Counted from the stretch's first letter, positions 1 to 51,659 are shown. The stretch: 51,659 bases of DNA from Candidatus Thorarchaeota archaeon (GCA_011364905.1 RDNZ01000015.1:1-51659); one strand, 5' to 3'. Numbers and translations are program-made. The notes: generated by a model not told the origin, from the letters alone.

Positions 1-160
1 CTTCTCCAAGAACCCGACATTAGGCAGATTCTCACTCTAGTAACACCATTTTTCCAAATAGCGAAAACTCTTGATATTTGCTACTAGTTGTACTGGTAGT
101 TGATACAAAGAAGTGCGCTTTTCTCATACAAACCAGCAGTTTCCTCATCCTGTCATCAGC

Positions 161-168
161 TTATATAC
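161..168 (+). promoter_or_regulatory. Putative archaeal TATA box (TTATATAC)
   Basis: TATA-like octamer about 25 nt upstream of the structured segment beginning near 189. Confidence 0.45.
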
Positions 169-188
169 TAAGAATTCGACATAGACTT

Positions 189-277
189 TGGGACCGAAGG
201 ACCGTTTCCCGGGGGAAAATTGTAACGAAGAACCGGTACGAGGCGAGTCCCAGGGGTCTGGAGAATCTTCAGACCCC
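189..277 (+). ncRNA. Candidate structured 5' leader or cis-regulatory RNA
   Basis: Nested pairings TGGGAC(189-194)/GTCCCA(247-252), ACCG(201-204)/CGGT(234-237), TTTCC(205-209)/GGAAA(214-218), then an 11-bp hairpin GGGGTCTGGAG-AAT-CTTCAGACCCC (253-277, one G-U). Confidence 0.35.
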
Positions 278-369
278 ACCAATCAAGAATTACATGGACG
301 CCAAAAGCGGAATATCTTGATCATATACAACCAAAACTGGAGTTCAGGAAATCCATTTGGAGTTAAGAA

Positions 370-1059
370 GTGATGATAAAACCAAAGATCCATATCGCCT
401 TTTATGGGACTTCGAAAACCACGGAATACTTAGCAGTAAAAAGATGCATTGATGAGATTATCATCGTTCATAGTTCGGACCAAGAGGATGTAGTGAACCA
501 ACTCATCGAGAAATACTCGGAGTTTGGAATCATGACCACTCCTCTCAAGATTGTGCCTGATGATTTCACAAACATCCTGGCAACTGTATTGGATTCTATA
601 GATTCTCGAAAGCTCGATCACTATGATATTGAAGTTAGTGTTTCAACCAACAACTGCATAGTGATTCTAGCGGCATGCATGTTCGCGGCAATCGCAAAAG
701 CCTCCATGGTTTGTGTTCAGAACGACACCGCGTTCAACATCTCTGAAATTTGGCCATCTGAGCTGGTCAACCTTTCTTCTCAGAAACGCGAGATCCTTAG
801 TTATCTTGATCATTGTGAGAGACCAGTGCATCAGAAGGAAGTGGCCGAAGAAACGGAAATTCGACAGTCAGGACTGTCTCGACATCTTCGAAGTTTGGAG
901 CTTGCTGGGTATGTGACAAGGTGGAGAATGTCTCGCTGCAAACATGTCAGTATCACTAATCTTGGACGTGCCATTCTTCACTACAAACGACTAAGAAAGA
1001 GACGAGTTTGGAATTCATATACTCAGCCATTGACAGGAAAAATACAGGTTGTGGGATAA
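370..1059 (+). CDS. CARF/Csa3-like (DUF6293-like) N-terminal domain plus winged-HTH transcriptional regulator
   Basis: Rossmann-like N-terminus (IHIAFYG...DEIIIVHS...IEVSVS) and C-terminal wHTH (QKEVAEETEIRQSGLSRHLRSLELAGYV). Confidence 0.7.
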   Translation: MMIKPKIHIAFYGTSKTTEYLAVKRCIDEIIIVHSSDQEDVVNQLIEKYSEFGIMTTPLKIVPDDFTNILATVLDSIDSRKLDHYDIEVSVSTNNCIVILAACMFAAIAKASMVCVQNDTAFNISEIWPSELVNLSSQKREILSYLDHCERPVHQKEVAEETEIRQSGLSRHLRSLELAGYVTRWRMSRCKHVSITNLGRAILHYKRLRKRRVWNSYTQPLTGKIQVVG

Positions 1060-1062
1060 GAG

Positions 1063-2055
1063 ATGGAAACTTCAAACACATTTCTACTTGAACCTGGACA
1101 TGACAATATGTTTGATGATTATGCTGCTTTGTATAACGCAATTGACTCGCTCGATAATCCAGACCATGTTGAAATCACTGGAGACTATTTCCGTTCATCT
1201 TTTTCTCATCCGAGCGTAGAAGTCGGACGTGACATTGCATTGATACAAAATCATGAGGGGACACTAGTGGCGGCTGGTACAATATTCACCCAACAGACAT
1301 CGCCAGCTGCCTCGAGGATAACTGTCCAAGTACATCCCGACTTTCGAAACAGAGGAGTTGGATCAATGGTTCTGGAACACCTCTTCGAAACAGGGAGGAA
1401 ACGGGGATCGACTGTTTTCAAATGTCGAATACCAAGTTTTCGCACCGATGCAATATCATTTGCTGAGTTTCATGGTTTCGAATACGATTTCTCTTGGATA
1501 AAGATGAGATTGGACTATGATCAGCCATTGACACAGGGAATTCAATCTCAAGAACTAAATTTCAGATTGTTGAATCCAAAAAGAGAATTGAAGAGATGGG
1601 GCGAACTCCACAATGGAATCTACGAAGGTAGTTACGATTCCAGCTTGGCAACGGTTGAGTCGATGAAGGCACAAGTCAGGCATGTCAACTTCGATCCGAG
1701 ATTATTAGTTGTATGCGAACTTAATGGCAAGCCAATTGGAATAGGTTCAGGTTGGTCTGCGAGTTCCGATCCTGGCAGCAACACAAAGAGGACTCTCCAG
1801 ATCCAGGGCATAGGAATTCTACCCAAGTATAAGCGTAGAGGTTATGGACAAACGTTGCTTGTTGAGATTCTGAATCGTGCATTCGAGATTGGCTATAGGG
1901 CGGCAGAACTTATTGTTCACAACGCCAATCAAGCTGCAATAGGTATGTATGCCAAGTACAAGTTTTGCGAACGATACAGGCATCTATGGTACAAGAAGGT
2001 CACGTACGAACAGATGCGCCAAAGCAAAGTGAGTGATGGCAAAGCCACAAACTGA
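1063..2055 (+). CDS. Tandem-domain GNAT N-acetyltransferase (MshD-like architecture)
   Basis: Two acetyl-CoA motifs, VHPDFRNRGVG and ILPKYKRRGYG, plus NQAAIGMY. Confidence 0.85.
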   Translation: METSNTFLLEPGHDNMFDDYAALYNAIDSLDNPDHVEITGDYFRSSFSHPSVEVGRDIALIQNHEGTLVAAGTIFTQQTSPAASRITVQVHPDFRNRGVGSMVLEHLFETGRKRGSTVFKCRIPSFRTDAISFAEFHGFEYDFSWIKMRLDYDQPLTQGIQSQELNFRLLNPKRELKRWGELHNGIYEGSYDSSLATVESMKAQVRHVNFDPRLLVVCELNGKPIGIGSGWSASSDPGSNTKRTLQIQGIGILPKYKRRGYGQTLLVEILNRAFEIGYRAAELIVHNANQAAIGMYAKYKFCERYRHLWYKKVTYEQMRQSKVSDGKATN

Positions 2056-2157
2056 GAGAAGTTCTGCTAGTTATCTTTTGCAGCCTTTATCCTCCAGTGG
2101 AAGGTGAAGGAAAATTCGAATCAAATTCCGCACAACTATTGAACCATCACAGGATAT

Positions 2158-2676
2158 TTGTATCATTTACCTGTGCTTAATCTGAATTCGTGGGAGGCTT
2201 TCGAGTTGGCAAGTAACCAGAACGTCGCGATTGGAGTAGGTCTTCTAGTGTTATTAATCGCCGTTCTCTCGCCCTTCTTTTTTGTAGGTGGAATTGGCTC
2301 TCGTGGCCAGCTATCTATCATTATGTTCACTTTGTTGTGGTCTTGGTCAATAGATCCTGTTGGTCCGATGGAGTTCTACATTCATTATGCATGGACCATT
2401 GCGCAGTATTTCCCATTTGTCTGTTTTCGGCCCCCCTTCGCATATCTGATGATAAGATATTACGAGGGAAAAACCACAGGTGAACGTTTGATTATGGCGG
2501 GGTTACTAGGAGAAGTCCCTCCATGCCTCGTTACTTTTATGAGTATTTCATTATACACAGGTGCATTCCTCGGCCAATTCGTTGGACCTTTGCCGTTACA
2601 TCTCCTTACTGGTTTGATTCTTGTAAAACTCAAACCACCTCCTACCATCTCTAGCCCCTGGGACTCTAACGAGTGA
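2158..2676 (+). CDS. Hypothetical multi-pass membrane protein
   Basis: Several hydrophobic helices; start codon uncertain. Confidence 0.6.
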   Translation: MYHLPVLNLNSWEAFELASNQNVAIGVGLLVLLIAVLSPFFFVGGIGSRGQLSIIMFTLLWSWSIDPVGPMEFYIHYAWTIAQYFPFVCFRPPFAYLMIRYYEGKTTGERLIMAGLLGEVPPCLVTFMSISLYTGAFLGQFVGPLPLHLLTGLILVKLKPPPTISSPWDSNE

Positions 2677-2758
2677 GCAACATATTCTGCTTTCAAATCA
2701 CTGTTCAGTATGCGAATTTGGAGAGAGTATTCATAGTATCTATTTGGGGATGTATACT

Positions 2759-3715
2759 CTACATCATCTCTTTTGGAGGCCAAAGGCCTTCCTTTTCCAA
2801 TATTCTCTCCAACTTAACTCGACTCAGTGTTTTGCCAACAATCGCATTATAATAGGTTATGGCGAAACAGCTCAGGACTTCATCAAAACCAAGTACATTC
2901 ATAGCGATTGGTTCCATATCCACAACTTTCTCAAGTGCAAAGACTGCAAAGATAGTCGATTTGGATTCGACTATTCTTGAATTGAAATACGAGGTAGGAT
3001 ACAAAGCAGATAGTTTACTTGTAATCTCCTGTGCAGTCGCCAAATCTGAATCGTATTTAATGACCAAATTGAATGGAATGTTTCTGCCAAGACTCGGATT
3101 CCATCGAAGAGTCAATGCAATCTTATGTTCCGTTTCCAGATTTTGAAGTATTTGCTTGACCTTTTTTGTAGGCAATTGTATTCGATTAGCAATTTCATGG
3201 TCCACCATTCTGGGATTTATTGCTAATTGACTTAGTACGTCCAATTCATTTCGCGTAAACTGGGGAGCCTCAGGTAGCTCTGATTTCTCATCAATAGGAA
3301 ATACATCATATACCTCAACGCGTTCCACGCCTTCGATAGATCGAATTAGTTCAACTAGTTCCTCCAACACACTTTGCTCTGCATATTCAACACTCAAGTA
3401 AAAATCCCCATTAATCAATGGTAGAACCATGTATACCCCTTCAATCCTCATCACCACATCTTTGAAGGTACTAATCTTCACAGACGCATCAGTGAATATC
3501 ATCAGAGTTGCTATCCAAACATTTGTGAATTCGGGATTCAGAGCAACAATATAGTGGTCTATTAATCCAGAGTTTTCCAAATTATCAATACGCTTCTTGA
3601 CCGAAGATGCTGAAAGGCTGACTTTCTTACCAAGATCTCGGTAGCTAATCCTACAATTGCCAACCAGCTCCCAGAGTATCTTTTTGTCTGTCGAATCCAA
3701 TGACGAGGTCCTCAT
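2759..3715 (-). CDS. Tandem (double) Lrp/AsnC-family transcriptional regulator
   Basis: LDSTDKKILWELVGNCRISYRDLGKKVSLS HTH, and a second HTH unit FTRNELDVLSQLAINPRM. Confidence 0.8.
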   Translation of the reverse strand: MRTSSLDSTDKKILWELVGNCRISYRDLGKKVSLSASSVKKRIDNLENSGLIDHYIVALNPEFTNVWIATLMIFTDASVKISTFKDVVMRIEGVYMVLPLINGDFYLSVEYAEQSVLEELVELIRSIEGVERVEVYDVFPIDEKSELPEAPQFTRNELDVLSQLAINPRMVDHEIANRIQLPTKKVKQILQNLETEHKIALTLRWNPSLGRNIPFNLVIKYDSDLATAQEITSKLSALYPTSYFNSRIVESKSTIFAVFALEKVVDMEPIAMNVLGFDEVLSCFAITYYNAIVGKTLSRVKLERILEKEGLWPPKEMM

Positions 3716-3763
3716 CTATTTTTGTCAATAGATGGGAAAGTCGTTCATTAATCTCTATCGAAG

Positions 3764-4864
3764 TCAGCCTGTCAGTAGAGGAAGATGCTTTCTGCAATCC
3801 TCTGCGAATAAATGACAGGCAACAAGATGATTGTCTTCCAATTCAGACATACTTGGTTTTTCTGTAAAACAGATATCTGATGCAAAGGGACATCTTGGAT
3901 GGAATCCACAGCCTTGGGGTATTTCTCGAGGATTTGGAGGCGCTCCTGATATTCCTCTTAGTTTCGGCTTTTCCCCTCCCTTTGCCATTCGCATCATAGC
4001 AATTGTAGGAAAAGATGCCATAAGTCCAATAGAGTACGGATGTTTTGGTCTATGGAATATCTCCTCTGCGGACCCCACCTCGACGATTCTACCAGCATAC
4101 ATTATACCAATACGATCTGCAAGTTCCGCAATAACTCCGACATCATGGCTGACTATCATTAGAGCCACATCGAACTCCTCCTTGATCATCTGAAAGAGTC
4201 CTATTACCTGTCTTTGTACTGTAACATCCAGAGCGGATGTAGGTTCATCAGCAATAACAAGGTAGGGGGCGGCAATCAGGGACATAGCGAGCTTAACTCT
4301 CTGAGCCTCACCTCCTGAGAATTTACTAGGGTCTAGGATATATCGGTCTCTGGAATCTGCAAGACTGACAAGGTCTAGATATTCGAAGACTCTTTGTTTC
4401 ATCTTTTCAGAGCGTATATCCGGTGTGTGTATCGCAAGCGGCTCGCCTGTTTGATTACCTATGCTAATTGTTGGTGTCAAAGCACTTGCAAGTCCTTGAG
4501 GCATAAATGAAATGTGACTACCAAGGTATCTAGCACGTTCACTGTGATTCAGAGAAAGTAGGTCTATACCCCTATAGAATGAGTGCCCTGAAACTGTGCG
4601 ATTCCAGATTTCTTTTGATTCATATTGGAGCTGTACCGGAAACGACCACTCTTTCTTGATTTGCGCATCTTTGTATCTTTGAGTTATTTGAAATAGACCA
4701 AGTGCAGCAGTAAGCAAAGATGACTTTCCGCATCCTGATTCTCCTAATAGACCAAAGCATTCCTTGGGCTGAAGTTCAAGGGAAGCATCATCCACTAGAA
4801 CAAGGTCGCCTTTGCTACTCGGAAGCACGACTCTAAGGTGATCTAATGCGAATAGGTTTGACAT
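3764..4864 (-). CDS. Oligopeptide/dipeptide ABC transporter ATP-binding protein (OppD/DppD-like)
   Basis: GESGCGKS Walker A, FSGGE signature, IADEPT Walker B, C-terminal HPYS...GCGFHPRC...VACH. Confidence 0.9.
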   Translation of the reverse strand: MSNLFALDHLRVVLPSSKGDLVLVDDASLELQPKECFGLLGESGCGKSSLLTAALGLFQITQRYKDAQIKKEWSFPVQLQYESKEIWNRTVSGHSFYRGIDLLSLNHSERARYLGSHISFMPQGLASALTPTISIGNQTGEPLAIHTPDIRSEKMKQRVFEYLDLVSLADSRDRYILDPSKFSGGEAQRVKLAMSLIAAPYLVIADEPTSALDVTVQRQVIGLFQMIKEEFDVALMIVSHDVGVIAELADRIGIMYAGRIVEVGSAEEIFHRPKHPYSIGLMASFPTIAMMRMAKGGEKPKLRGISGAPPNPREIPQGCGFHPRCPFASDICFTEKPSMSELEDNHLVACHLFAEDCRKHLPLLTG

Positions 4865-4870
4865 TAGATA

Positions 4871-5371
4871 TCACCCCCGACTTGTATATTCCCAAATGAG
4901 CCATGCGACAAAGAGCTGAACGAATCCGACTGAGCCACAAATAACAGGAGCGGCAGGTCTTGTTAATCCCATTAGGAAACCCTCCATCATCAAGTAGATA
5001 CCTACAAACACCTCTGAAACAACTATTGCAAAAGCTCCTTTGGGTCGACCAAAAATGAGAGAGATGGTATTGCATTTTCTAGAGTGTCTCTGAGAAAATG
5101 CTCTGTGATTATCTTCAATAATTCTTATGGTGGAAATCTCATGAACATGTTCTCCAGTATATTCGACCCTAACGAAGTCGCCAAGTTTTGGTATAATACC
5201 ATCAGAATCTTTCCCATAACGAAAATCGATACGATCTTTTTTTTCACTCATAATTGTAATCCGACCTGAGTGAAAACCAGCCCATGAACCGATTTCCAGT
5301 CCAACGACGATTCCATCAGTGACTCCAGTCAAATCAGAGGGAGTTACTGTTGGAGCTCGCTGGCTGTTCAT
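4871..5371 (-). CDS. Hypothetical protein with OB-fold-like N-terminus and two C-terminal TM helices
   Basis: PKLGDFVRVEY beta-rich segment; two hydrophobic helices; ATGA overlap with upstream gene. Confidence 0.6.
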   Translation of the reverse strand: MNSQRAPTVTPSDLTGVTDGIVVGLEIGSWAGFHSGRITIMSEKKDRIDFRYGKDSDGIIPKLGDFVRVEYTGEHVHEISTIRIIEDNHRAFSQRHSRKCNTISLIFGRPKGAFAIVVSEVFVGIYLMMEGFLMGLTRPAAPVICGSVGFVQLFVAWLIWEYTSRG

Positions 5372-5793
5372 GAGATTTCAGCCGCCCGTTCGCTTTGTCT
5401 TATGTCTACCAAGTCTTCGGAATGGTTCATGTTAGATTTTTTGAAGAACTGAATAATCTCATCTGATGAAGGATTTCCAACCATTATTTTGCCATCTAGT
5501 TCCAGTCTAGGAATAGTTTCTTTCATTCGAATCCTTTTGAGGATGCTGTATTTTGCTACGTCAACAATGACTAACTGCCAATTCATCTTAGTACTCGCAC
5601 GAATGGCAGCATCAACAAGCAAAGTTTGCTCTTGGTCTAGAAGGATTTCTTCAGACCCCATTCGGTCATAGGCTCCAGTTCTCATAGGATTGGCACATTG
5701 ATGTCCAACTGAATCGAGATCCACACTCGAAGTCGTTATCTTCATCGATCTAACATAGATTTTGAGTGTCAATTGTTTCATAGATAGATTCAC
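5368..5793 (-). CDS. Hypothetical protein, possible degenerate thioredoxin/glutaredoxin-like fold
   Basis: C-terminal TIPRLELDGKIMVGNPSSDEI resembles the cis-Pro region of Trx/Grx folds; no CxxC. Confidence 0.5.
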   Translation of the reverse strand: MNLSMKQLTLKIYVRSMKITTSSVDLDSVGHQCANPMRTGAYDRMGSEEILLDQEQTLLVDAAIRASTKMNWQLVIVDVAKYSILKRIRMKETIPRLELDGKIMVGNPSSDEIIQFFKKSNMNHSEDLVDIRQSERAAEIS

Positions 5794-5846
5794 GCACCTA
5801 GCTAAATCTTCTAGATGTTAGACTAATTCCATGAAGAGTATATAAT

Positions 5847-5874
5847 GAGGTGTTTCACCGCGGTCGAACACCTC
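5847..5874. promoter_or_regulatory. 28-bp imperfect palindrome (candidate operator) adjacent to TATATAAT
   Basis: GAGGTGTT-TC-ACCG|CGGT-CG-AACACCTC in the divergent intergenic region, next to a TATA-like box at 5839-5846. Confidence 0.55.
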
Positions 5875-6108
5875 GCGTTAATCTGTGAGAGATGCTATTC
5901 AAATTCAGTGTACTACTTTTACTGAGTTTTCAATCCCTCATCCTGCCCAGATCAAAGAGAATTTGACCAATTCTATAATTCAGATTGACTTTCAAAAGTT
6001 AGACCTAATAGCGTGTAATGGGACAATGATTCGATAGCTCGTTCCACGTTTGTTTGGAGTTTCGCGTGCTCAATCACCCAATCGTGTGTCTCGGAGTGGA
6101 GTAGAAAG

Positions 6109-6567
6109 ATGAATGAAACCTCACATGAATATGATTCAGAGATAGATAAGATAGCATCCGAGCTTAAGGGCAAAACACTGAGAGTTTATTGGTATCTACT
6201 AAGAAATCCTGAGGAAACGAGTCTGCGTAATATACAAAGAGGCACAAATCTTTCAAGTCCAAGCCTCGCAACCTACCACCTGAACAAGCTTGTAGGCCTG
6301 GGTCTTGTCAGAACGGACAAGTATGGATCATACAACCTTGAGAGAGATGTGAAAGTTGGCGTACTCAGGTTCTTTGTGGGTTCTGGAAAGTTATTACTAC
6401 CCCGCTACCTTTTCTACGCTGTGTTTTACACAACACTAATTCCATGTAGTTTATTGTTTCTGCCACTTTCAACAGGACCAATTTCACTACTCCTTCTTTC
6501 TGTTCTAGGATTCGGAGCGATAACAAGTTGGTTTGAGAGTGTCAGAATAAGCCGAATGGAGATTTGA
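6109..6567 (+). CDS. Membrane-anchored winged-HTH (ArsR-like) regulator
   Basis: LRNIQRGTNLSSPSLATYHLNKLVGLGLV wHTH followed by two TM helices. Confidence 0.8.
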   Translation: MNETSHEYDSEIDKIASELKGKTLRVYWYLLRNPEETSLRNIQRGTNLSSPSLATYHLNKLVGLGLVRTDKYGSYNLERDVKVGVLRFFVGSGKLLLPRYLFYAVFYTTLIPCSLLFLPLSTGPISLLLLSVLGFGAITSWFESVRISRMEI

Positions 6568-6645
6568 GCAGATGAAAAAACTAGAACAATCATACGAAAA
6601 GTTAGACCTAATAAAAAGTGATTCAATCTATTTCAGGAGGCATTA

Positions 6646-7746
6646 TTGATGATTGGAATGCAAAGTAAACCAGCTGGGTATTCATTGGTTTCAGTGGTGG
6701 TCGCAGGAATTCTACTTGTTTCCAGTCTCGCGATTGGAACAACTAATTCATCTACGTTAGTCCTGCCAGGAGTCGCTCTAAATAATTCGCCTTTCGCGGA
6801 CATTAGTACTGCTAACCTCACATCGGTGGAGTCGTTGCTGTATCCCTCCAACTATGAAGTGATAAGCAGAAGGCCGTATATCATAAGAGTGGATTATCAA
6901 AAAGCTCCTTTCATAACGGAATATGAAGCGGAACAAGCAGCTCAGCAATTCATAGACAAGGTTTTTTCGAATCAATCGGCTCAGCAACTCGAGATTGATA
7001 GATCGCTAACTGATCTGTTTAGAGTTCTTCCGAGATGGAAAATCATCTTCAGAAACAGTACCATCTCAGATGGGATCCACATAGAGGCAAGTGTCACAGT
7101 GAATGCTCTTACTGGAGGAATCATTGGATACTCTGGCAATCCTATAGCGTGTCAAGGGGAAGTAGCCAATCAATCAATTGCTGAAGAGTATGCGACAACT
7201 GCATTGAAGGAGTTGGGTTATCGCATACCTGTTAATTCACGTTTAGTCTACATGGATAAGTCGGACATTTTTGGCGAAGACCTTTCCACTTACTACTTCC
7301 GATTTCAGGAGGTTGCTAATTGTACTATGGTCGATACATTGATTGGGGCCATATTTGTGCAAATAGATGGAATCACGGGCGGAATCGAGCGTTTATCGTA
7401 TGAATGGTTGCAGGTTGATGAGATTCCGACAAGCGGCATAGCTTCCGTAGGGAGAATTGGGTACAGGGCTGTTCTCACTCTCTACAGAGTGCCTGATGGC
7501 GATTACAACGAAATTGGACCCCAGGAGTTCCAACTGTGTTGGGTGAAGGATGACTTCAGCTCTGGGATAACAGTACTTGATGCATTCACTGGGGACATCT
7601 TGTATGTGCAAGATTACTTAGGTGTTGTTCATTCCCAGGATGAAGTAAGAATGAGTTTCCTTATGCCTCTCCTTATCTCTGTCATACCAGCAACGCTGCT
7701 GTACCTTGGTGCAAGAAGGATTCTTCGTAGACAAATGCAATACTAA
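6646..7746 (+). CDS. Exported surface protein with PepSY-like repeats and C-terminal TM anchor
   Basis: N-terminal signal/TM; repeated motifs VNALTGGII, IDGITGGI, LDAFTGDIL; C-terminal TM plus basic tail. Confidence 0.65.
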   Translation: MMIGMQSKPAGYSLVSVVVAGILLVSSLAIGTTNSSTLVLPGVALNNSPFADISTANLTSVESLLYPSNYEVISRRPYIIRVDYQKAPFITEYEAEQAAQQFIDKVFSNQSAQQLEIDRSLTDLFRVLPRWKIIFRNSTISDGIHIEASVTVNALTGGIIGYSGNPIACQGEVANQSIAEEYATTALKELGYRIPVNSRLVYMDKSDIFGEDLSTYYFRFQEVANCTMVDTLIGAIFVQIDGITGGIERLSYEWLQVDEIPTSGIASVGRIGYRAVLTLYRVPDGDYNEIGPQEFQLCWVKDDFSSGITVLDAFTGDILYVQDYLGVVHSQDEVRMSFLMPLLISVIPATLLYLGARRILRRQMQY

Positions 7747-7886
7747 TTGAGAATCCAAACTGAATGTCCATCTCAGAGAGGAATGTTCCCATGCTTCTTT
7801 GGCGGACTTGACTCTCGCCTGCTCCCAAGCATCTCTAGACCACTGCATATTAGGGGCTCTCGTTTCTCGCGGGAATATCATCTTGA

Positions 7887-8081
7887 TTAATCTTGCAGCT
7901 CTTCTTTCCAATATTCTTCGAATGGAACATCTGTTCCAGGTTCTATTGATTCACTTCTATTCTCCAAGACCTTCAACATTAAGGGCTTGATCACATAGTA
8001 AACCGTGAATGCGATTAGGTACATTAGACTAATTCCAATCAAGTTTCCCCAAAAACCATGCTCCGGATAGGGAAATAACAT
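7887..8081 (-). CDS. Small single-TM protein or gene remnant
   Basis: One TM helix, acidic tail, GGAGA upstream of ATG. Confidence 0.35.
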   Translation of the reverse strand: MLFPYPEHGFWGNLIGISLMYLIAFTVYYVIKPLMLKVLENRSESIEPGTDVPFEEYWKEELQD

Positions 8082-8283
8082 AGTGTCTTCTCCAAGGATT
8101 GAGGATATCCGGAAGTCGATTCAATTGAAGCGTTTTAAACCCATAGTTGCATGGAACGCCCCATTATTGTATGGGCTTTTTTAATAGGGTCATCGGATTC
8201 ATTCACAGTAGTTCATTTTTCATCAAGGTTTAAGCGACTTGTATTAAATTGGCAACAGCAAAATCCAATCTGCGATTTTTTAA

Positions 8284-9831
8284 TCATAGAGGGATATTCC
8301 CGTGTTTCTTCGGAGGCCTGTTCTGTCTTTTGCTCTCCAACATATCGAGGCCCTTGCATATCAGTGAACGAGTTTCACGTGGGAAAATAACCTTGTCAAC
8401 ATAACCAAGACCAGCCGCCACATAGGGATTGGCGAACTTGCCACGGTACTCTTTCACAAGCTGGGCTCGTTTCTTCTCCTTGTCCTTTGCTCTGGCGATT
8501 TCCTTGCGGAATATGATGTTGATTGCGCCATCCGGTCCCATCACAGCGATCTCGGCGGTGGGCCAGGCATACACAAGGTCAGCACCGATGTGACGAGAAG
8601 CCATAACATCGAATGCACCGCCATATCCCTTCCGAGTGATGATAGTTATCATGGGGACTGTCGCCTCAGCGAAGGCATAGAGGATCTTTGCCCCGTGGCG
8701 AATGATTCCACCATATTCCTGTGCGGTTCCGGGTAAATAACCAGGAACATCCATGAAGGTAATAATGGGTATATTGAAGGCATCACAAAACCTAACAAAC
8801 CGCGCGCACTTGTCGGAGGCGTTGATATCGATTGTCCCAGCCAGATGAGCAGGATTGTTACCCACAATCCCAACCGACCTACCATCAAACCGTGCAAATC
8901 CCACAATCATGTTCTGAGCCCAGAGGCTGTGGACCTCAAAGAACTCACCATTGTCAGCAAGCTTCCGAACAACATCACGCATGTCATAGGGCTTGTTCGG
9001 ATCATTCGGGATCAGTTCGTCAATCGACTCATCGACTTCGTCAGGCGCATGACCAGTATCAATTCGTGGAGGATCTTCGAGGTTATTTTGAGGAATGTAA
9101 CTGAGAAGTGTCTTGATCTGGTCGAAGCACTCATCCTCATCCTCGCTGGCGAAGTGAGAAACCCCGCTGATGGAGGAGTGAGTCATCGCACCGCCAAGCT
9201 CCTCGAAAGTGACTTCCTCGCCGGTCACTGTCTTGATGACATCAGGTCCAGTTATGAACATGTGAGCGATGTCTTTGACCATGAGTGTAAAGTCTGTAAC
9301 TGCTGGACTGTAGACTGCGCCGCCTGCGCATGGACCCATGATAGCTGAGATTTGCGGGATAACACCACTTGCGAGGGTGTTTAGTCTAAAGATCTTGCAG
9401 TAGCTTACCAGTGACTTGATGCCCTCCTGTACTCGAGCACCAGCCCCTGCATTTAGGCCTATCAAGGGAGCTCCAGCCTCCATGGCAAGTTCCATTATCT
9501 TGACAATCTTCTCACCATACATCTCAGCCAGGGACCCACCCCAAACAGTGAAATCCTGACTGAAGATGAATATTTTGCGGCCATTGACAGTTCCAAAACC
9601 GGTGACAACGCCATCCCCAAGAATCTGTTTCTCAGCCATGCCAAAACTCGTTTCTCGATGAACAACAAACTCATCAATCTCAACGAATGAGCCAGGATCA
9701 AGCAACCTGTCAAGGCGTTCGCGAGCTGTCAGTCGACCTTTCTCGTGCTCAATCTTGATACGGTCTTCGCCCCCACCAAGTTTAGCTTGTTCTCGCAGAT
9801 TCGTAAGTTCCTCAAACTTGTCCTTCGCCAT
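8284..9831 (-). CDS. pccB: Propionyl-CoA carboxylase / methylmalonyl-CoA carboxyltransferase beta subunit
   Basis: GDGVVTG, QDFTVWGGS, GARVQEG, GPCAGGAVYSPA, DVPGYLPG, KKHGNIPL. Confidence 0.95.
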   Translation of the reverse strand: MAKDKFEELTNLREQAKLGGGEDRIKIEHEKGRLTARERLDRLLDPGSFVEIDEFVVHRETSFGMAEKQILGDGVVTGFGTVNGRKIFIFSQDFTVWGGSLAEMYGEKIVKIMELAMEAGAPLIGLNAGAGARVQEGIKSLVSYCKIFRLNTLASGVIPQISAIMGPCAGGAVYSPAVTDFTLMVKDIAHMFITGPDVIKTVTGEEVTFEELGGAMTHSSISGVSHFASEDEDECFDQIKTLLSYIPQNNLEDPPRIDTGHAPDEVDESIDELIPNDPNKPYDMRDVVRKLADNGEFFEVHSLWAQNMIVGFARFDGRSVGIVGNNPAHLAGTIDINASDKCARFVRFCDAFNIPIITFMDVPGYLPGTAQEYGGIIRHGAKILYAFAEATVPMITIITRKGYGGAFDVMASRHIGADLVYAWPTAEIAVMGPDGAINIIFRKEIARAKDKEKKRAQLVKEYRGKFANPYVAAGLGYVDKVIFPRETRSLICKGLDMLESKRQNRPPKKHGNIPL

Positions 9832-10116
9832 CTGTCAACACCGACTCGTTTGGTCTTACTGAGAGGTGTGCGTCTGTTTTTTCAATCTTCTGTTTTCTCG
9901 GACCGAGGTTGTTCGCTTGTTCGTAGAAGAAGATGTGCATGTGACCCATCGAAAAGCACGCGCTTTTTTTGTGACAATCAGAGCCCCACGCACACTAATA
10001 TGTTCTATTTAGTCATATTTAGATGTTTCTTGTAGATGGCATAAGCTCAAAATGTTAAGTTGCCAGAGACCATAAGTCAAATCTTTTAACTATAGTTAGT
10101 AAAATGCTTCTCTAGG

Positions 10117-11343
10117 ATGGAAACTCGCTATAAGGCACTAATCATTGCAGTTGTGATACTCGCATCAGCGACGCTCATGCTATTCTCGTATCTCAGCGCA
10201 CAACCAGTGACACCTGAGAGCAAAACACTGCAGATAATAGAGAAGTTTCCAAGTCTCACCTTCGAAAGGCCTCTCGATCTTCAATCGCCTAATGATGGCA
10301 CGAACAGGCTCTTCATTGTGGAACAGACAGGCAGAATCTTCGTTTTTGCAAATACGCCCACGGTCAATGAATCAACATTGTTCCTAGACTTGTCAGAAAA
10401 GATCACTAGTCCGGAAGTGAGAGGAAATGAGGAGGGTCTCCTTGGACTTGCTTTCCATCCAGACTATGAAACAAATGGCTACTTCTTCGTTGACTATACA
10501 ACTGACAGTCCTAGAATGACTGTAATTTCAAGGTTCACGGTGGACACCGAGAATCCCAATTCTGCAAATCCCGACAGTGAAAAGATCATTCTTGAGATAG
10601 CTCAGCCCTATCAAAACCATAATGGAGGCCAGCTCCGGTTTGGGCCAGACGGTTATTTGTACATAGCCATGGGAGATGGGGGTAGTGCAGGCGATCCGCA
10701 AGGCAATGCACAGAACCTGACAACCCTGCTAGGAGCCATCTTGCGGATCGATGTCAATGCATCGGACCCGGGACTCAAATACTCGATTCCGGCAAGCAAC
10801 CCCTTTACGGGTAATAGTGAAGGATATCGCGAGGAAATCTATGCATATGGTCTGAGGAATCCTTGGAGGTTTTCATTCGACGCTTTGACTGAAACTCTAT
10901 GGGTTGGCGATGTTGGTCAAAATGCCATTGAGGAGATTGATATTGTTCAACCAGGAGGCAACTATGGATGGAATATCAAAGAGGGAGATTCGTGCTATAA
11001 TCCTGCTGTGGGGTGCAACAGCACAGGTCTCACTGACCCAATCTTTCAGTATCATCACGACGTAGGGCAATGCATCACTGGAGGATTCGTGTATAGAGGA
11101 AGCAACTTACCAGTGTTGAGTGGGCACTATGTATATGCAGACTATATCTCCGGGCGTATTTGGAGTCTTAATCACACTGGCAACGGATCAGTAAGTAATA
11201 CTGAAGTGTTCGATACTAATCTGCGTATCTCCTCCTTTGGAGTTGATTCACAAAACGAGATATACTTCCTAGCTTTCAATGGCAAAGTCTACTCATTTGA
11301 ACTCGTGCAGACTGAAAACGCTACAACCACGGGTGTTTACTAG
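10117..11343 (+). CDS. PQQ-dependent glucose/sorbosone dehydrogenase family beta-propeller, membrane-anchored
   Basis: EEGLLGLAFHP, NHNGGQLRFGPDGYLY, AYGLRNPWRFSFD, GGNYGW; N-terminal TM. Confidence 0.9.
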   Translation: METRYKALIIAVVILASATLMLFSYLSAQPVTPESKTLQIIEKFPSLTFERPLDLQSPNDGTNRLFIVEQTGRIFVFANTPTVNESTLFLDLSEKITSPEVRGNEEGLLGLAFHPDYETNGYFFVDYTTDSPRMTVISRFTVDTENPNSANPDSEKIILEIAQPYQNHNGGQLRFGPDGYLYIAMGDGGSAGDPQGNAQNLTTLLGAILRIDVNASDPGLKYSIPASNPFTGNSEGYREEIYAYGLRNPWRFSFDALTETLWVGDVGQNAIEEIDIVQPGGNYGWNIKEGDSCYNPAVGCNSTGLTDPIFQYHHDVGQCITGGFVYRGSNLPVLSGHYVYADYISGRIWSLNHTGNGSVSNTEVFDTNLRISSFGVDSQNEIYFLAFNGKVYSFELVQTENATTTGVY

Positions 11344-11496
11344 ACGTGGTGCATAACAGGTTTGGGTCAGGCACTGGATGAATCTATGGTCATGGTTAAT
11401 TTCGACCAAACCTTACTGACGACCTTTGTCATAATTGATAAATCGTACTGCACTACTAGTAGGAAGTATCCTTGTTCAAATGTAGGTGATTGAAGA

Positions 11497-13221
11497 ATGA
11501 CAATGATGACTGGTGGAGAAGTTCTGACTAGGTGTCTCACTCAGGAACATGTCAGATATGTCTTTGGAGTTCCAGGTGATCAGCTCTATCCATTCCTTGA
11601 TTCAATTCATACCAGTGATGGGATTGATTTTGTGACCTTCAGGCACGAGCAAGCTGCTGCACATGCTGCGGACGCTTGGGCGCGTACTACAGGAACTCCA
11701 GGAGTTTGTTTGGGCACTGTAGGTCCTGGAGCTGCAGACTTGGTCCCCGGAGTCTATGCTGCATTTGCTGACAGTATTCCAATGATTGTAATCTGTGCTC
11801 AGAACCAGTCTTGGCGAATCAATCCCGACCATGGGAGCACTCAAGGTCTTGATCAGCTGAATTTGTTCAAACCCATCACGAAATGGGGAGCAACTGTATC
11901 ACACTGGCAACGCATCCCTCAGTTGGTTCACTGGGCTTTCAGAGAGACAATTTCCGGGAGACCGGGACCGGTCTTCCTTGATTTCCCCTCAGACATTCTT
12001 TACATGGAATGCAATGAAGAAACGTTGGAGGATGGAATCGTAGCTTCCAATCGGTATCGCATGACTAAACCGCCAGTTGGAGATTCAGCTCTGATAGCAA
12101 AGGCAGCCAAGATGTTATCGAAAGCAAAGTTCCCATTGGTACATGCTGGCAATGGTGTTCTGATGTCCGATGCAACCAAAGAGCTCATTTCCATTGCAGA
12201 ACATCTTCAAGCTCCCGTCACCACATCAGTCGGAGCAAGAGGCGTGATTCCTGAGGACCATCCACTCGCTCTAACACCAGGAAGCTTTGGAGCCATTGGA
12301 GCTCAGTGTGAGTCAGATATGGTGCTACTGGTCGGTGGTCGTCTGGGAGATCTTGACTTCTGGGGAAGAGCTCCTGGATGGGGGGACTGCGCAGACCAGC
12401 GGCTGATTCAGATTGATATCGCACCAGAAATGATTGCGCAGAACCGAGTCGTCGACCTTGCTATTGTGGGAGATGCAAAAAGCACGCTCTCAGAACTTCT
12501 TAAGCAGATAAAAAAGAAGCCAAAAGCCAAACCAAGACCTGCAATGACTGACTGCCGCCAAGCTCAGGACAACTGGCGAGCTGATTTCATAGAACAGGGA
12601 AAATCGGACAAGGTACCAATTCATCCTCTCAGGATGGTCAAAGAAGTTCGTGACTTTTTCCCAAGAGATGCGATCTCCATTGTTGACGGAGGAAACATAG
12701 TAGTCTGGGCAATCTACCTAAACAAGATATACGAACCGCGGACATTCCTCTGGCCATGTGACTCGGGACATCTTGGAGTTGGGACCGGATATGCGATAGG
12801 ATCAAAATTGGCTCATCCTGACAAGGATGTCTATGTCATATCGGGTGATGGCGCATTCATGTTCAATGTACAGGAACTTGAAACTGCAAAACGTCTGGGT
12901 ACTGCATTCACGATGGCCATTGCGAACGACCGTGCGTATGGCATGATCAAAGCCGGACAGAAAGGTCTCTATGATGAGCGGTATATTGGTGTTGACTTCG
13001 TTGATGTCCGATATGACAAGATTGCTGAGGCGATGGGCTGTTTTGGGATTAGAGTGAAGAAACCCGCAGACATTGCTCCAGCACTTCAAAAAGCAAAAGA
13101 TTCCGGCCTTCCTGCAGTCTTGGATATTGTTATTGATCCGGACATCAATCTTGTTCCGCCTGACTTCGACTCAGTGGCATCTGTTTGGCTTGAAGGATGT
13201 CATCTTCCAGGAGAGGAGTGA
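11497..13221 (+). CDS. Thiamine-diphosphate-dependent enzyme (acetolactate synthase / 2-hydroxyacyl-CoA lyase superfamily)
   Basis: FGVPG, RHEQAAAHAADAWAR, GRPGPVFLD, ThDP motif GDGAF...ND. Confidence 0.9.
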   Translation: MTMMTGGEVLTRCLTQEHVRYVFGVPGDQLYPFLDSIHTSDGIDFVTFRHEQAAAHAADAWARTTGTPGVCLGTVGPGAADLVPGVYAAFADSIPMIVICAQNQSWRINPDHGSTQGLDQLNLFKPITKWGATVSHWQRIPQLVHWAFRETISGRPGPVFLDFPSDILYMECNEETLEDGIVASNRYRMTKPPVGDSALIAKAAKMLSKAKFPLVHAGNGVLMSDATKELISIAEHLQAPVTTSVGARGVIPEDHPLALTPGSFGAIGAQCESDMVLLVGGRLGDLDFWGRAPGWGDCADQRLIQIDIAPEMIAQNRVVDLAIVGDAKSTLSELLKQIKKKPKAKPRPAMTDCRQAQDNWRADFIEQGKSDKVPIHPLRMVKEVRDFFPRDAISIVDGGNIVVWAIYLNKIYEPRTFLWPCDSGHLGVGTGYAIGSKLAHPDKDVYVISGDGAFMFNVQELETAKRLGTAFTMAIANDRAYGMIKAGQKGLYDERYIGVDFVDVRYDKIAEAMGCFGIRVKKPADIAPALQKAKDSGLPAVLDIVIDPDINLVPPDFDSVASVWLEGCHLPGEE

Positions 13222-14235
13222 ATGAAAGCAGCGGTGTATGAGGGCAGTCAAGAGATTACTGTGAAGGATGTTCCGGAACCGGATGTGGGTCCAACCGAAG
13301 TTCTGGTGAAACCAAAGTATGTAGGCATTTGCGGAACGGATCTCAGTGCTTGGGAATATGGAATGTATGAACCAGGGTTAATAATGGGGCATGAGTTTTC
13401 AGGAGAAATTGTGGAGGTAGGTAAGGATGTGAGCTCGTGGGAAGTTGGCGAGAGAATAGTACCTAACTCCCTTTTGCCCTGTGGAAAGTGCTCATTCTGC
13501 AAGGCTCAGAAATTTTCTATCTGCGATGACATGCAAATGGTAGGAATCACAATGGATGGAGGATTAGCGGAACTTGTCACACTTCCACAGGATATGCTTC
13601 ATAGGCTGCCAAAGGCGATTGACAACAAGAAGGGTGCATTTGTTGAACCACTTTCCATTGCGCTTCATGGCTTCAACAGAATAAACTTCGAACGCGGCAA
13701 TAGTGTGCTCATTCTGGGAACTGGCCCTATTGGTATATTGAGTCTGCATTTCGCCAAACTACTGGGAGCCTCAGTAGTATACGCATCAGAGATACGATCC
13801 GCAAGACTAGAGATGGCGAAACAATCTGGGGCGGATGCTGCTATTGATCCTTCCAAAGAGTCATTGCCTCTTAGAATTGAGAGTCTGACGAAAGGGATTG
13901 GAGTAGATGTCGTTGTGGAATGCACCGGTGTCCCGGGCCCCACCTCCGAGGCATTTCAACTCGTGAAAAGAGGCGGCACAATCCTCATTCTTGGTATAAG
14001 CGAGGAACCAGTTGAGGTAGATTTCATGCGCGGTGTGCTAAACGAGCTCAACGTGACCTTCAGTTATTTGGGATATGCGGAGTTTCCTGAAGCAATTCGC
14101 CTTCTCGCAGAAGAGATGATTGATCCGATGCCTCTGGTCACAAGAGTCATATCATTGGACCGTGTTGTAGAGGATGGGTTTGAAGCACTTCGCAGCCCCG
14201 ATAATCAAGATGTGAAAGTGCTGGTGAAGATATAG
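13222..14235 (+). CDS. Zinc-dependent medium-chain alcohol/polyol dehydrogenase
   Basis: GICGTD, GHEFSG, structural Zn CGKCSFC...C, GTGPIG. Confidence 0.92.
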   Translation: MKAAVYEGSQEITVKDVPEPDVGPTEVLVKPKYVGICGTDLSAWEYGMYEPGLIMGHEFSGEIVEVGKDVSSWEVGERIVPNSLLPCGKCSFCKAQKFSICDDMQMVGITMDGGLAELVTLPQDMLHRLPKAIDNKKGAFVEPLSIALHGFNRINFERGNSVLILGTGPIGILSLHFAKLLGASVVYASEIRSARLEMAKQSGADAAIDPSKESLPLRIESLTKGIGVDVVVECTGVPGPTSEAFQLVKRGGTILILGISEEPVEVDFMRGVLNELNVTFSYLGYAEFPEAIRLLAEEMIDPMPLVTRVISLDRVVEDGFEALRSPDNQDVKVLVKI

Positions 14236-14685
14236 TTGGAGGATTCCAAAATGAGCAAGAGACTGGAACTGGCTTCTGATGAGTATAAGAGTAAATTCAA
14301 AGAGAAAATCAATAACGATGAGGAGTACGCGAAGCTTGCTAGTGGCGTTGAGGATTCGTATACACTTGTTTTGCAGGCCGAACCTGACAAAGGAGTCACT
14401 GAAACAAGAGTTGTTGGTTTTGAGATCAAGAAAGGTAAGATGACGGACATTTGGAGTGGCGAAAGGCAAACCTCGTATATACTGAGTGCATCATATCGAG
14501 TCTGGGTTGATATTCTTCTTGGCAAGATTGGGGCGAACAGAGCATTCATCACACGTAAGTTGAGCATCAAAGGGAACATGCCAAGGCTACTGAAGACTGC
14601 AAAAGCTACCGATAGACTAGTTGCTTTGCTTCGAGAAGTGCCGACAGAGTTCCACGGCGACTATATAAATCAGTCATTTGGATGA
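14236..14685 (+). CDS. SCP2 sterol/lipid-carrier domain protein
   Basis: WVDILLGKIGANRAFITRKLSIKGNM matches the SCP2 C-terminal pattern; start may be ATG at 14251. Confidence 0.8.
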   Translation: MEDSKMSKRLELASDEYKSKFKEKINNDEEYAKLASGVEDSYTLVLQAEPDKGVTETRVVGFEIKKGKMTDIWSGERQTSYILSASYRVWVDILLGKIGANRAFITRKLSIKGNMPRLLKTAKATDRLVALLREVPTEFHGDYINQSFG

Positions 14686-14712
14686 AGGATGATACCACAC
14701 CGCATCTTCATC
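14681..14712 (+). terminator. Hairpin at the end of the ThDP-ADH-SCP2 operon
   Basis: GATGAAG(G)ATG...CATCTTCATC inverted repeat over the stop codon. Confidence 0.35.
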
Positions 14713-14744
14713 GTACCCAAAGCTAATTAATTGCTAAAGACATC

Positions 14745-16754
14745 GTGTGCTATCAAAGTCGAGAGAGTGGTTGCTTGAATCTTAAGGAAGCTATCAAGGA
14801 CTACTTCACAGCTCGCCCTCGAGCAAAGAAGGTCCTAGGTATTGCCACAGCAATAGCTGCAAACTTTGCCATGATTGGTTCGGGGTCTGCTGTATTGGCT
14901 GTTGCAGCCGGATCACTTGTGCAGGCACACGAGGACAAGAAAAGAATTCGTCCTGACCAGCTTATTGATTTCTTCAAGGAAGCAATCCAAGACCCAAATG
15001 TCAGGGAATCGTTGAAAGAAGCTGTCAGAGAAGGTGGAACTTCAGTTGCTGTCCCAGTCGCAACTGCGATGAATCAACTTGGAGCATCAGCACCGGAAAC
15101 AAGCCAGTTTGTCGATACCATGAAATCAGATCTCACAGTAGTGATGCAGGAGTTGGGCATCTTACAGGAGATGATTTCATACTATGAGATTCCAGACTCG
15201 CGCAACCGAATGATCAATGTGTGGCGATTGCCACCATACTTGGACGATGTAATGGTAATCGAAGATGCCCGAAACGCAGTCATTACCTCTGCAGCGAAAC
15301 AAGTCAGGGAGGGAGAGAATGTTGTCATCCTCGGAGCTCCTGGTTCTGGTAAAACGACGGTGCTGTACGCTATCTGGAAAGAGCTGGACGAGGAGAATGA
15401 CACAGCACTTGTCTGGGACACAAAGGATGTGGCCAGAACTCACGAGAAAGATGGCGTCATCCTATTTAGTGATGACCTTCCCGAAACAAAAGAGCTTGCT
15501 AAGGCAATTGTAGAGAAGGACATACACGGCGTGGTCACCACAGCGCGGGACCAAGATTGGTCTCGACTGCCAATAGATTTGAGAAGAAAGTTCAACCCCA
15601 TAAACCTTCCAAACATCACTGATGAAGTTATGACCAAGATAGCAAAGAATCACCTTGATAGTCAGGGCATTACCTATGCTAAGGCAGTCCTCCCAACAAT
15701 AGTGGAGAATGCGAGGGGTAGTCCGATTTATGTGAGGTATCTTGTTGAAGAGATAAGAGCTGAGATACGGTCTGGAGTCATCTCAAAGCTTGCAGTAGAC
15801 CGGGTCAAACAAGCACCCAAAGGTATGACAGACTATGTGGCAGGGATACTTGCTAGGATTCTATTCGAACTTGATGGCACAATCTACAAACCTAGAGAAG
15901 GTGCCTTGCCAGTTATCAAAACCTTACTGTGCCTTGCGGATTTGCCTAACTATGAAACGCATGAGGTCCATCTGAATCAGATGTTTTTTGTTCTGAAACA
16001 GCCATCCGATAGTCCGGGTCCTTTCAATGCATTCAAGCAGTATCTCTCAAGAGACCCTCGATTCTTCTCCCTAAAGTTCATGCATGATACGCTTGCCGAT
16101 GTGCTTCGCGGGAAGGTGGACCATCCTGTAATAGGGGATATTCGAATGGTAGCGCAGGAAATGGGAGTTTCCGGTCGACGAGATATTGAGAGCAATGCCC
16201 TAGACGAGGGTTGGGAACATGTCAAAGCGGAATATGAAATGGATAAAGCAGGCGGTCTCGAGCCCCTTCTTGCATATGCATATTTCTCAGCAAAGAACTA
16301 CAATGCATCAAGAATCGATCCAATTGCAGTGGACCTCGCTAATCAGCACCTCGAGAATCCACTAAGTCAAGCATTGTTCGCGCTCACAGGACCAATCACC
16401 CCAGATGAGATTCAGACGGCACACGAAGAAGTGATTCACAAGCCTCCTAGCAGAGCGGATGCTCAAAAAAACAGTCAACCAGCTCCGCATGCCCAATCCG
16501 TTGCTCCGAAAGATCTTGGAAAACTCATTAGAGAGAGAGTAAAGTCAGCTATTGCCCAAAAACGCGACATTGAACTTCCAGAAGAATTGATGAATATAGG
16601 AGAATTAGACATATCAAAAATCATAGATGCCGCAATGAAGGGAGAAGAGTCTGCTGAGCTTGAAAAACTGAAAGAGATAGGAGCAGCTTTTGATAAGAAA
16701 AAGAAAAAGTCAGATCGAGCTGCCAAAGATACTGGGAACGGAAATGAGTCATAG
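14745..16754 (+). CDS. STAND-class (NB-ARC/AP-ATPase-like) P-loop NTPase
   Basis: Ordered motifs GAPGSGKTT, ILFSDD, VVTTAR, RGSPIYV, LLCLADLP, KFMHDTLADVL; true start may be TTG at 14775. Confidence 0.75.
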   Translation: MCYQSRESGCLNLKEAIKDYFTARPRAKKVLGIATAIAANFAMIGSGSAVLAVAAGSLVQAHEDKKRIRPDQLIDFFKEAIQDPNVRESLKEAVREGGTSVAVPVATAMNQLGASAPETSQFVDTMKSDLTVVMQELGILQEMISYYEIPDSRNRMINVWRLPPYLDDVMVIEDARNAVITSAAKQVREGENVVILGAPGSGKTTVLYAIWKELDEENDTALVWDTKDVARTHEKDGVILFSDDLPETKELAKAIVEKDIHGVVTTARDQDWSRLPIDLRRKFNPINLPNITDEVMTKIAKNHLDSQGITYAKAVLPTIVENARGSPIYVRYLVEEIRAEIRSGVISKLAVDRVKQAPKGMTDYVAGILARILFELDGTIYKPREGALPVIKTLLCLADLPNYETHEVHLNQMFFVLKQPSDSPGPFNAFKQYLSRDPRFFSLKFMHDTLADVLRGKVDHPVIGDIRMVAQEMGVSGRRDIESNALDEGWEHVKAEYEMDKAGGLEPLLAYAYFSAKNYNASRIDPIAVDLANQHLENPLSQALFALTGPITPDEIQTAHEEVIHKPPSRADAQKNSQPAPHAQSVAPKDLGKLIRERVKSAIAQKRDIELPEELMNIGELDISKIIDAAMKGEESAELEKLKEIGAAFDKKKKKSDRAAKDTGNGNES

Positions 16755-16824
16755 TATCCTCTGTAGCGCGCGAGTGGCAAGATTCGTGGATATTCCTTTA
16801 TAGGATGTTGACCAGAAGAATGGT

Positions 16825-17082
16825 ATGGGAAGAAAGACCTATAGAGATGCTCAAGGATACCTCAGATTCATTGATTCTGGAAAGCTTGTACATAGATGGA
16901 AAGCTGAGAAAAGGTTAGGTCGAAAACTTCTGCCTCAAGAAGTAGTCCATCATGAGAACAAAGTCAAGACAGACAATCGCTATAGCAATCTTACCGTATT
17001 TGAGTCACGTAAAGCGCATCGAGCCCATCACATAAAGGTTGCATGGACAAAAACGAGAAGAAGACGTACCCTGAAACGCTGA
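16825..17082 (+). CDS. Small HNH endonuclease (HNH_3 type)
   Basis: GYLRF...VHRW...EVVHHENKVKTDNRYSNL...H..HH. Confidence 0.85.
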   Translation: MGRKTYRDAQGYLRFIDSGKLVHRWKAEKRLGRKLLPQEVVHHENKVKTDNRYSNLTVFESRKAHRAHHIKVAWTKTRRRRTLKR

Positions 17083-17216
17083 GTCATGATTCTTAGATGA
17101 TGAAGTTACTCGAAAATTACAATGAGTTGATGTCTGCGGCTGAACCTAATTTGACAAATGAGGATAAATCTGAACTGAGAGAAACTCAAGCGGCATCAAG
17201 CCATCTGTGAATACTC

Positions 17217-18098
17217 TTAACGCTTCTTTTCAAGTTCAGATTCCATATATGTCAGCTTGGCAAATGCATCACGTTTAGAATGTCTATTGGCCTCACTAAT
17301 ACTTAATTCGCGAAGGTCATCCCCAAACTTCTGACATGCCCAATCAATCCAAGCCTCTCGTGCCTCTCGTGCAATAATGCTTGCCGCAGCGACAGCAATC
17401 TCATCCTCCGCCTTTGGACGCTGAACTAGCTCAACATCTCTGAGGTCAATTTTGGCTCTAAGACGCACTTCGGTTTTGACGCGAGCAAACTGGTCAATCA
17501 CAATCTTGATCCGCTCATTGTGTTTCTTCACAGACTCGTAGACTTCAGAAATCACTTTTGCATGAGCCCATGCAAGCATATCATTGAGATTCTTGCCTTC
17601 TTTACGAAAATCCTCGATTTGTGAATTGAATTTCTCGGGAGATATAAGCAGCGATTCTACCTTGAGTGCATACCGACGAACTGTCCTGGAGAGTTCGGTT
17701 ATTCTTGCGATTGACATGACTTTGCTGTCCATTACTCCTAGAGCACGCATCATTGTTGTTTGATCAGGAGTCAGTGCGACTGCAGCAACAGTCATCGGAC
17801 CAAGCCACTCCCCTTTCCCAGCCTCGTCGGAACCAATGACCACAGACCATCTCGTATCAGAACCTAGCGTACTTACTGCATTCTGAACAGCCGCTGCTGC
17901 ATGAGAACCGTTACTGACAATCTTACCTGAGGTGTATCCGATGATGACCTCTCCAGAGCAGGTCACACGAAAGGCTTCGAACTGATTAGTCGTTGCAATG
18001 TCTGACGAGTCCTTCAAAGCCAAGAGAACTCTATGAATCTGTTCTATCTGTTCAGCAGTGACTTTTACGACTGCGGGTTTCATGACAACCCTCTCCAA
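17217..18098 (-). CDS. rnhC: Ribonuclease HIII (type 2 RNase H with N-terminal extension)
   Basis: IGSDEAGKGEWLGP, GVMDSK, LNDMLAWAH, IVIDQF, VAAASIIAR; N-terminal YTSGKIVSNG TBP-like domain. Confidence 0.75.
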   Translation of the reverse strand: MERVVMKPAVVKVTAEQIEQIHRVLLALKDSSDIATTNQFEAFRVTCSGEVIIGYTSGKIVSNGSHAAAAVQNAVSTLGSDTRWSVVIGSDEAGKGEWLGPMTVAAVALTPDQTTMMRALGVMDSKVMSIARITELSRTVRRYALKVESLLISPEKFNSQIEDFRKEGKNLNDMLAWAHAKVISEVYESVKKHNERIKIVIDQFARVKTEVRLRAKIDLRDVELVQRPKAEDEIAVAAASIIAREAREAWIDWACQKFGDDLRELSISEANRHSKRDAFAKLTYMESELEKKR

Positions 18099-18141
18099 AG
18101 CTGTTGCCTTGTGTCCGCGTATTTTTGGGGAGGGTGTCCTT

Positions 18142-18972
18142 TTAGAATTTGCATATTTCAGTCCTCATTTCCCAGGAACTAGTGTCAACTGAAAGTACAC
18201 CATAAAAGCCATTCGCGACAGCAGGCATTACAACACATATCGCGGTCCCAATTGTGAATTCATGATGCATGTGATAATGTCCAGACAGTGCTAAACTCAG
18301 TGGGTTGCTTTCTATGAACTTGGTGATAGACTTGCTTCCTGTAGACACGCCTATTCCTAAATCTGGAACTAGTCCGGATTCATAAGGAGGGACATGCGAA
18401 ATCAGTATCTTGCTATGGGCATCCCCAATTTGCTGAAAGCCTGTAGACAAAATCTTGTAAATCGCTTCCTCTGAGTTTTCAAAAGGACTAGAGTACCTGT
18501 CAAGAGCAGTAAGGTCTGTATCAGACCAGTCTTCGACCACAAACTGTCCATTTTGATGCATGATGCCAAATTCACTCAGTGTTTCTAAAGCCCGTTTGTT
18601 AGGAGAGAGGGATGAAGTGTCATTGGTCCTGTAGAAGTCACGGATTCCAATTATTGTTTTTGCGGTTTCTTGGACGCCACCCACTCCGAAAAATCCCAAA
18701 TCTTCCACAATCCTCCCTCTACCATGGAGATTAATACCCAGGTCATCGAAAAATTCACGAACTTTCGGGAGTGTTCCATTACCTGGAACTCCGACCATCC
18801 AGTTGCACTCCTCTTTTAGTCTGGTCATGTCATCAACTGATTCTTGTGTGAATTTGCGAAATTTCATCAAGTCCCCTAGAAATATCACACCATCCATGCT
18901 TTTTGCTAAATGGAGCATCTTGTTCAAGTGTGCCCACATATCGTGTATATCAGCGAGGACAAGGACCTCCAT
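18142..18972 (-). CDS. Calcineurin-like metallophosphoesterase (Icc-related)
   Basis: ADIH, LGDL, VPGN, ISHVPP, SGHYH. Confidence 0.85.
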   Translation of the reverse strand: MEVLVLADIHDMWAHLNKMLHLAKSMDGVIFLGDLMKFRKFTQESVDDMTRLKEECNWMVGVPGNGTLPKVREFFDDLGINLHGRGRIVEDLGFFGVGGVQETAKTIIGIRDFYRTNDTSSLSPNKRALETLSEFGIMHQNGQFVVEDWSDTDLTALDRYSSPFENSEEAIYKILSTGFQQIGDAHSKILISHVPPYESGLVPDLGIGVSTGSKSITKFIESNPLSLALSGHYHMHHEFTIGTAICVVMPAVANGFYGVLSVDTSSWEMRTEICKF

Positions 18973-18978
18973 AGATTC

Positions 18979-19761
18979 TCAGTCCTCCACCCTCAGATGA
19001 GATACGTCTCCCTGAAGCACACTCACAAACCCATCTTCTGTTTGGACAACAAGAGCCCCATTGGAGTCAATGTTTTTTGCTATGCCATCAATGGTCTTGC
19101 CATCCTCATGTACTCTGACCTTCGAGCCAATAGTTGAACTCAGCTCTCGCCACTCGTCAAGAACGCTAGAGAATGACATCTTCTCTTCCACACTCTGAAG
19201 AAGTTCATCAATCCGATTCACGATGGAACAAAGAAGAGATTCAATGGAGGTTGCTTTCCCAACTTCATCGATAATAGAAGTCGTAGGCCATTGAAGTCCG
19301 TTAGGCATTTCTGAAACCGAACAATTCTGATTCACACCAATCCCAACAACTGTCCCAAGAGTGTCAGATCCTAGGAAGACTGTTTCACTTAGAATTCCTG
19401 CGATTTTCCTTTGTTTCACAAGCACATCATTTGGCCATTTTAGACTCACATCCTCAACACCCAGCTCACTTAGGCATCGAGCAACTGCACAAGCGCCAAG
19501 AAGACCCAGAAGCGGAGCACTCTCAACCTCAAGTCGCGGATATATGATCAATGAGAAGTAGAGCCCTCCCACTGGGGATAACCAGGTTCTGTCTTTTCTT
19601 CCTCGTCCGGCAGTCTGACGACCAGCAGTCACTATGATGCCTTCTTCTTCACCCTGAATGAGAAGTTTCTTCGCTTCTGTGTTTGTAGAATCAACACTAT
19701 CCAAGTATATCACTCGAGGATGGAGCAAACTTGTACTGAAGCAGTTAAAGCGGCTAGTCAA
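18979..19761 (-). CDS. birA: Biotin--protein ligase (group I, no HTH)
   Basis: DSTN, QTAGRGRKDRTWLSP, KWPND, KIAGIL, GIGVN. Confidence 0.95.
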   Translation of the reverse strand: MTSRFNCFSTSLLHPRVIYLDSVDSTNTEAKKLLIQGEEEGIIVTAGRQTAGRGRKDRTWLSPVGGLYFSLIIYPRLEVESAPLLGLLGACAVARCLSELGVEDVSLKWPNDVLVKQRKIAGILSETVFLGSDTLGTVVGIGVNQNCSVSEMPNGLQWPTTSIIDEVGKATSIESLLCSIVNRIDELLQSVEEKMSFSSVLDEWRELSSTIGSKVRVHEDGKTIDGIAKNIDSNGALVVQTEDGFVSVLQGDVSHLRVED

Positions 19762-19924
19762 TATGAATCATAGGACATTACAATGATAGCTATTTGAACT
19801 CGTGGGAATGCTACAGTGATGAATTACATCGGAAGGGGCTGAGCGACGATATTGATGCGAGAATCATGCCAAGTTTCGCTGGTGCAGTGATTCCACCAAA
19901 TCAAGAGAAGACAATGATTGTGCA

Positions 19925-21220
19925 TCAGGTAATATCGATTGCTCGCTCTGGTTCCTCTTCAAAGGTCAATTCGGCTTCTTGGAGAAGTTGCTGTTGTTTT
20001 TCCGTGTTCCGGAAGAATCCGAAGAAGACTGTGATCCCAACTATATAGAGTCCAGAAACTAGAAGATAGGGGACACGATAGAGGCCAAGTGCAAGCAACC
20101 ACCCTCCGATGTTGGAAGCGATTGCTCTAACAAGTGAGTCGGCTGATCGCACGACACCTACTGCAGTGGCTCGTTCCTCCTTCGTTAAACCCTCCATGAA
20201 GAAGGCATTTGATACTGGTCCAGCCATGTTCATTAGTACGTTTCTAGCGATATAGCCCAAGACTGCCAATTGCAGAGTGTTAGCAAAGGATAATGTGATT
20301 AAAAACGGGATGGAAAGCGCTTCAGTTAGGACAACTGTACGGACTTTTCCAATTCTATCAGACAAAGCGGGAGAGAGGAAGTTTCCAGCTGAGAGGATGA
20401 TTGTGTTGACACCGAAAATGACTCCCAGTAGTCCAGGGTCTACTGGAAATTCGTGGGTGAAAAAGAGGTTGAAGAACATCACAATCATTCCGGCGCCCAG
20501 ACCGATACTAGCAACTGTAGATGTATATTTGCCAATGAAATCCCAGTTCCGGACATTCTTGAAAGCTAAACTGGCAGCGACACCTGAAGGGGTATCAGTG
20601 GTCATTTGTGTTATGAGCAAGATGGCAACAGCGCTTGGAATGAGGCTGAGCCAGAGCGTGAATCGATAAGGAATTACGAGCGGGCCTGTCAGAGGAGTAC
20701 CAAACATCCTGGCGAATATTTCAGGCATATACCCACCAACCAGACTTCCAGCGAAAACTCCAAGAAGTGAGAAACCGCCTCCAACACCAAATAGATGAGC
20801 GCGTTCTCTATCCGTCGATATGTCAGTAACATAGGGGGACCATGCAACATCTCTGAAGGCACCCGAGAGGCCAACGAAGATTTGAGACAGTATTAGTCCT
20901 ATGGGATTGAGTGTCGTATACTGGATAACCATTACAATGAATCCAACGACATTTGCAACGAGAATGATCCTTTTCCTACTTGATCTGTCAGTAAAGAGTC
21001 CCGCAACAAATGCGATGCCAGCTGAGGCAAACAGAGAAACAGAGAGAAAGAATCCTATGAAGTCCTCAGGAAAACCTGCATCTCTTAGATAGAGGTTGAA
21101 GATGACACCGCTTATGCCCCAAGAGAATGCGCTCATGAACGCTGTTGAAATGTATATCTTAGCGTCCCTTCCAAAGAGTTGAAGCTTGCCAATGTAACTC
21201 AGCTTCTCCTCTTCGTTCAT
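19925..21220 (-). CDS. MFS transporter
   Basis: About 12 TM helices; loop motifs FTDRSSRK and LSDRIGKV. Confidence 0.9.
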   Translation of the reverse strand: MNEEEKLSYIGKLQLFGRDAKIYISTAFMSAFSWGISGVIFNLYLRDAGFPEDFIGFFLSVSLFASAGIAFVAGLFTDRSSRKRIILVANVVGFIVMVIQYTTLNPIGLILSQIFVGLSGAFRDVAWSPYVTDISTDRERAHLFGVGGGFSLLGVFAGSLVGGYMPEIFARMFGTPLTGPLVIPYRFTLWLSLIPSAVAILLITQMTTDTPSGVAASLAFKNVRNWDFIGKYTSTVASIGLGAGMIVMFFNLFFTHEFPVDPGLLGVIFGVNTIILSAGNFLSPALSDRIGKVRTVVLTEALSIPFLITLSFANTLQLAVLGYIARNVLMNMAGPVSNAFFMEGLTKEERATAVGVVRSADSLVRAIASNIGGWLLALGLYRVPYLLVSGLYIVGITVFFGFFRNTEKQQQLLQEAELTFEEEPERAIDIT

Positions 21221-21337
21221 TTTGAGGTGCTCCAGAATGGATAATCAGAACCGGGGATACAATATGTCCGCCCTTTATGCATTGTCCATTGAGCACAAAC
21301 AGTAAGACTAAATCGGGGTATTGAGGAATCCTAAAGT

Positions 21338-22375
21338 ATGAAGACTATTGACTTGCGAAGTGACACCATCACCCTGCCAACTGACGAGATGATTGAGGCA
21401 ATAGTTAATGCACACAAGGCAGGAAGACTCGGTGATGATGTCATCGGAGAAGACGAAGTTGTGAATGAGTTGCAAGAAAAAGCTGCGAAGATACTCGGAA
21501 AGGAGGCAGCGCTCCTTGTTACTTCTGGCACACAAGGCAACCTTGTTTCACTCCTAGCCCAAACAAGAAGAGGCGATGAAGTAGTCGTCGAAGAGCAGTC
21601 CCACACCTTTATGTTTGAGGGCGGAGCAATGGCGTCTTTAGGAGGTCTCTTCCCGAAACCTGTACACGGCGAGAGAGGCTACATACTTCCCGAAACGCTT
21701 GAGTCGGCGATTAGTCCCGATAATCCTCATTATGCAAGGACAAGTCTGGTTGTTTGCGAAAACACTCACAATTACGCAGGCGGGACAATCACTCGTCCCG
21801 AACAAGTAGATGCGCTTGCAGCCGTCGCACACGACCATGGACTCAAGATACACTGTGATGGGGCTAGGTTGTTCAACGCCGCTGTGGCTTTGGACGTTCC
21901 AGCAAAGAGACTGGTTGACAATGCGGACTCTGTTCAAATCTGCCTCAGTAAGGGGCTCTCTGCGCCCGTCGGGTCAGTAATAGCTGGAACAGAGGAGTTC
22001 ATCCACGAGGCTCATCGGACACGAAAGAAAGTGGGCGGAGGAATGCGTCAAGCAGGCATTATTGCGGCACCTGGAATCATAGCCCTCGAAAAAATGGTTG
22101 ACAGATTGAAGGAGGATCACGAGAACGCGAAACTGCTGTATGAAAGAGTCAAAGGTATACCTAATCTTGTCATTGATGAACCAGAAACAAACATTCTGTT
22201 TCTTGGTCTCCAGAACCTCTCGATCAGTCAGATGAAACTCTCAGAGGAATTGGCGAAAGAGAATATCAAAGTCTACGGTGGTTATGGAGTCAGGACTAGG
22301 ATGGTCATGAACAGAATGGTTTCTCGTGACGACGTAGACAGAGTAGCTGTAGCTCTTGAACGGTTGCTAAAGTAG
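21338..22375 (+). CDS. ltaE: Low-specificity L-threonine aldolase
   Basis: IDLRSDT, SGTQGN, ENTHN, HCDGARLFNA, CLSKGLSAPVGS, GGGMRQAG. Confidence 0.95.
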   Translation: MKTIDLRSDTITLPTDEMIEAIVNAHKAGRLGDDVIGEDEVVNELQEKAAKILGKEAALLVTSGTQGNLVSLLAQTRRGDEVVVEEQSHTFMFEGGAMASLGGLFPKPVHGERGYILPETLESAISPDNPHYARTSLVVCENTHNYAGGTITRPEQVDALAAVAHDHGLKIHCDGARLFNAAVALDVPAKRLVDNADSVQICLSKGLSAPVGSVIAGTEEFIHEAHRTRKKVGGGMRQAGIIAAPGIIALEKMVDRLKEDHENAKLLYERVKGIPNLVIDEPETNILFLGLQNLSISQMKLSEELAKENIKVYGGYGVRTRMVMNRMVSRDDVDRVAVALERLLK

Positions 22376-22384
22376 ACATGTCAC

Positions 22385-22663
22385 CTATAATCTCTTCTTT
22401 GCATCCTCAATCATTTCTGTGATATAGTTACTCCATGTTGGTTCAAGCTGACGAGCTTTTTCAGCGCACCCAATGCATTCCCCATACTTTTCCATTCGAA
22501 AGAGTAGCCGGCTCTTGTAGAAGTAAGCATGAGCATATGTATCACTAATCTCAATTGCCGTATCATAAGCTCTCAGTGCATCTTCAAGCTCACCATTAGC
22601 CTCATGACCCCGCGCCTTCTTGAAATACTCGTAGCGTGTCGTAGGTTTCTGCGTTGACACCAT
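22385..22663 (-). CDS. Small TPR protein
   Basis: Two TPR units (ALRAYDTAIEI...AYFYKSRL). Confidence 0.8.
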   Translation of the reverse strand: MVSTQKPTTRYEYFKKARGHEANGELEDALRAYDTAIEISDTYAHAYFYKSRLLFRMEKYGECIGCAEKARQLEPTWSNYITEMIEDAKKRL

Positions 22664-22741
22664 CTACGCACCTCCTTTGTGCGATACTACTAGGATAATA
22701 ATCAGATAAGGTTTTCATGTTTCAGCTGTTGATTTGAATAG

Positions 22742-23149
22742 TCATTTTGGCTCTTGAGTAAGCTCAATAAGAACCCCTCCAGACGCCTTAGGATGAACAA
22801 AAGCCACAAGCTGGTTGTGAGACCCGATCCTAGGCTCATTATCAATTAAACGCATTCCAGCTTCATGAAACCGAGCAAGTGCTTCCTTAATGTCATTCAC
22901 TTTGATTGCGATATGATGGATTCCCCCACCTCTTGCTTTCAAGAAGTTCGAAATCGGACTATCCTCTGACGTTGGCTCAAGTAGCTCGATTTGACTCTCC
23001 CCAATCTTGAGAAAAGCTACGCGAACCTTCTGCGTTTTCACTTCTTCAGAACGAGATAGTTGGAGTCCTAAAACATCCCTGTAAAAACCAAGCCAGTTCT
23101 CAATACTCTCTACAGCAATTCCAATGTGATCGATCTTTTCTATTAACAT
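22742..23149 (-). CDS. mce: Methylmalonyl-CoA epimerase
   Basis: IDHIGIAV, IELLEP, GGGIHHIA, FVHPKASGGVLIEL; operonic with the mutase. Confidence 0.95.
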   Translation of the reverse strand: MLIEKIDHIGIAVESIENWLGFYRDVLGLQLSRSEEVKTQKVRVAFLKIGESQIELLEPTSEDSPISNFLKARGGGIHHIAIKVNDIKEALARFHEAGMRLIDNEPRIGSHNQLVAFVHPKASGGVLIELTQEPK

Positions 23150-23164
23150 GACATGTCGCTCCTC

Positions 23165-24844
23165 TCAAAGTATGTCAGGTGCTTTGTACTCTCCAAAGAC
23201 ATCTCGTAGTATCCCGCATATCTCACCCAATGTGGCATAGACCTTCACTGCGTCGATGATTGGAGGCATGAGGTTCTCATCGCTTTTGGCAACAGTATGC
23301 AAGTGGTCTAGTGTCTTCTTGACTTTTTCCTCATCGCGGGCCAAACGAACTTTCTTCAATTCTTTCACCTGTTCTTTCTCTGCCTTCGGATTGACGCGGA
23401 GATAGTCGAATTTTGACTCCTCTTCTACTGTGAACTTGTTTACTCCTACGACGACCCTCCTAGATTCATCCACACTCTTTTGAAACTGATAGGCGGCCTC
23501 ACTTATTTCTCGTTGAATGAATCCATTCTCAATGGAGGTCGGAGCCCCGCCCATGGCATCAATTTTCTCGATGTATGCCACTGCACTTTCCTCAATCTTA
23601 TTCGTGAGAGCTTCGATGTAATAGGACCCGGCAAGCGGATCAATAGTATCTCCCACACCAGACTCATGTGCAATGATTTGCTGTGTTCGTAATGCAATCT
23701 GGACAGATTGCTCAGTTGGCAGAGAGAGCGCTTCGTCACGAGAGTTTGTATGAAGTGACTGAGTTCCTCCTAGGACTGCTTGTAGAGCTTGAAGGGTCAC
23801 TCGTACGACATTATTGTCTGGCTGTTGTGCAGTCAGTGTGCAGCCAGCGGTCTGCGTATGAAATCTCATCCGGCAGGAGTCGTCGTTCTTTGCCTTGAAT
23901 CGTTCACGCATTATTCTTGCCCAGAGCCTGCGAGCGGCTCTGAACTTGCATATTTCCTCAAGAAAATCACTATGGGAACCGAAAAAGAATGAGAGACGTG
24001 AGGCAAAGTCATCAACATCTAACCCAGCATCTATCGCGGCTTGGACATATGCAATCCCATCAGCAAGTGTGAATGCAACCTCTTGGACTGCTGTTGAACC
24101 AGCCTCGCGGATGTGATAGCCTGAGATAGATATCGTATTCCAGAGAGGCATTTTCTCACTGCAGAATTTGAAGATGTCAGTGATTAGCCTCATCGAAGGC
24201 TTGGGCGGGAAGATGTACGTCCCACGAGCCACATACTCCTTCAGAATGTCATTTTGGATAGTCCCTCTGAGCCGGTCCATCGAAACCCCCTGTTTCACAG
24301 CCACTGCAATGTACATTGCTAACAGGACTGATGCGGGTGCGTTGATGGTCATTGAAGTACTCACCTTATCCAAAGGTATCCCTTCAAACAGCACCTCCAT
24401 GTCGGATAGAGAGTCGATGGCTACTCCAACCTTTCCAACCTCGCCTTGAGCCAACACGTCGTCGGAGTCGTAGCCTATCTGAGTGGGAAGGTCAAACGCA
24501 ATTGAAAGACCCGTTTGTCCCTGCTCCAGGAGGAAATGGAAGCGTTCATTGGTTTCGCGTGCAGTGGCAAACCCACTGTACTGCCGCATGGTCCAGAAAC
24601 GACCTCGATATCCAGTAGGTTGGACACCTCGGGTGAATGGATACTGTCCTGGGAAACCCAAATCCTTCTCGTAGTCCAGCTCCTCCAAGTCTAGTGGTGT
24701 GTAAAGACGATTGACTGGTAGACCAGAGATGGTTTCGAACTTCTTTTCACGTTCGGGAAATCGTTTGACCGTTGTAGCAACAGCCTCATCTTCCCACTTA
24801 TTCACCAATCCACGGAGTTTTGAGCTATCTTTCAACGCACTCAC
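23165..24844 (-). CDS. Methylmalonyl-CoA mutase, substrate-binding (large) subunit
   Basis: [50 protein letters not shown]. Confidence 0.95.
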
Positions 24845-25821
24845 CTACTCTCACTAAACAAGAACTCTGCTATCAAGCGTTCAGCCACAGTGTAAGGATC
24901 CTCTTTTCGGGCGGCAATCTTCTTGATTGCAGCCTCATACTCCGGTCGTCCCTCCAACTTCTGGTATAGCTCTCGAGTGAGCTTATATCGCATTAAATCA
25001 TGTAGTTCGTCTCGGCTTCTCTGCAATCCTTTCTGCTCAAGTAGTCCACTCTCCTTCAAGAACTGCAGATGTGCTTGTATCTTCTCAATGACCTCAAGCA
25101 CGCCTTCGCCGGTTCTGCCGTTGGTAAGAAGAACGGGAGGACGCCAAGCTCTTTCAATAGGGTCGATGTCCAACATGGCATTGATCTCTGTGACCTTCCT
25201 ATCTGCCCCGGGAAGGTCCTTCTTATTCACAACAAAGATGTCTGCGATTTCCATGATGCCAGCTTTGATTGCTTGGATATCATCTCCGCTGCCTGGTACA
25301 TCTGTGACAATGATGGTTTGAGCGATTTCAATAATCTCAACCTCAGCTTGTCCAGCACCAACAGTTTCAACGAAAATGATGTCTTTTCCAAATGCATCGA
25401 TTGCTCGAACAGCATCAGAAGTTGCTCTTGCCAGACCTCCCAGATGCCCACGAGTTCCCATACTTCGTACATAGACATCCTTGTCAAGAGTATGCTCCTG
25501 CATTCGGATTCTATCACCCAGGAGTGCACCGCCCGTGAATGGGCTGGATGGATCAACACACACAACTCCGATGGTCTTATTGCGCTTTCGTAGCTCTGCA
25601 GTGAGTTTTGTGACAAGTGAGCTTTTCCCAGACCCCGGTGGTCCTGTAATGCCAATAACGTGAGCCTTGCCGGTGTTTTTGTAGAGGCGGCTGAGAACTT
25701 CAGCAGCTTCAGGATCCTCATTCTCAATGAGCGAGATGAGCCGAGCTAGTTCTCTGCGCTTACCACTCAGGACACCATTAACAAGTTCGCTCACTGACAA
25801 GGATAGTTCCCCATGATGCAA
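24841..25821 (-). CDS. meaB: Methylmalonyl-CoA mutase-associated GTPase MeaB/ArgK
   Basis: [47 protein letters not shown]; start may be TTG at 25800. Confidence 0.95.
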
Positions 25822-25824
25822 GAA

Positions 25825-26226
25825 TCAAAGCTTGACGTTTGCCTTGATATACTCGATTATTTCATCTAGAGGAGTTCCGGGACCGAATATCGCTGCGATA
25901 CCAGCCTTCTTCAGCTCAGGAATGTCATCCTCAGGGATTATTCCACCGCCGACGACTAAAACGTCGTCAATGCCTTCCTCCTTCAAGAGTTCCATAACTC
26001 TTGGAAACAGCGCATTATGAGCGCCGCTCAAGATACTCAGTCCGATGCAATGCACACCCTCATCTAGGGCCGCTCTGACAATCATCTCAGGAGTCTGGCG
26101 AAGGCCAGTATAGATTACTTCCATCCCTGCATCTCGAAGTGCGCGGGCAACTATTTTTGCGCCTCTATCGTGCCCATCAAGACCAGGTTTTGCAACAAGT
26201 ACACGAATCTTCTTGGATGAACTCAA
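25825..26226 (-). CDS. Methylmalonyl-CoA mutase cobalamin-binding (small) subunit
   Basis: [10 protein letters not shown] (DxHxxG), [20 protein letters not shown]. Confidence 0.95.
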
Positions 26227-26299
26227 AGACCCACCTCAGGCTGATGATTCGTCTGGTGAAAACCAAGGCACTGATATAAACTCGTTGTTTCGGCGTTTG

Positions 26300-27304
26300 T
26301 TAGTCTTCCATGATGTGAACAACGTTTTCACGGCCGTCCTTGAATCTTCGTACGAGACCTCGTTCTTCCAGATTATTGAGTATGAGACTGACCTTGGCCT
26401 GTGACATATTGAATTCAGTGTATAGATCTTTTTGAGGGCATGATCCACCTTTACGCCTAATCACATCTAGAACCTCCTCTTCTTCGGATGTGACACCGAC
26501 GAACTTCACGGATCCGATTCGTTTGATCCGGTGATAGATGCGGGGACCACCAAGGGTTATCGCACTTCCTCCAATCAAGCCAAGAATTGCGATACCGATA
26601 GCCTCGAGAAGAAAAGAGCCGATGAAGACTGAGCTAGAATTGAGATACTGAAACTTAACTATGAAAGCTCGCTCCTGCCCTGCTTGGATTGAGTCATAGA
26701 ACCAGATAAATGCCATGGATGCTCCATCTGTATAGTTTGAGTCAGCAGCCGGAAACAAGGGAACAACCGATTCTCGAGACAAGACTGCATCTTGAGGAAG
26801 AACCGCAGTGAAGGTGAAGTTTGCATACTCACTCATTGGCCGTACGTATAAATTGAAGTCTACATAGGATACAGATGGGTCCAGAAGAGTATGTGGTTCC
26901 GTCTGAAAGTCAGATGCTTTCAGTGTGAGCTCCACCCATGCAGACTCATTCTCTTCAAGTGGAGAAGGAAGAGAAACGACCACTTCGGTATATCTGCTCT
27001 GAAGAATAGATGTTGCTGATGTTAATTCTGAATCGACCAAAGAATCGAGGATGGCGACATTAAGGGAATCTATTCGGAATGAAACATTCGTTACACTTGT
27101 AGAGCCCTGATTAATTGCTCTTGCCCTAAGATTGAGAGTTGTGGTCCCATCCAGCAACATGGTTGCCTTAATCTCTATGGGATCAAGTAGGACATCCTCC
27201 ATCTGAGCTAGTTGCGTATCACCTTGGACCGATAAGAACAGCATAGAGGTGAGAACTAGTGCAGCCATTGCTAATACTAATCGTCGCACTGTTAGACACC
27301 ACAT
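26300..27304 (-). CDS. Membrane-spanning one-component regulator (extracellular beta domain, TM, cytoplasmic wHTH; COG2512-like)
   Basis: Signal peptide, beta-rich ectodomain, TM, then QKDLYTEFNMSQAKVSLILNNLEERGLVRRFKDGREN. Confidence 0.8.
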   Translation of the reverse strand: MWCLTVRRLVLAMAALVLTSMLFLSVQGDTQLAQMEDVLLDPIEIKATMLLDGTTTLNLRARAINQGSTSVTNVSFRIDSLNVAILDSLVDSELTSATSILQSRYTEVVVSLPSPLEENESAWVELTLKASDFQTEPHTLLDPSVSYVDFNLYVRPMSEYANFTFTAVLPQDAVLSRESVVPLFPAADSNYTDGASMAFIWFYDSIQAGQERAFIVKFQYLNSSSVFIGSFLLEAIGIAILGLIGGSAITLGGPRIYHRIKRIGSVKFVGVTSEEEEVLDVIRRKGGSCPQKDLYTEFNMSQAKVSLILNNLEERGLVRRFKDGRENVVHIMED

Positions 27305-27383
27305 TCTCCTGAAATCATGACTTCATTAATTATTGATTCAAATTCTAATGTGTTCATAAGACTTCTCGTGAGGGAATAAAGGT

Positions 27384-27408
27384 GGGTAGTGGCTGGTGAC
27401 CACTACCC
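27384..27408 (-). terminator. Hairpin downstream of the 27426-28601 gene
   Basis: GGGTAGTGG/CCACTACCC perfect 9-bp stem shortly after the stop codon. Confidence 0.55.
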
Positions 27409-27425
27409 TAGTGTTTGCGAGAGAG

Positions 27426-28601
27426 CTATTTTTTCCGGACCAACACGACGAGTATTGCGAGGAGCGCAACTACACCGATGCCGGCAACCACCACGTAGTT
27501 GATTGGGATTCCGATTGAGGGTGCTGCTTCTGGATACAGACCTATTGAGGGATCGTGCAGGATACTCCCATCGTCAAAGTATGGATATGCCAAGTATACA
27601 GCGGTACCATCACCACTTGGCACGTAAGAAGCAGTGACATTGACAGCTTCAGTTTCACCACCTGGCCAAGTGATAACTGCCTTATCCAGCCAAGTGAAGT
27701 ATCCTTGTGCAACGTCAGTGGTGCTATCGACAAAGTCCATTCGCTGGCAAAGAGTACTGTTCCTTTGCTCAAAGCGAGTCTCGTTCCCGCCTGTGGTTGT
27801 CCAATTCATATCAGACTCAAGGGTAGTGTTGCGGAACCGCTCACGAGTCTCGATTCTATGCTGGTGCATATTCTGCATACCAGTCGCCTCGTTCTCGTTA
27901 AGCTTGACTCGAAGGGCAACACTTGAGTTCTCGCTGCTGAATGGGAAGTTTGCGATCTCGATGTCCGTCTTCAATTCAGACTTGCCCGCCACTGTGTAGT
28001 TGAAGTGAACTCCATGATCATCAGTGACTTCTCCCGTGTAGTCATTAAGATAGATATGAGCCCAGATCTGAATCGTCACGTCTGCAAATCTCTCAACAGC
28101 GCCCATATCACCAAAGCCATCATGAGGGTCGTCCATCATCATGGAACTCTTCACGCCTGACTTTGTGTATTTCAGCCAAACCTCTTGTGTTACTCCATCT
28201 ACGACAACTTCACCAGTAGTAATAGTCCACTCATATGCGGAGAGAGGAGCGGAATAGAGAATTTCATCCATTTGGAACGCACTATCATTGTTCTGATCCT
28301 CAAACTCAATCAGATTAACATAATTTGATGAGAATCGGGCATTTGTTCCATTGTCGTCCGTTGTGAACCAAAAGTGGAAATCAGGCTGTTCAGGGCTTGC
28401 CATGACTGTGAGGATATCGGTATTGATCCAAACAGATCCATCCTGCATCCGTGTGTGATCAGGCATGCCTGGTACGGGTCTATCATTCGGGTGGCCCATA
28501 TCTCCACCCATTGCAGCTGCATTGCTGGCCATGGTTCCAATGAAGGTGACCATCAGAAATGCGGCAATTGTCAGTTTGCGAATATTGTTCAGTGTATTCA
28601 C
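27426..28601 (-). CDS. Exported cell-surface protein with Met/His-rich segments and C-terminal TM anchor
   Basis: Signal peptide, MGGDMGHP..MPDH, MMMDDPHDG, acidic loop EFEDQNNDS, N-x-S/T sites, TM plus RKK. Confidence 0.75.
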   Translation of the reverse strand: MNTLNNIRKLTIAAFLMVTFIGTMASNAAAMGGDMGHPNDRPVPGMPDHTRMQDGSVWINTDILTVMASPEQPDFHFWFTTDDNGTNARFSSNYVNLIEFEDQNNDSAFQMDEILYSAPLSAYEWTITTGEVVVDGVTQEVWLKYTKSGVKSSMMMDDPHDGFGDMGAVERFADVTIQIWAHIYLNDYTGEVTDDHGVHFNYTVAGKSELKTDIEIANFPFSSENSSVALRVKLNENEATGMQNMHQHRIETRERFRNTTLESDMNWTTTGGNETRFEQRNSTLCQRMDFVDSTTDVAQGYFTWLDKAVITWPGGETEAVNVTASYVPSGDGTAVYLAYPYFDDGSILHDPSIGLYPEAAPSIGIPINYVVVAGIGVVALLAILVVLVRKK

Positions 28602-28836
28602 CTAATCCGACCTGCAAAATTAGTATATATAATGACCACCTCGTGACAATGATATATGTCCAGAGGAATAAAGCCTATGCTTGCCCTTTTGTGATTTTAA
28701 ACCTTTATAAATCCTTTAAATGCTTGATGTGACACCGCAAGGATTGCATTGGCTCAATAACGGTTATGACTATTATCCTCCATGGTTATTAGGCTTCAAG
28801 TACGAGCGAATCTGAGAAAGTGGTGGAGATCAATAT

Positions 28837-29103
28837 ATGGCAGCAGACATTGATGAAAGAACACAGTACGATTGGTTCAGCGTAGCTCGAATCCATGAAA
28901 CGAAAGGCGAGTACGATGAAGCATTGAAGGCTTATGATGAATCAATAAAGATTGATGGCGACTACGCAAAAGCCTGGTTCTATAAGGCAAAGCTTCACTA
29001 CAGACTGAACCAGAAGAAAGAGGCGAGGGACTGCATCAAGAGAGTTCTGGAGTTGAAACCGGAATGGGAGAAATATGTGAAACGGGACCTTCCGAATCTT
29101 TGA
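28837..29103 (+). CDS. Small TPR protein (paralog of 22385-22663)
   Basis: ALKAYDESIKI...AWFYKAKL...LELKPEW. Confidence 0.8.
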   Translation: MAADIDERTQYDWFSVARIHETKGEYDEALKAYDESIKIDGDYAKAWFYKAKLHYRLNQKKEARDCIKRVLELKPEWEKYVKRDLPNL

Positions 29104-29104
29104 C

Positions 29105-29569
29105 TCATTTTAGAGCAGTTGATGAGTCAGGGTAGAGAAGAACATAGACAGCTTGATTCAGTGTGAGTATTTTCCTATCGACCCACTGCATGACCATGTC
29201 TACATTTTCTACTGATGAGATACGAGTGAGAGCCTCGATAGTAGCTGGTTTGCAATTAGATATTCCTAGAAGTTCCTCAATGGTCTGGACAAGAATCATT
29301 TGACGGACATCAGGAGCGGTCTGGGTCAACCAATAAAGCACATTGTCTCTTGCACCATCATCGATTTTCGAAGATTCACCCACTGTACGGAGAGTATTAC
29401 GGACTGCCTTTGCATCCTTGAGATCCGTGAGTTCATTTTGAATAATAGTGACGATTGCTTCGGTGTTCTCAGGGTCGTGGCTTAGCATATCAATTAGGTC
29501 AGAACGGGCTTTTGCCGGGCCACTAGCGTCTTTATCATCACTCAAAGTCCTTCCACTCCATTCTCTCAA
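29105..29569 (-). CDS. Hypothetical alpha-helical protein
   Basis: Open ORF with protein-like composition; start may be TTG at 29545. Confidence 0.6.
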   Translation of the reverse strand: MREWSGRTLSDDKDASGPAKARSDLIDMLSHDPENTEAIVTIIQNELTDLKDAKAVRNTLRTVGESSKIDDGARDNVLYWLTQTAPDVRQMILVQTIEELLGISNCKPATIEALTRISSVENVDMVMQWVDRKILTLNQAVYVLLYPDSSTALK

Positions 29570-29649
29570 TGGTGGTGTGCTAAGAGTGAATCCTTCTATT
29601 GGTTAATATGTTTGTTGCGTCGGTATTGTAACCTGCAAAAATGTGCTAT

Positions 29650-30393
29650 TCAAAGCAGCTCTCCAAATTCGGTGATGGTCTTCAGCACAAAATCAGGCGT
29701 TGTGGAAATCCCATATTTTGCCACCTGATCCTCAATAGAAATGGCACGATTGTTTATCCATACAGTAGTGATGCCTAGCAACTTAGCTCCAACCATGTCA
29801 GCATAGTACTCATCTCCAACATAGAGGGCTCTGGAAGCATCGGTGTTCAACTCCTGCAAGACTCTATCGAATGGCTCTCTCATTGGTTTGAAAGCGCTCA
29901 CATCGCCGCAGTCCACAATCGAAGAAAAGAAAGAACTCAGTTCTAGTTTGTTGAGAATTATCCTCGCATTTCCAGCAAATGAGTTAGAGAGGACTCCAAG
30001 CTTGATGTTTCGCGATTGCAAGGTTTTAAGGAATTCATACACACCATCATGACCTGTAGAGAGTTCGATGTGCAGCGTCTTGAAATGTTCAGCTGCTTCT
30101 TTGACAACTGTTGCATCAACATTGTGGTTGATATCAATCAGACTCTCCTTCATTGAAGTATAAACAATCTCAAAGGCTGACCGATAGGAAGCCCCATCAG
30201 CAATAGCTTGGATTGCCTTTCTATACCTGATGACAAGATGACGAACATATGAGGCGATTACATCTTCAGAGTCAATCCCCGTCCTCTTGAGCAACCACTC
30301 ACAGGCAACAATCGGATATTGGTGTGTGTCAGTTAAAGTGGAGTCTAAATCGAAAATGATAGCGTCAAACTGGTTAGGATTAAAACCGCTCAA
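29650..30393 (-). CDS. HAD-superfamily hydrolase
   Basis: IIFDLDSTL, LSN, FKP, YVGDEYYADMVGA. Confidence 0.92.
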   Translation of the reverse strand: MSGFNPNQFDAIIFDLDSTLTDTHQYPIVACEWLLKRTGIDSEDVIASYVRHLVIRYRKAIQAIADGASYRSAFEIVYTSMKESLIDINHNVDATVVKEAAEHFKTLHIELSTGHDGVYEFLKTLQSRNIKLGVLSNSFAGNARIILNKLELSSFFSSIVDCGDVSAFKPMREPFDRVLQELNTDASRALYVGDEYYADMVGAKLLGITTVWINNRAISIEDQVAKYGISTTPDFVLKTITEFGELL

Positions 30394-30414
30394 GACGGGT
30401 AAGTCTCCGTAGAA

Positions 30415-31185
30415 CTAGCCACCCTTGCCAAGATAGATCCCATTAGGATCAAGCTTGTGCATAATTTCGATTTGTTCTTGTGTCGGCTCGTTCGTGTTGG
30501 GAACATCATCAGGCACCAACAAATCAAACATTATATTGTCTAGTACGTCTTGGACTGTATATCCTGGATGGACAGACTTCAACCGTATCTTCAATGTTTC
30601 AGGGTCGAAGTCCATTTGACACATATCCGTGATGACAATATCCGGACCACCACCGACCATGGACCATTTCTTGCGAGATCCTGGACCTTCCAGATGACCC
30701 GGGGAAGTCATGTAGTCTAGCTTTTTCACAAACTTGCGTTTATCATGTGACATCATCACGATGAGCCGTTTGGCTGATGATGCAATATCGTTCCCTCCAC
30801 CACTACCGGGGAGTTTGACTTTTGGTTTATCATAGGGACCAATGTAGCTAGTATTCAGGTTTCCATACTCATCAATTTGGGCAGCTCCAAGAAATCCAAC
30901 GTCAATCCGACCACCCTGAAGAAGAAATCCCAAGGTTTCAATAAGACCAATTGAGGCGGAACACCCATAATAATATCGGCTGTCTGCTACCGAAAGAGGG
31001 ACCTCACGGGGTCGAGCGTCAATAAAGCCAGCCTCAGAGATCAGGTTTGAACGAGGAGCATGAGTTTCTTTTGCCAGGAGGGCGGCCAGTAATGGCATCC
31101 CCGTTCCCCCAAAAACATTCTCACCATCGCGTACGTGGCTTGATGCACAAGCAATCAGAAATTCGGTCTTACTGTATTCCACCAC
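30415..31185 (-). CDS. Family I CoA-transferase beta subunit (glutaconate CoA-transferase GctB-like)
   Basis: Catalytic-position Glu in ISEAG, FLGAAQIDEYGNLN, LPGSGGGND; start placed at the GTG next to the upstream stop. Confidence 0.88.
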   Translation of the reverse strand: MVEYSKTEFLIACASSHVRDGENVFGGTGMPLLAALLAKETHAPRSNLISEAGFIDARPREVPLSVADSRYYYGCSASIGLIETLGFLLQGGRIDVGFLGAAQIDEYGNLNTSYIGPYDKPKVKLPGSGGGNDIASSAKRLIVMMSHDKRKFVKKLDYMTSPGHLEGPGSRKKWSMVGGGPDIVITDMCQMDFDPETLKIRLKSVHPGYTVQDVLDNIMFDLLVPDDVPNTNEPTQEQIEIMHKLDPNGIYLGKGG

Positions 31186-31187
31186 TC

Positions 31188-32102
31188 TCAATACCCCCAT
31201 GGTTTCTTGGCTTTTAGTTGATGCAAACGAGGCCAACCGACCAAGTCGAGATAGCCATAATGGTCTTCCACTCCAAGAATGTAGCCCTTAAGGTACTCCT
31301 GCCATCCTTCTTCAGTTCCTGTCAGTTTGTGGAACATCATGAGGTGTTCAAGGTCATAGTCATAATAGTCGTGACACATCATTGGATGAGCGGCAAAGGG
31401 TAAAACTACGACATGATCAACATACATTGCAGGAATCTTCGTCTGATCTGGTCGAGACCTTACCTCCTCCTCGTCTACGAGCTCCTCAGCGAGAACAATG
31501 AGTTTCTTCCCACATCGAGACCCCTCGATATCTTCACCAACAATGCCATCAATCTGTGCGTTGCCAGTTTTGTCCACTCGCTGTACATGCACGATGCTGA
31601 AGTCAGGTTGCAGGGATGGAACGACAGTCAGTTTCTGCCCTGTGAAGGGACAGTCAATGACCTTCAGTTTGTCTTCGCCTCGATAACGAGAGAGTCGAAC
31701 CATATCAGTCCCCATCATGCTACGAAGGGGCATAAATGGAACATTGAGTGCCCCACCGAGAAACCGCATCGCCATAGCAAGATTGGTGTAGTCCTCAACT
31801 TCCAGAGCTCCTTCAGAAACGCGTCTTCTGATGTTGTTTGAGAGACCCAGAGCCTCTATTGCTGAGAATGCGATCTCAAATCTGCTCGCCACACCTGCGC
31901 CGGCCATAATCTCAAGGTCGACCTCAGATCCGCAGGTATAGATGGTCAGGTTTCGTTTTTTCTGTCTGACAAGCTCATGCGAAAAAGCGATGGGAGGTCG
32001 TTGAAATCCGAAACCTCCCCAAAAAAGGCAGTCTCCGTCAGATACTTTCTTTGCAGCTTCCTCCAGTGTGATGCGCTTATCTTCCACTTCAGCCTCGGCC
32101 AA
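31188..32102 (-). CDS. Family I CoA-transferase alpha subunit (GctA-like)
   Basis: GGFG..RPPIA, GALNVPFMP, GTD, CPFTG, HVQRVDKTGNA. Confidence 0.88.
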   Translation of the reverse strand: MAEAEVEDKRITLEEAAKKVSDGDCLFWGGFGFQRPPIAFSHELVRQKKRNLTIYTCGSEVDLEIMAGAGVASRFEIAFSAIEALGLSNNIRRRVSEGALEVEDYTNLAMAMRFLGGALNVPFMPLRSMMGTDMVRLSRYRGEDKLKVIDCPFTGQKLTVVPSLQPDFSIVHVQRVDKTGNAQIDGIVGEDIEGSRCGKKLIVLAEELVDEEEVRSRPDQTKIPAMYVDHVVVLPFAAHPMMCHDYYDYDLEHLMMFHKLTGTEEGWQEYLKGYILGVEDHYGYLDLVGWPRLHQLKAKKPWGY

Positions 32103-32191
32103 ATCTACTCACCTGACATAGAATATTCAGTGTATTCAGGCGGGTCAGAAACAATATGCCTTTTATCTTTGACCATGTAGAGAAGCACGTT

Positions 32192-32518
32192 TCAACCAAA
32201 GAGGGCGAGCAAGAGCGCCATGACAACGGGTATGATGAACACGATAGTACAGCAACACAGGCCACCGACGAGAAGAGCGTGTGAAGATGAAACATCAGGT
32301 GCTTCGTCCGAATCCCCATCCATCACATGAGGACCAAGAATCCCCTTAGACACTTTAATTTCAGGGTCATCATCCAGCGGAAAGGACCCTATTTCAGGCA
32401 TGAATTCATATTGTTTACCGCAGGCAGGACACCTGATTTTGACAAAGCCCTCAATTGAAGATGAAACTGCATCAGTCAGTCTATGTTCACAAAACGGACA
32501 TTCTGGAAATTCAGACAT
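32192..32518 (-). CDS. Zn-ribbon protein with Cys-rich C-terminal TM anchor
   Basis: CPFC...CPAC; tail GGLCCCTIVFIIPVVMALLLALFG; start MSEF has GGAG/GAGG upstream. Confidence 0.75.
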   Translation of the reverse strand: MSEFPECPFCEHRLTDAVSSSIEGFVKIRCPACGKQYEFMPEIGSFPLDDDPEIKVSKGILGPHVMDGDSDEAPDVSSSHALLVGGLCCCTIVFIIPVVMALLLALFG

Positions 32519-32540
32519 GTTGAACCTCACTCCTCCGTGG

Positions 32541-32900
32541 CTAGAACCATAGGAAGCCAATTCCGAGAACTATCGTCAATATGAACATAAGTAGAGGGAG
32601 GAAACAGCATATACACGAAATTATACAGCATGCAGTGCCGCAATTTCCCTGCTGGGGGGTTTCTGTGCCCCATGAGGTTTCCGGTCCGGAACTGCCTTGG
32701 CCATATCCGGGCATAGAACCTTCATACCTGACGGATCCTCGCTGGTCTTCATCCGGGAGCGAAAATGCACCAAATCCCGGTAAGTACTCAAAGATGCCTC
32801 CACAGTTTCTGCAACGAAGTCGAACTTTGCTATCATAGTCCAATACTCGATCGGTTTGAACCTTCGCTCCACAATATGGACAGTCAAGTGACTCAGGCAT
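32541..32900 (-). CDS. Zn-ribbon protein with Cys-rich C-terminal TM anchor (paralog)
   Basis: CPYC...CRNC; G/S/P linker; CGTACCIISCICCFLPLLMFILTIVLGIGFLWF. Confidence 0.75.
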   Translation of the reverse strand: MPESLDCPYCGAKVQTDRVLDYDSKVRLRCRNCGGIFEYLPGFGAFSLPDEDQRGSVRYEGSMPGYGQGSSGPETSWGTETPQQGNCGTACCIISCICCFLPLLMFILTIVLGIGFLWF

Positions 32901-33017
32901 TTCAATATCTCCAGTCAGTTGTCGCTTAATTCTTCGAATCCACGAGAGGTTTTAAACTTCGTTAGTCATATGAACTCTTACCTAGCACTAAAAAGGAGGA
33001 TTGTTGCAGCCAAAGCT

Positions 33018-33644
33018 ATGTCAACCAATGAGAAGTGTCCGACACGGAAGATTCCGGGTATTCTTGGTATTCTTGGTCCCATAATCGCACTGGCAGCCAT
33101 TACTATCGCGATTCTACTATCACTTTCTTGGTTTAGCTGGGATGGCAACGCATTAAGTGACCTGGGCAACTATGACAATGGGTTGCTTGCAGCCATCATA
33201 TTCAATATCGGGCTCATTACTAGTGGAGTACTGTTGGTGGTTTTCCTAGTCTGCTTCACAAGGGCAATCAAAGACCTGCCAACAAAAATCGGGCTGATCC
33301 CCTTCTTCATCGCACTGCTCTTTCTCATTGGAATAGGGCTATTCTCAGAGAACGCTGGGCAAATCCATTTCTACGTGTCAGTAGGATTCTTTGGAAGTTT
33401 CCCCTTTGCTATGTGGATTGTGGGCGTAGGTTTTCTGAGATTCCGTAAATTCTGGTGGTTCTCACTCATATCAATTCTATTGCCATTTTTCTCGATATAC
33501 ATGTGGACATCATATTATGGCGGAGTCTTTCCCTTCTGGTCCGGCAATGCAATACCAGAGATCACTACAGCATTCACAGGTATTGGATGGCTCTGGATCC
33601 TCTGGCTTCTTCATGACAGAAACGAACTCTCAGTGATTACCTAG
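33018..33644 (+). CDS. DUF998-like multi-pass membrane protein
   Basis: WFSWDGNALSDLG, FNIGLI, IGIGLFSE..IHFYVS, AIPE. Confidence 0.75.
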   Translation: MSTNEKCPTRKIPGILGILGPIIALAAITIAILLSLSWFSWDGNALSDLGNYDNGLLAAIIFNIGLITSGVLLVVFLVCFTRAIKDLPTKIGLIPFFIALLFLIGIGLFSENAGQIHFYVSVGFFGSFPFAMWIVGVGFLRFRKFWWFSLISILLPFFSIYMWTSYYGGVFPFWSGNAIPEITTAFTGIGWLWILWLLHDRNELSVIT

Positions 33645-33803
33645 TGACACAAGACAATGAGAAGAATACGGCGACACAATGACCGTTCGTAGGAACTAAA
33701 CTCGTGACTTTGAACAGATTTTAGTAGGAACCATATGAAGTCCGCCATCGTCGAAACAAATGAGTTATGTGAGTATCTTGATAATCACCTAGTGGTGATA
33801 TGA

Positions 33804-34472
33804 TTGGGATTGAAGATTAGATGGCTAGGTCACTCCGGTTTCCAGATTAAGACGGGAGAAAAGGTTCTGTATCTTGACCTCTATCGACCAAAGCAATTGA
33901 GACAGCGGGTCCCGGATGAATTAGAACCTGCAACAATTGTGCTTGTAAGCCATGGACACTATGACCATTGTTTCCCGGAGGCTATTGATGAGGTGCGAAA
34001 TGATAGTACTGTTGTAATAGCTCCAAGGGATTGTGGAGAGAAGCTCAAATATGCTTTTGAATCATTAAAGCCCGGAGAAGAGTCGACCTACGAAGACATC
34101 AGAATTAGAGCAGTTCACGCATACAACGTGAAGCGTTTCCGGTCTCCAGGAAATCCGTTTCATCCCAAGGGATACGGCGTAGGTTATCTCATCAGTGCAG
34201 AGGGAAAGACCATCTACTTTGCTGGAGATACGGATATAATTCCTGAGATGAACGAGCTGGGTCAAGTGGATGTCGCGCTTCTTCCGTGCGGTGACACGTA
34301 CACCATGGATAATCGAGATGCAGCTGAAGCAACCAAGGTAATCCATCCCAAGGTTGTAATCCCAATGCATACTTGGGACAAAAGCACTAATGAATTCAAA
34401 GAAGGCATCTCTGGTACCGACACGAAGTTTGTGGCATTGAAAGAAGGAGAAGAATACGTAGTCAGCGACTAA
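33804..34472 (+). CDS. Metallo-beta-lactamase-fold hydrolase (UlaG/UPF0173-like)
   Basis: WLGHSGF, SHGHYDH, IYFAGDT, IPMH. Confidence 0.9.
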   Translation: MGLKIRWLGHSGFQIKTGEKVLYLDLYRPKQLRQRVPDELEPATIVLVSHGHYDHCFPEAIDEVRNDSTVVIAPRDCGEKLKYAFESLKPGEESTYEDIRIRAVHAYNVKRFRSPGNPFHPKGYGVGYLISAEGKTIYFAGDTDIIPEMNELGQVDVALLPCGDTYTMDNRDAAEATKVIHPKVVIPMHTWDKSTNEFKEGISGTDTKFVALKEGEEYVVSD

Positions 34473-34573
34473 TAGCTTGGAATCTCTGCATCCAATATCT
34501 CCAAGGATACTAGAATCAAAGATACATTATCCATTTACAGTTTTGTACCCTCAGGCCGATTGATGCCGAATGG

Positions 34574-35341
34574 TTGATATTCATTAAAACAATCATGAGC
34601 ATGGCTCAGAGGGTGCTTAAAATCGGAGCTGCTTTAGAAAGCATTGTTATGCTTCTCCAGATTGGATTCATCATCACACTCGCAGTAATGATATTCGCGG
34701 TATGGAGAGGGATTCTTTCTGGTAACTTCAAGAGAAGCCTTATTCGAAGAAGACCACTGCTTCTACCCTCTCTCGTCTTTACAATCACTATCACCGCGGC
34801 TATGATATATGTTCCCTACCCAATGTCGACCTATCATGGAACCAATCAGCTTCTGGGCACTACCCCCTTTACCGGAACCTACAGAGTGTATGAACCGGGT
34901 ATCTATGACGCAGCTGTACAAATCCGTATCTCAACAAGTTTAGATCCTAATGAGCGTTTAGAGCTAGAAGCCGACTTCCTGCAAAACAGTATTGTTGTGG
35001 GTTCTCTTGTCGTGAACCTGGTTGATAGCGACATAGATGCATATGGGAGTGCTACACGAAACATACTCCTGCCTCCCGGAGTGTATCATATAACAATCAA
35101 TGGCACCTACTTCCTTGACGATGTTCCCCAAGAGAATCACTATATCAGCTTCTTAATCCATCAACCAGTCTCGTCCATCAATATCCCCGAATTGACTGAC
35201 TGGAGCACCTTTAGGTTCTTTCTTGAAGTTGGTTGCTTCATCCTTTTGATTGCAGGAATCTGTATCGGAGGGGATAGAGCCAGAGGACAGCAAAAAGGAG
35301 CCAACCAGGGAAATGTGAATCCTGGATGGAGTATTGACTGA
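34574..35341 (+). CDS. Hypothetical membrane protein with extracellular beta-sandwich
   Basis: Two N-terminal TMs, LPPGVYHITI beta motif, C-terminal TM. Confidence 0.65.
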   Translation: MIFIKTIMSMAQRVLKIGAALESIVMLLQIGFIITLAVMIFAVWRGILSGNFKRSLIRRRPLLLPSLVFTITITAAMIYVPYPMSTYHGTNQLLGTTPFTGTYRVYEPGIYDAAVQIRISTSLDPNERLELEADFLQNSIVVGSLVVNLVDSDIDAYGSATRNILLPPGVYHITINGTYFLDDVPQENHYISFLIHQPVSSINIPELTDWSTFRFFLEVGCFILLIAGICIGGDRARGQQKGANQGNVNPGWSID

Positions 35342-35431
35342 AGCGAAGAGCTGTTTCGACGCGAATCGGAATTCCTAATAGTCTAAAAGCTCTATCATTG
35401 CTAGAATTCGTGGGAATATTGAGGGGTTGAA

Positions 35432-37531
35432 ATGGGAAAGCTCGACATTCTTGTGATGCTGTTGTTATTGGTGTCATTAGTCATAGTGGATTTTGATGAT
35501 GTAGGTGCAAGTTTTCAAATTGCACAGGGAAATCCTCAGGGAACGGGAGAGCTTCTACCCGATCCAAATCTAATGACAATACCAAACGTAGAGATTGGTG
35601 CGTATTCGCCTGAGTTTAGTTATCAGTACCAAGTGGGAGAGAGCAATGGAAACCTAGACCTCAAATGGTCACATACAGCAGGCTATCAATTGGGTTACGA
35701 CTATGGATATCCATATGTTCAGAGCAATGAGTTCGCCCGTTTCTGGCAAGTCTTTAACTGGCCATACAATCAGACACCAGTCACCCTGAAGATTCAAACA
35801 ACTGTTGAGATATCCTGCACAGGGGACTTTGCGTCCCAAGAGAATGGACAGAATATGTATTCAGTCAATGTCTGGATCCGAAAACCAGAGCTCGGTAGTG
35901 CATATCTCCTAAAGGTCTTCGATGATATTGAGAGTGGCCAGAGCTATGACCTCGAGTTCCAGACTCAAACCTTTGAGGCAAAAAGCATCTTTTATGGCTC
36001 TATAATGTACGACTCCGTTCAAGCATATCCCAGCGATGACTATGAACTGGCTGTGGGCTTGGCGCCAACAAGTTCATTCATCTACCCATACAGCAATCCA
36101 GCTCCATGGGAGGTGGTTGAAGGAACTGTGACTGTAACAGTGAGTCACTTTTCATGCAACGCACTCCTACAGGTTGATAAAATCACTCCGGTATTGAAAG
36201 CCCCTAAGTATAACACCACGACGATGTGGAACGATACGGCAATGTGTTTTGCACTCGAGTCTATCGGGCAGAATTCCTTAGCATATGTGAGCCAAAACAT
36301 GAGTGTCTATCCATATTCGCTTTATCTTGGAAAACTGGCCTCACAACATACTCCCATTATAGATGAAAAAGCACTACCATACGAACTCGTGATGTACGAA
36401 GCACGATCTTTCAAAGTAGCGGGAAATAAAATGTACTTACTTGGAACGGACCAGCTGGATTACAGAATCAGACTAATCACTTTCGATTCGTCAGGAAATG
36501 AGATTTGGAACAGCTCATTCTCCCTGTTCGATCAGGATGTGCCTTTGCTTCTTGATGTATCAGCCTCCGGATACATCTACATAGTTTCGTTATCAGCAAG
36601 ACAAGTGGCCGATATATACCCTTACGACTTGGTGTTTAGTCTTCTATGCGTGAATCAAGGGGGAACTGCCTTATGGAACCAGACCCTGAAGGTGATGAGT
36701 TATGAGGAGTATTTGGCCGCAGCGTTAGACTTGCAACTTCCAAGAGGAGTTGGGTGTTCTAGCGATGATGTCTATGTTAGTATGATGGATTCAATCATGA
36801 AGTTTGACTCTAGCGGAAATCTAAGGTGGGCCAAAACAGTGGACCATGAAGCATTCTGCGTTGATCCTGCAGGAGGAGTCTATACCTGTACGAAACTATT
36901 TGATGATGACCTTAGATTGTGTAAGTGGAATTCCGCAGGTGTGGTCGTCTGGAACAAGTCTTTGGGTCTCAATTACGGATTAGGGTGGCGAGATAATCCC
37001 TATATTGCGGCATTGGATGTTGGTCCGAGCGGGCAACTCATCGCCGTCCTTGCATATTCGCAAATACATCCAGCCAGTTTAATTACAAGGATTTCCCCGG
37101 CAGGACAAATAGTCTCCCAAGACACAATCTCAGAGCAAGAACAGGAATATCCATTTTTCCCCTACGACCCATACTATTTCTACTACTATGGTGTATCCTA
37201 CTATTCTATGATTCCATACATCTGTGACATGGCGCTCACACAAGACGGATTAGTGCATCTTGCAGTTTCGACTAACACCTATGGAGCTTATCCCTACAGC
37301 CTATTGACATCACTTCCGGCAGACACGCTTCTTACCTATGAGCTGTCAGGTCCGATTGTGATAACATTTAGTCCGGAGTCATTGATAATTACAGGTGCAG
37401 CGACCCTCATCTTTGGTGGAATCGCATGGGACCATTTCATCAGAGGTCGAACAAGACCGGAGGAAATACTACCGGAGCAAGAGAGGGTTGACCCATGGAA
37501 ACTTTTGATGGGAGAGGCCGATGATGATTAG
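35432..37531 (+). CDS. Large single-pass surface protein with probable beta-propeller (copy 1)
   Basis: Signal peptide; repeats FDSSGNEIW, FDSSGNLRW, WNSAGVVVW; C-terminal TM and cytoplasmic tail. Confidence 0.75.
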   Translation: MGKLDILVMLLLLVSLVIVDFDDVGASFQIAQGNPQGTGELLPDPNLMTIPNVEIGAYSPEFSYQYQVGESNGNLDLKWSHTAGYQLGYDYGYPYVQSNEFARFWQVFNWPYNQTPVTLKIQTTVEISCTGDFASQENGQNMYSVNVWIRKPELGSAYLLKVFDDIESGQSYDLEFQTQTFEAKSIFYGSIMYDSVQAYPSDDYELAVGLAPTSSFIYPYSNPAPWEVVEGTVTVTVSHFSCNALLQVDKITPVLKAPKYNTTTMWNDTAMCFALESIGQNSLAYVSQNMSVYPYSLYLGKLASQHTPIIDEKALPYELVMYEARSFKVAGNKMYLLGTDQLDYRIRLITFDSSGNEIWNSSFSLFDQDVPLLLDVSASGYIYIVSLSARQVADIYPYDLVFSLLCVNQGGTALWNQTLKVMSYEEYLAAALDLQLPRGVGCSSDDVYVSMMDSIMKFDSSGNLRWAKTVDHEAFCVDPAGGVYTCTKLFDDDLRLCKWNSAGVVVWNKSLGLNYGLGWRDNPYIAALDVGPSGQLIAVLAYSQIHPASLITRISPAGQIVSQDTISEQEQEYPFFPYDPYYFYYYGVSYYSMIPYICDMALTQDGLVHLAVSTNTYGAYPYSLLTSLPADTLLTYELSGPIVITFSPESLIITGAATLIFGGIAWDHFIRGRTRPEEILPEQERVDPWKLLMGEADDD

Positions 37532-37551
37532 AATGTGAGTTGACTGACAAT

Positions 37552-38409
37552 CTAGCTCCTGACTCGTTTTCTAGCCAGAAGTTCAGCCTCAACCCTCTGA
37601 AATCCTTCAGCATAGAAGTGATCAAGAATATCTTCATGTCTATCCTGAACCCAGAAGATTGCGTTCTTAGTCGTAACTTCATTGAGGGCGGCATCAACAA
37701 CCTCAACACCATATCCATCTCGGTAGCTGAAAGAGATAACAGTGGAGTCCTGTTGCTCTTGGTCATACTCAAGTCGGACAAATCCAACAACCATGTGGCT
37801 AGACTTCTCTCTCATCACATAACAATTACCACCGCGAATGGAGTATTCAAGCATTTTGTGATCTCGGTGGCCCCAATAGGTATCAGGATTGAGATGAAGA
37901 AGAGTCGGTATGTCATCGAGCCTCGCAATATTGACCTCAAGGTCCAGTTCCTTGAGAGTGGAGGTTGCTTCTCCATCGAGGCGGAGGACAAGAGATTGGA
38001 TTCCGTATCCAAGTCGTTCTACAAATGAAATTGCACGGGCATTCCGAATCTTCACACCAATCACAAAGTGTGTGAGGTTGGGATTCCGTTTTAGTAATGC
38101 CTGCTCTGATTCCTGCAGCAGGGTCGTGCCTATACCTTTGTTTCGCCAGTCCTTGTCGACAACAAGCTCCCAAATCGCACCCCAACCAAGACTGTCAAGA
38201 ACAGCATTTATTGCAACACCCACAATCTTGTCCTTCACGACAGCTACCCTCCAAAGGCTTGGGAGGTCGCCTTGAACCTTACTTCTATTCCACCAACGTG
38301 AAAAGGCATCGAAAGTAAGTGTATCTACATTTGGTATGCCAGTTCCGTATACCTCATAGAACGAGGATCTTTCTTCCAATGTTGGTGGACGGACTATAGT
38401 TTCTGTCAT
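37552..38409 (-). CDS. GNAT N-acetyltransferase (tandem domain)
   Basis: VDKDWRNKGIG, NARAISFVERLGY. Confidence 0.85.
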   Translation of the reverse strand: MTETIVRPPTLEERSSFYEVYGTGIPNVDTLTFDAFSRWWNRSKVQGDLPSLWRVAVVKDKIVGVAINAVLDSLGWGAIWELVVDKDWRNKGIGTTLLQESEQALLKRNPNLTHFVIGVKIRNARAISFVERLGYGIQSLVLRLDGEATSTLKELDLEVNIARLDDIPTLLHLNPDTYWGHRDHKMLEYSIRGGNCYVMREKSSHMVVGFVRLEYDQEQQDSTVISFSYRDGYGVEVVDAALNEVTTKNAIFWVQDRHEDILDHFYAEGFQRVEAELLARKRVRS

Positions 38410-38637
38410 GCATCTGCGCCTCAGGCAAAACTGGAGACTCGGTTCTCATCAAGTTATTACTGTGAAAACAAAATCTCAGAGCTGGCTGATTCTATTTTCA
38501 TACCCAGATAAGTATAGTTGCGTGAACCAAATCGTCAATAGAAGGCCAGAAAGTGAATCTCTGACACCGAGAGTACTCAACCAATGGCAATTATTAATGC
38601 ACCAAAGACCCCGAGAAGAACACTTGGAGATAGGAGC

Positions 38638-39600
38638 TTAGTGATGTAAAATTCTGGGAATCGCCTGTTTGGCAAACTTCTCACTCATCTCTATTTCATA
38701 GCCATAAGAGAATTGTATTTGAAAATGTGTGAATCCCATATTGACCAGATGCTCATATTGTGCTGTCACCTCATCAATTGATCCCGCCCAAGCTCCGGGT
38801 AGAGATGCTTGTTTCTCCAGATACTGTTTCACTGTGAGTCCCTGTTCAAATGCTCGCCTCTTGTTGAAACCTAGAATCTCATCTTCATCATCAGTGATGC
38901 AGCAATACCCGAGGAAGGTCTTGGTGATGTCATCATAGTCCCGACCTAGATCAGCACAGTGCTGCTTCAGTGCATTCAATAAATGCTCAAGTCTGTTTGG
39001 TCCCCAAGGAGAAAAATTACACATATCTCCATATTTTGCCACCAACCGAAGTGTCCTTTTTTCTCCATGTCCACCTATGAGAATTGGAGGATGTGGTGTC
39101 TGCAAAGGTTTTGGCGCAAACACTGCGTCAGCCAGCCTGTAGAATTCTCCCTCGAAGGTTGCCTGGTCTTTGGTCCACAACGCTAGGATGACTTGCAGAG
39201 CTTCCTCGAGTCGGTCCATTCGTTCCTTAGGTGAGGGAAATCTATACCCATAGGCCTGATATTCTACTTTTTTCCAACCAGCTCCAATACCGAAAATTAG
39301 TCGTCCATTGGAAATCATGTCTAATGTTGCAGCTATCTTTGCTAGAAGTGCCGGGTGACGGTAAGAGTTGCAGGTAACTAGAACGCCAATCTGCATTGTG
39401 GAAGTCTTCGTTGCAAGTGCAGTAAGTAAGGTCCATGCCTCAAGGCTATTCGTGGAAACTGAGTCTTTATTCTTGAAAAAATGATCACATGTCCATACTG
39501 AGTCAAATCCTAGTTTTTCAGCAGATAATGTGATTTCTTCGATTGTTCTATAATCAAAACCAAATAGAGGTTCAAAGTGGACTCCAAATTTTATACTCAT
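38638..39600 (-). CDS. LLM-class (probably F420-dependent) oxidoreductase
   Basis: GFDSVWTCDHF, EAWTLLTALA, YRHPALLAK, SNGRLIFGIGAGW, PPILIGG; start moved to MSIKFG. Confidence 0.92.
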   Translation of the reverse strand: MSIKFGVHFEPLFGFDYRTIEEITLSAEKLGFDSVWTCDHFFKNKDSVSTNSLEAWTLLTALATKTSTMQIGVLVTCNSYRHPALLAKIAATLDMISNGRLIFGIGAGWKKVEYQAYGYRFPSPKERMDRLEEALQVILALWTKDQATFEGEFYRLADAVFAPKPLQTPHPPILIGGHGEKRTLRLVAKYGDMCNFSPWGPNRLEHLLNALKQHCADLGRDYDDITKTFLGYCCITDDEDEILGFNKRRAFEQGLTVKQYLEKQASLPGAWAGSIDEVTAQYEHLVNMGFTHFQIQFSYGYEIEMSEKFAKQAIPRILHH

Positions 39601-39744
39601 ACTAAGACCCTGACAAAACTGTAATACGCGATTGAAAAATGCTCTCCTCTTGCTCATAGGTAATAGAGTAGGAATAACTAATACAAGGATAGACGCTCTG
39701 GTAGAATCAATACAACTAGAACACCATGTTGCAGGGGATAAAGC

Positions 39745-40944
39745 ATGATGACTGAAGCACATCGAACGCAGCCTTCTACGTATCGATGGGTTATCCTTAC
39801 CCTTGTTTGGCTTGTCTATTTCGCGTTTGGATTGGTACTTTCGTCTATACCACCTCTTGTGAATGTAATAGCTGCGGACCTATCGTTGACATACTCAGAG
39901 ATGGGAGTTGTTCTTGGGAGTGTTATTCTCATGTACGTGCCGCTTTCCATTCCTGTGGGTATAAGCATTGATCGATTTGGTCAAAAAAGGATGATCACAG
40001 TCGGACTCTTACTTATCTCTGCATCAGCCTTGCTCCGTTCATTGGTCTTTGATTTTCAATCGCTTCTATTCATCGTACTTCTTTTTGGCTTTGGAGGACC
40101 TACCGTTTCAGTTGGCTTGGCAAAGGTAGTTGCTTCAGCATTTGAGGGTAGGGAACGGGGTTTAGCTTCTGGATTGTACATGACGGGCGCGGCTGTGGGA
40201 TCAGCATCAGCGTTAGCATTGACCAATTCTTTTGTCCTGCCCTTTGTTGGCACGTGGCGAAACGTGTTTTCTTTCTATGGAATCATAGGATTCCTCATTG
40301 CGCTGGGCTGGATTCTTTTTGCAAAGGAACAACCAGTCGATCCAACTAGCAGACCAAATGAAACACCGTTGGTGAGTACGCTTCAGTCATTGCTCAGTAA
40401 TAGAAATGTCTGGTTAGTTGCAATCATTGGATCAGCAGCATTTCTTGTGTTCTATGGCTTTGGGAACTGGTTACCCACTCTATTAGAGGAGAAAGGGATG
40501 GATCCGGTTGCCGCTGGACTGTGGGCATCGCTCCCAGTCTGGCTTGGTCTTCTGGGGAGTGCGGTTATACCAGGGATTGCATCGGCCGGTTCTCGTAAGC
40601 CCATAATTGTCAGTCTCTTATTGGTCGAGGGGGCTTGTGTCTATTTGTCTAGTCTTGCCAACGGGATTCCACTACTAGTAGCATTAGCCCTCTATGGCAT
40701 TGTCAGCGGCGCACACCTGCCACTTTTGCTAGTGGTCATGATGGACTTGCCTGCAGTGGGGGCAAAATACACCGGCATAGCCAGTGGCCTGTTTTTCTCG
40801 ATTGGAGAGATCATGGGATTCGGTGGGCCCATTCTTGTGGGAGTTATCAGAGAGCTGACTAGCAGCTTTGTTCCAGCCCTGTTTCTTCTAGGTCTTATTG
40901 TTGAGTTTATGATAGTTCTAGCAGTGGTTCTAAAAGAGGAATAG
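39745..40944 (+). CDS. MFS transporter (CynX/OFA-like)
   Basis: About 12 TMs; IDRFGQKR; ERGLASG; NWLPTLL. Confidence 0.9.
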   Translation: MMTEAHRTQPSTYRWVILTLVWLVYFAFGLVLSSIPPLVNVIAADLSLTYSEMGVVLGSVILMYVPLSIPVGISIDRFGQKRMITVGLLLISASALLRSLVFDFQSLLFIVLLFGFGGPTVSVGLAKVVASAFEGRERGLASGLYMTGAAVGSASALALTNSFVLPFVGTWRNVFSFYGIIGFLIALGWILFAKEQPVDPTSRPNETPLVSTLQSLLSNRNVWLVAIIGSAAFLVFYGFGNWLPTLLEEKGMDPVAAGLWASLPVWLGLLGSAVIPGIASAGSRKPIIVSLLLVEGACVYLSSLANGIPLLVALALYGIVSGAHLPLLLVVMMDLPAVGAKYTGIASGLFFSIGEIMGFGGPILVGVIRELTSSFVPALFLLGLIVEFMIVLAVVLKEE

Positions 40945-41209
40945 ATGCTAGATTACTCTCAAGCATCGAATTACATTGAGAAGACACAATCTCGGAATAA
41001 GTTGCATGTGAGTTCAAATCAAGAGAATGATAGTTACATTAACAAAAACCTGATACAAATGTTGTAAAAGTGATATCTGACTAGTATAGTGAAGAAAAAA
41101 CGATAAACTCCAACTATGAAAGTTCAAAGAAAGTGAAGCAAAACAGGAATGCCTAAGTTAAAATATGCAGCTTCAACTACTGAATTGTTGGTAAAGTTGA
41201 GGGGTCGAA

Positions 41210-43360
41210 ATGGAAAGGATTGACTTTTGCATAATGCTGTTACTATTGCTGTCGTTGGTCACGGTGGACTTCGATAGCTCTGGCGGTACTTTTCAAGTTG
41301 CTCAAGGAAATCCTCAGGAAACTGGGGAGCTTCTACCGGATCCTAACCTGATGACCATGCCAATCATCGAGATTGGTGATTCGTCTCCTGAGTTTAGCTA
41401 TCAGTATCAATCAGAAACAAGTAATGGAAACCTTGATCTCATATGGACACATACGGCTGGCTATCAGTTGGATTACGAAAATGGATTTCCTAACGTCAAA
41501 TGTAAAGAGTTTGCTCGTAGCTGGCATGCATTCAATTGGCAGTATAATCAGACGCCAATCACACTGAAAATGAAAGCAACAGTCGAGATATCCTGTACAG
41601 GAAGCTTCGCGTCCCAAGAATATGGAAAGGACATGTATTCGATCAACTTCTGGATTGGAAAACCTGAGTTGAGTGACGTATACCTGCTAACGAGCTTTGA
41701 TGACCTTGAGATTGGACGGTATTACGACCTTGAATTCCAGATGCAACGTTTCCAAGCCGAGGCTATCTTTTCTGGCTCCGTAATGCTTGATTCCGCGCAA
41801 GGATACCTCAGTGATGAGTATAGACTGGCTGTGGGTATCATTCCAACACTCCAATTCTTCTATCCACTCACTAGCATAGCTCCTTGGGAGGAGTTTCAGG
41901 GAACTGTTACAGCCACAATCACGCACATATCTGTCACAGCACTCTTGGAGGCAAGAAAGATAACACCTTCTTTAAAGGCCCCCAAATACAACTCATCAGA
42001 CATATGGAAGGAAACAGATAGGGGCTTAGCAATTGAGCCAATAGATCGGAACTCCCTTTCATACTTGAGCCAAAGTTCGAGTAGCAATCCTGCTTCTCTA
42101 AAACTAGGAAGGATGACTTCGCAACATACTCCCATTATGGAAGAAGTTCAAATACCGTACTCATTTGCAGAAACTCAATTCCAATCATTCAAGGCTGTAG
42201 ACAATAGAATGTACATACTTGGACTAGATAAGATGGTATATGGTATTAATCTCATTGCAATCGATTCTAATGGAAATGGGATATGGAATAGCACATATTC
42301 TCTCTTTGATCGGGATGTGCCAATAGTCCTAGACGTGTCTGCATCTGGAAGAATCTACATCGTGTCTTTATCAGAGAGATACACCCCATTGCCAGATTCC
42401 CTAGCATACGACATCGTGTATAGTCTGCTCTGCATAGACCAATCTGGCACAGCTCTGTGGAATCAGACTCTGGATGTGATGAGCTTAGAAGAATATGCAG
42501 CAATGTCGTATAACTGGCAGATTCCAAGAGGTCTTGGGTGCGTTGATGGCGACGTGTATGTTAGTATGGTTGATTCAGTCATGAAGTATGATTCTAGTGG
42601 AAATCATATTTGGACCATACCTTTTGAACATGATGCGCTCTGTATCGACCCTGCTGGAGGATTCTACACTTGTTCAAAGGAGCTAAATGATGAACTTAGA
42701 CTAACCAAGTGGAATTCAGCAGGAGAAGTTGTCTGGAACCGGTCTCTGAGTCTCAACTATGGACTGGATTGGCAAGATCATCCAACCATATCTGCGATGG
42801 AGGTTGGGCCTGATGGGCAACTCGTAGCAGTTCTTGTGTACTCACACATTCACCCAGTGATAATGATCACAAGGATTTCCCGAATGGGACAGATAGTTTC
42901 CCAAGACTCAATTTCAGAAGAAACGAATGACTTTCCATATTTCAACTCCGGCTTTTACTTCTACCCCTACACATATGCTATGAACCCATATGTTTGTGAC
43001 ATGGCACTCACAGGAGATGGGCTAGTGCATCTCGCAGTTCGGGAAAATTACTATGGAGCAGATATCTATAGCCCCTTTCCAGCATCCGTTGCGACCATTC
43101 TTCTCACTTACGAGTTATCGGGTCCGATTGTGATTGCTGTCAGTCCAGAGGCGCTGATAATAACGGGCGTAGCGACACTCATCTTTGCGGCAATTGCCTG
43201 GGATCATTTCATCAGAGGTCGGACCAGACTATCCTTGCCTCGGAAGTACTTTTCGCGATCTCTAGAGTGCCTTTTGACTAGTTTTAGTTTAATCTTGGAA
43301 TACTCATCTGCAGCATTGGGATGTCCGCGCAAATACTCTCTAAAAGCGATGTGTCTATGA
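41210..43360 (+). CDS. Large single-pass surface protein (copy 2) with aberrant C-terminus
   Basis: Collinear paralog of 35432-37531 up to WDHFIRGRTR; tail reads antisense into the GrpB gene. Confidence 0.7.
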   Translation: MERIDFCIMLLLLLSLVTVDFDSSGGTFQVAQGNPQETGELLPDPNLMTMPIIEIGDSSPEFSYQYQSETSNGNLDLIWTHTAGYQLDYENGFPNVKCKEFARSWHAFNWQYNQTPITLKMKATVEISCTGSFASQEYGKDMYSINFWIGKPELSDVYLLTSFDDLEIGRYYDLEFQMQRFQAEAIFSGSVMLDSAQGYLSDEYRLAVGIIPTLQFFYPLTSIAPWEEFQGTVTATITHISVTALLEARKITPSLKAPKYNSSDIWKETDRGLAIEPIDRNSLSYLSQSSSSNPASLKLGRMTSQHTPIMEEVQIPYSFAETQFQSFKAVDNRMYILGLDKMVYGINLIAIDSNGNGIWNSTYSLFDRDVPIVLDVSASGRIYIVSLSERYTPLPDSLAYDIVYSLLCIDQSGTALWNQTLDVMSLEEYAAMSYNWQIPRGLGCVDGDVYVSMVDSVMKYDSSGNHIWTIPFEHDALCIDPAGGFYTCSKELNDELRLTKWNSAGEVVWNRSLSLNYGLDWQDHPTISAMEVGPDGQLVAVLVYSHIHPVIMITRISRMGQIVSQDSISEETNDFPYFNSGFYFYPYTYAMNPYVCDMALTGDGLVHLAVRENYYGADIYSPFPASVATILLTYELSGPIVIAVSPEALIITGVATLIFAAIAWDHFIRGRTRLSLPRKYFSRSLECLLTSFSLILEYSSAALGCPRKYSLKAMCL

Positions 43361-43722
43361 AGACTATTACTCTCCGTATCGCACACGTAGAGGTGATGCG
43401 GTGGAAACTGACATCCTAAAACAGAATCGACGAGGTCAAAGGCTTCTCGCCCTGCTATTCTGAGGTCTCCCAGATGAGAGAAACCAATTTCCTCCAGACG
43501 GGTCTTGGTTTCTTCGAAGTGTGACTTCTGGATTACTACATCAATGTCGATGATTGGCTTTGTTATCATTCAGGGAACGGCTGTGCTTCCAACGTGCTCA
43601 ATCCTCACTACATGTTGACGAAGCCCAGATTGAAGAAAATCAGATAGCCTCTCGAACCATAGTACCCATTTCGGATTGTAACTCTCGACAGTTACAGGCT
43701 CAGAGGGTTTGTGCATTGCCAT
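43204..43722 (-). pseudogene. GrpB/UPF0157-family nucleotidyltransferase-like gene interrupted by an in-frame TGA
   Basis: MAMHKPSEPVTVESYNPKW...IEHVGSTAVP*MITKPIIDID...HHLYVC...FREYLR; TGA at 43570-43572. Confidence 0.8.
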
Positions 43723-43779
43723 TATCACCGTCGAACTTCAACTTCCGAGTCGTGACCAGACTGAATACAAAGAAACCAA

Positions 43780-43803
43780 GGGACCCTGCCCAAAGCAGGG
43801 CCC
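43780..43803 (-). terminator. GC-rich hairpin with T-rich tail after the Fe-S oxidoreductase
   Basis: Minus strand GGGCCCTGC-TTTGG-GCAGGGTCCC followed by TTGGTTTCTTT. Confidence 0.55.
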
Positions 43804-43815
43804 ACCAAGATAGAA

Positions 43816-45141
43816 CTATAGAAGCTCATCAAGAACTTCAAGAAGCTCTACAACTTTTAGCTTTGATCCAACACCCGAGAGGTCCTTGCCAGTCTCTTCT
43901 TCTTCTTTCTTCAGTGCCTTGATTCCATCATTGAAGTTGGTTATGCAGAAGGGACATGATGTCATCAGGATGTCTGCACCTGTCGATGCAGCCTCACGGA
44001 GTCGCTCCTTCGCAGTTGACAAAGCCATGTCTGGGAATTGCGCTTTTACACCTCCACCAGCGCCACAACAGAAGGAATCGCCCTTAATCCTGTACATCTC
44101 GATCAACTCTAGTCCTGGGATTGCTTTCAGAACCACTCGTGGAATCTCATAGTGTTCTTCCTTTGCTTTCTCAGCGGCTCTACTATCGAGAAGCCAGTTG
44201 TGGGACTTTTCAAGAATATCCTTCTCAATCGCGATACCCACGTGACGAATACTATGACACGGATCATGCCACGTGACCTTCTTGTTGTAGGGCTTGTTGA
44301 TCTTCAACTTACCCTCTTTCAGCAGGTCATAGACATATTCAACAGTGTGACGTGTCTTGAAGGGTAAAGGCTTTCCACTGACGCGTGGATAATCATTTCT
44401 GATGGTCTTGTAACATCCAGCACATGAGAAGAGTAAGAGATCGAAGTCCTTGAAGGTCTCTAGGTTCTTCTCCATTACTTCCTTGAAGACTGCTTTCTGG
44501 CCAGTCCGCAGGATTGGCGAACCACAACAGACTTCATCCGAGATGATGGTAAAGTCCACACCAAGTTTCTTCAGAATTGATGCTGTTTTGTCAGCGACAT
44601 GTTGTTGCCGATACGCACCTGTGCATCCAACAAAGTACCCAATCTTGACATCTTTGTCAATGTTTTCTGCGTACTTTTCCTGAGCCCACTTTGTTCGATC
44701 ACTTCGCGCCTCGTTGTACGGATTCCTCATGTCTTCATTGTGTACCATGTCGCGGAACTTCGCATGCTTTGGTAGAGGTTCTACGCCAGCCTCTATGACT
44801 GCAGCCCTCAGCTCTTCTGTCACATGTACAGTATCGATATAATTGGGACACTGCGTCTCACACATGCCGCAGGTCGTACAAGCCTCTGCTACTTCGAGGA
44901 GTTCCTGACTAGCAGGAAGCTCATTGTTTAGAAAGGCACGAGCCATCCATTGCTTTCCAGAGTTGAAATACCCTTCCCAGCCGAAATAGATACCAGCAGG
45001 GCAACCCTGAAGCATACCTGTGTACTCCTCGTCCCTTCCTTCTCGGTCAGGTTCTCCGGAGTAAGCGTATTGGCATGCTCGGCAGTGAATGCACCGCGCA
45101 TTAATCCTTCGAAGGTCTTCTAGACTTGTCATCTCATTCAT
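43816..45141 (-). CDS. Fe-S oxidoreductase with two CCG domains (HdrD/GlcF/GlpC-like)
   Basis: CIHCRAC, CTTCGMCETQCP, FVGC, EVCCG, SCAGC, HDPCH, CCGAGGG, SCPFC. Confidence 0.9.
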   Translation of the reverse strand: MNEMTSLEDLRRINARCIHCRACQYAYSGEPDREGRDEEYTGMLQGCPAGIYFGWEGYFNSGKQWMARAFLNNELPASQELLEVAEACTTCGMCETQCPNYIDTVHVTEELRAAVIEAGVEPLPKHAKFRDMVHNEDMRNPYNEARSDRTKWAQEKYAENIDKDVKIGYFVGCTGAYRQQHVADKTASILKKLGVDFTIISDEVCCGSPILRTGQKAVFKEVMEKNLETFKDFDLLLFSCAGCYKTIRNDYPRVSGKPLPFKTRHTVEYVYDLLKEGKLKINKPYNKKVTWHDPCHSIRHVGIAIEKDILEKSHNWLLDSRAAEKAKEEHYEIPRVVLKAIPGLELIEMYRIKGDSFCCGAGGGVKAQFPDMALSTAKERLREAASTGADILMTSCPFCITNFNDGIKALKKEEEETGKDLSGVGSKLKVVELLEVLDELL

Positions 45142-45203
45142 TTCTCCTTGTATCGTAGACGTTTATAGTGGTTATGTTTCGTAACATTTTTCACACCCTA
45201 GTT

Positions 45204-46721
45204 TCATTCTTTAGTCGGATTGGGAAGGTCCGTGACGCTCTCCCATGGGATTGCGAGACGACCTGGGTGCAATATCAAGTTCGGGTCCAAGACCTTTCGG
45301 AATTTGACCAGCATCTTGTAGTACTCCTTAGCCTGACTGAAGGTCTGTGGCGCATGGACGAATGGATCTGGCCGATAGTTGAGCCACCCTTTCTTCAGGA
45401 AACTCTTTGTGGTCTCAAGGTTGAACTCCCGAATCTTGTCCATAATGCCAGGCTCTGTCCAGTCAAAACAAAGGATGGGCATAACAATTGCTTGCCTTGC
45501 GTGATCAATGGATGCAACCCACATCGTTTCTGGGAAGCCGTGGTCCGCCATTGCTGCGCAGTACTCCTCCATCATCTTGCTACTCTCAAGCCATGGGCAG
45601 TACCAGGTGATGAACAGGAATCCTGCCTGCCAGAGAGAGTATGGGACCGCAATCTTATTGGGCTTCTTGAGCCGGGATGCGACCTGCTTTGGATGCAGCT
45701 CCTGCTTTGGAGTCGAGCGCTTCTCCCGAACCTCATAGTCCTTGTAGATTTTGTCAATACCTTTGAGGGTTTCATCGAGCTCCTCCTGAGACCACGCCCA
45801 GCACTCGTAATTCATCCACTTCTTGTCGACTCCAATCTTCTTGTAAAAGTCATAATCGATTGGAACATTCTCTTTGGGCCAGCGCGTCATGACAAGTTCA
45901 TAGTTACCACCCTGCACCATGACAGTGCGTTCCGCAATGCCCAGTTCATGTCTAGAAATCTCCCAAGCGGGCTTGACAATGTCATCCCAAGATTCGCCCC
46001 CATAGGCTACAACTGTCTTATAGTGAGGATGGGGTACCATCTTGATGGCACACTTCGTGATGATGCCCATTGAGCCCTGAGACCCCAGAAACAGACCATC
46101 AGGGTTTGGTCCAACGCCCCATCTATAGAACGGTTTTGCACCGGGCAGTGCCCATGAGCCAGTGTGAAAGATCTCACCCGTTGGTAACACAATTTGCATG
46201 CCCATTATCATATCTGCCTGAGGACCATATACACCAGTTACGAGCGAGAACCCTCGCTCAATGGCATCACCAAGTACTGTGGCTGCAGGCGGTGCGCCAT
46301 CAGGGATTGGCGGAGCCCAGTCTGGGTACTTGGTTTTGAAAATTCTCCATGCATCACCAGATCTGACACCAGGCTCCACAACCATGACTCTGTTCTCAGT
46401 ATCTACTTCCATTTTGTCCATCCGAGTCATGTCCATGTAGATTCCGCCAGGTTCTATTGCTGGTAATGCAAAGCCTCCGCTGAGGCCTCCAGCTGCAGGG
46501 GTTACAGGGCTCAGGTTCTCGTTCGCCACAATGAGGATCTTGGATACTTCCTCTGCGCTTGCAGGTCGTACAATGACCTCTGGAACGACAGCCTCGAGGC
46601 CCATAATCCCTCGCGCCATATAGCTATGACGAAGCGGTTCACTGGTGGTGACATACTTCTCACCACAGATGTTTGTGAGTTTCTTGACCACCTCGTCTGT
46701 GACCTTGTTATACTCTACCAA
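45204..46721 (-). CDS. FAD-linked oxidoreductase, VAO/PCMH (GlcD-like) family
   Basis: VRPASAEEV, VEPGV, VLGDAIERG, VLPTGEI, GPNPDGLFLGSQGSMGIITK, LDPNLILHPG. Confidence 0.9.
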   Translation of the reverse strand: MVEYNKVTDEVVKKLTNICGEKYVTTSEPLRHSYMARGIMGLEAVVPEVIVRPASAEEVSKILIVANENLSPVTPAAGGLSGGFALPAIEPGGIYMDMTRMDKMEVDTENRVMVVEPGVRSGDAWRIFKTKYPDWAPPIPDGAPPAATVLGDAIERGFSLVTGVYGPQADMIMGMQIVLPTGEIFHTGSWALPGAKPFYRWGVGPNPDGLFLGSQGSMGIITKCAIKMVPHPHYKTVVAYGGESWDDIVKPAWEISRHELGIAERTVMVQGGNYELVMTRWPKENVPIDYDFYKKIGVDKKWMNYECWAWSQEELDETLKGIDKIYKDYEVREKRSTPKQELHPKQVASRLKKPNKIAVPYSLWQAGFLFITWYCPWLESSKMMEEYCAAMADHGFPETMWVASIDHARQAIVMPILCFDWTEPGIMDKIREFNLETTKSFLKKGWLNYRPDPFVHAPQTFSQAKEYYKMLVKFRKVLDPNLILHPGRLAIPWESVTDLPNPTKE

Positions 46722-46788
46722 ATGACTAATCCTCCATCTTCAGCCTTAGGAGCTGATACGGTAGTTGTCGAAAGCAAGGTTTCGCTGG

Positions 46789-46832
46789 AGAAATCCATCA
46801 TAAATAAGATTCGGCTAACAATAGATATCGAA
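46789..46832 (+). repeat. Intergenic repeat copy A
   Basis: AGAAATCCATCATAAATAAGATTCGGCTAACAATAGATATCGAA. Confidence 0.8.
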
Positions 46833-46926
46833 TGTGGAATAAAAAAAAGAGGATATGCGTTCCTCATTAATTCCCTTATTGTGATTCCAGTTTGACCAAT
46901 CATGAAAGCTCTAAGTGAACTGCGAT

Positions 46927-47880
46927 TTAGGTCACCCTTGACGAACTCAGGCAAAGACTCTGTTCAGGAACTTCGAATAGAGTGCTACTAAGATATTTCG
47001 AACCCAAGTCAGCCAGCAGCACCACTATTAGAGATTCTGACTCACGCTGATTGTGTAAATCTTTAGCTAAATCAAGAGCACCTGTAACCGCTGCACCTGC
47101 GCTATGACCAATGAAGAGACCCTCCTCAACAGCCAGATTTTTTGCTGTGCACTCTGCAGAAACATCATCTACGTAAATACGCTGGTCAAGAATTGTTTCG
47201 TCAAATATCCCTGGCACGTACTGAGTCTTCAAATCTTTCAGTCCTGCGATAGCCGCTCCAGTTTCAGGCTCTACTGAAACAATCTTGATTGTTGAGTCAA
47301 ACTCTTTCAGACCTCGTCCTACACCCATCAATGTACCGGATGTACCAAGACCTGCAACGAAATGCGTGACTTTCCCATCAGTGTCTTCGATTATCTCTTG
47401 AGCTGTTGTTTCATAATGAGCAGTCCAGTTCATTGGATTCTCAAACTGGTTTGGATAATAATACATCTCTGGTGATTCTATGAGCCTTGCATCCACGTAG
47501 TCTTGAGCCCCATCCATACCAAGATCTGCAGATGTGAGCGTAACAGTAGCACCATATGCTTCCATCATTCTGCGTCGTTCAATCGACATTGATTCGGGCA
47601 TGACCAACTCACATCTGTATCCTCTAATGGCACAGATCATAGCGAGTCCTATTCCTGTGTTCCCGCTTGTTGCTTCGATTACGGTCTTGTCCTTAGTCAG
47701 AAGCCCTCGCTCAATAGCGCTGTCGATCATATACTTGGCAATTCGGTCCTTCACACTCCCTCCAGGATTTAGACCCTCGATTTTTGCGAGAAGTGTGATA
47801 TCGGGATATGGATTGAGATGATGGATTCTAACAAGGGGCGTATGGCCTATCATTTCACTTACATTGTCATAGTATTTCAT
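46927..47880 (-). CDS. Cysteine synthase family PLP enzyme (CysK/CysM)
   Basis: IGHTPLV, NPGGSVKDR, EATSGNTGIG, NQFEN, GLGTSGT. Confidence 0.93.
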   Translation of the reverse strand: MKYYDNVSEMIGHTPLVRIHHLNPYPDITLLAKIEGLNPGGSVKDRIAKYMIDSAIERGLLTKDKTVIEATSGNTGIGLAMICAIRGYRCELVMPESMSIERRRMMEAYGATVTLTSADLGMDGAQDYVDARLIESPEMYYYPNQFENPMNWTAHYETTAQEIIEDTDGKVTHFVAGLGTSGTLMGVGRGLKEFDSTIKIVSVEPETGAAIAGLKDLKTQYVPGIFDETILDQRIYVDDVSAECTAKNLAVEEGLFIGHSAGAAVTGALDLAKDLHNQRESESLIVVLLADLGSKYLSSTLFEVPEQSLCLSSSRVT

Positions 47881-47979
47881 AATCTTCCATTACTCATCTT
47901 CCTCTTTTGCTAATAGGCATGTCTGCAAATATTGCCCTCATTCTATCTTTATGCTCCATCACCGTTGAAAGCGCGCAGA

Positions 47980-48046
47980 AGAAATCCATCATAAACAGGA
48001 TTCGGCTAGCCATAGATTCGAAAGAAGCAAGATAGATTAGCCTTCA
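47980..48046 (+). repeat. Intergenic repeat copy B (upstream of LRR gene 1)
   Basis: AGAAATCCATCATAAACAGGATTCGGCTAGCCATAGATTCGAAAGAAGCAAGATAGATTAGCCTTCA. Confidence 0.85.
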
Positions 48047-48059
48047 CCCTTATTTGTAA

Positions 48060-48917
48060 ATGGGTAGTTTTCGTTTGGCGAGTATCAGTTTCGACCAAGG
48101 GATTGCGATTCTTGCATTTTTAACATCAATACTCGTTGGTTTGTTCATGTGGATTTACTTGGGGGAGAGAGCCGTAGATTTCAATGACCGTGTTTTCTCC
48201 ACTTTTTTAATAACTACTTTATGTTGGTGCGGTTGGCTTTTTCTTGGTATTGAAATCACAACCAGATATCATGCTTGGAAAAGGCGATTCGCACAACCGC
48301 AACTGATGACTCTGGATTTGGAAAATTCTAATCTTGATAAGATTAATCTAGCAAGTATCGAAAATCTTGACCAATATGAGCGAATCGATCTTGGATTCAA
48401 CGAACTGAAGACAATCGATCTCTCTCCTCTCACTGGGAGCACTAGCCTGAAGGAGTTGATTCTCTACATGAATCACCTGGAGTCCATCGATCTCTCTCCA
48501 CTGGCATCCTGCCCGAATCTCGAGTATCTTGACCTTACAAACAATGACCTTGAAACGATAGACCTCACACCACTCGCATTGTGTTTCAAACTAACTGGTC
48601 TGAATATTGGAGGAAACAAAACCTCACACCTCGATTTGAGTCCAATATCGGAATGTAGAGAATTGGAAGTTCTAAATATCGATGATATGAATCTTAGAGA
48701 GATCGATCTCTCACCTCTAAGAAACTTCACAAAATTGTGGTTCCTAAAACTGAATGATAACGAGCTGAAAACTCTCGATATCACGCCACTATTCGAGTGT
48801 CAAAAGCTGTCTGATTTTGAGATTGATAACATAGAGCTAACAACCACGTTGGATTTTGATCTCGAAACTTGGCCAAAAGGTGTTAGAGAGTATAAACGCA
48901 GAATTCGTTTTATCTAG
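48060..48917 (+). CDS. Membrane-anchored leucine-rich-repeat protein (2 TM + LRR)
   Basis: Two TMs, then 22-aa repeats such as DLSPLASCPNLEYLDLTNNDLETI. Confidence 0.88.
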   Translation: MGSFRLASISFDQGIAILAFLTSILVGLFMWIYLGERAVDFNDRVFSTFLITTLCWCGWLFLGIEITTRYHAWKRRFAQPQLMTLDLENSNLDKINLASIENLDQYERIDLGFNELKTIDLSPLTGSTSLKELILYMNHLESIDLSPLASCPNLEYLDLTNNDLETIDLTPLALCFKLTGLNIGGNKTSHLDLSPISECRELEVLNIDDMNLREIDLSPLRNFTKLWFLKLNDNELKTLDITPLFECQKLSDFEIDNIELTTTLDFDLETWPKGVREYKRRIRFI

Positions 48918-48989
48918 TATTTTTAGAAACACACGCCACCTGCGAGAACAGACACGGCCTTAGAATGACTCTAAGTGTCCGTTCATCAA

Positions 48990-49056
48990 AGAATTCCACC
49001 AGAGAAAGGATTCGGCTAACTATAGATTTGGTAAAAGCAAGACAGATTAGCTTTCA
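48990..49056 (+). repeat. Intergenic repeat copy C (upstream of LRR gene 2)
   Basis: AGAATTCCACCAGAGAAAGGATTCGGCTAACTATAGATTTGGTAAAAGCAAGACAGATTAGCTTTCA. Confidence 0.85.
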
Positions 49057-49083
49057 TGAGTTTCCATCTGTAGGAGTCTGCTA

Positions 49084-50166
49084 ATGTCTGAAGTGAAAAT
49101 TGACTGGAAGATCGGTTGCTTGATATTCCTGTTTGTACTGATAATGGCTTCTTTATTCTTGTATGTGTTCGGATTTACTCCATATGAACTATCTGTGAGA
49201 ATAGTCATGATTGTAATACCCATTTTTCTAGGACTTGGTTTGTATCTCGTGATAGCACAACTTATTGCAGTGACTTCAGTAAGTCCTAGACTTCCCAAGC
49301 TTTCACAAGTCTTCAGTATCAGGGACGCACCATTAACCAGGAATGAAGAATTATCGATTCTCGGTTTTTTGTGTGGTCTCATCCTCAGTCTACTAACATG
49401 GAGAATTCTAGGATCTCACGGGGCAGAGATAGGATTTAGATTAGCCATGTCTCTTGCAGCTTTCACCGCTGGTTTGGCAGGAGTACCATTTGCATATCTT
49501 TACGTTTCTTACGAACTGCAAGTAAGGCAAGAGGGGAAGAGTCCACCATCGCTGACAGCATTAGATTTGAGATCCTCAGGATTGTCCGAGTTTAGTTTGA
49601 AAGGAGTCCAGAATCTAGACCATATACAAAGTATCAGACTAGAACTCAACGAACTGAGAACAATCGACCTCAATCCTCTTAGAGGGAGCAATAGCCTTGT
49701 TGAGTTGGTTCTACACTCGAATCGCTTAGAAACCATTGATCTCTCACCACTAGCAACTTGTCCCAACTTGGATTATTTGGACCTCGCAGCAAACAATCTG
49801 AAAAGCGTAGACCTCACTCCACTCGCTTCTTGCACTAGACTAACAGCCCTAAACCTTGGAGGTAATCCAACTTCCGAGATTGACCTAAGCCCTCTCTCGG
49901 AATGTAGAGATCTGAAGATTCTGACTATAGATGATATGAAACTCACAGAAGTTGATCTATCCCCTCTGAGTGGTTTCAGAGAACTTGAGTTTCTGAAACT
50001 AAATGATAACCAGTTAGAATCTGTTGATATTTCACCGCTTTTTGAATGCGAAAAACTAGACTTACTAGAAATTGATAGAATAAAACTCACAACAACATTG
50101 ATTCGGGAGGTGGAGGACTGGCCTAAGGGTGTTAGAAAACATAGTAAGAGAATCAGCTCAGTCTAA
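49084..50166 (+). CDS. Membrane-anchored leucine-rich-repeat protein (4 TM + LRR)
   Basis: Four TMs, then an LRR domain collinear with 48060-48917, with shared cap WPKGVR. Confidence 0.88.
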   Translation: MSEVKIDWKIGCLIFLFVLIMASLFLYVFGFTPYELSVRIVMIVIPIFLGLGLYLVIAQLIAVTSVSPRLPKLSQVFSIRDAPLTRNEELSILGFLCGLILSLLTWRILGSHGAEIGFRLAMSLAAFTAGLAGVPFAYLYVSYELQVRQEGKSPPSLTALDLRSSGLSEFSLKGVQNLDHIQSIRLELNELRTIDLNPLRGSNSLVELVLHSNRLETIDLSPLATCPNLDYLDLAANNLKSVDLTPLASCTRLTALNLGGNPTSEIDLSPLSECRDLKILTIDDMKLTEVDLSPLSGFRELEFLKLNDNQLESVDISPLFECEKLDLLEIDRIKLTTTLIREVEDWPKGVRKHSKRISSV

Positions 50167-50248
50167 AAATCCCGGTACTATTTTTACCTAGAAATAACAA
50201 GTTATTATGAAGGACCAGGTTCCCTTTTTCTTCAGGAGTGAGGTAGAA

Positions 50249-51232
50249 TTGAAGATTGGAATCCAAATCGAACCTCAGATGGGGTATACCTACGAAGATA
50301 TAGTAACTCTTGCCAAGGCTTCCGAGAATGCAGGCTTCTACAGCTTCACGGTTTCGGATCACTTCTTTGGAAATCCTGAGAGTGTAGAGAAGCATGCTCA
50401 CGATGCATGGACTCTTCTTGCGTTATTGACTCCACAGACTGAGCGAATTCGTCTGGGAGTAGTTGTTACTTGTCAATCCTATAGGAATCCTGCACAATTG
50501 GCCAAAATCGTAGCGACTTTGGATAACGCATCGAATGGGAGAATAGACTTTGGTATCGGAGCAGGATGGAAGAGATCAGAGTATGAGGCATATGGCTACC
50601 CATTTCCATCCAACAAGACAAGAGTTCTCCAGCTGAGAGAGGCCATCCAAATAATCAACCTCCTCTGGACAGAAACAAGACCAAGCTTCGACGGTGAGTA
50701 TTATCGTATCAAAGAAACCATGTTCCTACCGAAACCTGTTCAGAAACCTCGCATTCCCATCTGGATTGGAACTCAAAAGTTGAAGGCTCCAATGATGGAA
50801 GAAATCATTGCACGTTATGCAGATGGACTGAACTATGATACCGAAACTCCAGAAGAACTACTAGAGAAGAAAAACCGAATGAGAAAAGCATGTGATAAGG
50901 TTGGACGCAATTTTAATGATCTGAAATGGTCTCTTTATCTATGCACATCTGTAATTGGGAAGGATGCGCATGATTTTGAAGCAAAGAAGAAGGAGCTCCT
51001 TAAACAGCACTGGTTGTTCGAGGAGATAACTGACAAGCAAAAACCGAACGTCCTCGAAGTTATGCTTACAAAGTACGTTTCGGGCACAGTAGATTCAGCT
51101 GTTGAGGATCTCTCCAAATACAGGAATGAAATAGACATCCTCATCTTGGGTCTTCCTATGGTTGGTGACCTTCGCAAGAACGGATTGTATACCATCAAGA
51201 TACTAAAAGACCATATCGTGCCTAGAACCTGA
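50249..51232 (+). CDS. LLM-class (probably F420-dependent) oxidoreductase
   Basis: VSDHF, DAWTLLA, YRNPAQLAK, SNGRIDFGIGAGW, PIWIG; start placed at the TTG after GGAGTGAGG. Confidence 0.9.
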   Translation: MKIGIQIEPQMGYTYEDIVTLAKASENAGFYSFTVSDHFFGNPESVEKHAHDAWTLLALLTPQTERIRLGVVVTCQSYRNPAQLAKIVATLDNASNGRIDFGIGAGWKRSEYEAYGYPFPSNKTRVLQLREAIQIINLLWTETRPSFDGEYYRIKETMFLPKPVQKPRIPIWIGTQKLKAPMMEEIIARYADGLNYDTETPEELLEKKNRMRKACDKVGRNFNDLKWSLYLCTSVIGKDAHDFEAKKKELLKQHWLFEEITDKQKPNVLEVMLTKYVSGTVDSAVEDLSKYRNEIDILILGLPMVGDLRKNGLYTIKILKDHIVPRT

Positions 51233-51369
51233 TTTTTAAGTATTAGGAACTCTGATAAAGCTTTTTTCATGTTTTTCGGGATTATGATGGTCGATAAGAT
51301 TTGTAAAAATCAAGGGTCCTTCATGGTCATTATATATTGATTCTTCGTTAGTCTTGTTCAGGTGTTATA

Positions 51370-51657
51370 ATGAACGCACGCATTGTAGAAACCCCCACGG
51401 GCGAACGGATTGTACTCAGCATAGTCCCACCCATGATCGAGGATGCGATAATGCTCTCCTTCGGTCACGCAATAATTGAATTTGAGGCCACTCTCTATGA
51501 AAAGTTCCTCCACCTGACATATGGTGTTGTTGTTACTTGTGACGAGTTCAAAGAATACCTACAAAACATGGAGGAAAGAGGGTTGATTGTTTCATCAGAG
51601 TTTCTTGGTAAACGCTGTTGGTCATGGAATCCCGAGATGAAACCAGACATCTACTAA
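51370..51657 (+). CDS. Small hypothetical protein, probable winged helix
   Basis: FKEYLQNMEERGLIV wHTH-like end; TATATATT upstream. Confidence 0.55.
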   Translation: MNARIVETPTGERIVLSIVPPMIEDAIMLSFGHAIIEFEATLYEKFLHLTYGVVVTCDEFKEYLQNMEERGLIVSSEFLGKRCWSWNPEMKPDIY

Positions 51658-51659
51658 GA

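Follow-up and report, generated by a model that had tools for sequence, protein, structure and literature searches.

The window analysed here, a stretch of 51,659 nucleotides from Candidatus Thorarchaeota archaeon (GCA_011364905.1, RDNZ01000015.1:1-51659), carries two tandem genes, g1 and g2, whose products combine hydrophobic N-terminal helices with a leucine-rich repeat (LRR) domain (Table 1). Hydropathy analysis identified two such helices in g1 and four in g2, so that, as a reading of the sequence alone (hereafter, the sequence-only reading) had stated, the membrane parts differ in module number. The only Pfam matches in either protein were to LRR families (LRR_8/LRR_4). The repeats are 24 residues long, follow the pattern LxxLxLxxNxL with Pro/Cys on the convex side and end in a common C-cap; the LRR body is acidic and the tail basic. 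The TTG at position 48075 is the likelier start codon of g1, as judged from its alignment with the ATG of two relatives, L014 and L017. Contig 13 of sediment run X2, which may, but need not, be the sample the window came from, runs from the end of g1 through the spacer into g2 (48861-49806) with zero differences. This bridging contig shows that the tandem arrangement did not arise by misassembly. Both g1 and g2 are real genes.

Table 1. Features of the g1/g2 locus, in window coordinates.
Feature	Coordinates	Strand	Remarks
FAD-linked oxidase (PF01565)	45204..46721	-	Fixed landmark of the slot; a neighbour, partnership with the LRR protein not shown
Third copy of the upstream element	46789..46863	+	Partial; immediately 5' of the divergent FAD-linked oxidase gene
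PLP enzyme (PF00291)	46927..47880	-	Presumably cysteine-synthase-like; position within the slot variable
Conserved upstream (promoter-like) element before g1	47980..48063	+	nhmmer E 9e-19; this copy is among the 9 profile sources, so the score arises by construction
g1, 2TM-LRR protein, 285 aa	48060..48917	+	Class-A hairpin followed by 8 LRR repeats and a basic C-cap
g1 class-A membrane hairpin, about residues 14-65	48099..48254	+	Short outer loop; W, G and R conserved in class A
g1 LRR domain	48303..48914	+	Repeat 1 degenerate; repeats 2-8 of 24 residues each; basic tail after a cap whose W and G are invariant
Second copy of the upstream element, before g2	48990..49073	+	
g2, 4TM-LRR protein, 360 aa	49084..50166	+	Class-D hairpin, class-A hairpin, LRR
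g2 first hairpin (HP1), class D, about residues 10-62	49111..49269	+	Profile match
g2 second hairpin (HP2), class A, about residues 91-142	49354..49509	+	In register with the g1 hairpin
g2 LRR domain, residues 157-360	49552..50163	+	AlphaFold2 pLDDT about 90-98
Luciferase-like monooxygenase/LLM oxidoreductase (PF00296)	50207..51232	+	Usual downstream neighbour; present also without an LRR gene

Residues 3-282 of g1 align with residues 78-357 of g2 without gaps (138 of 280 identical, 49%; E 4e-96), and the LRR parts are 59.5% identical, which agrees with the earlier description of two collinear and highly similar LRR domains. Since the alignment is gapless, the g1 hairpin corresponds to HP2 of g2, and g2 has one additional hairpin in front. 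The sequence-only reading went further and proposed that all three hairpins are copies of one module and that g2 therefore carries an internal duplication. Comparison with shuffled sequences did not bear out the alignment of all three: the Z-score was 6.6 for g1 against g2-HP2, but 2.2 for g2-HP1 against g2-HP2 and 1.4 for g1 against g2-HP1. The AlphaFold2 model of g2 (42-row alignment; mean pLDDT 83, pTM 0.65) contains four long helices followed by the LRR, with pLDDT near 60 in the first hairpin.

A search with g2 returned 380 matches whose source names led to Thorarchaeota, and the best 120 were examined. Membrane helices beside the LRR were recognized by eye in 44 of these 120; together with g1, g2 and 10 ORFs taken from the loci they form a set of 56 proteins, whose 72 hairpins were sorted into classes. 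The architectures comprise A (17 proteins, one without an LRR), C+A (8), A+B (7), B (5), G (5), D (4), E (4), D+A (2), X+A (1), two singletons and one protein with a C-terminal hairpin. Single-hairpin proteins thus account for 38 of the 56 collected. In P0034, L022 and L029 the LRR comes first and the hairpin lies at the C-terminus, indicating that both the position and the sequence of the anchor are free. Class-A hairpins also occur as stand-alone ORFs (L031/L032, P0124, P0125, P0126). Across 13 diverse rows class A retains W, G, R, F and G, and it carries conserved small-residue motifs; the W...R pair is common to classes A and D, and charged residues are nearly absent from the transmembrane helices.

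The family appears to be narrowly distributed. A class-A profile found seven matches among 1.84 billion representative sequences; six belong to the family (three with an LRR, three solo), and the seventh, a low-complexity protein, was judged spurious. The sequence-only reading had proposed a search of Asgard proteomes for the two-helix module; the eight matches that the class-A profile gave in 400 Asgard genomes (14 candidates scored per listed genome) were confined to the genus of the window. When g2 residues 1-150 were compared with proteins of 198-630 aa, P0003 was the sole match, and residues 1-155 yielded no usable match in the ESM Atlas.

Profile comparisons placed the hairpins of g2 in different classes. 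Four proteins, P0036, P0037, L018 and L031, carry a class-D hairpin alone before an LRR, and a profile built from these four, with g2 excluded, scored g2-HP1 at 22.0 bits, the best of 1420 control hairpins from the window's genome reaching 8.7. The class-A and class-D profiles matched each other with an hhalign probability of 88% (E 3e-6), by which A and D are remote homologues; on the A profile, the four single D hairpins scored 11.6-17.7 bits and g2-HP1 7.4, against a control maximum of 12.9. Classes B and E form a second group (hhalign 68%), and classes C, F, G and the C-terminal hairpin did not exceed 18% when compared with A. The same LRR is therefore combined with six or more groups of hairpins (A/D/X, B/E, C, F, G and C-terminal) between which no homology could be detected. 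The loop signature that the sequence-only reading had noticed, G-x4-[DE]-x3-R, can indeed be read in all three quoted loops and is rare in the controls (12 of 1420), but it does not hold as a family signature, being present in 9 of 35 class-A, 1 of 6 class-D and the single class-X hairpin and in none of the 30 of classes B, C, E, F, G and C-terminal. W-x12-R is a better mark (A, 25/35; D, 4/6; controls, 14/1420).

Because HP1 matches the stand-alone D hairpins, and classes A and D are only remotely related, the four-helix state of g2 appears to come from the joining of separately evolved genes. What survives of the proposed internal duplication is the remote homology of the two hairpins; g2 is better explained by fusion of two long-diverged paralogous genes than by duplication within a gene. 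Across the family, 4TM fusions have at least four origins (D+A, C+A, A+B and X+A). In the C+A and A+B forms the linker between the hairpins contains a decayed LRR repeat 1, in register with the point at which repeat 1 begins in the 2TM genes. This remnant scored p < 0.05 against shuffles in five of seven C+A and seven of seven A+B linkers (12/14, the rows being related and not independent), and points to the scar expected of a deletion that began in repeat 1 of one paralogue and ended at the start of the paralogue downstream. From this decayed first repeat we infer that tandem paralogues fused by deletion, the junction scar lying in the C+A and A+B forms and not in g2 itself. No such remnant was found in the D+A and X+A linkers (p = 0.87 for g2, 0.60 for P0003 and 0.75 for P0016). 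In g2 the junction would lie earlier, in a Pro-Lys linker that resembles, by eye, the linker of the single-D proteins. In the genome of L031/L032 a D-LRR gene lies one gene on from a solo A hairpin, an arrangement of the kind from which fusions could form.

The sequence-only reading had suggested a cytoplasmic LRR on the grounds of an even helix number and a basic stretch after the second helix of g1. The basic stretch is present, and the positive-inside rule favors the same orientation throughout the family. The density of K+R was 354/1847 (0.19) on the LRR side and 61/858 (0.07) on the outer side, and 50 of 51 distinct proteins had the higher density on the LRR side, the count leaving out duplicates, three N-terminally truncated proteins, the solo hairpin and the C-anchored form. 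For g2 the values were 7/58 and 1/20; for g1 they were 5/30 and 2/15, a weak bias when taken alone. N-x-S/T sequons were not enriched (77 seen, 81.5 ± 9 expected). Given the charge bias, the existence of soluble paralogues and the C-terminally anchored form, the LRR is most likely cytoplasmic. The outer loops are short, 3-17 residues across the family and, measured between hydrophobic windows, about 13 in g1 and 11 and 5 in g2, with no Cys in those of g1 and g2.

Four transmembrane helices, termini inside and a C-terminal LRR, the order of parts that hydropathy, the model and charge give for g2, are also the order of parts in LRRC8A, a constituent of the animal LRRC8/VRAC channels, which are hexameric anion channels; g1 has two helices. 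The sequence-only reading had raised this likeness with the caution that it might be analogy, and analogy only is what it proved to be. In the part of the LRRC8A report that describes its architecture (10.1101/331207), the protein has four transmembrane helices, 15 repeats and about 800-850 residues, as opposed to 285-360 residues and 8 repeats here, and its large, disulfide-held extracellular region, in which segments Q49-H119 and H287-L314 form the pore constriction, contrasts with the short Cys-free outer loops of g1 and g2. Whereas LRRC8 is a 4TM protein, the 4TM state in the Thorarchaeota family is secondary, arising by fusion, and the 2TM form is commoner. Homology to the channels found no support either: the pannexin-like domain PF12534 was absent from the Pfam matches of g1 and g2 (E ≤ 0.01) and from the genome (E ≤ 1; genome 81% complete), and a hairpin profile found no pannexin-like chain among PDB sequences at E ≤ 10. 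A single-sequence model of the transmembrane part (pLDDT 64, pTM 0.37) gave no match at E ≤ 0.001 in one fold search, and the best match in a second had Z 6.7, none reaching Z ≥ 8 and all being generic helical hairpins. With the whole g2 model, all 41 Foldseek matches listed were LRR proteins, namely internalins, the Roco LRR and designed LRRs; the absence of LRRC8 from these 41 does not by itself exclude it. A predicted assembly of three copies of g2 residues 80-360 scored 0.00 twice, the controls likewise not folding, and so speaks neither for nor against oligomers. We regard an LRRC8/VRAC-like channel, with an oligomeric pore of transmembrane helices gated by the cytoplasmic LRR, as very improbable: beyond the shared order of parts, it has to contend with the missing pannexin-like domain, outer loops of 5-13 residues, helices nearly devoid of charge, and a family in which single-hairpin proteins predominate and the 4TM forms are mixed fusions.

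The best Foldseek matches listed for the LRR part were Listeria InlA (E 1.6e-9) and the Chlorobium tepidum Roco LRR (E 2.6e-8). Internalins, among them Listeria InlA, InlB and InlH, are secreted or wall-anchored, with an extracellular LRR behind a signal peptide, whereas here the even helix number and the charge distribution predict an LRR inside the cell in 50 of 51 proteins; the curated NCBIfam internalin models (NF033188, NF033189, NF033187) scored 25-50 bits, far from their cut-offs of 1050-1700. Roco proteins carry a Roc GTPase and COR on the same chain, while in g1 and g2 nothing follows the cap. The closest likeness is to soluble Thorarchaeota/Asgard LRR proteins, which have the same 24-residue repeat type and C-cap but lack the membrane hairpins that the family adds at either end. 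A family LRR profile detected 10 proteins in the window's genome (E ≤ 7e-15), and eight of these are without a membrane hairpin of the present classes and have a beta-rich N-terminal cap instead, a cap that most family members have lost but that the class-G form from a second genus retains. One of the soluble LRR genes adjoins a 5889-aa ORF. A 2026 preprint reports, in the passages concerned, that alpha-beta (LRR) solenoids are expanded in Asgard archaea with their function unresolved (PMC13734099); those passages describe no membrane-tethered form, and the word 'transmembrane' does not occur in its main text. Passages of a 2020 preprint count LRRs among promiscuous domains (10.1101/2020.10.19.343400). 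In a literature survey that took in few subscription journals we found no description of the present family; the cluster tables in the supplements of these two Asgard preprints could include it.

Within the family, selection strongly conserves the concave face of the LRR, which in repeats 3-7 presents a Tyr/Asp/Asn/Asp/Phe/Lys strip. Among 88 repeat pairs from 17 genes (DNA identity at least 80%; the pairs are not independent), pN/pS was 0.05 for core positions and 0.04 for the three positions that face outward on the concave strand, as against 0.41 and 0.32 for the next two loop positions and 0.30 elsewhere; no position class exceeded 0.41, and no positive selection on the LRR was found. The concave face is the usual binding surface of an LRR, and its being as constrained as the core suggests that it has a conserved protein partner. 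The hairpins evolve faster than the LRR: their dN/dS was 0.22-1.45 (10 pairs, one out-of-register C-hairpin pair left out; below 1 in nine of the 10), compared with 0.12-0.22 for the LRR (eight pairs with computable dS). The claim that a variable membrane part is combined with a conserved LRR thus holds across the family, in hairpin classes, dN/dS and pN/pS alike.

Hairpins and LRRs have separate histories. In an LRR tree of 49 rows, from which P0003, five proteins of class G and the solo hairpin were omitted, the hairpin classes were scattered, and near-identical LRRs bore different hairpins, P0001-A grouping with P0038-B (100/100) and P0009-A with P0031-B (100/98). Within the LRR, the DNA of L014 is 92% identical to that of L017 in repeat 1 and 51-68% in repeats 3-6, while its repeats 4-7 are 74-83% identical to L019; L031 and L025 are 92-96% identical in repeat 7 and the cap only. 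All five triplets submitted to a maximum chi-square test had p ≤ 0.01; they were chosen after the identity tables had been viewed. As read from these alignments, hairpins and LRR blocks recombine. Between L014 and L017, pS was 0.15 in the neighboring oxidase gene and 0.68 in the LRR. Over 90 pairs the two values were uncorrelated (rho −0.12), the oxidase being mostly near saturation, and a general rule that LRR alleles are older than their hosts was not borne out: median pS was 0.62 for the near-saturated oxidase and 0.71 for the LRR, which was the higher in 57 of the 90.

The family occupies one chromosomal slot. At E ≤ 1e-40 a family gene was present in 11 of 87 genomes of the class, all of them in the window's genus (11 of 28), and in 10 of the 11 no more than 2.4 kb separates it from the start of the divergent FAD-linked oxidase gene, the contig of the eleventh ending first. 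A class-G member in a second genus (G007) is in the same slot, so the slot is older than the genus. No family gene was found beside the oxidase in 13 further members of the genus and seven genomes of other genera (four stretches ended with the contig). The family is accessory, and, since the gene is absent from most genomes of the class, its job is dispensable. No partner gene travels with it, for the slot neighbors also occur where the LRR gene is absent. A Rab-like GTPase was considered as a partner, but linkage does not single it out: of 44 slot loci, 12 have it downstream, four of these without an LRR gene, and its closest match in the window's genome (55%) is on another contig. The tie to a STAND-like NTPase suggested by the sequence-only reading was likewise not sustained: an nSTAND-like ORF, below Pfam cut-offs, lies at 14745-16754, 31 kb from the pair, and tblastn found it in none of 44 slot loci in this and related genomes, so that, unlike in STAND/NLR-like sensors, there is neither fusion nor conserved linkage with such an NTPase.

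The slot itself varies. The upstream element has exactly three copies in the genome at E < 1, all in the slot. A variant contig of sediment run X1 joins position 47945 to 49007, with g1 missing, and a loose contig end at 49007 in run X2 is consistent with the same loss. Loose ends at 48379 and 48890 carry, in frames read by hand, an in-frame alternative first repeat and another family-type tail on a g1-like LRR; at 88% likeness these variants may come from related species. In-frame stops interrupt two family genes (G038, G052). Taken at face value, the contigs show a slot in flux in sediment populations. Such turnover would suit a largely dispensable birth-and-death family with a residual LRR binding surface, in which hairpin diversity and 4TM forms are by-products of recombination between upstream elements and similar LRRs: the elements flank each copy, the g1-less variant joins across them, there are stop-containing copies and truncated solo hairpins, and none of the 13 further genus members has a family gene beside the oxidase, four stretches having ended with the contig. 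Strong purifying selection on an exposed face, a slot and 2TM-LRR architecture common to a second genus, and hairpin dN/dS below 1 in almost every pair speak against it, and we think it improbable, slightly more so than the antiviral role considered next.

CBASS and Thoeris, two systems of bacterial abortive infection, have transmembrane effectors that damage the membrane. By analogy, the LRR might recognize a conserved protein of a virus or mobile element and the 2TM or 4TM part oligomerize and damage the membrane, a role in conflict that would fit the patchy presence, copy-number change, mosaic alleles and the allele replacement seen between L014 and L017, as well as the two stop-containing genes and a GC content (0.40-0.41) below that of the genome (0.45). 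The family shares with prokaryotic-defense 2TM/4TM effectors the short hairpins, the cytoplasmic binding domain and the accessory distribution. Unlike them, seven family proteins had no match in PADLOC (2023 library; E ≤ 0.1), a result that leaves room for an undescribed system, and no defense genes lie around, the neighbors being metabolic and surface-protein genes in a slot that is fixed, not mobile. The downstream LLM gene has a similarly low GC content (0.43), and the binding face is conserved, not diversified as in an immune receptor, pN/pS being at most 0.41 in every position class. A conflict module is thus rather unlikely.

We give a probability of about one half to a different reading, that of a membrane-tethered adaptor with exchangeable anchors and a fixed LRR face that binds one partner. 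A formerly soluble LRR of the 24-residue-repeat type would be tethered to the inner face of the membrane, g1 and g2 being paralogues of this kind. Each two-helix hairpin would insert with both ends inside and a short loop, of about 5-17 residues, outside, and a basic, often Pro-rich linker would lead into the eight-repeat LRR, whose concave face would bind one conserved cytoplasmic partner and retain it at the membrane, perhaps with lipid contact from the basic C-terminal tail. The hairpins would be mainly exchangeable anchors, perhaps also selecting a membrane neighbor. That relatives differ by swapped, fused and lost anchors fits such an adaptor better than a relative of animal LRRC8. The architecture, the hairpin classes, the conserved slot, the recombination and the constraint on the concave face are all documented above. 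On the other side, the conserved class-A residues (W, G, R, F, G) exceed the needs of a bare anchor, solo class-A hairpins have to be taken as decay if the hairpin is an anchor only, and there are the lack of a linked partner gene, the weak charge bias in g1 and the absence of the gene from most genomes.

These class-A residues raise the question of whether the hairpin does more. As an intramembrane sensor, each hairpin class would read a membrane cue (partner helix, lipid or stress) and cluster the LRR, with one conserved cytoplasmic output, and 4TM fusions would combine two inputs, which is the variable-input, conserved-output idea of the sequence-only reading. Several hairpin classes coexist among genomes whose oxidases are about 90-100% identical, class A keeps its W/G/R and small-residue motifs above a conserved concave face, the added hairpins remained intact in at least four independent fusions, and variants with other N- and C-termini occur in the same sediment runs. 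Yet outer loops of about 3-17 residues provide scant surface for binding, the hairpins have a much higher dN/dS than the LRR, neither a catalytic output domain nor a conserved partner gene is present, and the anchor can sit at the C-terminus, so a sensor seems doubtful to us. Equally speculative is a broader version, a receptor-like system of Asgard archaea whose diversity would come from shuffled modules: one slot would exchange hairpins, single or fused in pairs, that sense different membrane partners, possibly viral membrane proteins, and the invariant LRR face would signal to one cytoplasmic effector, for example a small GTPase. If true, it would be an independent prokaryotic route to four transmembrane helices with a cytoplasmic LRR, and the inverse of LRR immune receptors, the membrane part being variable and the LRR fixed.

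Whichever role applies, g1 and g2 represent a real and modular variant of Asgard LRR proteins that most likely faces the cytoplasm and is no relative of LRRC8; that its anchors have been shuffled in the past is well supported. Its reach is limited to two genera of one class, in which it is accessory. The family shows stepwise how a 4TM protein with a cytoplasmic LRR can be made by fusing tandem 2TM-LRR genes, and this origin counsels caution against calling such proteins LRRC8 ancestors. As Asgard LRR proteins are numerous and, in the passages of the preprint cited above, of unresolved function (PMC13734099), the family offers a small testable case: the fixed LRR face should retrieve one conserved partner, and the natural anchor swaps would serve as built-in controls.

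Membrane hairpins of the class-A type, the two-helix anchor carried by the window's 2TM-LRR gene and by the second hairpin of its 4TM-LRR neighbour, were also encoded by short ORFs that stand alone. One of these, the collected protein P0125, has a tail with weak similarity to the 2TM-LRR gene translated in a different frame (pairwise E 0.012), suggesting that P0125 may be a frameshift remnant. The solo hairpins of locus L031 and of P0124 look like a kept pair. In a further form the anchor follows the LRR, and the copy of this gene in genome G052 contains a TAA within its N-terminal part. The gene for a soluble relative of these LRR proteins lies directly upstream of that for a giant surface protein.

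Features of the LRR family, of its chromosomal slot and of the window (L, fetched loci; P, collected proteins; G, genomes; C, contig)
Feature	Location	Strand	Remarks
Solo class-A hairpin ORFs	L031:1025-1267; P0124, P0125, P0126		70-84 aa
Same LRR, C-terminal anchor	L022:8300-9205, L029:500-1504, P0034		two-helix anchor
8-TM protein	L142:6000-6836 (G046), L143:724-1548 (G050)		~275 aa; in slot, in place of LRR gene
STAND-like P-loop NTPase	window:14745-16754	+	669 aa; weak nSTAND5/nSTAND3 matches, below cut-off
Paralogous pair	window:35432-37531 and 41210-43360	+	each ~700 aa; signal-like N-terminus, C-terminal membrane anchor
Rab-like GTPase (PF00071) with two neighbours	L015:3-1855, L016:12617-14782, L167:16096-18000		
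Soluble LRR relative	G000 C87:50000-49368		
Surface protein	G000 C87:49212-31543		5889 aa

Elsewhere in the window, the STAND-like protein has a hydrophobic stretch at its N-terminal end besides the P-loop NTPase, and no linkage of its gene to the LRR genes was found. Neither of the two paralogous proteins had a Pfam match. The first closes with a short acidic tail, whereas the second has a different sequence at that place, perhaps owing to a frameshift.

The slot is the accessory site beside a divergent FAD-linked oxidase gene. A few kb downstream of it, in two genera, lies the Rab-like GTPase gene, with or without an LRR gene, accompanied by two conserved uncharacterised genes (~110 and ~420 aa). 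In G038, a TPR protein with a repetitive, Lys/Thr-rich N-terminus (L021:6666-7367) is encoded two genes downstream of a family gene containing a stop. One contig from run X4 entirely skips (at window:50184-51213) the gene for the LLM oxidoreductase, the usual downstream neighbour of LRR genes, indicating that slot genes besides the LRR gene are also gained and lost.
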